Source: a virus
Taxonomy: Duplodnaviria > Caudoviricetes
Reading direction: 5' to 3' (one strand)
IMG/VR virus record: IMGVR_UViG_3300037601_000119
Location: 1-41,197 of that record
DNA length: 41,197 nt
Below, one piece after another: positions 1-41,197 of this stretch (position 1 is the first letter of the stretch; the number at the start of each line of letters is the position of its first letter). Under the pieces are notes generated by a model. The model was not told the origin of the DNA, did not search any database, and saw only the letters and a program-made list of their open reading frames with translations. The translations under genes and the position numbers were made by a program.

Positions 1-1137
1 TCAAGCCTTCTTAGCTTCTTGTTTTTCTATAGGGTTTTCGGTTTCAGGCATTTCCGGTTCGGGACTATTCCGGGACTCTGAGTCAAGCGCGGCCCGCAAA
101 TCCTCCTCGAGGGCGTGGGCGTAACGCATCGTCGACCGGATGTCCTTGTGCCCGAGCAGGCTCTTGGCGAGCAGGAGATTTCGGCCCCTCCGCACGAGCT
201 GCGTGCCCGCATCATGCCGGGCCGTATGGATCAGACACCGCGCGCTCACCCCGGCGCGCCGTGCAGCGGCCCTGAGCCGCGAATGAAGGGCGCCGTAGCT
301 CACCTCGACGAGCTTGCCCGCTGGGGTTTCCTCAAACCATATCGAAGACAGCTGCGCCTCCTGGGCGCGGCCGACCCGCGCCGCGATCTCCCGTCCGTCA
401 TCCTTCCGGATCGGCAAGACGTGCGGCACATCCCCCTTGCGCGCCTCGAGCCTCAGCCGCGGCCCGTCCGGGTCGTAGGCGCGCGGGGCGAAGAACAGCT
501 CATTGAACCGCAGGCCGTAGGTCAGCAGCAGGCGAAGCGCCAGCCGGGAGACCGGTTCGCACGCATCAAGCCAGTCCTGCCGCTCTTCACTCGTGAAATA
601 CGCGATCCGTTCGGGCGGCTCTTTCAGCCGCAGATCCTTCCACGCGATCGCCGGCAGGCCCTTCACGCCCCATTTCAGTGCAGCGCGGCGCAGGATGGGA
701 CGCAGGGTTTCGATAACGTCGCGATTCACAGTCGCGTTCGATAGCGGGTAGCGCTTGGCGCTGCGTCCCTTGCCGCGCCTGTAGGTCTCCCCCCGGCGCT
801 TCTCGATCGCCTTGGCGACCGCGGGGCCGTCGATGTCGACGAGAGGAGTTTTCGGGCCAAGCAGGCGAAGGACGGTCTCGATGCGCAGCTCGACCGTGCG
901 CGATCCCGCGCGGCGGTGGCCGACCTCCTCCCACCAGCGGCCGGCCGCCTGGTCGAGGGTCATTCCCTTGGTGTGATCGATCTTCCCGCCCGATTCGGCG
1001 GCTTCGCGTCGTTTCAGGATCTCGACGCGCTCGGCCGCACGCCGCGTCGTGACCCCGGTCGAGCCGTGAAATCGTACACCTTGCCAGACGAAGTCGTAGT
1101 GCCAGAACGGGCTTTTCCCCGGCTTGTAGACGGACAT
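1..1137 (-). CDS. int: Tyrosine recombinase / phage integrase
   Basis: Catalytic motifs YGLRFNEL (R), HTARH (HxxR), LGH and RYAH (Y); N-terminal arm-binding-like segment SPFWHYDFVWQGVRFHGSTG. Confidence 0.95.
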   Translation of the reverse strand: MSVYKPGKSPFWHYDFVWQGVRFHGSTGVTTRRAAERVEILKRREAAESGGKIDHTKGMTLDQAAGRWWEEVGHRRAGSRTVELRIETVLRLLGPKTPLVDIDGPAVAKAIEKRRGETYRRGKGRSAKRYPLSNATVNRDVIETLRPILRRAALKWGVKGLPAIAWKDLRLKEPPERIAYFTSEERQDWLDACEPVSRLALRLLLTYGLRFNELFFAPRAYDPDGPRLRLEARKGDVPHVLPIRKDDGREIAARVGRAQEAQLSSIWFEETPAGKLVEVSYGALHSRLRAAARRAGVSARCLIHTARHDAGTQLVRRGRNLLLAKSLLGHKDIRSTMRYAHALEEDLRAALDSESRNSPEPEMPETENPIEKQEAKKA

Positions 1138-1379
1138 TGCGTCTCCGATTCCTCCCGCTCGAGATAGTCGCGAAGGTCGCGCTCGCCGTAGCCGCGCTCC
1201 CTGCCGCGCCGGCGCGCCCGGATGATCCCCGCTTCAGTCATTCCCCGCAGCGTCTTCTCGTCAACCCCGATCACGCCCGCGCACGTCTTCGCATTGATAA
1301 CGAGCCGGTCGGCAAAGACCTTCGCCAGCAGCGCTTCGGTGGCCGCGCCGAGCCAGATATGCGCAGGGGCGGGGGTCAT
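1014..1379 (-). CDS. Excisionase-like HTH protein overlapping the int 5' end
   Basis: ATG at 1379 is coupled to the upstream stop (ATGA); MerR/Xis-like pattern AKTCAGVIGVDEKTLRGMTEAGII...YGERDLRDYL; lies directly upstream of int. Confidence 0.7.
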   Translation of the reverse strand: MTPAPAHIWLGAATEALLAKVFADRLVINAKTCAGVIGVDEKTLRGMTEAGIIRARRRGRERGYGERDLRDYLEREESETQCPSTSRGKARSGTTTSSGKVYDFTARPGSRRGVRPSASRS

Positions 1380-1723
1380 GCGACCATCCACTTCGGCGGC
1401 ATCGGTATGTCGGCCGCCAGCGGCCGCCAGATGTGGAGACAGTAGGGATGAACGCTGATGTGATCGGTGGCCGGCAGATGAAGCTGAAATGCGACTACAT
1501 CGCCCATGGTCCGCTTCTTCACCCACTCCATCTCGATCCAGTTCGGGCAGCGGTGAGGCGTAGACACGCTCACATGCTCCCAGCCTTCGCCCGTCGAGGC
1601 GATGACATGAAGCGGCGCGCCGCAAGGCCCGCGCCCCACGTCGAACGCGCCGTTCTCATTATCACCTATCAATCCGCGAAACCGGATGCGCTGAGCCACC
1701 TTGTCGAGTTCGGATAGGTTCAT
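1376..1723 (-). CDS. Conserved phage protein (WEHVSVS...CPNWxEM...HPYCLHIW family)
   Basis: ATG at 1723 overlaps the upstream TGA; recognisable phage motif pattern. Confidence 0.75.
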   Translation of the reverse strand: MNLSELDKVAQRIRFRGLIGDNENGAFDVGRGPCGAPLHVIASTGEGWEHVSVSTPHRCPNWIEMEWVKKRTMGDVVAFQLHLPATDHISVHPYCLHIWRPLAADIPMPPKWMVA

Positions 1724-2355
1724 GCCGCCCTCGCGTGCTCGACAGCCCAGCCGCCCCACTGGTCGGCCATTGCCGCTGCGATGCCGGTGAAGAAGCGGCT
1801 GCGCTCTTTCCAGCGATCGGGGCCTGGCGACATGCGGTGAACGCGGGGCGTGCGGCCCTCGACGATGTTTGTCGGTGTCAGAGGCGGCAAGCCGCGCAGC
1901 CAGAAGCAGGTGCGCTTCGTCTCGCCATGCCCGAACTGCCACGGCTGAACCGACTGCGCCGGCTCCTGATAGTTGCGGATCCGTGCCTTCGCGTGGCGGT
2001 GCATCACCGGGTTCTCGACCGCGACACGCGGCACGGGCGCGTTCCAGAGGTCAGAGAAGAGCGCGCAGCCCGCGTCCAGCTCGCGCCACATATCCTCAAG
2101 GCTGCGGCCCGCTGGGGGCACAGACAGCCAGCGGACCCCGGAATTGCAAAGCCGGGTGCAGGGCGGGTGCGCCACGATCATCAGATCCCAGCCATCGTGC
2201 AGCACGTCGCGCACATCGCCCGTGATATGCCGGTTCGACCGGTCTTCCGCCGGCAACAGGTCGCACGACCAGGCGTCGTGTCCGCGCTCGAGAAAGGCCC
2301 GGCGCACGATGCCGGAGAATTCACACGCGACGAGAACACGAAGAGGGTCACTCAT
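1720..2355 (-). CDS. Short DNA cytosine-C5 methyltransferase-like protein
   Basis: N-terminal SAM-binding-like RVLVACEFSG, catalytic HPPC, ENP motif and KRTCFW. Confidence 0.75.
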   Translation of the reverse strand: MSDPLRVLVACEFSGIVRRAFLERGHDAWSCDLLPAEDRSNRHITGDVRDVLHDGWDLMIVAHPPCTRLCNSGVRWLSVPPAGRSLEDMWRELDAGCALFSDLWNAPVPRVAVENPVMHRHAKARIRNYQEPAQSVQPWQFGHGETKRTCFWLRGLPPLTPTNIVEGRTPRVHRMSPGPDRWKERSRFFTGIAAAMADQWGGWAVEHARAA

Positions 2356-2929
2356 GGTACTGCCCCACGGCGCTCAGAGCCGCATCACGCGCCGCTGTCA
2401 GGCGCGCCATAGCGGCCTCGCTGCCGCCACTGTCAGGATGGGCCGACTTCGCCAGCTGTCGATAGACGCGCTTGATCTCGTCTGGCGTGACGTTCTGACC
2501 CGTCAGGCCGAGCACCGTGCGCCAGTCTTCCGGTGCCGGCAGGGCCGTGAAACCCTTGAACGCCGCGCGGACAATGGTCAGCCCGCCGTGCCGCATCTCG
2601 GTGCGCCGGGCCTCCAGGACGTAGTAGATCGCCCGGACATTGTCCTCGACCTTCGTGTAGCGATCGACGGCGATGCACCGCTGCTCCCCGTCCCAGGTGA
2701 AGTAGACCGCGACGCCGGGATCTGCCGGACGGCTCTGACCGAGCGTGACGTTCGACGAGATGATGACGTCGCTGACCTTCTTGCCGGTGTCAGAGCCGAA
2801 CAGGCGCAGCGCGCCTTCGAGGTCCGTCATCGCCTTGTGCAGGGTGACGTTGAACTTCGACGCCTGTGGCCGCTCCGTCCGGGGATATCCGCCCGGCCAA
2901 GCGAGCGGGTATGCGCTGGGAGTCGTCAT
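2348..2929 (-). CDS. Phage protein with C-terminal DnaJ (J) domain
   Basis: WRTVLGL...IKRVYRQLAKSAHPDSGGS with the HPD motif; N-terminal AYPLAWP typical of phage J-domain proteins. Confidence 0.9.
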   Translation of the reverse strand: MTTPSAYPLAWPGGYPRTERPQASKFNVTLHKAMTDLEGALRLFGSDTGKKVSDVIISSNVTLGQSRPADPGVAVYFTWDGEQRCIAVDRYTKVEDNVRAIYYVLEARRTEMRHGGLTIVRAAFKGFTALPAPEDWRTVLGLTGQNVTPDEIKRVYRQLAKSAHPDSGGSEAAMARLTAARDAALSAVGQYHE

Positions 2930-4092
2930 GCTGCGTCCCTCCGCTCCGCTGCGGCGGGAAAGGCGCGGTGCAGGGCGCCGTCCAGCAGTGCCCCGGCGGC
3001 CTTCTTGCCGACGCGCAACATCTGAGGATTGCCGCCGGGGTCGTCCCCTCCGAAGCCCGCAGTCTCGCCGTTGAAGACGTCGACGCCATCGACGTCGATC
3101 GCGTCATCAAACGGCAACCACTCCCCCCACTGCTTGAAAAAGAAAGGCACGCCCGCCGCCGCGCACTGGTCCCGCAGGGACCGCGCCCAGTCCGGGTGCA
3201 TCGGCCGCGCGCCCTTGCCGGACTCGCCGCCTGCGATCACCCAGTCGAGCGTGCGGCGTTCATCGTGGACATGCGTAGGACAGCCATTTTCGTCCCACGG
3301 CCCAAATTCGTGACTGACAATAACCGCGTCCGCGAGGGGGCAGGAACATGGGTAATCGTCGGCATCACATCCCTGACAGCCCCAAGCGACATCGCCGACC
3401 TCGGCACGCGGGTCCGGCCATGCAAGCCACGGCTCAAGCCACACCGGACCGAGAAGCGGCTCGGCGGAGATGAAGCGCACCGCCGCCGGCGTCGCCAGCA
3501 GGTCGGGAATACGGCTGTCCGCCGCCGCCTGGTCCTCGACGCTCACGCCGAGCCAGACGTTAAGGAGGGGCCAGTCCGCACAGCTGGCGCGGACACGCGA
3601 CCACCAGGCATCGTCGATGCAGTGCGTCAGCAGGTAATCCGACGGGTCCAGATCATTCTCGGCTGCGCGGCGCTCGACGCCTTCGAACCACGCCCGCATC
3701 CGGTCGGGCCGCTTGGTCAGGATCAGGTAGCGGTGCTGCGGCGTCAGGGCCATCACCGCTAAGGCCCGGTCGATCGCGTCGTCGGGCACGCCCTCGGCGA
3801 ACAGATCGCCCATCGAGTTCACGAAATAGCAGCGCGGCGCCTTGGCCCGCAGCGGCGCGGTGAAGGCCGCGTCCGGCGCGATGCCGATCTTGCCGGTCCA
3901 GACCGCCTGCCCGTTCACGCGCTTCGTCGTGCCGGCATAGTGCGGCGTCTTCACATTGCCATCGAGCAGGCGTGCGGCCTGCCGCATCGCATAGCAATTC
4001 GTGCAGCCCTTCGAGACGATCTGGCACCCGACGACCGGATTCCAGGTCTCGCCCTTGAAGCCGGGCATGTGCGTCCATTCGATCTGGGTCAT
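2926..4092 (-). CDS. Phage Gp37/Gp68 (DUF5131) radical-SAM-like protein
   Basis: TWNPVVGCQIVSKGCTNCYA, FVNSMGDLF, ILTKRP, WLGVSVE, FISAEPLLG, WVIAGGESG and FFFKQWG motifs. Confidence 0.92.
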   Translation of the reverse strand: MTQIEWTHMPGFKGETWNPVVGCQIVSKGCTNCYAMRQAARLLDGNVKTPHYAGTTKRVNGQAVWTGKIGIAPDAAFTAPLRAKAPRCYFVNSMGDLFAEGVPDDAIDRALAVMALTPQHRYLILTKRPDRMRAWFEGVERRAAENDLDPSDYLLTHCIDDAWWSRVRASCADWPLLNVWLGVSVEDQAAADSRIPDLLATPAAVRFISAEPLLGPVWLEPWLAWPDPRAEVGDVAWGCQGCDADDYPCSCPLADAVIVSHEFGPWDENGCPTHVHDERRTLDWVIAGGESGKGARPMHPDWARSLRDQCAAAGVPFFFKQWGEWLPFDDAIDVDGVDVFNGETAGFGGDDPGGNPQMLRVGKKAAGALLDGALHRAFPAAAERRDAA

Positions 4093-4349
4093 GCCGCGTC
4101 CTCGGCGTGGACCTGGTCGGCGCGATCATCCATCGAGCGGGTGAAGTCCGGTCCGCTGGGCGTTTCGGCCTCGCGGCGCTCGCGGCGGATGACGTCGTCG
4201 ACCGTGGCCTGGTCGTTATAGGGGCCGATCGGCGTGCCGTCGGACCGCTGGCCCTGCCAGTCGTGGTCGTCGGAGCGCTTCCAGTCGGTGCGCACGCATT
4301 CCCGGCGCAGCGGGTTGAGCTGATCTTCGGTCATGGCGTCCTCCTTCAA
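4089..4349 (-). CDS. Hypothetical protein (start may be ATG 4334)
   Basis: Translationally coupled in the early-left operon; AAGGAGG RBS precedes ATG 4334. Confidence 0.6.
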   Translation of the reverse strand: MKEDAMTEDQLNPLRRECVRTDWKRSDDHDWQGQRSDGTPIGPYNDQATVDDVIRRERREAETPSGPDFTRSMDDRADQVHAEDAA

Positions 4350-4786
4350 CAGGCCTCGTCAAGCGCCTTCGCCCGCCGGGCGATGCGTTCGTCGAGCGTG
4401 ATCTGTTCGGCATGGGTGAGGCGGGCCCAGCTGTCGGAGCCCTTGAAGTCCTGCACGATGCGGGAGAGGCCGAGAGGGGTCTCCGCGTCGTCGATGGCGG
4501 TTTCGAACCGCTGGCGCGCCTGATCGGTCAGCTTCGCCTCGCGGCGTTCAGCCTGCTCCGGGCTCTCGGCCTGCCCGCGCATGGAGAACCACGTGTCGGG
4601 GCCAAGCTGCTTCTTCGGCTCGCCATCGGCGACAAAGACCTCCGCCTTCATCCATCCAGACAGCTGCAGCCGGTCGCCCGGCTTCACGCCCTCCGGCACG
4701 ACGATGTAGCCGGAGAAGTCCGGGGCGTTGTCGCTCTTCGCGTTGCGCTTGGGCCAGAGGCCGCCCGTGCCCTTGGTCTGGGCCAT
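4346..4786 (-). CDS. Hypothetical phage protein, possible ssDNA-binding (DUF736-like N-terminus)
   Basis: GGLWPKRNAKSDNAPDFSGYI...LSGW pattern; GGAGAG RBS. Confidence 0.55.
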   Translation of the reverse strand: MAQTKGTGGLWPKRNAKSDNAPDFSGYIVVPEGVKPGDRLQLSGWMKAEVFVADGEPKKQLGPDTWFSMRGQAESPEQAERREAKLTDQARQRFETAIDDAETPLGLSRIVQDFKGSDSWARLTHAEQITLDERIARRAKALDEAC

Positions 4787-4974
4787 CAGTTGCGCTCTCC
4801 GCAGAAATGGTCTTCGCAGAAGGCGGCGACGGCCGTTTCGGCGGCGCGCTCAGCCTGCTGCAGGCCGGACGACACGCCCGCCAGCGCGGCGAGTACGAGC
4901 ACGGCCGCGCAGATCAAGAGGGCGCGAACCCCGCGCGCGGTGAGGGGGAAGCCGTGGCGGCGGTGGCGCTTCAC
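4786..4974 (-). CDS. Small single-TM hypothetical protein
   Basis: Hydrophobic ALLICAAVLVLAALAGV; overlapping start and stop with both neighbours. Confidence 0.6.
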   Translation of the reverse strand: MKRHRRHGFPLTARGVRALLICAAVLVLAALAGVSSGLQQAERAAETAVAAFCEDHFCGERN

Positions 4975-5291
4975 GCGTCCCTCCGCCGATCAAAAGGCGT
5001 CACGCCCTCGGGCAGGATGCGGATCGGGGGCGGCGCGCCGCGGCGGCCGAAGCGCACGACATTGGTCGCGCCGGGAATGGCCTCGCTGAACACCGCGCGG
5101 GTGAGCACGAGCCGACGGCGAGCATCCTCGAGCGATTGTTCAGCCGAGGACAGGTGCGCGGTGCGGCGTTCCTTGGTCGTTACCCGCGCCCGCGCAATAC
5201 GGTCGGCGGTCATTTCCAGCCGGTCGGCGATGTTCGCCATCTCGGTCAGGATTTCGGCCTTGATCTCGTCGAGCGTCTTTGCATCGCTCAT
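4971..5291 (-). CDS. Hypothetical coiled-coil protein (start MSDAK at 5291)
   Basis: ATG overlaps the TGA of the 32-aa upstream ORF. Confidence 0.65.
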   Translation of the reverse strand: MSDAKTLDEIKAEILTEMANIADRLEMTADRIARARVTTKERRTAHLSSAEQSLEDARRRLVLTRAVFSEAIPGATNVVRFGRRGAPPPIRILPEGVTPFDRRRDA

Positions 5292-5386
5292 GACGTCACC
5301 GCCCAGATCGTGCAGGCGAGGGCGACGAAGGCGATCAGCGCGATCGCGCTTCGAAGGTCTTCCGAGGTCAGTTTGAAGGCGCGCAT
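5288..5386 (-). CDS. 32-aa membrane peptide, first gene of the PL operon (not in the ORF track)
   Basis: Hand translation MRAFKLTSEDLRSAIALIAFVALACTIWAVTS*; GGGAGAG RBS upstream; ATGA coupling to the next gene. Confidence 0.7.
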   Translation of the reverse strand: MRAFKLTSEDLRSAIALIAFVALACTIWAVTS

Positions 5387-5414
5387 CGGCGTCTCTCCCG
5401 TTCAAGATGGGAGG

Positions 5415-5457
5415 ACGCTACACAGTGTAGCGCATAAGGTCAATACATGGTGTAGCG
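5415..5457 (-). promoter_or_regulatory. PL promoter with operators OL1 and OL2
   Basis: Minus-strand TTGACC (5443-5438), 17 nt, TAGCGT (5420-5415); perfect palindrome CGCTACAC-A-GTGTAGCG (5416-5432) and CAATACATGGTGTAGCG (5441-5457). Confidence 0.88.
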
Positions 5458-5504
5458 TTTTAGGTGGCCGTGGCTATGACCACGAATCGTCATTCCTTGC
5501 TTTT

Positions 5505-5532
5505 TTGACTCTCGCCAAGCGTTCGACATGCT
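5505..5532 (+). promoter_or_regulatory. Possible promoter of the WYL-TerB gene
   Basis: TTGACT (5505-5510), 16 nt, CATGCT, preceded by a T tract; about 25 nt before ATG 5557. Confidence 0.4.
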
Positions 5533-5556
5533 TTAAGGTTGAACCGGGAGAGGGGC

Positions 5557-6333
5557 ATGGACTTCAAGCACGCATTCAGGGCTTTGACGGCGTTTACCAG
5601 TCGACGGCCGTCGGCGCCGATTCCGGTCGAGGAAATTGACACGGAAGACGAAGAGATTCTGTCGCTAGAACCCGGCGAAGAGTTCCCCGCCGAAGGCCAG
5701 TGCTTCATGATCGAGTATCGGTCGGCCGATGGTGAATTCACCCGCCGGCGGATTGTCGCTCGAACGATCCGGATCAGTGAGGCCGGCGCGCCGTTGATCG
5801 GTGCTGATTGCCTTATGCGGAAGGAATACCGGTCGTTTCGTGCCGACCGGATCGAAAGCTGCATAGATCTTGATGGCGAGGTGCATGAGCCAGCCGGCTT
5901 TCTGATCGACAATCTCGGTTTGGATATTCGAAAATACCGGGCGGAGGCGCTCGCAGACAGCTGGCGTCTAAAGCAAATGCGCGCAACGTCGGGCGACCAC
6001 GCCACTATTCTTGCAGCCCTGTCACGCTGCGATAGTTACATGCACCCAAGTGAGGTCTCGGTGGCGGCAATGCACTGCGAGCAGCTATGCGATCGGATTG
6101 GCCCGAACCTTGAAGAGTGCAACCAGCTGATCCAGCGTTTTCAACGCCTGCGTCCAAGCGATGCCGTGGTGGCAGCAGCGCTCGAGCGCGTGCTGAGCGA
6201 CCACCCGGATCGCACTCGCGCCCTTCTTGTCTCTGGAGCTCGCCTGGTGCGCGCTGATGGCATCGTGACCCCTGAAGAGGCCACGACCTTCAACGCCTTC
6301 TCAACGGAATTGATCGGGGCGCCTGTGCTCTAG
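5557..6333 (+). CDS. WYL domain + TerB-like domain protein (moron)
   Basis: WYL pattern IEYRSADGEFTRRRI...LIGADCLMRKEYRSFRADRI; TerB-like LSRCDSYMHPSE and LVRADGIVTPEE; GGGAGAGGGG RBS. Confidence 0.78.
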   Translation: MDFKHAFRALTAFTSRRPSAPIPVEEIDTEDEEILSLEPGEEFPAEGQCFMIEYRSADGEFTRRRIVARTIRISEAGAPLIGADCLMRKEYRSFRADRIESCIDLDGEVHEPAGFLIDNLGLDIRKYRAEALADSWRLKQMRATSGDHATILAALSRCDSYMHPSEVSVAAMHCEQLCDRIGPNLEECNQLIQRFQRLRPSDAVVAAALERVLSDHPDRTRALLVSGARLVRADGIVTPEEATTFNAFSTELIGAPVL

Positions 6334-6683
6334 GGTCCGGCGGCCGCAAATAGCTCCTGTTCGAGGGCGAATGTATCTCGCTCCGCGTCTGTACTCTGCA
6401 GGCACACAAGATGTTGATTTGCAGCCAGCCGCCATGTTGGCGCTGAAATGATCGTGATGCCTTGTCCGATCTCGATGCTCCCGCCTTCGTCTAGACTCTT
6501 CAGAATTGCACCGCGAACCATTCGCGCCGCATTCGCGGCTCCAAAGTTTCGCTCTGGCAAGAGGCTTGAACAGGTCGGTCGTAAATCTGCGTCGACACCA
6601 GCGTCGGTGAAAGTCTCTGCGTTCTCGGCTTTGCAGGCGGAGAGCAGAGCAGCTGCGCCGGCGATTAAAATGAAGTGTTTCAT
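6330..6683 (-). CDS. Lipoprotein downstream of the repressor (possible superinfection exclusion)
   Basis: Signal peptide II MKHFILIAGAAALLSA-C; lies 26 nt downstream of cI on the same strand. Confidence 0.75.
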   Translation of the reverse strand: MKHFILIAGAAALLSACKAENAETFTDAGVDADLRPTCSSLLPERNFGAANAARMVRGAILKSLDEGGSIEIGQGITIISAPTWRLAANQHLVCLQSTDAERDTFALEQELFAAAGP

Positions 6684-6709
6684 GCGCCCTCTTCCCTAGT
6701 AGGGACGAT

Positions 6710-7396
6710 CTAAAACTGGATCAGGGCGTGTGTCACGATCGCGACGACCGAAACCCCGTTTACGTCCGACGTGTCGCCCAAGGGGATGGGCCCGTCATGC
6801 TTGGGGTTGTGGGAGGCCGGCCAGAGCTCGGCCTTCGTGCCCGTGATCTTCAGCTGCTTGATCGTGGTTTCGTAGAGGCCGTGGCGCTCGCGCTGGCAGA
6901 GCACAAGCTTGTCCTTGCCGCGGCGGAAGAGGTCCTCGCTGTCGCGGGCCCAGTCCCAGACATCGGTACACAGGGCCAGCGAGCCTTCGCGCATGAAACG
7001 ATCGACGCTATCGCCCACCACCCTGATCCAGTATTGCCGGGCGCCCGGTATGCGGTGTTCCGCCGGCACGGGCATGCGCTCGGCATCCGCTTCTTCAACC
7101 GCTGCCACTTCCTTCCATGCTCCTGCCTGGGCCTCCCCCAGCACCGGCAAGGTCATTGTGACAGGTTCAATAAGGCCGGAATCGGGCGTTGTGCCCTTTC
7201 CTTCGAGAAGCCAGTCGAGCGTGATTTTGTACGCTCGTCGGTAGCGCTGAGCGGCATCGCGGGAAATGTCGCGCATACCGCTTTCGTGTGCGCGATACGT
7301 CACGACGTTCCAGCCGAACGCCCGCGCAGCAGCGGCGGCGGATGCGTAGCCCGCTTTTTTCCGGGCTTGAGTGAGGCGATCGCCAGGAGTGGTCAT
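6710..7396 (-). CDS. cI: CI-like repressor (XRE HTH + S24 peptidase)
   Basis: N-terminal HTH RLTQARKKAG...TYRAHESG...WLLEG; AG cleavage site AQAGAW; catalytic VVGDS (Ser) and TIK (Lys). Confidence 0.92.
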   Translation of the reverse strand: MTTPGDRLTQARKKAGYASAAAAARAFGWNVVTYRAHESGMRDISRDAAQRYRRAYKITLDWLLEGKGTTPDSGLIEPVTMTLPVLGEAQAGAWKEVAAVEEADAERMPVPAEHRIPGARQYWIRVVGDSVDRFMREGSLALCTDVWDWARDSEDLFRRGKDKLVLCQRERHGLYETTIKQLKITGTKAELWPASHNPKHDGPIPLGDTSDVNGVSVVAIVTHALIQF

Positions 7397-7418
7397 GGCG
7401 ATTTACTACGCGCGTCGG

Positions 7419-7461
7419 CGCTACATGGCGTATTGACGTGAAGCGATACACCATGTAGCGT
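7419..7461 (+). promoter_or_regulatory. PR promoter with operators OR1 and OR2
   Basis: TTGACG (7433-7438), 17 nt, TAGCGT (7456-7461); operators CGCTACATGGCGTATTG (7419-7435) and CGATACACCATGTAGCG (7444-7460) match the OL sites. Confidence 0.88.
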
Positions 7462-7467
7462 TTTCTT

Positions 7468-7710
7468 ATGAACCCTTTTCGAGACATCATCGACCGCTGG
7501 CCGTCTGCGAGCGCACTTGCCGATGACATTGGCGAGAAGTCGGTGACCGTTCGTGCTTGGCGGCTCGCTGGGCGCGGCATTCCAGCCAATCACTTTCCCG
7601 CAATCGTGGCCGCTGCGCAGAAGCGCGGCATAGACGTCACGCTTGAACAGCTTCACGAGCTGTCGCGTCCAGCCACCCCCGCCAACGATACCGCGCCGGA
7701 GGCGGCATGA
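7468..7710 (+). CDS. cro: Cro-like HTH protein
   Basis: Small HTH (SASALADDIGEKSVTVRAWR...IP) divergent from cI. Confidence 0.85.
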   Translation: MNPFRDIIDRWPSASALADDIGEKSVTVRAWRLAGRGIPANHFPAIVAAAQKRGIDVTLEQLHELSRPATPANDTAPEAA

Positions 7711-8018
7711 CCGCCCGCCGCCTTTTCCATCTCCTTCGCGGCAAGCCCTTGTCCGCGGAGCGCACCCGCCGGGGAAGTTCCCTGAGACGTCTCCCCTCCG
7801 AGACCCTGGCGCGTGCGTGTGTGTTCGTAACGCGCTGCGGTCCCCTGATCCCACCTGCCGCACGCGCCAGCCTGCCGGATCGCCGCAGCCCCCTGCGCTC
7901 CGGCAGGCGTCCCCTTTTGCGTGTGTCCCCCTCATGCCCATTCCCCCAGTGGACGGTGAGACCGTGCCACGGGGGAGGTCGGGCCATCCATTCCAATCCC
8001 TCGGAGAAAGCGGAATGA
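7707..8018 (+). CDS. Hypothetical ORF between cro and cII-like (may be mainly structured RNA)
   Basis: ATGA coupling at both ends, but Arg/Pro/Ser-rich low-quality composition. Confidence 0.35.
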   Translation: MTARRLFHLLRGKPLSAERTRRGSSLRRLPSETLARACVFVTRCGPLIPPAARASLPDRRSPLRSGRRPLLRVSPSCPFPQWTVRPCHGGGRAIHSNPSEKAE

Positions 8019-8512
8019 CCAAGCGCCGCACGCCCGGCACGTTCGAAGCGGCCGCGCACCAGATCCTTGCCCGGTTCGGGGAAGGGGCCGGTGACCTGAT
8101 CGGCCTGAAGGGCGCGAGCCGGATTCGCAAGGCGACCGATGTCGACAGCGACAATCACTCGCCGCTCAACCTCGTGCAGGCCCTGACGCTTGACCTCGCC
8201 TATCACGCCGAGACGGGGGAGGGGTTTCCCCATTTCGAGGCCTATCGGGCGCAGGTCGAGGGGTTTGACGGCGGCAAGCCGGTGAGCCCGGTCGCGCGCC
8301 TGGCTGCGATTTCGACCGAGGCCAGCGATGTGGGGCGCGTGTTTGCCGCCGCGATGGACCCGTCGAGCCCCGGAGGCGTGACGATCACGCCGCTCGAGGC
8401 GGACGAGATTGCGCGGGAAGGCGACGAGGCCATCCGCGCCATTCGCAACGCCGTCGCGGACGCGCAGCGCCTGGCACGCGGCCGGGTGGATTCGGCAGAG
8501 GAGGGCGCGTGA
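8015..8512 (+). CDS. CII-like phage regulatory protein
   Basis: ATG 8015 after a GGAGA RBS; position after cro; C-terminal [13 protein letters not shown]...[12 protein letters not shown] typical of the phage CII family. Confidence 0.65.
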
Positions 8513-8670
8513 TGCCGGATCTCGTCACCGAGGCGGCCCGCCGGAAATGGGCCGAGACCCGCAAGCGCCGGATTGCCGCCCCGCATGGGCGCATCCGGCA
8601 GAGACAATCGGAATTGCAGGCGGCGATGACCGCACGGCTGAAGGCCGAGGAAGAGGAGCTGCGCCGATGA
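8512..8670 (+). CDS. Small basic hypothetical protein (not in the ORF track)
   Basis: Hand translation [52 protein letters not shown]; coupled to both neighbours. Confidence 0.7.
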
Positions 8671-8957
8671 GCGAGGCAAACCCCGACCGCATGGACACCG
8701 GAGCGGAGGGCCATCTCCGCGCTTTCGTGGCGCGCATCGAGCGCCTCGAGGAGGACAAGAAGGCCGTCACCGCCGACATCAAGGAGGTCTATTCAGAGGC
8801 CAAGGCGATGGGCTTCGACACGAAGATCCTGCGCCAGGTCGTCCGCCTGAGGAAGATCGACCGCAATGAGCGCCAGGAAGCCGAGGCGCTGCTGGAGCTT
8901 TATCTCGGCGCGGTCGAGGGCGCGCCGCTGTTCGATGCGGCGAGGGCGGCGGAATGA
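8667..8957 (+). CDS. gapR: GapR / DUF2312 nucleoid-associated protein homolog
   Basis: [47 protein letters not shown] matches the DUF2312 signature; GAGGAG RBS. Confidence 0.92.
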
Positions 8958-9388
8958 TCCGCAACGGCTGGCCCGTCCGATCTGATGACTATCCGAATAC
9001 GGCGACCCCGGCGCCGTTGAACCCGCCAAACACGGGCAGCTCAGGCCGCAAGGTTTCCGATGCGCGGCAAGTGCGGACCGTCCAGCCCCTGCGCCTGACG
9101 CGCCGGGAGCGGGACGCGCTCATCCTGATCGAGAAGTCGATCGAGACGCGCGGCCAGGCGCCATCCATCCGGGAATTCCGGGATGCGCTGGGCGCGAGCG
9201 TTTCGGGCGTGCTGTCGGTGATCGATCACCTCGAGCGCAAGGGCCGGATCGTGAAGCGCCCGGGGCGCGCCCGCGGCCTGACGATCCTCCACCGCTGGGA
9301 GCCGGGCGAAGAGCCTGCCGGGTCGATGAAGGACGTGGCGATCAGCCTGCGGCGGATGGCGGAACGGATTGAAAGGGTGAGGGCATGA
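8954..9388 (+). CDS. LexA-type winged-helix DNA-binding domain protein (no peptidase domain)
   Basis: [12 protein letters not shown]...[19 protein letters not shown]...LERKGRI...ARGL. Confidence 0.8.
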
Positions 9389-9969
9389 CATTCTGGACCG
9401 ACGCACGCACGGAGCAGCTGACCAAGCTGTGGAATGACGGCATCCCCGCCAGCATGATCGCGCAGCTTCTGGGTGGCACGACGAAGAACGCCGTCGTCAG
9501 CAAGGCCAACCGGATCGGCCTGCCTGCCCGGGATGATCCGTCGTGGCGCAATGCCCGGCTTGTTCTCAGCACCGGAATCGCAGCCGGCGCAAAGCGGGAT
9601 GGCAAGGGCCAGCCGATCGGGCGGCCGCGCAATCCCCGCACGCGCCAGAGCGCGCCGCCGGAGACGAAGACGCGCAAGCGCACTTCGGTGCAGCCGCCGG
9701 AACCCGCCAAGCCGTCGCTGAACCTGTCCATTCTCGACCTGGGCGCGCGCCAGTGCCGATATTCGACCGGCGAGGGCGCGTCTGGCGATTTTCTGTTCTG
9801 CGGGCATGAGACGGCGCCGGGCAGCTCGTACTGCCCCGCTCATCGTCAACTGACGGTCAATCACATCGCCATGGAGCGGCACCGCAAGCGCAAGCCGCTG
9901 GACGACCGGGACCGCCAGAAGCTGGCGGACCTGCGCCGCGCGGCCGGACAGACGAGGGCGATGGGATGA
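9385..9969 (+). CDS. gcrA: GcrA cell-cycle regulator homolog
   Basis: WTDARTEQLTKLWNDG...IAQLLGGTTKNAVVSKANRIGL and C-terminal ILDL...QCRY...FCG...SYCPAH. Confidence 0.93.
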   Translation: MTFWTDARTEQLTKLWNDGIPASMIAQLLGGTTKNAVVSKANRIGLPARDDPSWRNARLVLSTGIAAGAKRDGKGQPIGRPRNPRTRQSAPPETKTRKRTSVQPPEPAKPSLNLSILDLGARQCRYSTGEGASGDFLFCGHETAPGSSYCPAHRQLTVNHIAMERHRKRKPLDDRDRQKLADLRRAAGQTRAMG

Positions 9970-10376
9970 AGCGCCGCAAGCTGACCCGCGCCCAGAAGAT
10001 CGAGATCGTGGACGCGCAGGACGGGATCTGCCCGGACTGCGGGAACCCCCTGTCGGTCGGGAACATCCATTTCGACCATCGCCGCGAGCGCCGCATGGCC
10101 CCGGACGAAGAGACGGCAAGGGAGCTGGAGCAGCTCGACAACTTCGCGGCCATCTGTGCCGATCCCTGCCACAAGGCGAAGACGAAGGCCTTCGACCGCA
10201 TCCATGCCAAGGCGAAGCGCCAGGGCGGAGAGTCGGGCCAGTACGCCAAGCGGGAGAAGGCGAAGGCCGAGGGCAAGCACAGGGCGATCCGCTCGCGCGG
10301 CTTCCAGACCAATCGCGACGGCCGCTTCAAGGCGAAGATCGGTGGCGGCATCAGCGTGCGCACGGAGGGGCTGTAG
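9966..10376 (+). CDS. HNH endonuclease
   Basis: CPDCG...FDH...DNFAAIC.DPCHKAKT. Confidence 0.8.
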   Translation: MKRRKLTRAQKIEIVDAQDGICPDCGNPLSVGNIHFDHRRERRMAPDEETARELEQLDNFAAICADPCHKAKTKAFDRIHAKAKRQGGESGQYAKREKAKAEGKHRAIRSRGFQTNRDGRFKAKIGGGISVRTEGL

Positions 10377-11045
10377 ATGGGCCGGCATCTGCCCACACGC
10401 TGGCCTGCGGTGTCGCTGATCACCGAGAAGGCCCGGAGGCTGCTGTCACCGCGCGCGACCTCGAGCGACGTGACGCTGCCCGCCGGGCCGTTCGGCTGCA
10501 TTCTCGCTGATCCGCCGTGGCAGTTCGCCACCTATGGCGGCGCGAAGGCCGTGCCGACCCAGAGCGCCGATCCGTACGCGACGATGTCGCTGGATCAGCT
10601 TGCATCCCTGCCGGTCGCCAAGGCGGCCGCAAAGGACTGTGCGCTGTTCATGTGGGTGGTCGACAGCCATTTCGACCAGGCACTGGAACTCGGTGCCCGC
10701 TGGGGGTTCACGTTCAAGACGTGCGCCTTCGTCTGGGTGAAGAGCCGGGGGCCGCACCTGCGCCCGGATCTGGGCATGGGCTACTGGACGCGAAAGCAGA
10801 CCGAGCAGTGCTGGCTGTTCACGCGGGGCAAGCCGAAGCCGCTGGGGCGAGGGGTGGAGCAGGCGCTGTTCTGCGGCCGCGGCGCACACAGCGCCAAGCC
10901 CGAGGAACAGTATGAGCGCATCGAGGCGCTGGTCGGCGGCCCGTATCTCGAACTGTTTGCACGCCAGACGCGCGCCGGCTGGTCGGCGTGGGGCAACCAG
11001 ACAACGGCCCGGGACGGCCTGTTCGGCACGGGAGCGGCGGCATGA
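10377..11045 (+). CDS. MT-A70 family adenine methyltransferase
   Basis: ILADPPW, LFMW, MGYWTR..TE, HSAKP, YLELFAR and GWSAWGNQ motifs. Confidence 0.93.
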   Translation: MGRHLPTRWPAVSLITEKARRLLSPRATSSDVTLPAGPFGCILADPPWQFATYGGAKAVPTQSADPYATMSLDQLASLPVAKAAAKDCALFMWVVDSHFDQALELGARWGFTFKTCAFVWVKSRGPHLRPDLGMGYWTRKQTEQCWLFTRGKPKPLGRGVEQALFCGRGAHSAKPEEQYERIEALVGGPYLELFARQTRAGWSAWGNQTTARDGLFGTGAAA

Positions 11046-11854
11046 GCGATATCAGCCCTATTGCGCCGCTGAAGATGCCGGATGTGACCCCTGCGACGCC
11101 GGGTCCGCGCCCTGAATTCGCGTGGCTGCCGGTCAGCGCCCTTGTCGTCGATCGCCGCTATCAGCGGGAAATCAGCGAACGGTCGGTGAAGATGATCCGG
11201 CGCATCGTTTCGACCTTTGACTGGTCGCGCGTGCGCCCGGCGACGGTCGCGCGCCGCGAGGACGGCCTGTTCGAGGTGATCGACGGCCAGCACCTGGCGA
11301 CCGCCATTGCCAGCCATCCCGGGCTTGACGAGGTGCCGTGCCTGATCACGACGCCGGCGGACCGCGCCGAGCGGGCCCGTGCCTTTGTCGGCGTGAACCG
11401 GGACCGGGTCGCGATGACGCCGCTGCAGATCTTCAAGGCGGACCTCGAGGCCGGGGACGCTGTCGCGCTTGCGACCGACGCGGGTGTGACCGAGGGTGGC
11501 GGCCGGATACTGCGCTCGCCCCCGGTCAATGGCCGCTACGGCGTCGGAGACACGGTGGCGATCGGGGCACTGCGCCGCGTTGCCGAGCGTAAGGGGAAAG
11601 CCGGCACGGCCCGGCTTGTGCGAATCTGTGTCGCTGCCCGCATGGCCCCGATCCCGGCGCGCCTGGTGCAGGCTGTCGAAGCCCTGCTGTGGTCGCACGA
11701 TTACGCCGGCGAGATTTCCGACACGCAGATATCGACCGCGATCCTGCGGCGCGGCTTCAGCCAGCTCGACGCCGAGGCGGCTGCATCCAAGGAAGCGACC
11801 GGTGACACGCTCTGGCGGGCGCTGACGATCGCGATCTGGAGGGCTGCCGAATGA
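11042..11854 (+). CDS. ParB/Srx-like N-terminal domain protein (DUF6551-like)
   Basis: LVVDRRYQR...FEVIDGQH; ATG 11042 coupled to the MTase stop. Confidence 0.78.
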   Translation: MSDISPIAPLKMPDVTPATPGPRPEFAWLPVSALVVDRRYQREISERSVKMIRRIVSTFDWSRVRPATVARREDGLFEVIDGQHLATAIASHPGLDEVPCLITTPADRAERARAFVGVNRDRVAMTPLQIFKADLEAGDAVALATDAGVTEGGGRILRSPPVNGRYGVGDTVAIGALRRVAERKGKAGTARLVRICVAARMAPIPARLVQAVEALLWSHDYAGEISDTQISTAILRRGFSQLDAEAAASKEATGDTLWRALTIAIWRAAE

Positions 11855-12273
11855 TGCAGAACGACCTCGCCCAGAAACTCGCCTTGTCGGAAGCGCAGCG
11901 CGAAGCCCTCGAGGCGGAGAACGCGGCGCTGCGAGAGGAGAATGACGCTTTGCGCCAGCAGCTGGCTTCAGCGGGCTGGCGGCCGCCTGTGGAACTGGGG
12001 CTGACGCCGAACGAGGCGGTCGTCCTCGGCGTACTGATGGCGCGAGACGTCGCCACGAAGGATGCGATCCACACCGCGCTCTACGGCCTTGAAATCGACG
12101 GCGGCGCTGAGCCGAAGATCGTCGACGTCTTTATCTGCAAGATCCGCGCAAAGCTGCGCCGCGCCGGCCTGACCGATGCCATCACGACGGTGTGGGGCGT
12201 CGGATACGCCCTGACCGAAGCCCACAAGACCGAATTGCGCGACTGGGGCGGCACGATGGAGACCGCCGCATGA
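11851..12273 (+). CDS. Coiled coil + OmpR-type winged helix resembling the CtrA DNA-binding domain
   Basis: LYG...EPKIVDVFICKIRAKL...ITTVWGVGY compared with CtrA as recalled (LYG...ELKIIDVFICKLRKKL...IETVWGRGY); no receiver domain. Confidence 0.85.
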   Translation: MMQNDLAQKLALSEAQREALEAENAALREENDALRQQLASAGWRPPVELGLTPNEAVVLGVLMARDVATKDAIHTALYGLEIDGGAEPKIVDVFICKIRAKLRRAGLTDAITTVWGVGYALTEAHKTELRDWGGTMETAA

Positions 12274-12653
12274 CCTGTCTCCGCTGCCAGCAGCTGGACG
12301 CCGAGATCGATCGCCTGACGGCGGAGGTCGAGCGGCTGAAGGCCATGCTGCCTGAAGCCGAGTGGCAGCCCCCGCGCGCGCTTGATCTGACACCCGGGGA
12401 GACACGCCTGGTCCGCGTGCTGCTGTCCCGCACGGCGGCAACCGGAAAGCAGATCTATAGCGCGCTTTATGCCGGCGACCCGTCGGGCGGGCCTGACCCG
12501 AAAGTGGTGCACACCACGGTCTACAACATCCGCCGGAAGATGCGCGCCTACGGGCTGGGCATGGCCCCGTTCAAGACGGGATATCGCGGCTATTACCTGC
12601 CGGAAGGCGTGAAGAACACGCTTCTCGCGTGTGACGCACGGGTGGCGGCATGA
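12270..12653 (+). CDS. Second, diverged coiled coil + winged-helix paralog
   Basis: Shares WxPP.xLxLTPxE...ALY...GG.DPKVV....IRxK...GY layout with the previous ORF; N-terminal CxxC. Confidence 0.78.
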   Translation: MTCLRCQQLDAEIDRLTAEVERLKAMLPEAEWQPPRALDLTPGETRLVRVLLSRTAATGKQIYSALYAGDPSGGPDPKVVHTTVYNIRRKMRAYGLGMAPFKTGYRGYYLPEGVKNTLLACDARVAA

Positions 12654-12883
12654 CGGCCACGACGATCATCCGCGGGCAGTTCCTGACCGCGATTCCCGCG
12701 CACCAGCCGCCGGCCAGCCCCGACGACGGGCCCGGCCCGCTGGGCGTGAACCTCATCACCGCCAATGCGGCGGGAATGACCATGGAGACATGGCTGTCGC
12801 CTGCCATGGCCGCCGCGCTGGGCGCGTCGCTGATCGCGGCGTCCGGGCAGGAGATCGTGAAGATCGGAGGCGGTGATGCCTGA
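12650..12883 (+). CDS. Hypothetical protein
   Basis: Coupled to neighbours in the early-right operon. Confidence 0.6.
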   Translation: MTATTIIRGQFLTAIPAHQPPASPDDGPGPLGVNLITANAAGMTMETWLSPAMAAALGASLIAASGQEIVKIGGGDA

Positions 12884-14303
12884 CGGCATGAATCTCCCTC
12901 CGCTGGGCGATGACACGGGCCTGAAGGCTCGCCCGCACAATCTGGACGCCGAGCAGGCGCTGCTGGGCGCGCTGCTGCTGGACAATGATGTCTGGCAGGA
13001 AGTCGGCGACTGGCTGCGCCCCGAGCATTTCTACGACCCTGTTCATGGCCGGATCTATGACGCGATAGCCGTGCGCTGTGGCCGGGGCAGCCAGGCCGAC
13101 GCCATCGTCCTGAAGAATGATTTCGAGCGGGATGGCGGGATCGAGGAAATCGGCGGCACGGCCTATCTGGCGACCCTTCTGGAAAGCGCGGCCGATTCCG
13201 CCTCTGCGGTGGAATACGGCAAGCTGGTGTTCGACCTGTCGCGCCGCAGGGAGCTGATCCGCATCGGCGAGCAGATGATTGCCGCGGCCGACGAGGCCGG
13301 GCCCGACATTCATTCCGGCAGCCTGATCGAGGGGGCGGAGGCGCGGCTGTTCGCGCTGGCGGAAACCAGCGGCGGGCGCAAGGCGGTGACATTCGCCGCC
13401 GCGCTGGCCCAGACGCTGGAAATGGCCGCCGCGGCCTATCAGAGCGAGGGCGGGCTATCTGGCCTGTCGTCGTCGCTGAAGGCGCTTGATCGCAAGCTGG
13501 GCGGGCTGCACCCGTCCGACCTGATCATCCTGGCCGGGCGGCCCTCCATGGGCAAGACGGCGCTGGCGACGAATATCGCCTTCCAGGCGGCCCGGGCCGG
13601 CAAGCCGGTCGGCTTCTTCAGCCTGGAGATGAGCGCCGAGCAGCTGTCGACCCGCATCCTGTCGGACTACACCGGGATTCCGAGCCACATCATCCGCCGC
13701 GGCGAGATCACCGCAGACCAGTTCGAAGAGATCCGCGACGCCACGCTGCAGCTGCAATCGGCGCCGCTCTATATCGACGACACGGGCGGGCTGATGATCC
13801 ATTCGCTGTGCGCCAGCGCGCGGCGGATGAAGCGGCTCTACGGGCTGGAATTGCTGGTCGTCGACTATCTGCAGCTGGCGCACGCCCAGACGCGCGACCG
13901 CAATGCGAACCGGACCGCCGAGGTTTCCGAAATCACCATGGCGCTGAAAGCCTTGGCGAAGGAACTTAAGATTCCGGTGCTGGCTCTGTCGCAGCTGTCG
14001 CGCCAGGTGGAGCAGCGGCCGGACAAGCGCCCGCAGCTGTCCGACCTGCGCGAGAGCGGATCGATCGAGCAGGACGCCGACGTGGTGATGTTCGTCTACC
14101 GCGAGGCCTACTACAAGGAACGGGAAAAGCCCGATCCCGGCGGGGCGGACTATCTGGCCTGGCAGGACGAGTTCGACGCGATCAAGCACAAGGCCGAGAT
14201 CATAATCGGCAAGCAGCGCCACGGGCCGATCGGCACGGTCGACGTGCATTTCGACGGGGCGCGCACACGGTTTTCAGACATCGACACGAGGCATGAGCCA
14301 TGA
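12876..14303 (+). CDS. dnaB: Replicative DNA helicase
   Basis: PHNLDAEQALLG, Walker A AGRPSMGKT, FSLEM, VVDYLQL, LSQLSR, DLRESGSIEQDAD and KQRHGP motifs. Confidence 0.97.
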   Translation: MPDGMNLPPLGDDTGLKARPHNLDAEQALLGALLLDNDVWQEVGDWLRPEHFYDPVHGRIYDAIAVRCGRGSQADAIVLKNDFERDGGIEEIGGTAYLATLLESAADSASAVEYGKLVFDLSRRRELIRIGEQMIAAADEAGPDIHSGSLIEGAEARLFALAETSGGRKAVTFAAALAQTLEMAAAAYQSEGGLSGLSSSLKALDRKLGGLHPSDLIILAGRPSMGKTALATNIAFQAARAGKPVGFFSLEMSAEQLSTRILSDYTGIPSHIIRRGEITADQFEEIRDATLQLQSAPLYIDDTGGLMIHSLCASARRMKRLYGLELLVVDYLQLAHAQTRDRNANRTAEVSEITMALKALAKELKIPVLALSQLSRQVEQRPDKRPQLSDLRESGSIEQDADVVMFVYREAYYKEREKPDPGGADYLAWQDEFDAIKHKAEIIIGKQRHGPIGTVDVHFDGARTRFSDIDTRHEP

Positions 14304-15217
14304 GCCACCAGCATTCCGACTGGGCGGTCGAAGCCCGCTGTGACAGCGCCAGCGAGAAAGCGATCCTGATGCTGATCGCCAACTATGCCGGCAGCGACGG
14401 CACCTGCTATCCCGGGCAGGAGACGCTGGCGCGCCAGGCGTGCTGCAGCGTGAAGACGGTCGAGCGGGCGCTGAAGGCGTTCGAGGACCGGGGCTGGATT
14501 TCCCGCGTGCCGCGCCGCCGCCGCGACGGGTCTCGCACGTCCGATCTGATCTGTATCCTGGCCGTCGGGGCACCGGAACCGATCGAGAACGCACAACCCG
14601 ACATTTTGTCGGGTAGGGGCGAACCAACCCGACATCCTGTCCAAGCCAACCCGACATCCTGTCCGAACCAACCCGACACCATGTCGGGGCTCACTTCGTT
14701 TGAACCCCCAGTGGAACCATTAGGGGAAGAGGGCGCGCGCGCGACCCCGGATCGGGATCGATCGGAACCCGACCCGGTGGAGCCGACACCGGAGGCGTGT
14801 GAGCGGTTCGCCGCCGCCTATCCGGCCGCCGGGATGGCGAACATCGCCCGGGCCGACCTGCCTCTGATGCTGGGCCCGGCGGCGGTGCGCCTGAAATCCA
14901 TGCCGCGCCTGATCGCCGCGGCGAAGGCCTATGCCAAGCGCTGCGAGAAGCATGACACGAAGCCGCTGTCCCTGCGCAACTGGCTGGCCAACCGGTCGCT
15001 CGTCGCCGAGTGCGCCGCGGAGGGCGCGGGCCTGCCGCGAACGGGGCAGGGCGCATCCGCCGGTCAGCGTGACGCGACCTATTGGCGCTCGCATGTCGCC
15101 TATTTCGCCAACGAGGGTGTCTGGCGCGGCGAGGGGCCGGCACCGGGCGCGCCCGGATGCCAGGCGCCGGCGGAGATCCTGAAGCAGTACGGCCTCGGGC
15201 CGAAGGAGGCCGCGTGA
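14300..15217 (+). CDS. Phage replication initiator (N-terminal HTH)
   Basis: KAILMLIANYA...CYPGQETLARQACCSVKTVERALKAFEDRGWI; internal iteron array. Confidence 0.85.
   Translation: MSHQHSDWAVEARCDSASEKAILMLIANYAGSDGTCYPGQETLARQACCSVKTVERALKAFEDRGWISRVPRRRRDGSRTSDLICILAVGAPEPIENAQPDILSGRGEPTRHPVQANPTSCPNQPDTMSGLTSFEPPVEPLGEEGARATPDRDRSEPDPVEPTPEACERFAAAYPAAGMANIARADLPLMLGPAAVRLKSMPRLIAAAKAYAKRCEKHDTKPLSLRNWLANRSLVAECAAEGAGLPRTGQGASAGQRDATYWRSHVAYFANEGVWRGEGPAPGAPGCQAPAEILKQYGLGPKEAA
14594..14685 (+). repeat. Four 17-bp iterons, putative replication origin
   Basis: CAACCCGACA-NNN-TGTC starting at 14594, 14625, 14647 and 14669. Confidence 0.88.
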
Positions 15218-15858
15218 CCAGCCCTCGCCACGCACGCCGCGCAGCAGCGCGCCTTCGCCAGCCGCAGCGCCGTGAGCGGTTGACCAGCCGCGAGATGGAG
15301 CACGCGGAAGGCCTGATGTGGTTCGCGCTGACCACGGCGCCGCAGCGGGAAGCCCACGCCGAGAAGGCGCTGAAGGATCTGGGTGCGTCCTACGGCTTTT
15401 CCGCGTTCACGCCGCTGGAGCACCGCTATCGCCGGCGCAGCCGGTTCAAGCCAAACGAGCAGGTGAAGTTCAACACGCCCGCTTATCCCCGCTATGTCTT
15501 CATCGGCGTCGACAAGGCGATCTGGGCGGGCCTGCCATGGCATCTCGCGCAGCAGGTGACCTTCATCAAGGGCTATCTGGCCAATAGCGAAGGGCGGCCG
15601 GTCGTCCTCTCCGGCAATGCCGTCGCCCAGATCATGCGCGCGAGCCAGACGCCGCTGTTCGATACCGCGCGGCCCGAGATCGACGGACCGGTCGAGGTCT
15701 GCGAGGTGATCCATCCCGGCGAGACAGTGGAGGTGATTGGCGGGCTGTTGCGCGGCGTGCGCTTCACCGTCGCCCGGCGCATCGGGTCGAGCCTGATCAT
15801 CGAGGGTCAGGCCGCGCCGATCGAGATCCCGCACGAGCTGGTGAGGCGGGCGTCGTGA
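15214..15858 (+). CDS. NusG-family antiterminator (NGN + KOW) in the Q position
   Basis: WFALTTAPQRE...PAYPRYVFI and KOW-like PGETVEVIGG; last early gene; GTG after an AAGGAGG RBS. Confidence 0.82.
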   Translation: MTSPRHARRAAARLRQPQRRERLTSREMEHAEGLMWFALTTAPQREAHAEKALKDLGASYGFSAFTPLEHRYRRRSRFKPNEQVKFNTPAYPRYVFIGVDKAIWAGLPWHLAQQVTFIKGYLANSEGRPVVLSGNAVAQIMRASQTPLFDTARPEIDGPVEVCEVIHPGETVEVIGGLLRGVRFTVARRIGSSLIIEGQAAPIEIPHELVRRAS

Positions 15859-15866
15859 GCGTTTCC

Positions 15867-16005
15867 TTGACAGAGGCCATCGCCTTCGGCGATGATTGCG
15901 CGAAATCCGGCGATCCGCGGCGCTGCCATAACGGCAGAGAGGCCCGGCCGGTGACGGGTGTCGGTGAGGCACTGACCGCCCGCAATGTGTCCCGAGAGAT
16001 GAGCC
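15867..16005 (+). promoter_or_regulatory. Putative late promoter and structured leader
   Basis: Consensus TTGACA at 15867; inverted repeats at 15878-15894, 15923-15937 and 15955-15982; -10 element unclear. Confidence 0.55.
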
Positions 16006-16356
16006 ATGAAGCGCCCGCGCCGCGATGACCGCAGCGCCGAGGCGCGCGCTTATCGTCGGCTGTACAAGACAGGCGAGTGGAAGGCGCTGCGTGCGCGGCA
16101 GCTTGCTGAGCAGCCGCTGTGTCAGCGGCACCTGCAGAAGGGCCAGCTCCGCGCGGCGACGGTCGTGAACCACAAGCGCCCGCACCAGGGCGACCGCACG
16201 CTCTTTCGCGACCCAGACAACCTCGAGTCCGTCTGCAAGGAATGCCATGACGGCCTGATCCAGTCCGAAGAGCGTCTCGGCTTTTCGAAGGAGATCGGCT
16301 CGGACGGTTTTCCGACCGACCCTCGGCACCCGGTGAACCGCGATGTCGATTGTTGA
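16006..16356 (+). CDS. Packaging-associated HNH endonuclease (HK97 gp74-like)
   Basis: W...R...L...PLC...ATVVNHKRPHQGD..LF.D.DNLESVCKECHD; immediately upstream of terS. Confidence 0.9.
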   Translation: MKRPRRDDRSAEARAYRRLYKTGEWKALRARQLAEQPLCQRHLQKGQLRAATVVNHKRPHQGDRTLFRDPDNLESVCKECHDGLIQSEERLGFSKEIGSDGFPTDPRHPVNRDVDC

Positions 16357-16409
16357 CCAGATGGAAACAGTCGAGCCTCAAACATTGCCGAAACATTACA
16401 GAAATGTGG

Positions 16410-16520
16410 CAATGAAGGGTGGGGGCGGGTCAAAAGTCCCCGCCAAAGCGCAGGGGACCGGCGCGGGGGTTTTTTGTGCACAACCGCGAATTAAAATCCT
16501 GGGATTTTTAATTCCAGACA
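16410..16520. other. Probable cos/packaging region
   Basis: Intergenic HNH-terS position typical of cos phages; G-run then CAAAAGT; AT-rich near-palindrome AATTAAAATCCTGGGATTTTTAATT at 16489-16513. Confidence 0.5.
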
Positions 16521-16547
16521 GGAAACGGCTCAAGCAGAGGTGACGTC

Positions 16548-16952
16548 ATGGCGACGAGAGGCCGGAAGCCATCGCCGGCGCATCTCAAGCTGGTAAGGGG
16601 CAATCCGGGCAAGCGGAAAATCGAGCCGGATGCGGCCGCCGAGGTTGAGGCGACGCACGATAACGGTCTCGAGCCGCCCCGAAAATTGAAGAAACGCGAG
16701 CAGGAGCTCTGGGATTCCTACATCCGGCGCGCGCCGTGGCTGACGCACTTCGACGTGCCGCGCGCCTTTGTCTGGGTGTCCCTGCAGGCCGAGTACGAGC
16801 GCAAGCCCGCCGACATGGTCGCCAGCCGGATCGCCCAGCTTCGCGCCGTCGGCTCAGAGCTGGGCCTCGACCCGGCTTCGCGCGCCCGCATCGGAGGCAG
16901 TGGTGGCGGCAAGAAAGAGCCCGAAAGGCCGGAGTCGGAGTTCGGGCTCTAA
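16548..16952 (+). CDS. terS: Terminase small subunit (P27-like)
   Basis: RGRKPSP.HLKLVRGNPGKR and ELGLDPASRARI motifs. Confidence 0.9.
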   Translation: MATRGRKPSPAHLKLVRGNPGKRKIEPDAAAEVEATHDNGLEPPRKLKKREQELWDSYIRRAPWLTHFDVPRAFVWVSLQAEYERKPADMVASRIAQLRAVGSELGLDPASRARIGGSGGGKKEPERPESEFGL

Positions 16953-18678
16953 GCCGGACGATCCCGTCACGGCCTATGCTAAGGCCGTCGTCGCCAGGAA
17001 GATCGTCGCCGGCCCGCATGTTCGTGACGCCGCGGCTCGGCATTTGAAGGATCTGAAGGACGGCCCGAAGCGCGGACTTGTCTGGGATGTGCCGGCGGCC
17101 GAGCGGGCCATCCGGTTCTTCCCGGTGGTGCTTCGCCTCAATGGCGGGCAGTTCGAGGGCGTTCCGTTCGAGCTGCATGTCTCGCAGCAATTCATCGTCG
17201 GATCGATCTTCGGATGGAAGCGGACCGACGGCACGAGGCGCTTCCGCCGCGCCTTCGTTGAAGAGGGCAAGGGGAACGGCAAGTCGCCGCTGGCGGCGGG
17301 AATCGGGCTCTATGGCCTGATCGCGGACGAAGAGCCCCGCGCCGAGGTCTATGCCTTCGCGACCAAGAAGGACCAGGCAATGGTCCTTTTCCGGGACGCG
17401 GTGGCGATGGTTCGCCAGAGCGACCCGTTGAAGGCCCGCTTGCAGTTGTCGGGCGGTGCCGGCCGCGAATGGAATATCGCCGACCTGCGGTCGAGTTCGT
17501 TCTTTCGCCCGATCGCCAACGATGATGGCCAGTCGGGTCCGCGTCCGCACATCGCGATCGGCGACGAGGTCCACGAGCACCGCGACGGGCAGATGATCGA
17601 AATGCTGGAGCGGGGCTTCAAGTTCCGCCGCCAGCCGCTGCTGTTCATGATCACGAACAGCGGCTTCGACCGGAAGACCGTCTGCTGGGAAGAGCATCTC
17701 CACGCCATTCGCGTGGCCGCCGGAGACGTCGAAGACGACACGACCTTCTCTTTCGTGTGCGGGCTCGACGACGATGACGATCCGCTGAACGATCCGGGCT
17801 GCTGGGCGAAGGCCAATCCGCTCCTCGGGACGATCCTGAAGGAAGACTATCTCGCCGACGTGGTCGCCCAGGCAAAGGCGATCCCTGGCAAGCTGAACAA
17901 TATCCTGCGGCTGCACTTCTGCGTCTGGACGGATGCGGACACGGCATGGGTTAGCCGCGAGCAATGGGAAAAGATCGAAGACCCGGGCATGTCGATCGAT
18001 GCCTTTGCCGAGACGCCCTTCTGGGCCGGTCTCGACATCGGCACGTCGCTGGACATGACCGCGAAGGCGCTCGTCTTTCCCGATGGTCTCGACGGCGAAG
18101 GCCGGCCGAAATTCGCGGCCTTCGTTCATGGATATCTGCCCGCCGAGGGACTCGAGGAGCACGCGCGAAAGGACCGCGCGCCCTATGACGTCTGGGTGCG
18201 GAACGGCTTCATCACCGCAACACCGGGCAAGACGACGCGGCTCGACTATGTGGCACGCGACCTGGTCGAAGAGGTTCAAGCCTTCGGCTGTGAATCGGTC
18301 GCCTATGACGTCTGGCTAATCAAACGCTTCAACGAAGAGCTCGAGGAGCTTGGCGTCGACCTGCCGGTGGTCGAGCATCCGCAGGGGTGGAACCGCCGGC
18401 GCGACAGCCCGCTGTCGATGCCCGACAGCATCAACGCGCTCGAGCAATTGATTTTCGAAGGCCGGATCCGAGTTCACGTCAATCCCGCCCTGCGCTCGGC
18501 CGTGATGTCGGCCCGGCTCCTGGCCTCCGCTGCCGGCTTGCGGCGCTTCGACAAGAACAAGGCGACGGCGCGGATCGACATGGCCGTCGCGCTCGCGATG
18601 GCGGTGGGTACGGCCACGGCAGCTGAACAAGGCGGATCGATCGACGACTTTCTGTCTGATCCGGTGATGGTGATCTGA
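16903..18678 (+). CDS. terL: Terminase large subunit
   Basis: Walker A GKGNGKS, Walker B IGDEVHEH, ITNSG, nuclease GLD and RIDMAVA; GTG start chosen from the GGAGG RBS at 16893. Confidence 0.96.
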   Translation: MAARKSPKGRSRSSGSKPDDPVTAYAKAVVARKIVAGPHVRDAAARHLKDLKDGPKRGLVWDVPAAERAIRFFPVVLRLNGGQFEGVPFELHVSQQFIVGSIFGWKRTDGTRRFRRAFVEEGKGNGKSPLAAGIGLYGLIADEEPRAEVYAFATKKDQAMVLFRDAVAMVRQSDPLKARLQLSGGAGREWNIADLRSSSFFRPIANDDGQSGPRPHIAIGDEVHEHRDGQMIEMLERGFKFRRQPLLFMITNSGFDRKTVCWEEHLHAIRVAAGDVEDDTTFSFVCGLDDDDDPLNDPGCWAKANPLLGTILKEDYLADVVAQAKAIPGKLNNILRLHFCVWTDADTAWVSREQWEKIEDPGMSIDAFAETPFWAGLDIGTSLDMTAKALVFPDGLDGEGRPKFAAFVHGYLPAEGLEEHARKDRAPYDVWVRNGFITATPGKTTRLDYVARDLVEEVQAFGCESVAYDVWLIKRFNEELEELGVDLPVVEHPQGWNRRRDSPLSMPDSINALEQLIFEGRIRVHVNPALRSAVMSARLLASAAGLRRFDKNKATARIDMAVALAMAVGTATAAEQGGSIDDFLSDPVMVI

Positions 18679-20000
18679 TGGGCTATCTCGCCAAGGCGAT
18701 CGCGGCTCCAATCAAGCTCTACAACGCGGTTGCCGACGAGATCGCGAAGGAGATCCGCCTTCGCCTCGACGACGGCCCGGCCTGGTCGAGCTTTTTCGGT
18801 CGCACCGGGTATTCGGGGAAGACCGTCACGACGCAGAGCGCGATGCAGCTGGCGACCGCATGGGCCTGCATCAAGCTCACGGCGCAGGCGGTCTCGTGCC
18901 TGCCGTTGAAGCTTTACGAAAAGCGCGGATCAGACAGCCGGGAAGAAGTCGACGACGACCTTGCTGAAATTCTCTCGGACAGCCCGAACGCTGACCAGAC
19001 CGCGCTTGAATACTGGGAAACCGTCGTCGCCTCGCTGCTGACGCGCGGCAATGCCTACTCGGAGAAGGTGTATCTCGGCCGGTCCCTTTCGGCGCTTCAA
19101 CCGCTCGGGAATTGCGCGCCGCATCGAAAAAGTGACGGCACGCTGGTCTACCGGCTGAACGATCGCGGGAAGACCGAAGACCTGCCGCGCGACAAGGTGT
19201 TTCACGTCAAGGGGTTCGGCCAGGGGCTGAGCTCGCTCGATCTCGGAATGTCGCCTATCGCCTATGGCGTGCACAGTCTCGGAACGGCTCTGGCCGCCGA
19301 GGAAGCCGCCGGAAAAATGTTCGGCAACGGGCTGCAGGTCAGCGGCGTGTTGAAATCCGATCAGACCCTGAAGCCGGAGCAGCGCGCCCAGCTTCAAAAG
19401 ATCATGCAGGCCTATACCGGCTCGGAAAAGGCCGGAAAGCTCATGATCCTCGAGGCCGGCCTCGAATACCAGCAGATGACGCTCAACCCGGACGACGCGC
19501 AGATGCTGGAAACCCGCCGGTTCTCCGTTGAAGAGATCTGCCGCTGGTTCGGCGTGCCGCCGATCATCATCGGTCACGCGGCGCAGGGCCAGACGATGTG
19601 GGGGTCCGGCGTCGAGCAAATCCTCATCGCCTGGCTGACGCTCGGCATCGACCCGCTGTGCGACCGCATCGAGGCACGCATCAAGAAACAGCTCATCCGG
19701 CCGACGGGCCAGCGCCGCCGATACGCGGAATTCAACCGCGAGGCGCTGCTGCAGATGGATTCGAAGTCGAAGGCCGAATTCCTGTCAAAGATGGTTCAGA
19801 ACGCGCTGATGAGCCGCAACGAGGCCCGCGCCAAGCTCAACCTGCCGGCCCGTCCGGGCGGCGACAGCCTGACCGCCCAGACCAATCTGGCGCCGCTCGA
19901 GACGCTGGGTGCCGACACCGCAGGCCAGCGCGCCCAGTCGGCCTTCCTCGACTGGCTCGGCGTCCAACAGAATGAAGGAGACCGCCATGTCGAAGCGTAA
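18678..20000 (+). CDS. HK97-family portal protein
   Basis: AWACIKL...LPLKLY, PN..QT, GNAY, GMSPI, DAQMLETRRF and EICRWFGVPP motifs. Confidence 0.96.
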   Translation: MGYLAKAIAAPIKLYNAVADEIAKEIRLRLDDGPAWSSFFGRTGYSGKTVTTQSAMQLATAWACIKLTAQAVSCLPLKLYEKRGSDSREEVDDDLAEILSDSPNADQTALEYWETVVASLLTRGNAYSEKVYLGRSLSALQPLGNCAPHRKSDGTLVYRLNDRGKTEDLPRDKVFHVKGFGQGLSSLDLGMSPIAYGVHSLGTALAAEEAAGKMFGNGLQVSGVLKSDQTLKPEQRAQLQKIMQAYTGSEKAGKLMILEAGLEYQQMTLNPDDAQMLETRRFSVEEICRWFGVPPIIIGHAAQGQTMWGSGVEQILIAWLTLGIDPLCDRIEARIKKQLIRPTGQRRRYAEFNREALLQMDSKSKAEFLSKMVQNALMSRNEARAKLNLPARPGGDSLTAQTNLAPLETLGADTAGQRAQSAFLDWLGVQQNEGDRHVEA

Positions 20001-20826
20001 GCTACCGGCGGCCGAAACCGCGACCCGTCCGGGTCTTCGCACCGAGCTCTTTCCCTCTGCGCTGAACCGCTGGAATCCCGAAGTCCGGTCGGCGGCTGAA
20101 GTCGACACCTCGATCTCGATCCTTGACGTCATCGGCGCCGACTTCTTCGGCGAGGGCGTGACCGCGAAGCGCATCGCGGCCGCGCTTCGCGCCATCGGCG
20201 AAGAAGACATCACCGTCAACATCAACTCGCCCGGCGGCGACTTCTTCGAAGGGCTGGCGATCTACAACCTTCTGCGTGAGCACAAGGCGAAGGTCACGGT
20301 GAAGATCCTCGGCATGGCGGCATCGGCTGCGTCCGTGATTGCCATGGCCGGAGACGAGATCCAGATCGCTCGCGGCGCCTTCATGATGATCCACAACACC
20401 TGGGTGTGCGGTTGCGGTGATCGGCACGGCCTGCGCGACATCGCCGACTGGCTCGAGCCGTTCGACAATGCGGCGATCGATATCTACGAGGCCCGGACCG
20501 GCATGAAGCGCGCCGAGCTCGGAAAGATGCTCGATCGCGAGACGTGGCTCGGTGGTTCCGAGGCCATCGACAAGGGTTTCGCGGACGCCCTTCTGCCGGC
20601 GGACGAGATCGCGTCCGAACCGAAGAATACCGCTAGCGGCGAGCCTCTCGCTGCGGCCCACAAGCTCGACACACTTCTCGCACGGCTCAACATCCCGCGC
20701 TCTGAACGGCGTGACCTGATCCGTGCGCTGAAAGGCGACACGCCCGGCGCTGTCGCATCCGGCATGCCCGGCGCTGCCGTCATCGCGGAGGTGGAAGACC
20801 TCCTCCAATCAATCAAACGTATGTGA
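19987..20826 (+). CDS. ClpP-type head maturation protease
   Basis: INSPGGD, AASAASVI, MMIHN and ETWL...A...GFAD motifs; AAGGAG RBS. Confidence 0.95.
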   Translation: MSKRKLPAAETATRPGLRTELFPSALNRWNPEVRSAAEVDTSISILDVIGADFFGEGVTAKRIAAALRAIGEEDITVNINSPGGDFFEGLAIYNLLREHKAKVTVKILGMAASAASVIAMAGDEIQIARGAFMMIHNTWVCGCGDRHGLRDIADWLEPFDNAAIDIYEARTGMKRAELGKMLDRETWLGGSEAIDKGFADALLPADEIASEPKNTASGEPLAAAHKLDTLLARLNIPRSERRDLIRALKGDTPGAVASGMPGAAVIAEVEDLLQSIKRM

Positions 20827-20837
20827 TGGAGATTCCC

Positions 20838-22157
20838 ATGAGGAAGATCATGCCGCTTGTCTCGATGGCGGCACTGATGGCTGCTGCGCGCCCGGAGGGC
20901 GTGCTCGGCAGCGTTCGCAATGACGGCGTCGATCCCAAGAAGATCGAAGCGCTGCTTGCGGATGTGAAATCGGAGCTGACCCGCGTCGGCGACGATGTGA
21001 AGCGAACGGCCGAGGACGCGCTGAAGCAGTCCAAGGCCGCCGGCGACACCACGAATGAGCTGAAGCACAAGGCGGACGAGCTTCTGACCGTTCAGTCGAA
21101 GCTGACCGACGCCCAGTCGAAGCTCGAAACGAAGATGGAAGCCCTCGAGACCCGCAACAAGGATCTCGAGCAACTCTTCGCGTCGATGGGCCGCGGCAAC
21201 AAGGCCTCGGTCCAGTCGCTTGGCGAACAGGCCGTCGAAGCGGAAAGCTTCAAGGCCTTCGTTGCCAACGGCGCCCGCGGCACGCTGCGGATTCCGGTGA
21301 AGCAGGCGATCACCTCGCTCAACACCTCGGCCGGCGACCTGATCTGGTCCGACCGTGAGCGCGAGATCGTCGGCATGCCGCGCCGGCAGATGACGATCCG
21401 CCAGCTGCTCGACCAGGGCCGCACGGGTTCGAACCTGATCGAGTACGCCAAGCAGACGACCCGCACGAACAATGCGGACGTCGTCTCTGAAACCGTCCAG
21501 AAGCCGGAATCGACCTATGTCTGGGACCGAGCCGATGCAGCCGTGCGTACGATCGCGCACTGGGTGCATGTCTCCCGCCAGGCGATGGAAGACGCCGAAC
21601 AGCTCCAGAGCGAGATCGACGGCGAGCTGCGCTATGGCCTCGACCTCGTCGAGGAAACGCAGCTTCTGACGGGCGATGGCACCGGTCAGAACCTGTCGGG
21701 TCTGGTGACCGAGGCGACGGCCTATTCCGCCGCGTTCGACGTTACCGGGGCGACGATGATCGACACGCTGCGTCTTGCGCTCCTGCAGGCGTCGCTTGCC
21801 GAGTATCCGGCCGACGGCATCGTCCTTCACCCGACGGACTGGGCCCGCATCGAGCTGACGAAGGATGGCGAGTTCCGCTATATCTTCGCCAACGTGCTCC
21901 AGCTGGCCGGCCCGCAGCTGTGGGGCCGCCCGGTTGTGGCCACCCAGTCGATGACCGAGGATGACTTCCTCGTCGGCGCCTTCCGCGCCGCGGCGAAGAT
22001 CTACGACCGCATGGATGCGGAAGTGGTGATGTCCTCGGAAGACCGTGACAACTTCATCAAGAACATGATCACGGTCCGCGCCGAAAAGCGCCTCGCCCTC
22101 GCGGTGAAGCGTCCGGCCGCCCTCATCACGGGCGACTTCGGCAACGTCTCCGGCTAG
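20838..22157 (+). CDS. HK97-fold major capsid protein with N-terminal delta (scaffold) domain
   Basis: Coiled-coil N-terminus; KPES, TIAHW, QLLTGDGTGQNLSG, LWGRPVV and NMITVRAEKRLAL.V.RP motifs. Confidence 0.96.
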   Translation: MRKIMPLVSMAALMAAARPEGVLGSVRNDGVDPKKIEALLADVKSELTRVGDDVKRTAEDALKQSKAAGDTTNELKHKADELLTVQSKLTDAQSKLETKMEALETRNKDLEQLFASMGRGNKASVQSLGEQAVEAESFKAFVANGARGTLRIPVKQAITSLNTSAGDLIWSDREREIVGMPRRQMTIRQLLDQGRTGSNLIEYAKQTTRTNNADVVSETVQKPESTYVWDRADAAVRTIAHWVHVSRQAMEDAEQLQSEIDGELRYGLDLVEETQLLTGDGTGQNLSGLVTEATAYSAAFDVTGATMIDTLRLALLQASLAEYPADGIVLHPTDWARIELTKDGEFRYIFANVLQLAGPQLWGRPVVATQSMTEDDFLVGAFRAAAKIYDRMDAEVVMSSEDRDNFIKNMITVRAEKRLALAVKRPAALITGDFGNVSG

Positions 22158-22180
22158 TCCGGACACACCTGAAGACAGGG

Positions 22181-22208
22181 CGGGCGGCCTTCGGGCCGCC
22201 CGTTTCTT
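22181..22208 (+). terminator. Intrinsic terminator after the capsid gene
   Basis: CGGGCGGCC-TTCG-GGCCGCCCG followed by TTTCTT. Confidence 0.85.
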
Positions 22209-22219
22209 CGGAGCACGTC

Positions 22220-22504
22220 ATGAAAATCAAAGCCCTTCGCTCGCTCACCGGAGACTACGGCCAGCTGCGCCGCGGTGCCGTGACCGACATTCCCGATCAC
22301 CGGGCACAGCAGCTGATCAAGCGCGGCCTTGTCGTGCCCGTCCAGGGCGTGGCGCGGGAGGTCGCCGGCAAGCCGGAGAGCCCTACGGAAAGCCGCCCAG
22401 CTGGTGGCCAGACTGGGAAGGCGAAGCCCTCGTCCTCGTCGCCGCAGGCCCAAGCACGAAAGACCAGCCCCTCGAAATCGTCCAGGGCCAAGCCCGCGTC
22501 ATAG
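22220..22504 (+). CDS. Small post-capsid head-associated protein; probable N-terminal partner of a frameshift fusion
   Basis: Compact domain MKIKALR...GAVTDIPDHRAQQLIKRGLV followed by a low-complexity S/P/K tail; GGAG RBS. Confidence 0.8.
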   Translation: MKIKALRSLTGDYGQLRRGAVTDIPDHRAQQLIKRGLVVPVQGVAREVAGKPESPTESRPAGGQTGKAKPSSSSPQAQARKTSPSKSSRAKPAS

Positions 22505-23004
22505 CAATCAACACGTCCTGGAGGCTATGCCCCTGGGCGGATGCCCTTTACGCCTGCGATTTCGCCTGGTGGCAGCGCCATGGCGGGGTTCCCGAGTTTA
22601 CCGGCTTGAAACTGTCGGTCGATGCGGCCGCGGTCCGACGTCCATGGGGCGTGCAGCCGGTTGGTATCAACAAGCAGGACGACCGGCTCGAGACCGGCAA
22701 GATCGGCACGGTCGGCTGGGCGGGAAATTCCGGCTTTCACGCCCTCAATCTAGCCGTGCAGATGCGGCCGTCGAAGATCATTCTCGTGGGTTATGACATG
22801 CGGGTCGATCACGGCCTGCACTGGCATGGCGCACACCAAGGCCTGAACAACCCCAGCCAGCGCAATGTCGAGCGCTGGCGGCGGTGCATGGATGCCGCCG
22901 CGCCCGTGATCCGGACGATCGGCATTCCGGTTCTCAACTGCAGCCCGATTTCGGCCCTCACGGCCTATCCGAAGATGACGCTCGAAGAGGCGCTCGCATG
23001 CTGA
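22381..23004 (+). CDS. Sialyltransferase/Maf (DUF115/MptE)-like glycosyltransferase domain lacking its own start codon
   Basis: Hand translation upstream of the tracked ORF: PYGKPPSWWPDWEGEALVLVAAGPS...VIAINTSWRLCPWADALYACD..WW, continuing to NSGFHALNLA...IILVGYD...VLNCSPISAL. Confidence 0.78.
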   Translation, partial: PYGKPPSWWPDWEGEALVLVAAGPSTKDQPLEIVQGQARVIAINTSWRLCPWADALYACDFAWWQRHGGVPEFTGLKLSVDAAAVRRPWGVQPVGINKQDDRLETGKIGTVGWAGNSGFHALNLAVQMRPSKIILVGYDMRVDHGLHWHGAHQGLNNPSQRNVERWRRCMDAAAPVIRTIGIPVLNCSPISALTAYPKMTLEEALAC

Positions 23005-23567
23005 CCCGTCTGTCCAATCCGGAAGGCTATGCCGTCCCGCTCGCCGAGCTCAAGGCTGCGCTCCGCGTCGATCACGAAGACGACGACGCGCGCCTGCAGC
23101 GCGCCATCCGCAGCGAAACCCGGCGTTATGAGGACTTCACCGACCGGGTGATGCTGCCGACAAATTTCGAGTTTCGTATCCACCATTGGCGAACCATGAT
23201 CACGCTGCCGTGCGCGCCGATCCGGGCGGTGACGGCGGTCGCCTATCTCGACGAAGACGGCGCGGAGCAATCGCTCGGGGCCGGGGAATGGTATTTCCTC
23301 GCCACGGACACGGGCGGGGAAATCCGCTTCACCGACACCTTCACCTCTCCGGCCCTCTACGACCGGCCGCAGTCCATCATGATCCGTTTCGCTGCAGGGT
23401 ATGACGATCCGGACGCTTCCGGGTCCGGTGACGATCCCGACCTGGTCGCCCCCGAAATCGATCGCCGCAACATCTCGCTCATGGTTCTGAAGCTCTATGA
23501 CGGCGACGAGGCCATGGAGGATTCCGAGCTTCGCCGGATCGCCGGGAACCGGAGAATCTTCCGGTGA
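22998..23567 (+). CDS. Head-tail connector (HK97 gp6 / phiE125 gp8-like)
   Basis: VPLAELKAALRVDHEDDD, LP.API..VTAV.Y.D and IRFAAGY motifs. Confidence 0.9.
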   Translation: MLTRLSNPEGYAVPLAELKAALRVDHEDDDARLQRAIRSETRRYEDFTDRVMLPTNFEFRIHHWRTMITLPCAPIRAVTAVAYLDEDGAEQSLGAGEWYFLATDTGGEIRFTDTFTSPALYDRPQSIMIRFAAGYDDPDASGSGDDPDLVAPEIDRRNISLMVLKLYDGDEAMEDSELRRIAGNRRIFR

Positions 23568-24073
23568 GCCGGCCGGTGATCAGTCCGAGGGCCGTGGTGT
23601 CGGCAGACTGCGTGATCGGTGCGGGCACGACGATCTGGCAATTCGCCAGCGTGACTGGCGGAACCGTGCTCGGCCGGGACTGCGGCGTGTCCCCGTTCGC
23701 CATGCTGCACGGTCCGGTGTTCGGAGACCGCTGCCGCATCAGTGCGGGGGTGGCCATGGGCCCCGGTTTCAAGATCGGGAATGACGTCTTCATCGGTCCG
23801 AACGTCACCTTCGCGAACGATGCCTGGCCCCTGTCGGACAAGGCCGGCTATCGGCCCGAGGAATTCAACGGCGCGCAATGGGCCGTGATCGTGGAAGACG
23901 GCGCCTCGATCGGTGCGAACGCGGTGGTGCTGCCCGGTGTCCGCATCGGACGCAAGGCGATGGTCGCGGCGCGCAGCGTCGTGACGAATGACGTTCCGGC
24001 CGGGCATTGCTGGCGGGACGGGGTGTGCCGGAAGATTCTCGGGACACCGGATCGCATGCGGTTCGCGGTATGA
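23564..24073 (+). CDS. Hexapeptide-repeat (LbH) sugar acetyltransferase, WxcM/FdtC/WlbB-like
   Basis: IGAGTTIWQFA, VFIGPNVTFAND and GASIGANAVVLPGVRIG...VVTNDVP repeats. Confidence 0.9.
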   Translation: MSRPVISPRAVVSADCVIGAGTTIWQFASVTGGTVLGRDCGVSPFAMLHGPVFGDRCRISAGVAMGPGFKIGNDVFIGPNVTFANDAWPLSDKAGYRPEEFNGAQWAVIVEDGASIGANAVVLPGVRIGRKAMVAARSVVTNDVPAGHCWRDGVCRKILGTPDRMRFAV

Positions 24074-24684
24074 TCACCGTCGCGACCCTGCTCTGGGATG
24101 CCAACCGGCATTCCCGCGACTTCTCGTCGATGTACGACGAAAGCTGGGTGGACAAGCTCTACAGGGGCTTTTCGCGCAACCTGACGGAGCCGTTTCGCTT
24201 TGTCTGCTTCACCGACCGCGCCCGGTCCTTCAGCGAGCCGGTCGAGATCGAACGCCTTAAGGCTGCCGAGCCGACCTATGCGACCTGCATCGAGCCCTAC
24301 CGGCTCGACGAGCCGATGATCCTCGTTGGTCTCGACACGATCGTGACCGGCAATGTCGATCACCTCGCGGCTTATTGTGAGACGGGCGACCGCATCGCGC
24401 TGCCGCGCGATCCGTTCCGTCCGAAGATCGCCTGTAACGGCGTGGCCCTGGTGCCGGCGGGCTGGAAACGGATCGCCACTCGGCATCGCGGCGAAAACGA
24501 CATGGAGTGGGTGCGGCGCTTTCCGCACCATTTCATCGACGACCTCTGGCCGGGGCATGTCGTGAGCTTCAAGGGTCATGTGAAGCGCCACGGCCTGGGC
24601 GATGCCCGCATCGTTTATCTGCACGGCAAGGAAAAGCCCCACGAGCTCGGTCACGTCGACTGGGTCCACGAACACTGGACATAG
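24070..24684 (+). CDS. GT-A fold glycosyltransferase-like protein
   Basis: YDESWVDKLYRGFSRNL...FRFVCFTD, degenerate DxD (GLDTIVTGNVD) and IVYLHGKEKP motifs. Confidence 0.8.
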   Translation: MITVATLLWDANRHSRDFSSMYDESWVDKLYRGFSRNLTEPFRFVCFTDRARSFSEPVEIERLKAAEPTYATCIEPYRLDEPMILVGLDTIVTGNVDHLAAYCETGDRIALPRDPFRPKIACNGVALVPAGWKRIATRHRGENDMEWVRRFPHHFIDDLWPGHVVSFKGHVKRHGLGDARIVYLHGKEKPHELGHVDWVHEHWT

Positions 24685-24693
24685 GAGAAGCCG

Positions 24694-24897
24694 ATGGTCT
24701 GGTTCACCTTCACGAAGGATTTCGATTTCCGCCCGAGCGGCGAGCACCGGGTCACGGTTTCCTACAAGGCCGGCATGACCACACAGGTCACGCGCGAATG
24801 CGCCGCACGCGCCGCGGCGCTCGATGCGGGCAAGAAGGCCAGCCGCCCGAAATCGGATCGCACCGAGAACGACGATGCGGAAACCAGCGGCGCATAA
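24694..24897 (+). CDS. Small head/neck-region protein
   Basis: AGGAG RBS; F.KDFDF...YKAG...V.RECA..A pattern. Confidence 0.7.
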   Translation: MVWFTFTKDFDFRPSGEHRVTVSYKAGMTTQVTRECAARAAALDAGKKASRPKSDRTENDDAETSGA

Positions 24898-25225
24898 GCT
24901 GCGCGAGCGGGTCTATTTCGAGCGGCGCGGGGCAAACACCCGCGGCGTTCCGGCAGGCTTTGCGCGGCTTTATCCCGAAACCGGGTCGATCTCGGCGGAG
25001 ATCATGCCGGTGCGTGGCAACGAGGAAGTCCTGTCGCACCGCCTGACCGGTGTGACGGTGTTCGAAATCGTCGTTCGCGGGAATGCTGGCACGGCCGCCC
25101 TGCGCACCGATGATCGCTGCATCAATGCGCGCTCTGGCGACGTCTACAATATCCGCGCGATCGTCAATCCCGACCAGCGCGGCCAGTGGTATCACCTGAC
25201 CTGCGAAAGCGGCGTGGCGACCTGA
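24875..25225 (+). CDS. Head closure / head-tail adaptor (SPP1 gp16-like)
   Basis: AHKLRERVYFE...AEIMPVRGNE...YNIRAIVNPD...LTCESG. Confidence 0.85.
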   Translation: MRKPAAHKLRERVYFERRGANTRGVPAGFARLYPETGSISAEIMPVRGNEEVLSHRLTGVTVFEIVVRGNAGTAALRTDDRCINARSGDVYNIRAIVNPDQRGQWYHLTCESGVAT

Positions 25226-25229
25226 CGCC

Positions 25230-25730
25230 ATGTTGCGGATCCTCAACAAGGACCGGCTTCTGAGAAAGTTTCGGCGACTGCCCGGGGCTGTGCGCACCGC
25301 GGTCCGCGAGGCGCTGGAGCAAAGCGCCGACGAGCTGGTCGCCATGATGAAATCGCTCGTGCCGGTCGATGAAGGCGATCTTCGCGACAGCATCGGCTGG
25401 ACCTGGGGCAAACCCCCAAGCGGGACGATTTCCGTCGGTGAAGTGGCGGAAGCGTTTGGCGGCGAAGAATACCGCATCACGGTCTATGCCGGGAATGACA
25501 AGGCCTATCATGCGCGCTTCGTGGAATTCGGCACGCAGGCCGGCAAGCGCGGCGGGCGGGTTTCATCCCGCCGGTCACGGTCGGGAACGCGCAGGTCGCA
25601 CCGCACGCACCCGGGAACGGCCGCGCAGCCCTTCTTTTTCGTCTCCTATCGGGCGCTGAAGCGCCGGATCAAGGGCCGGATCACCCGCAAGGTGAACAAG
25701 GCCATCAAGAGGATTGCGAACGGTGGCTGA
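25230..25730 (+). CDS. HK97 gp10-family tail completion protein
   Basis: PVDEGDLRDSI, ARFVEFGT and AQPFF motifs. Confidence 0.9.
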   Translation: MLRILNKDRLLRKFRRLPGAVRTAVREALEQSADELVAMMKSLVPVDEGDLRDSIGWTWGKPPSGTISVGEVAEAFGGEEYRITVYAGNDKAYHARFVEFGTQAGKRGGRVSSRRSRSGTRRSHRTHPGTAAQPFFFVSYRALKRRIKGRITRKVNKAIKRIANGG

Positions 25731-26133
25731 CCCGGTCGATCTCCTGATCTATGACGCCGTGCGCGCCCGCCTCGAGGCCGACGCCGGCGTGCACGTGATC
25801 ATCGCCGACAAGGTCTATGGCGAGCCGCCTGCCGATGCGGTTCACCCTTATGTGACGGTCGTGAGCCCGCAGGTCGTCGACGACACGAATTCTTGCGCGG
25901 TGATCGAGCTCGTCGTCATCGAAATTCATTGCTGGTCCCGCGAGCCCGGCCGGATCGAAACGCAGCAAATGGCAGGCGCGGTGCGGGCCGCAATGCGGTC
26001 GGCACCGATCACCGTCACCGGTCACGACATCTCGCAGCAGAACCTGACGCAGGTGCGCTTTTCCGATGAGCCGGACGGGCTGACCACGCGCGCCATCGTG
26101 ATCTTCGAATTCGAGACGACGCCGACGAGCTGA
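25723..26133 (+). CDS. Tail terminator (DUF3168-like)
   Basis: KVYGEPP..A.HPYV, IHCWSR; position before the tail tube gene. Confidence 0.82.
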   Translation: MADPVDLLIYDAVRARLEADAGVHVIIADKVYGEPPADAVHPYVTVVSPQVVDDTNSCAVIELVVIEIHCWSREPGRIETQQMAGAVRAAMRSAPITVTGHDISQQNLTQVRFSDEPDGLTTRAIVIFEFETTPTS

Positions 26134-26213
26134 GTCCGAAGCCGCCCTGACCCGCGCCCTGGGCAAGCGCACTGGCGGCGAACATCGCCGTTTCCCTCAA
26201 CATGGAGCCCCTC

Positions 26214-26660
26214 ATGGCTATCGATCCGATCCCGACCGATACCGAGATCCTCGTGAAGTTCGGTGACGGTGCTTCGCCCGAGACGTTCGCGGTGAAGTGC
26301 AGCATCAATCTCGACCGTTCGATCTCGTTCTCGCAGCAATACGAGGAAGACGAACTTCCGGATTGTGACACGCCCACCAACCCGCATTCGATCCGCAGGC
26401 AAGTGCGTTCTATCGATCTGGTCATTACCGGCCAGGGCAAGGCCGATGCCACCGATCTCGACTTTCTCATCGACTGGTGGAAAGCCGGCGGCCAGAAGAA
26501 CGTCAAGGTTGAGATCGGCCCGTCGACGACTGGCCGCAGCATCACAGGCGCTTTCTACATTCAGCTCGAGCTCACTGGTCAGTCCAAGCGTGATGGTGAG
26601 TTCGGCATCACGCTTACTCCGGTCGACACGGGCGCGCTGGTCGTCGCGGATCTCGCGTGA
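26214..26660 (+). CDS. Major tail (tube) protein
   Basis: LVKFGDGASPETF...C and PDCDTP motifs of alphaproteobacterial tail tube proteins. Confidence 0.87.
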   Translation: MAIDPIPTDTEILVKFGDGASPETFAVKCSINLDRSISFSQQYEEDELPDCDTPTNPHSIRRQVRSIDLVITGQGKADATDLDFLIDWWKAGGQKNVKVEIGPSTTGRSITGAFYIQLELTGQSKRDGEFGITLTPVDTGALVVADLA

Positions 26661-27082
26661 GCCGGTCCGCGAAGATCACGCTCGATTTCGGAGACGGGAG
26701 TCACGACTTCCGTCTCCGTATCGGCGAGCTCATCGAGCTGCAGGAAAAGTGTGACGCCGGTCCCTTCTTCATCCTGTCGCGCATTCTCACGAAGCAGTGG
26801 CGCACGCAAGACGTGTCCGAGACCATCCGCCTCGGCCTTATCGGCGGCGGCCTGCGGCCTCCCGAGGCTCTGGCGCTGGTCACCCGCTACGTGTTCGACG
26901 TTCCGGACTGGCTGGAGAATGCGAAAGTCGCCGAGGCGATCTTGACCGCGGCCATACGCGGGGCGGAAGACGAACCGCCGAAGGATCGATCGGGAAAAGC
27001 GGCGGGGGAGGCGGAGACGGCGAGCCCGAACTCCCCCGAGGCAAATGGCGATGGGCCGGAGTCTTCGCCAGCGCAGCCGTAA
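26657..27082 (+). CDS. Tail assembly chaperone (gpG-like, GTA-type)
   Basis: FGDGSHDFRLRIGELIELQEKCDAGP...ETIRLGLIGGG; lies between the tube and tape measure genes. Confidence 0.88.
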   Translation: MSRSAKITLDFGDGSHDFRLRIGELIELQEKCDAGPFFILSRILTKQWRTQDVSETIRLGLIGGGLRPPEALALVTRYVFDVPDWLENAKVAEAILTAAIRGAEDEPPKDRSGKAAGEAETASPNSPEANGDGPESSPAQP

Positions 27083-27258
27083 TGGGGCTGCAGAACGTCG
27101 AGGCGATGAGCCTCTGGCAATACCGCCAGTCGGTCGATGGCTGGAACGCCGCGCACTCCACCGGAAAGGCGCGGCCCCCCACGCAGGAAGAGCATGAGCG
27201 CCGGGTCTTCGAATCCGCGCTGCGCGAGCTGAGGAGCAAGGAGCGAAATGGCGACTGA
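26992..27258 (+). CDS. gpT-like -1 frameshift extension of the tail chaperone
   Basis: In-frame slippery heptamer G GGA AAA at 26992-26998; the -1 frame reads ...VEAMSLWQYRQSVDGWNAAH to the stop at 27258. Confidence 0.85.
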   Translation, partial: GKSGGGGGDGEPELPRGKWRWAGVFASAAVMGLQNVEAMSLWQYRQSVDGWNAAHSTGKARPPTQEEHERRVFESALRELRSKERNGD

Positions 27259-29548
27259 TGTCGAACAGCTGCGCGCGCTCCTGACGGGCGATATCCGCCG
27301 ATACGAAGCGTCGATGAACAATGCGATGCGCGCGACCAATCGCGCCGCAGCGGGCATCGAACGCCGCTTCCAGCAGACCCAGCCGAACATCGCCCGGTCC
27401 ATGGCCGCGGTCGGCCGAACGGTGACGACGGCCTTCGCCGGTATTGCGACCGCGCTGGCGGTCCGCGAGGTCATCCAGGCCGGTGATGCCTGGACGCAGT
27501 TCGGGAACCAGCTGCGCTCGGTGGCGACCGATGTCGGGCGTCCCGTGGCGAGCCTCGACGAACTCGTCGACGTGGCCATGGAGACGCGCACGGCGCTCGG
27601 CGCCACGGTCGAGCTCTACACACGGATGGAACGTGCGGGCTCCCGTCTCGGCCGCACGCAAGAGGACATGGTCCGCATCACGCGGATCATCAACCAGGCA
27701 TTCCTCGCTGGGGGTGCGAGTGCCTCGGAGCAGGCCTCGGCCATCACGCAGCTCTCCCAGGCAATGGCCGCCGGCGCGCTGCAGGGCGACGAGCTGCGCT
27801 CCATCCGCGAAAATGCGCCCCTGCTTGCGCAGGCGATCGCCGACGCGATGGGCGTATCGGTCGGCGCGCTGCGCGACCTTGGCGCGGAAGGCGCCATCAC
27901 CGCCGATATCATGATGCGCGCCTTTGAAATGGCCGAAGGCCGGATCTCGGCACAGACGGAATCCATGGTCCTGACCGTCGAGCAGGCCATGACGAACCTC
28001 CGCACGGCGGCGCTTCAGGCCGTTGGCGGGGCAGACACGGCCGCTGGGGGCACGAGCCGCCTCGCTGAAGCGATCGACGATGTCGCGCAGACCATCCAGG
28101 ACAACCGCGAGGGAATTGAAGATTTCTTCCAGATGATGGTTACCGGCGCCCAAGCTGCGGTAACGGCGGTCGCGCGTCTGGCGGACTTTTTCTCTTTATC
28201 GAGCCAGGAAGCGGCAGACGGTATCCAAAGCGTCGCCAATGCCATCGAGTTGGGGCAGCTTACAGGCCGCCGCGAAATCGCTTCGCATTTGCGCGGCACG
28301 ATGAACGGTGAAGAATTCGGCGCAGCGCAAAGGCGGCTGAACCAGCTGTTCGAAACCGATTATCTTTACTCGGACCCGTCGCGTCTCGATACGCGGGGAA
28401 CACAGCAGCTTGTCGAGTATCTGCACGAAATCGCCGCTCGGTATCGAGATGCCGCTGAGGCGCGCCGCGAATTCGCAGACGAGAACGGTGATGGCGCTCG
28501 CACGCCAAGTGGCTCGGGAGCCGGATCTGGCAGCTTGCTTCCTGCGCGGCCAGAAACCGACGAGGCTCGCCGCGCCCGCCAGGCCCGCGACCGACTGGAG
28601 TTGACGCGCCAGATCGAGATCGCGGAGGCACAAGGCGATCAGAAGCGTCAACAGGCGCTGCAGAGCCAGCTCGATCTTTACAACCGCACGATCGAATACC
28701 AGGAAGCCGGCCTGGCCATGGCGCGTGAGCAGGCGATCGTCGACCAGGCGATCGTCGATGCCGCTGCCGAGGTCGAGCGTCACAAGGAAAACTATCTCGA
28801 GCAGCAAGAGCGGGCGGTCGAACTGGCCGAGGCGCAGCTGCAGCATGAACTGGCGATTGCGCAGGCGCTGGGCGATGACGCCCGGGTTCGCCAGCTGGAA
28901 CGTGAACTGTCGGTCCGCGAGCGCATCGCGGAACTGACCGGATCCGGCACAGACCCCGAAAAGGCGGCCGCCATCGCGAACCGCGAGGCCGATGCCCTCA
29001 TGCTGGCTGAGCGGCAGGGCGAATTCCGCGAGACCTTCCGCCGCACCTTCTCCGACGGCATCCTCGCGGCCCTGCAGCGCGATGAAGAGGTGTTCGCCCG
29101 CTGGGTGCGTGACGGCGCCACGCGCGGACTGGAGCAGGCCCTGAACCGCCTCGCCGACCAGTTGTTCGACCTGTTTTCGCAGATCGGCCAGAACGGCAAG
29201 GGCGGCGGGGGACTGCTCGGCGGTGTCGGCGGCTGGCTGGCCAATCTCATCACGGGCGGTCGCGGCGGCCCTCCCGCGATCGGCAAGTCACCCGTCAGCG
29301 CGAATTCGCCGGCGGTCACGTCGGCGCTTCCGCCGGCGTTTAACGTCCCGGTGCCGGTCGCGGCCGCCCCGGCCTCGTCCCCGATCATCGTCAACGAGTT
29401 TCACCTCCACGCAGAGGGCGCGGTGATGACGGACGAGCTGATGAACGAGTTTCAGGCCAAGGTCGATGAGTCCCGTTTCCAGACGCTGACGACCGTCCAG
29501 GGCGCAGCCGCAAAACAGGCGAAGTCCGCCCCCTACAAGCTGAGGTGA
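27248..29548 (+). CDS. Tape measure protein
   Basis: AITQLSQAMAAGALQGDELRSIRENAP tape-measure domain; long helical Ala-rich protein. Confidence 0.95.
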   Translation: MATDVEQLRALLTGDIRRYEASMNNAMRATNRAAAGIERRFQQTQPNIARSMAAVGRTVTTAFAGIATALAVREVIQAGDAWTQFGNQLRSVATDVGRPVASLDELVDVAMETRTALGATVELYTRMERAGSRLGRTQEDMVRITRIINQAFLAGGASASEQASAITQLSQAMAAGALQGDELRSIRENAPLLAQAIADAMGVSVGALRDLGAEGAITADIMMRAFEMAEGRISAQTESMVLTVEQAMTNLRTAALQAVGGADTAAGGTSRLAEAIDDVAQTIQDNREGIEDFFQMMVTGAQAAVTAVARLADFFSLSSQEAADGIQSVANAIELGQLTGRREIASHLRGTMNGEEFGAAQRRLNQLFETDYLYSDPSRLDTRGTQQLVEYLHEIAARYRDAAEARREFADENGDGARTPSGSGAGSGSLLPARPETDEARRARQARDRLELTRQIEIAEAQGDQKRQQALQSQLDLYNRTIEYQEAGLAMAREQAIVDQAIVDAAAEVERHKENYLEQQERAVELAEAQLQHELAIAQALGDDARVRQLERELSVRERIAELTGSGTDPEKAAAIANREADALMLAERQGEFRETFRRTFSDGILAALQRDEEVFARWVRDGATRGLEQALNRLADQLFDLFSQIGQNGKGGGGLLGGVGGWLANLITGGRGGPPAIGKSPVSANSPAVTSALPPAFNVPVPVAAAPASSPIIVNEFHLHAEGAVMTDELMNEFQAKVDESRFQTLTTVQGAAAKQAKSAPYKLR

Positions 29549-29552
29549 ACCG

Positions 29553-30158
29553 ATGGCACTGACCCTGCCGACCTGCCCCCCGGCGCGCCAGTTTTTCCCG
29601 CGGCTGGTTCAGAGCCGAAACGATCTGAACCCGGCCTTCGGCGGCCCGGACGCGCGCGAGGCGCGACTGGGCGGGCGGTGGGCCTTCGAGATCGAACTCG
29701 CCGCGATGGAATACGACACTTTCATGGACTGGTGCGACCTCGAGGCTGAGACCGACACGGTGGTCTGGCAGATCCCGCAGCCGGGTGTCACGACAAGCGG
29801 GGAGGGCACGCCCCGCGTGAAGGGGGCCGGACAGTCCGGCGACTCGCTCCTGGTCGACGGCATCACGGCGTCCTATGCGATCCAGAAGGGAAGATGGCTG
29901 TCCGTCATCACGAGCGGTCAGCGCTATCTCTACTGCGTGAAGACGGCCGTCACGGCCAATGGAAGCGGCGAAGCCCTTGTTCCGGTGAGGCCGCTGATCC
30001 GGTTTCAGCACGCCGACAATGACGTCGTCGAACTGGCCACGCCGAAGATTGAGGGGCTGGTCCGGTCCGGATCGGTCAACGGCGCGATCCTCAACCGGTA
30101 TCAGCGCCATGGCGGGCATCTGAAAGGCCTGAGCTTCACGATCACGGAGCGCGCGTGA
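29553..30158 (+). CDS. Putative distal tail protein
   Basis: Follows the tape measure gene; PAFGG...RLGGRWAFE and GTPRVKGAGQSG patterns. Confidence 0.65.
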   Translation: MALTLPTCPPARQFFPRLVQSRNDLNPAFGGPDAREARLGGRWAFEIELAAMEYDTFMDWCDLEAETDTVVWQIPQPGVTTSGEGTPRVKGAGQSGDSLLVDGITASYAIQKGRWLSVITSGQRYLYCVKTAVTANGSGEALVPVRPLIRFQHADNDVVELATPKIEGLVRSGSVNGAILNRYQRHGGHLKGLSFTITERA

Positions 30159-30817
30159 TGGATTCGGCGCTGATCGCGGAATTCGAGAAGGGTGGTTACC
30201 GGGTTTTCGAGGCCGTCCAGATCGAATGGGAGGCCGAAGACGCGCCGGTGATGCGCCTGGTCTCCGGCGGCTTCGTGACATTCTCGGTCGACGGATCGGA
30301 CGAAACTTTCATCGCGCGGGACACGATTTATGGCGTGCTCGGCAGCGTGTCGGCGTTTCGCGACGGCATCGAAGCGCAAGCGCCGCGCGGCGAAGTCACG
30401 CTGCTCGGCCCGTCCTCTGACGGCATCGGCTATATCAGCGCCGAGAAGTCGCAAGGCTCCCGCGTGCGCATCTGGAACGGCGCGGTCAACCCCTCGACCG
30501 GGGCGGTGGTCGGCGCGCCCGAACTGATCTTCGATGGTGAGTTCGACTATGCCGACATTCCGACCGGCGCGTCTTCGACGGGTTGGGTGCTGAATATCGG
30601 CACCCGCCAGGAACGCCAGCTCGAGCCGGACGCACAGCGCCGACTGACCGACGCCTATCACCAGTCGGTGTGGCCGGGCGAGCTTGGCTGCAAGAACGTC
30701 TCCGCCGTGAACCGCAAGATCTATTGGCGTCTGGCGACCCCGACCGGTGGTGTCGGCGGAGGGGGAGGCGGTGGCGGCGGGAACGGTGGCGGCGGCGGGA
30801 TCGTCGACCTTCTTTAG
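30158..30817 (+). CDS. Putative tail hub protein with a C-terminal poly-Gly tract
   Basis: Synteny; QGSRVRIW and HQSVWPGE patterns. Confidence 0.6.
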   Translation: MDSALIAEFEKGGYRVFEAVQIEWEAEDAPVMRLVSGGFVTFSVDGSDETFIARDTIYGVLGSVSAFRDGIEAQAPRGEVTLLGPSSDGIGYISAEKSQGSRVRIWNGAVNPSTGAVVGAPELIFDGEFDYADIPTGASSTGWVLNIGTRQERQLEPDAQRRLTDAYHQSVWPGELGCKNVSAVNRKIYWRLATPTGGVGGGGGGGGGNGGGGGIVDLL

Positions 30818-30830
30818 CGGATTTTCACGC

Positions 30831-31262
30831 ATGAACGAACTGATCAAGCGCCAGCGCGCTGCGCAGGCGTGTATCGACGCATTCCTGCACCGCCCCCTCA
30901 AGTTCGGCGTTCATGACTGTGTGCGGCTGGCGGCCTTCAACTGCCGCAAGCTCGGTATCGCCGTCCCGGACCTTAAGGGCCTGAAATACCGCACCGAGGC
31001 CGGGGCGGTGAAGGCGCTCAAGGCGCAGGGCTATGCCGACCTGATCGAGGCCGTGGACGCCATGGGCTTTGCACGCATCGCACCCGCCACGCGGTGGCCA
31101 GCGGATATTGTCGCGCTCCCGCCCGCCGAGGGCACGCCTTGGGGTGCGTCCCTGATGATTGCTGGCACTAACGGACGCCTCATAGGTCTTTCAAACGGCG
31201 TTTTTCACGTTGTCGAACCCGCTCAATTCGTCTGCGCCTGGCGCGTTCCTGCCGAAGGGTAA
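30831..31262 (+). CDS. NlpC/P60-like tail assembly protein
   Basis: FGVHDCVRLAA motif; position before the tail tip gene. Confidence 0.72.
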   Translation: MNELIKRQRAAQACIDAFLHRPLKFGVHDCVRLAAFNCRKLGIAVPDLKGLKYRTEAGAVKALKAQGYADLIEAVDAMGFARIAPATRWPADIVALPPAEGTPWGASLMIAGTNGRLIGLSNGVFHVVEPAQFVCAWRVPAEG

Positions 31263-31270
31263 TCCGACCT

Positions 31271-34200
31271 ATGGCTGATCCGATTTCCGGCGCGATAGCG
31301 GCCATCGTCACGGCTTCAGCGAGCGTGCTCACCGCAGGTTTTACGCAAAGCGTTGCTACGACTCTGACATCATTTGCGGTGCAAGCTGCCGGCACGGCCG
31401 TTCTCTCCACCGCGATCAACGCGGTGGTGCAGCCCTCGGTCGGCGCGGGCGGATCCCCGACACAGTGGCAGAGCGACACCGATTCCGGTGTGCCCTTCGT
31501 CATGGGCCGCCGCGCGATTGCCGGTCACGCCGTTCATATCGACGAGTGGGGCCCGGACAACCGCTATCTGTCGGTGGTCAACGTCTATTCCGGCGCGGGC
31601 CCGATCAAGGCATTCGGGGACTTCTACGCCGACGAGACGGTGGTCAGCTTCGGCGGTGCCTATAACAAGGTCTCCACCGGCTCCTACAAGGACGTGATGT
31701 GGATGGACCGGCGGATGGGGGCGCAGCCCGACACCGCGCTGGCCAGTCCGACCGACCCCGCTATCGCCGGCGCACTGCCGGGCTGGACGTCTTCCTACAA
31801 GCTGTCTGGCAAGGCCTCGTCCATGTGGACGCTCGCCCTCGACAAGGAGCGCAAGCGGTATCCCGCGGGGGCCCCGAAGCCCCTGCAGGTCATCGAAGGC
31901 ATTTACGGCTACGACCCGAGACTGGACAGCACCTATCCCGGCGGCTCCGGCTCGTGCCGTCTGAATGACCGGTCGACCTATGTCTGGATCGAGAACCCGA
32001 TCATCGGGGCGCTGAATTTTGCGATCGGTCTGCGGGAGAATGGCAAGGTCGTTGCCGGGATATCCGATGAAGACACGCCCAGCCTGAACGGCATCGACAC
32101 GGACGCCTTCATTACCTGCGCGAATGTCGCTGATGCCAATGGCTGGACGATCAGCGCGCACTGGACCTCCAAGGACGACAAGCACCAGGTCTACCTCGCC
32201 ATGCTGCAGGCGGGCGGGGCGAAGGACTGCACGGTCGCGGGCAAGCTCTCCTGCTATACGCGCGGTGCGCCGAAGACGAGCGTCGTCACGATCAGCGCCG
32301 CCGACACCGCCGGTCCGGTCGAGATCTCGACCGCGGCCCCGCGCATTGGCCGCGTCAACACCATCATCCCGCGCTGCGTCCTTGAGACGCACAAGTGGGA
32401 AATGACGCCGTGCGATGAGGTGTCGGTCGCGGCGCACATCACGACTGACCGGGCGAAGCGCTCGCGCGGCATGGATTATCCGTTCGTGCCCGACGCGGTG
32501 CAGGCGAGCCAGCTGGCGGGCCTCGACATTGAGGACAGCCGGGAGCCGATCACCGGGCGCATGCCGCTGAAGCGCTACATGCAGCAGCTGAAGCCGGGCG
32601 ATGCGTTCACGATCACCGAGCCCGGCTTTTCCCTCGACGGGTTGAAGGCCGTCGTGGTCGATCGGGAGATCGACACGGCGAGCGGGATCGTCACGATCAC
32701 CTTCCGGTCCGACACCGACGCGAAATACGACTTCGCACTCGGTCTCGACCCGACCCCGCCGACCTATCCCGAACTGACGCCGCCCGATCCGAATGACGTT
32801 CCGGCGGCATCGTCTGACGACTGGGATGTGACAGGCACCAGCGTCACCACGGGCAGCGGGCAGACGCTTGTCGGGCATCCGGCGCTGAGTGTGACGGGCG
32901 ACTTCGTGAACGAAGACGTCGCAAGCGCGGTGATCGAGTATCGCAAGGCGGCCGACAGCGCATGGATCTACCACGGCGAATTCGCGTCGGTGGCGGACTT
33001 CGAAACGCTGATCCAGCCGCTTTCGCCCGACACGATCTATGACGTGTCGATCCGTCTTCGAAACATCTTCGGCGTCCTGGGCGACGAGACCGATCGCCTG
33101 GTTATCGAAGACGTTCAGACCCCGCCTTTCTTCACGTCTGACGACAGCGTGAATTTGGGCGGCGTGCCGGCGGGCACGGTTCACCAGCGCGTGGAGCGCC
33201 TGATCGCGGGCCTCGGCGCGGTCGCGGCGGGGGTGCGCGTCGAGCAAGTCGAGCGCGCGACCGAGGACGGCGTCCTTCTCGCGTCCATCACCACGCTGTC
33301 CGGCGAGATCGATGACGTCGAGGGATCGATCGTTGATATCCTCGCGCTCGAGATCGATCCCGAAAGCGTGCTCGCGCTGGCCTTCACCGAGATCGACGGG
33401 CGGCTTGACGACGCCGAGGGCACGATCACCGACATTATCGCGCTCGAGATCGATCCCGGCTCGGTCCTGATCCAGCGTTTCGAGACGGTCGAGGGGCGCG
33501 TTGACGATACCGAGGGCTCGATCAGCGATATCATTTCGCTCGACCTTGATCCCGGCTCGGCGCTGCTCACCCGTTTCAGCGATATCGAGGCAAGCGTCGA
33601 GGACGTCGAGGGCGCGATCACCGAGGAGGCGAGCGTCCGCCTGACCGGAGATCAGGCCAATCTTGCGCTGATCGAGCGTTTGACGGCGGGCCTTGGCGCG
33701 ACCAGCGGCGCGCTGACCGTCGAGCGCACGGTCCGCGCGAGCGAGGACGCGCTGATTATCGCGGACGTGACCACGCTTGAGGGCCGGGTCGATGACGCCG
33801 AAGGCACGATCACCGATATCCTCTCGCTGTCGATCGATCCCGAGAGCGTCCTCGCGTCCTCGATCATCGATCTCGACGGGCGGCTCGACGATGCCGAGGC
33901 CGGGATCGTGGACATTCTGGCGCTCGATATCTCGCCTTCGTCCGCGCTCGCCCTGCGCTTTACCGATCTCGAGGCCGAGCTCGACCCGGAGGAGGGCGGT
34001 TCTTATGCCGCCGGCGTGCAATCGAGCCTCTCCGCGCTCGCCACGGCTGACGAGGTCGCGGCCGCCATTCGTGAACGCCTGATCGCGGAGACCGCCGCGG
34101 CCCGCGCGACGATGACGGCCGAGCGGCAAATCCGCATCACGGCGGAGGGCCTACTCGCGAGCGATATCAGCACGCTCGAGGGCGAGCTTGACGTTGAAGA

Positions 34201-35977
34201 CCCGGACAGTGTCGCCGGCACGCTGTCGGGCGCGATCAACGATATCCGCACGCTCGATCTCGACGCGCTCGACGGGAGCGCGCTCGCCGCGCTGGTGATC
34301 GAGGTCGAGGCGGAGTTCGATCCCGAGGGCGAGGGCCTCGCCGCGACCGTCTCAGCGATCAACCTCACCTTCGTCACGCAGTCCGATATCGACGAGACAA
34401 TGGCCCTCTTTGGCCTCGATGTCGGGTCCGCCTATTCGGTCACGACCGCCCTGTCCGATCTCGGCGACGATATCGACGGCGTGGCGGGCGATCTCGATAC
34501 GCTCGAGCTATCGGTCGCGGACATTGCGGCGGAATACGTCACCGAGGCTGATATCACCGGCGCGCTGGCTGCCTATGATATCGACATCCAGACGCAATTC
34601 AGCGACGTCGACGACGCGCTAGACGGGATCGACACCTCGATTTCCGGGATCAATGCTTCGCTCACCTCGCTTGCGACCGCCGACCTGGCGAGCGCGGCGT
34701 CCCGTGAGAACCTTCTCGCCCTGCTCGGTTCGGCGCGCGCGGAAACCAATGTCGAGCGGATCGTCCGCGCCGGGGAAACCTCCGCGCTGTCGGGGCAGAT
34801 CACCGATCTCGAGGCCGAGTTCGACGACGAGGAGGCGGGCAGTTTTGCCGCCTATGTCAACGAGACCTTCGTCACCTTTGCGGGCTTCTCCGATGAATTG
34901 GAGGGGGCGTATTCGGCGCTCGATCTGACCCTCAACGCGACGTGGAACGATCTCGCCGATGGCGTTGAAGACTTGGCCGAAACGATTGACGGCGTGCCGA
35001 CCGTCACGCCGGGCCTGTCGTCTCTGGTCAGTGTCCTCGCCGAGGCGCTGATCGACGCGAGCGATCCCGACAACCCGGTCGCGCTGGCCTTTTTCGAGAT
35101 CGCCCTTGCGGCCACGGGAAGCGAACCGGCGCTCTTGCGCCTGACCACGGGCGGCGGCGACCCGGCGGTCCTCGCGGCGGAAAGACTGGTTGTTGGCACC
35201 TTCGACGGCGCGGGCGATCTCGCCGATTACGTCGATGTGATGGAGTTCGAAAGCGGCTTCGCCCGGATGCTGACCGAAATGCGCCTCGCCGTAAGCGCGG
35301 CGCTGACCGCCTATGCCGACGAGGGCGGGGGCGGGGAAGTGGAGATCTTCCGCCTCATCAACGATCCGACGCATGGCGCGGAAATGTTCCTGCGCGACCG
35401 CGACGGAAATATCCGCGCTGAATTCTCGCACGACCGGACTTTCGTTGACGGCGCTATCGTCCGCCCGCCGACCGCGACCAAGCTCTTGAGCGCCGACGCC
35501 GAGGCGAATTACGGCGTCGGGTCTGCTGGCCCGGAAACCACGATTGCCAGTGTCCGGCTTGACGGCGTGACGATCCCGAACGTGCTGACACTTCACGGCT
35601 CGCGCCTCAAATCCCGCGCAGGCGCGAACGCGGCGGATAATACCAGCGTGGTCGTGACGTGGCGGCTTCGGGCCGGCACCGGGCCGAATACCCATGTCCA
35701 GACGCTCGCCTCCGGCCTCATCTCCTATAACCAGCCGGGCGGGACGGTCCTCGAGCAGTCCAACGACTTTTACGACGAGGCGGTCGTGAACCGGATTTAC
35801 ACGCTCGACGAGACTTTGACCGGCGAGGTCTGGATCAATCTGACCGTCCAAGTCACCGCCGCCGCGAATAATGGCGACAAGGCGTATTTCGAGGGCAATG
35901 CGGTCGCCGAGGCGTCCCGCACCGCCCTGACCGTTTCCGTTCTGCCAGGCGGCTGCGATGCCGCGACCGCGATCTAA
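31271..35977 (+). CDS. Tail tip / central tail fibre (gpJ-like) with an Fn3-like domain and a long acidic repeat shaft
   Basis: YDPRLDSTYPGGSG, NP, LKPGD motifs; Fn3-like LSPDTIYDVSIR; downstream heptad-like acidic repeats. Confidence 0.88.
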   Translation: MADPISGAIAAIVTASASVLTAGFTQSVATTLTSFAVQAAGTAVLSTAINAVVQPSVGAGGSPTQWQSDTDSGVPFVMGRRAIAGHAVHIDEWGPDNRYLSVVNVYSGAGPIKAFGDFYADETVVSFGGAYNKVSTGSYKDVMWMDRRMGAQPDTALASPTDPAIAGALPGWTSSYKLSGKASSMWTLALDKERKRYPAGAPKPLQVIEGIYGYDPRLDSTYPGGSGSCRLNDRSTYVWIENPIIGALNFAIGLRENGKVVAGISDEDTPSLNGIDTDAFITCANVADANGWTISAHWTSKDDKHQVYLAMLQAGGAKDCTVAGKLSCYTRGAPKTSVVTISAADTAGPVEISTAAPRIGRVNTIIPRCVLETHKWEMTPCDEVSVAAHITTDRAKRSRGMDYPFVPDAVQASQLAGLDIEDSREPITGRMPLKRYMQQLKPGDAFTITEPGFSLDGLKAVVVDREIDTASGIVTITFRSDTDAKYDFALGLDPTPPTYPELTPPDPNDVPAASSDDWDVTGTSVTTGSGQTLVGHPALSVTGDFVNEDVASAVIEYRKAADSAWIYHGEFASVADFETLIQPLSPDTIYDVSIRLRNIFGVLGDETDRLVIEDVQTPPFFTSDDSVNLGGVPAGTVHQRVERLIAGLGAVAAGVRVEQVERATEDGVLLASITTLSGEIDDVEGSIVDILALEIDPESVLALAFTEIDGRLDDAEGTITDIIALEIDPGSVLIQRFETVEGRVDDTEGSISDIISLDLDPGSALLTRFSDIEASVEDVEGAITEEASVRLTGDQANLALIERLTAGLGATSGALTVERTVRASEDALIIADVTTLEGRVDDAEGTITDILSLSIDPESVLASSIIDLDGRLDDAEAGIVDILALDISPSSALALRFTDLEAELDPEEGGSYAAGVQSSLSALATADEVAAAIRERLIAETAAARATMTAERQIRITAEGLLASDISTLEGELDVEDPDSVAGTLSGAINDIRTLDLDALDGSALAALVIEVEAEFDPEGEGLAATVSAINLTFVTQSDIDETMALFGLDVGSAYSVTTALSDLGDDIDGVAGDLDTLELSVADIAAEYVTEADITGALAAYDIDIQTQFSDVDDALDGIDTSISGINASLTSLATADLASAASRENLLALLGSARAETNVERIVRAGETSALSGQITDLEAEFDDEEAGSFAAYVNETFVTFAGFSDELEGAYSALDLTLNATWNDLADGVEDLAETIDGVPTVTPGLSSLVSVLAEALIDASDPDNPVALAFFEIALAATGSEPALLRLTTGGGDPAVLAAERLVVGTFDGAGDLADYVDVMEFESGFARMLTEMRLAVSAALTAYADEGGGGEVEIFRLINDPTHGAEMFLRDRDGNIRAEFSHDRTFVDGAIVRPPTATKLLSADAEANYGVGSAGPETTIASVRLDGVTIPNVLTLHGSRLKSRAGANAADNTSVVVTWRLRAGTGPNTHVQTLASGLISYNQPGGTVLEQSNDFYDEAVVNRIYTLDETLTGEVWINLTVQVTAAANNGDKAYFEGNAVAEASRTALTVSVLPGGCDAATAI
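33302..33973 (+). repeat. 96-bp (32-aa) tandem repeat units inside the tail tip gene
   Basis: G(R/E)xDDxEGxIxDIxxLxIDPxSxL units starting at 33302, 33398, 33494, 33782 and 33878. Confidence 0.88.
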
Positions 35978-35994
35978 CAGAGGATCAATCGCCC

Positions 35995-37389
35995 ATGGCC
36001 TATATCAACCCTATCGACGGCTCGATCAGCGGCACGCCAGCGGTCGATTTGACCCGCGTCGGCGACGAGGCCGCGCTCCTGTGGGAGACGCTCGGCAAGC
36101 CCTCGCTGATCCTGCGCCCGCGCGACAACCTGTTTTACGAGCGCGAGCGGTTTGGCGATGCGCAGTTGAAAAAACACCTCTCGTTCAAGGATGCGATGAC
36201 GGCGTTCACGCGGTCCTCAAAGCGCCGGGATGATGCGGCGACCGGATTGCAGGGTGCGCTCGTCGGGCCGTTTGTCGAGGCGGCGAACGACCTGCCGTGT
36301 ATCAGCCGCGCGGGCCTGCGCCTCGGCGGTGCGGTCACGAATTACATCCGAAACGCGCTGTTTGAGGGCGCGAGCGGGGCCACACCGCCGCCAAACTGGT
36401 CGGTCGCGATGGCCGGGCTGACGGTCACTTATACCATCATCACCTTTATGGGCTGGCCGGCGTTGCGCGTCGATGTTTCGGCGGGAACGGCGAACGGCAG
36501 TTCGACTCAAATCCTATTTGAAAGCCCGACACAAATCGTGTCCACGCCGACAAACCCTTTCACCGGCGGCGTTGCGCTCGCGCTTGTCTCCGGGGTGTGG
36601 CCCGGTTCGCCCGTGCTGCGAATGCAGGGCCGAAATACGGGAGGGTCGCTGCTCGGCGAAACGACGCAGGCGGTCACGTATTCGGATTCCAATCTCCGGC
36701 GTTACTCTGCCACGCGCACCATGGCGGTGAGCGAAGATCGTGCGTCCTTCGGTATTGGTTTCGGAGCGCTGTCGGGGGCCGTAACTGCATTCAGCTTTGT
36801 TGTTGTTGCGCCGACTTGCACGCAAACGCCCTTCGATCCGGGGCCGATCTTCCCCGCGGCGGGCGCGCCGGGGAATTCCTCGGCCGTGGCGGATGCCTTC
36901 TACAGGTCGACCGGCGATTGGTGCAATCCGAACACGGCGTTCGCGGCGGTTTCGATCATGGAGGTCGGCGGCTTGAGCGGCGTGTCTTTTTCGCCTGGAC
37001 CGATCTTTTCTGATGGCTCGTCGAATAACGCCGTTTCGCTCGGCGTGAACAATGTAAACGGAACGCTTTTCGGTTCCGCCCGAGAAGGGGGGGCGGCAAA
37101 CATGAGCATTTCGAACGGCACATTTTCGGCGGCGGCCGGCGACAAGGTCGCCCTCGCTATGGCCTTCAACGGCACGACGCTGACATGGGCCGCAAAGGTG
37201 AAGGGTGATGCGATTGTGAACGGTTCCGGGGCCGCGTCCCTGTCGGGCCTTGATCGCTTCTCGCCGTGCGGCGGCTCGACCATGACCTATGGCGGCGGCC
37301 CGGCGCGCCTGATCGAATCCATGGTCTGGCCGGAAGCCAAGGATGCGACCTTCCTCGAAAACCTCGTCAACCGCGTGGAGTATGTCTGA
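35995..37389 (+). CDS. Fibre / receptor-binding protein with carbohydrate-binding or LamG-like beta domains
   Basis: FTRSS...GLRL...VTNYIRN motif of phage fibre proteins; G/S/T/A-rich beta composition. Confidence 0.7.
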   Translation: MAYINPIDGSISGTPAVDLTRVGDEAALLWETLGKPSLILRPRDNLFYERERFGDAQLKKHLSFKDAMTAFTRSSKRRDDAATGLQGALVGPFVEAANDLPCISRAGLRLGGAVTNYIRNALFEGASGATPPPNWSVAMAGLTVTYTIITFMGWPALRVDVSAGTANGSSTQILFESPTQIVSTPTNPFTGGVALALVSGVWPGSPVLRMQGRNTGGSLLGETTQAVTYSDSNLRRYSATRTMAVSEDRASFGIGFGALSGAVTAFSFVVVAPTCTQTPFDPGPIFPAAGAPGNSSAVADAFYRSTGDWCNPNTAFAAVSIMEVGGLSGVSFSPGPIFSDGSSNNAVSLGVNNVNGTLFGSAREGGAANMSISNGTFSAAAGDKVALAMAFNGTTLTWAAKVKGDAIVNGSGAASLSGLDRFSPCGGSTMTYGGGPARLIESMVWPEAKDATFLENLVNRVEYV

Positions 37390-37733
37390 TGCCTGAAAAC
37401 GGATATCTCTTGCGCTTCGCCGATGCGGCGGCGGCGCTGGCCACCTGTCCCACTTTGTTCGCCGAGGGCGAGGACGGCCCGGCCCTGACCGGCGGGGCGA
37501 TGGATCGCTCCGGCACGGTTTACGAGACCGCGCCGGTCTCGCCCGTCTATGGCGAGGTGATCGATCCCGAAACCGGCGAGCCGGAAATCACTACGCCCGG
37601 CACGCCCGGCACGCTGTTTACGGGCTTCGTCGTGATGATCCCGCTCGGCCATCCCGCCGCGGCCGAGGCGCTGGCCGCCGACCCTGATCCCTTCATCGAT
37701 CCTGCCGAGGGGCAGGAGGCGTATTACACCTGA
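37389..37733 (+). CDS. Putative fibre-associated chaperone
   Basis: YLLRFADAAAA...G.VY...IDPETGE; coupled to the fibre gene. Confidence 0.6.
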   Translation: MPENGYLLRFADAAAALATCPTLFAEGEDGPALTGGAMDRSGTVYETAPVSPVYGEVIDPETGEPEITTPGTPGTLFTGFVVMIPLGHPAAAEALAADPDPFIDPAEGQEAYYT

Positions 37734-37763
37734 TCGCTTCATCGTCTGAAAAAGGAGAAACCC

Positions 37764-38024
37764 ATGACGAATGCGAAAGCCCGCGCGGCGGCCGATGCCG
37801 CGCTGAATGATCTCGAAACCGAGGAAGTGTCCCGCGCCGAGGGATGGACCGAACGCGCGGCGAAGATTGCCGCCGACCGCGCCGCGCTCGAGGCGGAAAT
37901 GACCGAGAACGCACCGCGCACCGCGAAGGGTGTCGGCGCGATGAAAGCCGTTCACCAAGCCTTGCGGGGCGGTTCGGCCATCGACCGCATTCGCGCCCGC
38001 CGCGCCGAGCGCGCCGCCGGCTGA
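37764..38024 (+). CDS. Hypothetical helical protein
   Basis: Strong AAGGAG RBS; phage-like codon use. Confidence 0.75.
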   Translation: MTNAKARAAADAALNDLETEEVSRAEGWTERAAKIAADRAALEAEMTENAPRTAKGVGAMKAVHQALRGGSAIDRIRARRAERAAG

Positions 38025-38051
38025 TTCCGGCGAACGCCATTCGCTGACACC

Positions 38052-38088
38052 GCCCGCCCGGCACAGTGTTCGCGGCGGGCTTTTTATT
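38052..38088 (+). terminator. Intrinsic terminator
   Basis: GCCCGCC (38052-38058) / GGCGGGC (38074-38080) stem followed by TTTTTATT. Confidence 0.7.
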
Positions 38089-38100
38089 GAGGACAATTCC

Positions 38101-38397
38101 ATGACCACGAAACGCAAAGCGCGGGCTTCGGCCTCGACCGCCGCCACGAATGCCGGCGCCCCCATGACCCGCGATGAAATGGAAGCCGCGCTCGCCGCGC
38201 CCGAGCTCGATCAGGCGCGGGACTTCGCCGAACGCCTCGACGGGCTTCGCGCGCAAATCGTCGCGGCGGCGAAAGAGGCGAAAACCGCCAAGGGCGCGAA
38301 GGCGCTCGCCGAGATCGCCGGGCGCATTGTCACGCCCGATCAGATCAAGGCCGCGACCGAGCGCGCGAAAGCCCGCAAGGCCGCGAACGCGGGCTGA
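38101..38397 (+). CDS. Ala/Lys-rich hypothetical protein
   Basis: GAGGA RBS; 98-aa ORF. Confidence 0.7.
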   Translation: MTTKRKARASASTAATNAGAPMTRDEMEAALAAPELDQARDFAERLDGLRAQIVAAAKEAKTAKGAKALAEIAGRIVTPDQIKAATERAKARKAANAG

Positions 38398-38401
38398 TCC
38401 C

Positions 38402-38824
38402 ATGGACCTGCCTCAATCCCCTCTCGGCTGGGCGAATTTGTTTGCCCATGCCTGGGCGGCGGCCGCCTATCTGACGGCCGCGATCGCCGGCGTGCGCGCG
38501 CTGCGCTGCGCCTATGACCATGTGCCCGCCTGGCCGCTCTGCCTTGTGGTCGACGCGACGCGGTGGGTGTTCGGGCGATCCATGTCGCCGCGCGCCTGGC
38601 GGCCGCGCGATTTCGTGTCGCTCGGCGTGTTCGGCGCGGTGCTGGCCTGCCTGTTCGGTGTGTCGATCGAGGTCGAGTTCTTGACCGGCATGGACTGGCG
38701 AAAGCTGGGCGGCGTTCAGGCGTTGCAACAGGCGGCGGGTCATGTCGTGACCGGCTCGGCGCTGATCATACTTCATTGCGGCATCGCGCTGCGCTTTCAA
38801 AAGGACAGGGAGGCGGGTCGATGA
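38402..38824 (+). CDS. Multi-pass membrane protein (holin/antiholin candidate)
   Basis: About three hydrophobic segments; first gene of the lysis cluster. Confidence 0.6.
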   Translation: MDLPQSPLGWANLFAHAWAAAAYLTAAIAGVRALRCAYDHVPAWPLCLVVDATRWVFGRSMSPRAWRPRDFVSLGVFGAVLACLFGVSIEVEFLTGMDWRKLGGVQALQQAAGHVVTGSALIILHCGIALRFQKDREAGR

Positions 38825-39168
38825 CGGTCGAGCCTAATGCTTTGCAGCGTGTGCTGTCGCTCATCAACTCGGCGGCCGACCTGGTCGTCCTGTCGATTCT
38901 GCTCGTCGTGCTGACGATCTTCATTCTGCCCGGCACGCAGCGCAGCTGGGCCTATGCCGCCTGCGGCATCGGCATGGGTGTCGCCGGCGGGCTGGCAGCG
39001 CGCTGGTTCGGCCTGTCGGAAGGCTGGGTCATTATCGGCACGCTCGTCGGGGTGATCTCTGGCCCGGCGACCGTGATCTATTTCCAGAATAAGACGGTCT
39101 CCGAAGTGTTCGAAGAGATCAAGGCGCTGCGCGAAGGGCGCCGATCGGGCGGGGAGGGCGAATCATGA
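38821..39168 (+). CDS. Putative holin
   Basis: Three TM-like segments and a charged C-terminus; GGGAGG RBS; directly before the endolysin. Confidence 0.7.
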   Translation: MTVEPNALQRVLSLINSAADLVVLSILLVVLTIFILPGTQRSWAYAACGIGMGVAGGLAARWFGLSEGWVIIGTLVGVISGPATVIYFQNKTVSEVFEEIKALREGRRSGGEGES

Positions 39169-39632
39169 GCCGCCTGGTCCTGTCCCGCATCAAGCACGAT
39201 GCGAACGCCACCCAAGGCGAGCTGACGCTCGACGGTGTGCGGCTTTGCTACACGCTTGAAAACCGGCCGCCGCGCGACGAGGGCGTGAAAGAGCCAGGCC
39301 TTTCGCGGATCCCGGCCGGAACCTGGCCGTTGCAGCTGCGCACCGAGGGCGGGTTTCACACTCGCTATGCCTCCATGTTCGGCGCGGCGCACCATGGCAT
39401 GGTCGAGATCCTGATCCCCGGCTGGAAATACGTCCTCTTCCATATCGGCAATTACCATTCCGACACCGATGGCTGCGTGCTGCTCGGCTCCGAACTCGGC
39501 ACCAGCCCGGCGAAGGGCCTGTGTGTCTGGCGGTCGCGGGACGCCTACAGGGAAGTCTATCCGCGCCTGCTCGAGGCGGTCCGGAACGGCGCATCGTTAG
39601 TGATCGAGGACGAAGGGGAGTGCCGCGCATGA
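39165..39632 (+). CDS. Putative endolysin, DUF5675 (L,D-transpeptidase-like)
   Basis: TQGEL...CYTLE...RIPAGTW...LFHIGNYHSDTDGCVLLG...SRDAY. Confidence 0.85.
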   Translation: MSRLVLSRIKHDANATQGELTLDGVRLCYTLENRPPRDEGVKEPGLSRIPAGTWPLQLRTEGGFHTRYASMFGAAHHGMVEILIPGWKYVLFHIGNYHSDTDGCVLLGSELGTSPAKGLCVWRSRDAYREVYPRLLEAVRNGASLVIEDEGECRA

Positions 39633-40021
39633 TTGCCCGCCTCCTGCTGCCGGCCGGTGCCGGCTTCGTCCTCGGCGTCTTCGCGCTGCTGTTCGTCGGC
39701 GTGCCGCTTCTCGTGCCGAGCTGGCTGACCCTGCATGACCGGGTGCAAGCCCGCGAGGCTGCTGCCGCGGGCCATGCCGAGGCCTTCGACGTGTCCGAGG
39801 GGCGCCGCGCCAGCGAGGGCCGCGACGCCATCGCCACGGTCGAGGATGAGCGCGGCAGCTGTTCGGCCCGGCTGGCCGCGCAGCGCACCGCCTATGAGGC
39901 CGCGATCGACCGCATCACCGAAAGGATGGACCCCGATGCTCCGACTTGCCCTGACTCTCGCGGTGTGCGCCGCATTGAGCGCCTGCCAGACCATGCGGCC
40001 CCGGTGGTCGACCCCGAGTGA
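39629..40021 (+). CDS. Inner-membrane spanin (Rz-like)
   Basis: N-terminal TM segment and a helical periplasmic domain with Cys; follows the endolysin. Confidence 0.72.
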   Translation: MIARLLLPAGAGFVLGVFALLFVGVPLLVPSWLTLHDRVQAREAAAAGHAEAFDVSEGRRASEGRDAIATVEDERGSCSARLAAQRTAYEAAIDRITERMDPDAPTCPDSRGVRRIERLPDHAAPVVDPE

Positions 40022-40238
40022 AGCGGCACCGCCCGCCCTGTCCCCGGCCATCTGTGCCGCAACCGAGCCGGAGCCGGACGTGCCAGACGGCGCCGGCTAT
40101 CCCGAACCGCTTACGGTCGAGGAAGAGCGCGCCGTCGCCCGGCTCGAGGCCTACCGCGCAGAGTTGACCCTGTGGGGCCGCCGCGGCTGGGGCGTGGTCA
40201 GCCTGGCGCAGAAGGCCTGTCCGGCTGACCCTGCATAG
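39936..40238 (+). CDS. Outer-membrane spanin lipoprotein (Rz1-like)
   Basis: Lipobox ALSA-C; Pro-rich; overlaps the i-spanin 3' end in another frame. Confidence 0.8.
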   Translation: MLRLALTLAVCAALSACQTMRPRWSTPSEAAPPALSPAICAATEPEPDVPDGAGYPEPLTVEEERAVARLEAYRAELTLWGRRGWGVVSLAQKACPADPA

Positions 40239-40273
40239 AACCCTGCATAATCGGAGCCGGTTTTGGAAAAGAG

Positions 40274-40474
40274 TTAACGCGCCAACGGATTCGTCCAGAG
40301 CGGCTCGACCGTGATCCGCTTCCGGTCGCGTTCCCCGCACTGGCTGCAGACGGCATGCCGCCGCAGCCGGGCCGCTTCCCTAACCGTGTCCATGCCGTCC
40401 GTCACCTCACGCCGCGATCGATGCCGGCAGGTGTGGCAGTGGATCCGGAATGCGTAGACGGTCGGCTCGATCAT
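40274..40474 (-). CDS. Small zinc-ribbon protein
   Basis: CHTC...CSQC pairs. Confidence 0.7.
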   Translation of the reverse strand: MIEPTVYAFRIHCHTCRHRSRREVTDGMDTVREAARLRRHAVCSQCGERDRKRITVEPLWTNPLAR

Positions 40475-40587
40475 CTAAGGAGCCAAGGCAGGGCTATCAG
40501 CGCCAGACCCGCCACGACGAAGAACGGCACGATGACATAGAGGCCGAGGCGCTCGCGCAGCGTGAGGGGCGGGTCGTTATCGTTCAT
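40471..40587 (-). CDS. Small single-TM protein
   Basis: MNDNDPPLTLRERLGLYVIVPFFVVAGLALIALPWLLR; ATGA coupled at both ends. Confidence 0.6.
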   Translation of the reverse strand: MNDNDPPLTLRERLGLYVIVPFFVVAGLALIALPWLLR

Positions 40588-40808
40588 GCCATTGTCGGCA
40601 GGTGCCATTTTATAGCGACCGGGCGCACCGCCCACCCGAACATGGCGCCGCGCGGATGACGAACGAAAAAGCCTCGCCCCTCCCACTCAGCGCGCTGCCA
40701 GAACCAGATCGTGTGAACTTCAAATCGACCCGAGTCGCGAACGGCTTTTGAGAAAATCCGCAAAGCCGCTGCTGATTCCTCGACCGTACATAAAGCGGAG
40801 TTGCTCAC
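40584..40808 (-). CDS. Hypothetical protein
   Basis: GTGA and ATGA overlaps link it to both neighbours. Confidence 0.5.
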   Translation of the reverse strand: MSNSALCTVEESAAALRIFSKAVRDSGRFEVHTIWFWQRAEWEGRGFFVRHPRGAMFGWAVRPVAIKWHLPTMA

Positions 40809-41197
40809 GGCTTCGTCCTCTCCAGCGCTTCTGCTGCAAGGTTGATAGCGTCCACAACGTCACGACGTACAACTCCGTCTGAATACAGAGCCTCACGCTC
40901 TTCCTTGCTGAGTACCCAAAGCATCTGCTCGTGAAGCGTTCGAATTTCTTCCGGTGCGGGGCGGCCTCTGGCCACCGCCTGCCGAATGACAATGAGCGCG
41001 TTAACCGCTTGTCTGGCATCGACCAGGGACAGAAGCGAACGAACGCTGTCGGCAAATTCCGGACTTTCTATCACCGCGAGTTCGTTCAGCCGTTCCTCAA
41101 TATCTCGAGCGTGCTCGATCGCCCGCCGGGCAAGCGGCGCAACCCATGTGCCAGCCAGCCCGGCAACGGCAGCGGCAGCGTTTAGCTTCGTATCCAT
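40805..41197 (-). CDS. Hypothetical helical protein
   Basis: 130-aa ORF with visibly lower GC; start lies at the window edge. Confidence 0.6.
   Translation of the reverse strand: MDTKLNAAAAVAGLAGTWVAPLARRAIEHARDIEERLNELAVIESPEFADSVRSLLSLVDARQAVNALIVIRQAVARGRPAPEEIRTLHEQMLWVLSKEEREALYSDGVVRRDVVDAINLAAEALERTKP

Follow-up and report, generated by a model that had tools for sequence, protein, structure and literature searches.

The small gene that follows the major capsid gene in the phage genome analyzed here probably codes for two proteins (we put this reading at roughly 80%): a −1 ribosomal frameshift at a C_CCU site would extend the short product into a fusion of a predicted capsid-binding domain and a putative sugar-adding enzyme of the Maf fold. 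Considered alone and judged from the sequences, a programmed −1 ribosomal frameshift at this gene appears very probable. The evidence consists of an open enzyme frame devoid of a start codon for its first half, a conserved shift site at the junction of the two frames, and relatives in which the two parts are fused in frame.

Gene organization downstream of the major capsid gene

The window (the whole stretch of 41,197 nucleotides) is a 41-kb provirus record harboring an HK97-type head module, with terminase, portal, ClpP protease, and capsid genes; the features from the capsid gene to the second glycosyltransferase described below lie on the plus strand. The HK97-fold major capsid protein (20823–22157, Pfam PF05065) is followed by a post-capsid gene of 94 codons (22220–22504, PHROG 2616, taken as the 0 frame), whose product consists of a folded N-terminal domain and a Ser/Pro-rich tail overlapping the enzyme frame. 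The folded part (22220–22348) spans about 43 residues in the order beta-beta-beta-alpha-beta and resembles DUF7302/DUF7210; its fold is that of the C-terminal domain of lambda gpFI, of the N-terminal domain of L9, and of the GINS B domain. The −1 frame encodes a transferase-like domain of 207 residues with the Maf/sialyltransferase fold (22381–23004, PHROG 4603). Further downstream are a head-tail connector/adaptor (22998–23567), a hexapeptide-repeat acetyltransferase likely involved in glycan tailoring (23564–24073), whose best NCBIfam match is NeuD/PglB/VioB with a score below the cut-off of that model, and a second glycosyltransferase (24070–24684, PHROG 1962).

The initial annotation had proposed that a hidden −1 frameshift joins the post-capsid protein to the enzyme, and its reading of the letters proved accurate. 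The frame of the open reading frame 22606–23004 has been open since 22108, and its earliest ATG/GTG/TTG codon is the TTG at 22606, so that there is no start before residue 76 of the enzyme. The motifs PSWWPDW, VLVAAGPS, VIAIN, LYACD, NSGFHALNLA, and IILVGYD all lie in the single frame translated from 22381, and the match of this frame to PHROG 4603 begins at residue 20 (E 5e-55). Initiation at TTG 22606 would remove 75 N-terminal residues and, with them, the GPS, IAIN, and YACD motifs. Between 22108 and 22450 the only near-cognate triplets in the enzyme frame are ACG at 22144, AGG at 22177, and AAG at 22390. The enzyme frame is −1 relative to the 94-codon gene, AGC CCT ACG is confirmed at 22379–22387, and the computed product of a −1 shift is 261 residues long, as had been estimated.

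The low-complexity tail of the 0 frame, adduced in the initial annotation as a further sign of the frameshift, is indeed present; it has no value as separate evidence, because GTC GTC read one base on gives runs of Ser, and the tail is a by-product of the overlap. No indel was found across 21900–23200 in the contigs of both runs available (2/2), which may themselves be the source of this DNA. Since the frame offset also recurs in dozens of divergent loci, it is not an assembly error.

In the interval separating the small gene from the capsid gene, the window harbors a GC-rich hairpin with a UUCG loop (22182–22201), and similar ones occur in many relatives; possibly, it represents a partial terminator lowering downstream expression.

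Split, fused, and stand-alone relatives

A total of 266 loci, including the window, were gathered; two of the scans contributed the best 80 of 551 and the best 80 of 428 matches, respectively. Eight of the 266 lacked the anchor and were left out, and the remainder collapsed to 194 distinct junctions, which were sorted with a profile of the small domain. We called split those loci in which the small domain in the 0 frame overlaps the enzyme in the −1 frame. Among the matches listed, this layout was found in 72 of the 194 distinct loci (including the window and phages D3 and S20), two were in-frame fusions, and 120 fell into neither class. The count of split loci is a lower bound, because the profile missed eight loci that are likely split as well but whose small domains have diverged more (L081, L088, L092, L096, L171, L093, L256, and L082); these are counted among the 120 others.

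A normal start codon ahead of PxWWPDW in close homologs had been named in the initial annotation as the finding that would speak against a frameshift. In the split loci it is nearly always missing: 1/72 of them has an in-frame start no more than 30 codons away from the GPS motif, vs. 96/120 of the other loci, so that such starts are confined to other contexts; a start anywhere in the open enzyme frame is present in nine of the 72. A capsid gene lies directly upstream in all 67 of the loci that reach an upstream open reading frame (out of 74 split or fused), and the enzyme motifs are intact in 70–72 of the 72 split loci. The missing starts, the upstream capsid gene, and the intact motifs, taken together, imply that the split is neither an error nor a product of decay.

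The in-frame fused homologs that the initial annotation had suggested looking for do exist, and these natural fusions reproduce the predicted junction. Besides the two sorted by the profile (L016 and L169), seven of the 120 listed proteins were recognized by eye as fused. The fused L016 and the split L207 are sisters with 100% support in a quick tree; L016 differs by one extra A in an upstream A-run and has CTTT where L207 has CCCT, and its protein contains the 0-frame linker as well as the −1 sequence. An overall −1 frameshift reading is thus supported by the overlap, the missing start, the conserved site (see below), and the in-frame fused relatives. The hypothesis that the split represents a pseudogene or a sequencing error in a once-fused gene, to which the existence of L016 and L169 could lend some color, is hardly tenable, since the same −1 offset and site recur in 72 divergent loci, the enzyme motifs of which are intact, both runs are free of indels, and, within the L016/L207 pair, it is the copy without CCCT that is fused.

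Most of the enzyme homologs are stand-alone proteins with their own start, and the small domain is also found without the enzyme; hence, neither part needs the tethering. Small-domain loci with other cargo were also sought: the protein search gave 22 matches, which by their sequences appear to be the same short form, and tblastn gave two phages harboring the domain alone. A scan with L107 gave no match.

Some of the relatives belong to cultured phages. D3 (orf6.5/orf7, L022), S20 (L025), and Psp6 (L349) have the split layout annotated as two genes; in Psp6 a U_UUU_UUG candidate site was recognized by eye. The suspicion that gene callers would truncate the product is borne out by the D3 and S20 records, which give two genes and a shortened enzyme, so that the fusion product is missing from those annotations. 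The homologs L024, L348, L023, and L027 comprise P1 pmgO and P7 hdmB ("head morphogenesis"), which stand alone, and PAJU2 ORF010 and Eowyn gp5, both of which carry the annotation "structural protein".

The proposed shift site

The proposed site (C_CCU, 22381–22384) is read as AGC CCU in the 0 frame and as CCC UAC in the −1 frame. Its conservation, which the initial annotation had suggested testing, holds at the nucleotide level: C_CCT occurs in the shift phase in 60 of the 72 split loci and in the other two phases in 4/72 and 3/72, while the corresponding values in the group of other loci are 19, 10, and 17 of 118. A wider search window raises the shift-phase count to 61, and after the reduction of redundancy the motif is retained in 53/63 (below 85% identity) and 46/55 (below 70%) loci. 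In the 13 long open reading frames of the window, C_CCT occurs in only 4 of 5631 codons; therefore, its presence in the shift phase is more than chance would give. CCT is a rare codon, representing 49 of the 467 Pro codons of the enzyme bodies and 12 of the 5631 codons of the window's long open reading frames. Since the residue that follows in the −1 frame varies, the constraint acts on nucleotides.

Among the 61 sites, 16 are extended to X_XXC_CCU and 20 to C_CCU_UUN; the site of the window has neither extension and is a bare tetramer. The 11 split loci without C_CCT, inspected by eye, have C_CCA_AAG, C_CCA_AAA, G_GGA_AAA (two cases), A_AAA_AAC, or U_UUU (six cases). The −1 frame of S20 has four TGA codons immediately ahead of CCC, which sets a limit to how early the shift can occur; −1-frame stops directly before the site also pin it in L229 and L220/221/226. 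The same layout is shared by a D3-like clade, whose identity to the window is about 30%, with C_CCA_AAG in 67, C_CCT in 11, and C_CCC in two of the 80 loci retained of 128 (27, 10, and two, respectively, of 39 distinct ones).

According to Sharma et al. (PMC4066793), C_CC.U is one of six tetramers that are clearly shifty in E. coli, these six being so only with a strong stimulator (range 0.26–5.6%), and V_VV.A_AA.R ranks among the best heptamers. The need of a bare tetramer for a strong stimulator counts against the site of the window.

The codon preceding CCU is NRC in 59 of the 61 sites (51/53 non-redundant), against a background of about 52%; this suggests that the preference reflects a constraint on the P-site tRNA.

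Candidate stimulatory elements

Two elements flanking the site are candidate stimulators. On the 5′ side there is an internal Shine–Dalgarno-like GGAGG (22357–22361), 19 nt before the shift site. In 27 of 61 loci, the end of GG[AG]GG is at a distance of exactly 22 nt from the site, and it lies at 10–14 nt in four cases. The spacing of 9–14 nt given for internal Shine–Dalgarno stimulators of −1 shifts in PMC5009743, which is that of the dnaX type, does not apply to GGAGG here, the distance being 19 nt in the window and 22 nt in most of the relatives having the motif.

Where codon −9 specifies Glu or Gly (25 loci after the removal of redundancy), the choice of synonymous bases is biased toward the motif. 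G was found at the third position in 25/25 loci at codon −9 (13.9 expected) and in 24/25 at codon −10 (12.1 expected), and A in 17/25 at codon −4 (3.1 expected). Of the codons intended as controls, −6 was raised too (18/23 vs. 11.4), −11 was depleted, and −12 was neutral. The loci with the motif are not independent, because, of the 25 that have it 19 or 22 nt upstream, 15 sit in one clade of the quick tree.

A small hairpin is predicted between GGAGG and the site (22362–22379 in the window, −7.3 kcal/mol); it is 77.8% paired vs. 16–53% when slid along the sequence. Looping it out would bring the spacing of GGAGG to about 9–14 nt. On the 3′ side, a stem-loop is predicted 7 nt after the site (22392–22422, −18.9 kcal/mol, z −1.86), partly forced by the coding of PxWWPDW. 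The region 3′ of the site folds more stably in split than in stand-alone loci (−12.3 kcal/mol in 48 loci vs. −9.2 kcal/mol in 35, p 6e-4), but the split loci are also richer in GC (0.71 vs. 0.65). Covariation beyond that of shuffles was found neither for the 5′ hairpin (24 loci, 42/500 for pairing) nor for the 3′ stem (26 loci, 253/500), and RNAalifold found no consensus structure around the site.

A possible compensation between GGAGG and the heptamer was also considered: GGAGG at 19 or 22 nt is present in 25/36 loci without a full C_CCU_UUN and in 0/17 with it (Fisher p 7e-7). We do not claim such a compensation, because the quick tree gives only one independent pair on strong branches.

The enzyme domain

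The model of the enzyme (pLDDT 96.8) finds its best structural match in Maf (PDB 5mu5; Z 15.3, rmsd 3.1, 183 aligned residues), followed by the pyrophosphokinase MptE (Z 11.6), SteA (11.2), Cst-I (10.6), and GT29 proteins (8.3–9.6); Foldseek agrees weakly with a Maf/sialyltransferase fold. The fold recognized in the initial annotation was, hence, the correct one, Maf being closer than the GT42/GT29 sialyltransferases, whose likeness is lower (Cst-I 10.6 and GT29 8.3–9.6 vs. 15.3). The model has the modified GT-A Rossmann-like core of Maf and PF01973. Differently from Maf (PDB 5mu5, PF01973), which is 632 residues long, a single domain of 207 residues is present here, with an identity of 15%.

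At the sequence level, PF01973 was matched by 42/42 aligned members at E up to 0.05, and the window protein lies below the Pfam gathering cut-off of this family (19.1 vs. 34.6 bits). A profile of the 42 sequences run against PDB sialyltransferase sequences at E up to 10 gave no match, and none of the 42 members matched a Pfam family of the GT42/GT29 type, so that the likeness to these is one of fold only. D60 and D139 are invariant in the 42 sequences. In the Maf of M. magneticum, the catalytic acidic residues are those at positions 324 and 415, and Maf proteins attach nonulosonic acids to Ser/Thr of flagellin, according to 10.1101/2020.06.03.131540.

On the basis of the modeled fold and of the gene context, the enzyme may work like a protein glycosyltransferase; by sequence, it does not qualify as a member of the Maf, GT42, or GT29 families, and the same fold includes the pyrophosphokinase MptE as well as SteA. 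As for the context, the downstream open reading frames of the relatives (68 selected of 136) include members of the acetyltransferase and PHROG 1962 families, methyltransferases, and one sulfotransferase. The tailoring genes beside the connector (23564–24684 in the window, and in the relatives) appear interchangeable, and also include a GT-D protein and PHROG 6804.

The small domain and its predicted docking on the capsid

The model of the small domain (pLDDT 88) matches GINS B (Z 7.5), the N-terminal domain of L9 (6.4), and the C-terminal domain of lambda gpFI (2lsm; 5.8, rmsd 0.9, 41 aligned residues). Among 57 members, eight matched DUF7302, seven DUF7210, and none PF14000 (gpFI) at E up to 0.05.

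The complex predicted for the small domain and the mature capsid protein scored 0.66, and none of the three controls exceeded 0.00. Of the solved pairs, 116/157 attained the mark used for this score, as did 2/215 of the mismatched ones. The runs share at least 95% of contacts, and the pLDDT of the partner is 82. The predicted interface comprises capsid residues 279–300, 378–381, and 436–438 and domain residues 7–18 and 28–37. This model places the predicted contact of the small domain with the capsid protein in the region of the LTGDGTGQN loop. The association with the head, which the initial annotation had supposed for the post-capsid protein, gains from this complex (0.66 vs. 0.00) to the extent that a model can speak for it.

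The gene of lambda gpFI comes after the capsid gene. The C-terminal domain of gpFI is close to the small domain in fold (rmsd 0.9 over 41 residues), although this likeness is tied with or below that to L9 and GINS; moreover, the domain is N-terminal here, starting at residue 1, and has no gpFI-like partner domain. gpFI is described as bridging capsid and terminase in PMC13595911.

The fold and an E value of 0.051 also gave rise to the idea of an L9-mimic feedback, in which the phage domain would compete with ribosomal L9.

Proposed mechanism and alternative explanations

In principle, we can depict the following scenario. Most ribosomes would complete the 94-residue protein, and a minority would re-pair tRNA-Pro from CCU to CCC, yielding the fusion of 261 residues; GGAGG upstream and the 3′ stem-loop might raise the rate of the shift, this being a less supported step. 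At the junction we found a shift motif in the right phase and a conserved downstream coding frame without its own start. Both the short and the long form are predicted to bind the head through the common small domain. Given this predicted binding to the capsid, the short form would serve as a head factor similar to gpFI, and the enzyme would reach proheads in a fixed proportion as part of the long form. There, the fusion would glycosylate head or neck proteins, i.e., sugars would be added to proteins of the virion; the fold and the neighboring genes suggest that the enzyme may use a nucleotide donor to transfer an acidic sugar and that the adjacent transferases may extend or tailor the glycan.

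A more far-reaching version of this scenario would be that of a widespread device, in which a single gene yields a gpFI-like capsid-binding factor and, through a −1 shift on C_CCU, a capsid-docked protein glycosyltransferase coating the heads of proteobacterial phages in acidic glycan, with the weak shift site driven by a new type of 5′ stimulator, i.e., a Shine–Dalgarno sequence 19–22 nt upstream brought to 9–14 nt by the refolding of a hairpin behind the ribosome; we regard it as rather doubtful.

The alternative that retains most plausibility, though an unlikely one, accepts the frameshift and assigns it to dosage: it would keep at a low level an enzyme that acts freely on a non-capsid target (tail proteins, the host surface, or a small molecule), the small domain being incidental. 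This would agree with the abundance of stand-alone enzymes, which are found downstream of the connector, close to tail genes, or elsewhere than in the head module, and with the non-essentiality of P1 pmgO (PMC10695390). The close pair L145/L200, which has a leader of 14 codons, a junction about 90 nt ahead of the GPS motif, no head domain, and no capsid gene nearby, is also relevant: L145 keeps a C_CCT shift (a −1 shift at GAC CCT is required), and L200 is in frame by one extra base, representing a natural in-frame control. However, the split form follows the capsid gene in 67/67 testable loci, the whole domain is kept in the in-frame fusions, modeling predicts a binding of the domain to the capsid protein, and the homolog in PAJU2 bears a structural-protein annotation.

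Much less probable is that translation of the enzyme starts internally, at a non-canonical codon, GGAGG serving as the ribosome-binding site and the hairpin shortening the spacer; no fusion would then be made. The conserved GGAGG and the hairpin that follows could indeed form a structured initiation region, such as those known from T4 genes. Nevertheless, the −1 codons at the expected place are NNR CCC UNN, and in the window none of these is near-cognate to AUG. What is conserved is C_CCU, in place of which other clades have classical slippery heptamers; in-frame fusions also exist. We give a similarly low probability to a change of frame at the RNA level, where transcriptional slippage would add a C, or to another kind of ribosomal jump, either of which would produce the same fusion. 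The protein outcome would be nearly identical, but the site has a run of just three C, which is short for polymerase slippage, and G_GGA_AAA, C_CCA_AAG, C_CCU_UUN, and A_AAC_CCU are found in the phase expected for the re-pairing of tRNAs.

Comparison with known systems

The −1 ribosomal frameshift proposed here can be compared with that of the G/GT genes for the tail assembly chaperone of long-tailed phages, which is known (cited in PMC3711429). In both cases, one morphogenesis gene would give a short product and a longer −1 fusion sharing the N-terminal domain, whereas here the gene belongs to the head module, the extension has an enzyme fold, and the window has a C_CCU tetramer instead of a heptamer. 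Frameshift extensions of capsid and tail proteins are listed for T3, T7, A2, A118, A500, and PSA in PMC5009743; there too, an extra domain is placed on a fraction of a virion-associated protein, and several of the sites use proline codons. Those phages extend a major structural protein, often with an Ig-like domain, while here a small adaptor would be extended with a catalytic fold. As regards Z_ZZN tetramers of the IS3 type, the common natural ones are A_AA.G, U_UU.Y, and A_AA.A, and the part of PMC4066793 available to us contains no natural C_CCU case; their stimulators are spaced 9–14 nt from the site, vs. 19–22 nt for GGAGG here.

Virion glycosylation has been described in mycobacteriophages (Freeman 2023, as cited in PMC12619734), where phage transferases modify virion proteins; this is likely the end function here too, the differences being the proteobacterial hosts and the delivery through a frameshift fusion to a predicted capsid-binding domain. 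No published description of a frameshift joining a Maf-fold enzyme to a post-capsid gene was found in the literature searched, the scope of which stopped short of supplements, the GeneTack database, and subscription journals. The present analysis contributes the capsid-binding model, the D3 clade, and the conserved GGAGG 19–22 nt upstream.

If the proposed reading is correct, it would add to tailed-phage morphogenesis another recurring frameshift, located in the head module and adding an enzyme instead of a structural domain. This, in turn, would point to virion glycosylation outside mycobacteriophages, together with a route for its delivery. The natural C_CCU sites and the candidate long-spaced Shine–Dalgarno stimulator represent material for recoding studies, and the fusion is directly testable, since the cultured phage D3 carries the split layout.

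Lastly, the tail assembly chaperone gene of the window (26657–27082) harbors near its end, in the −1 phase, a G_GGA_AAA sequence (26992–26998), after which the −1 frame is open up to the tape measure gene; this is likely a frameshift of the G/GT type, the second one in this genome.
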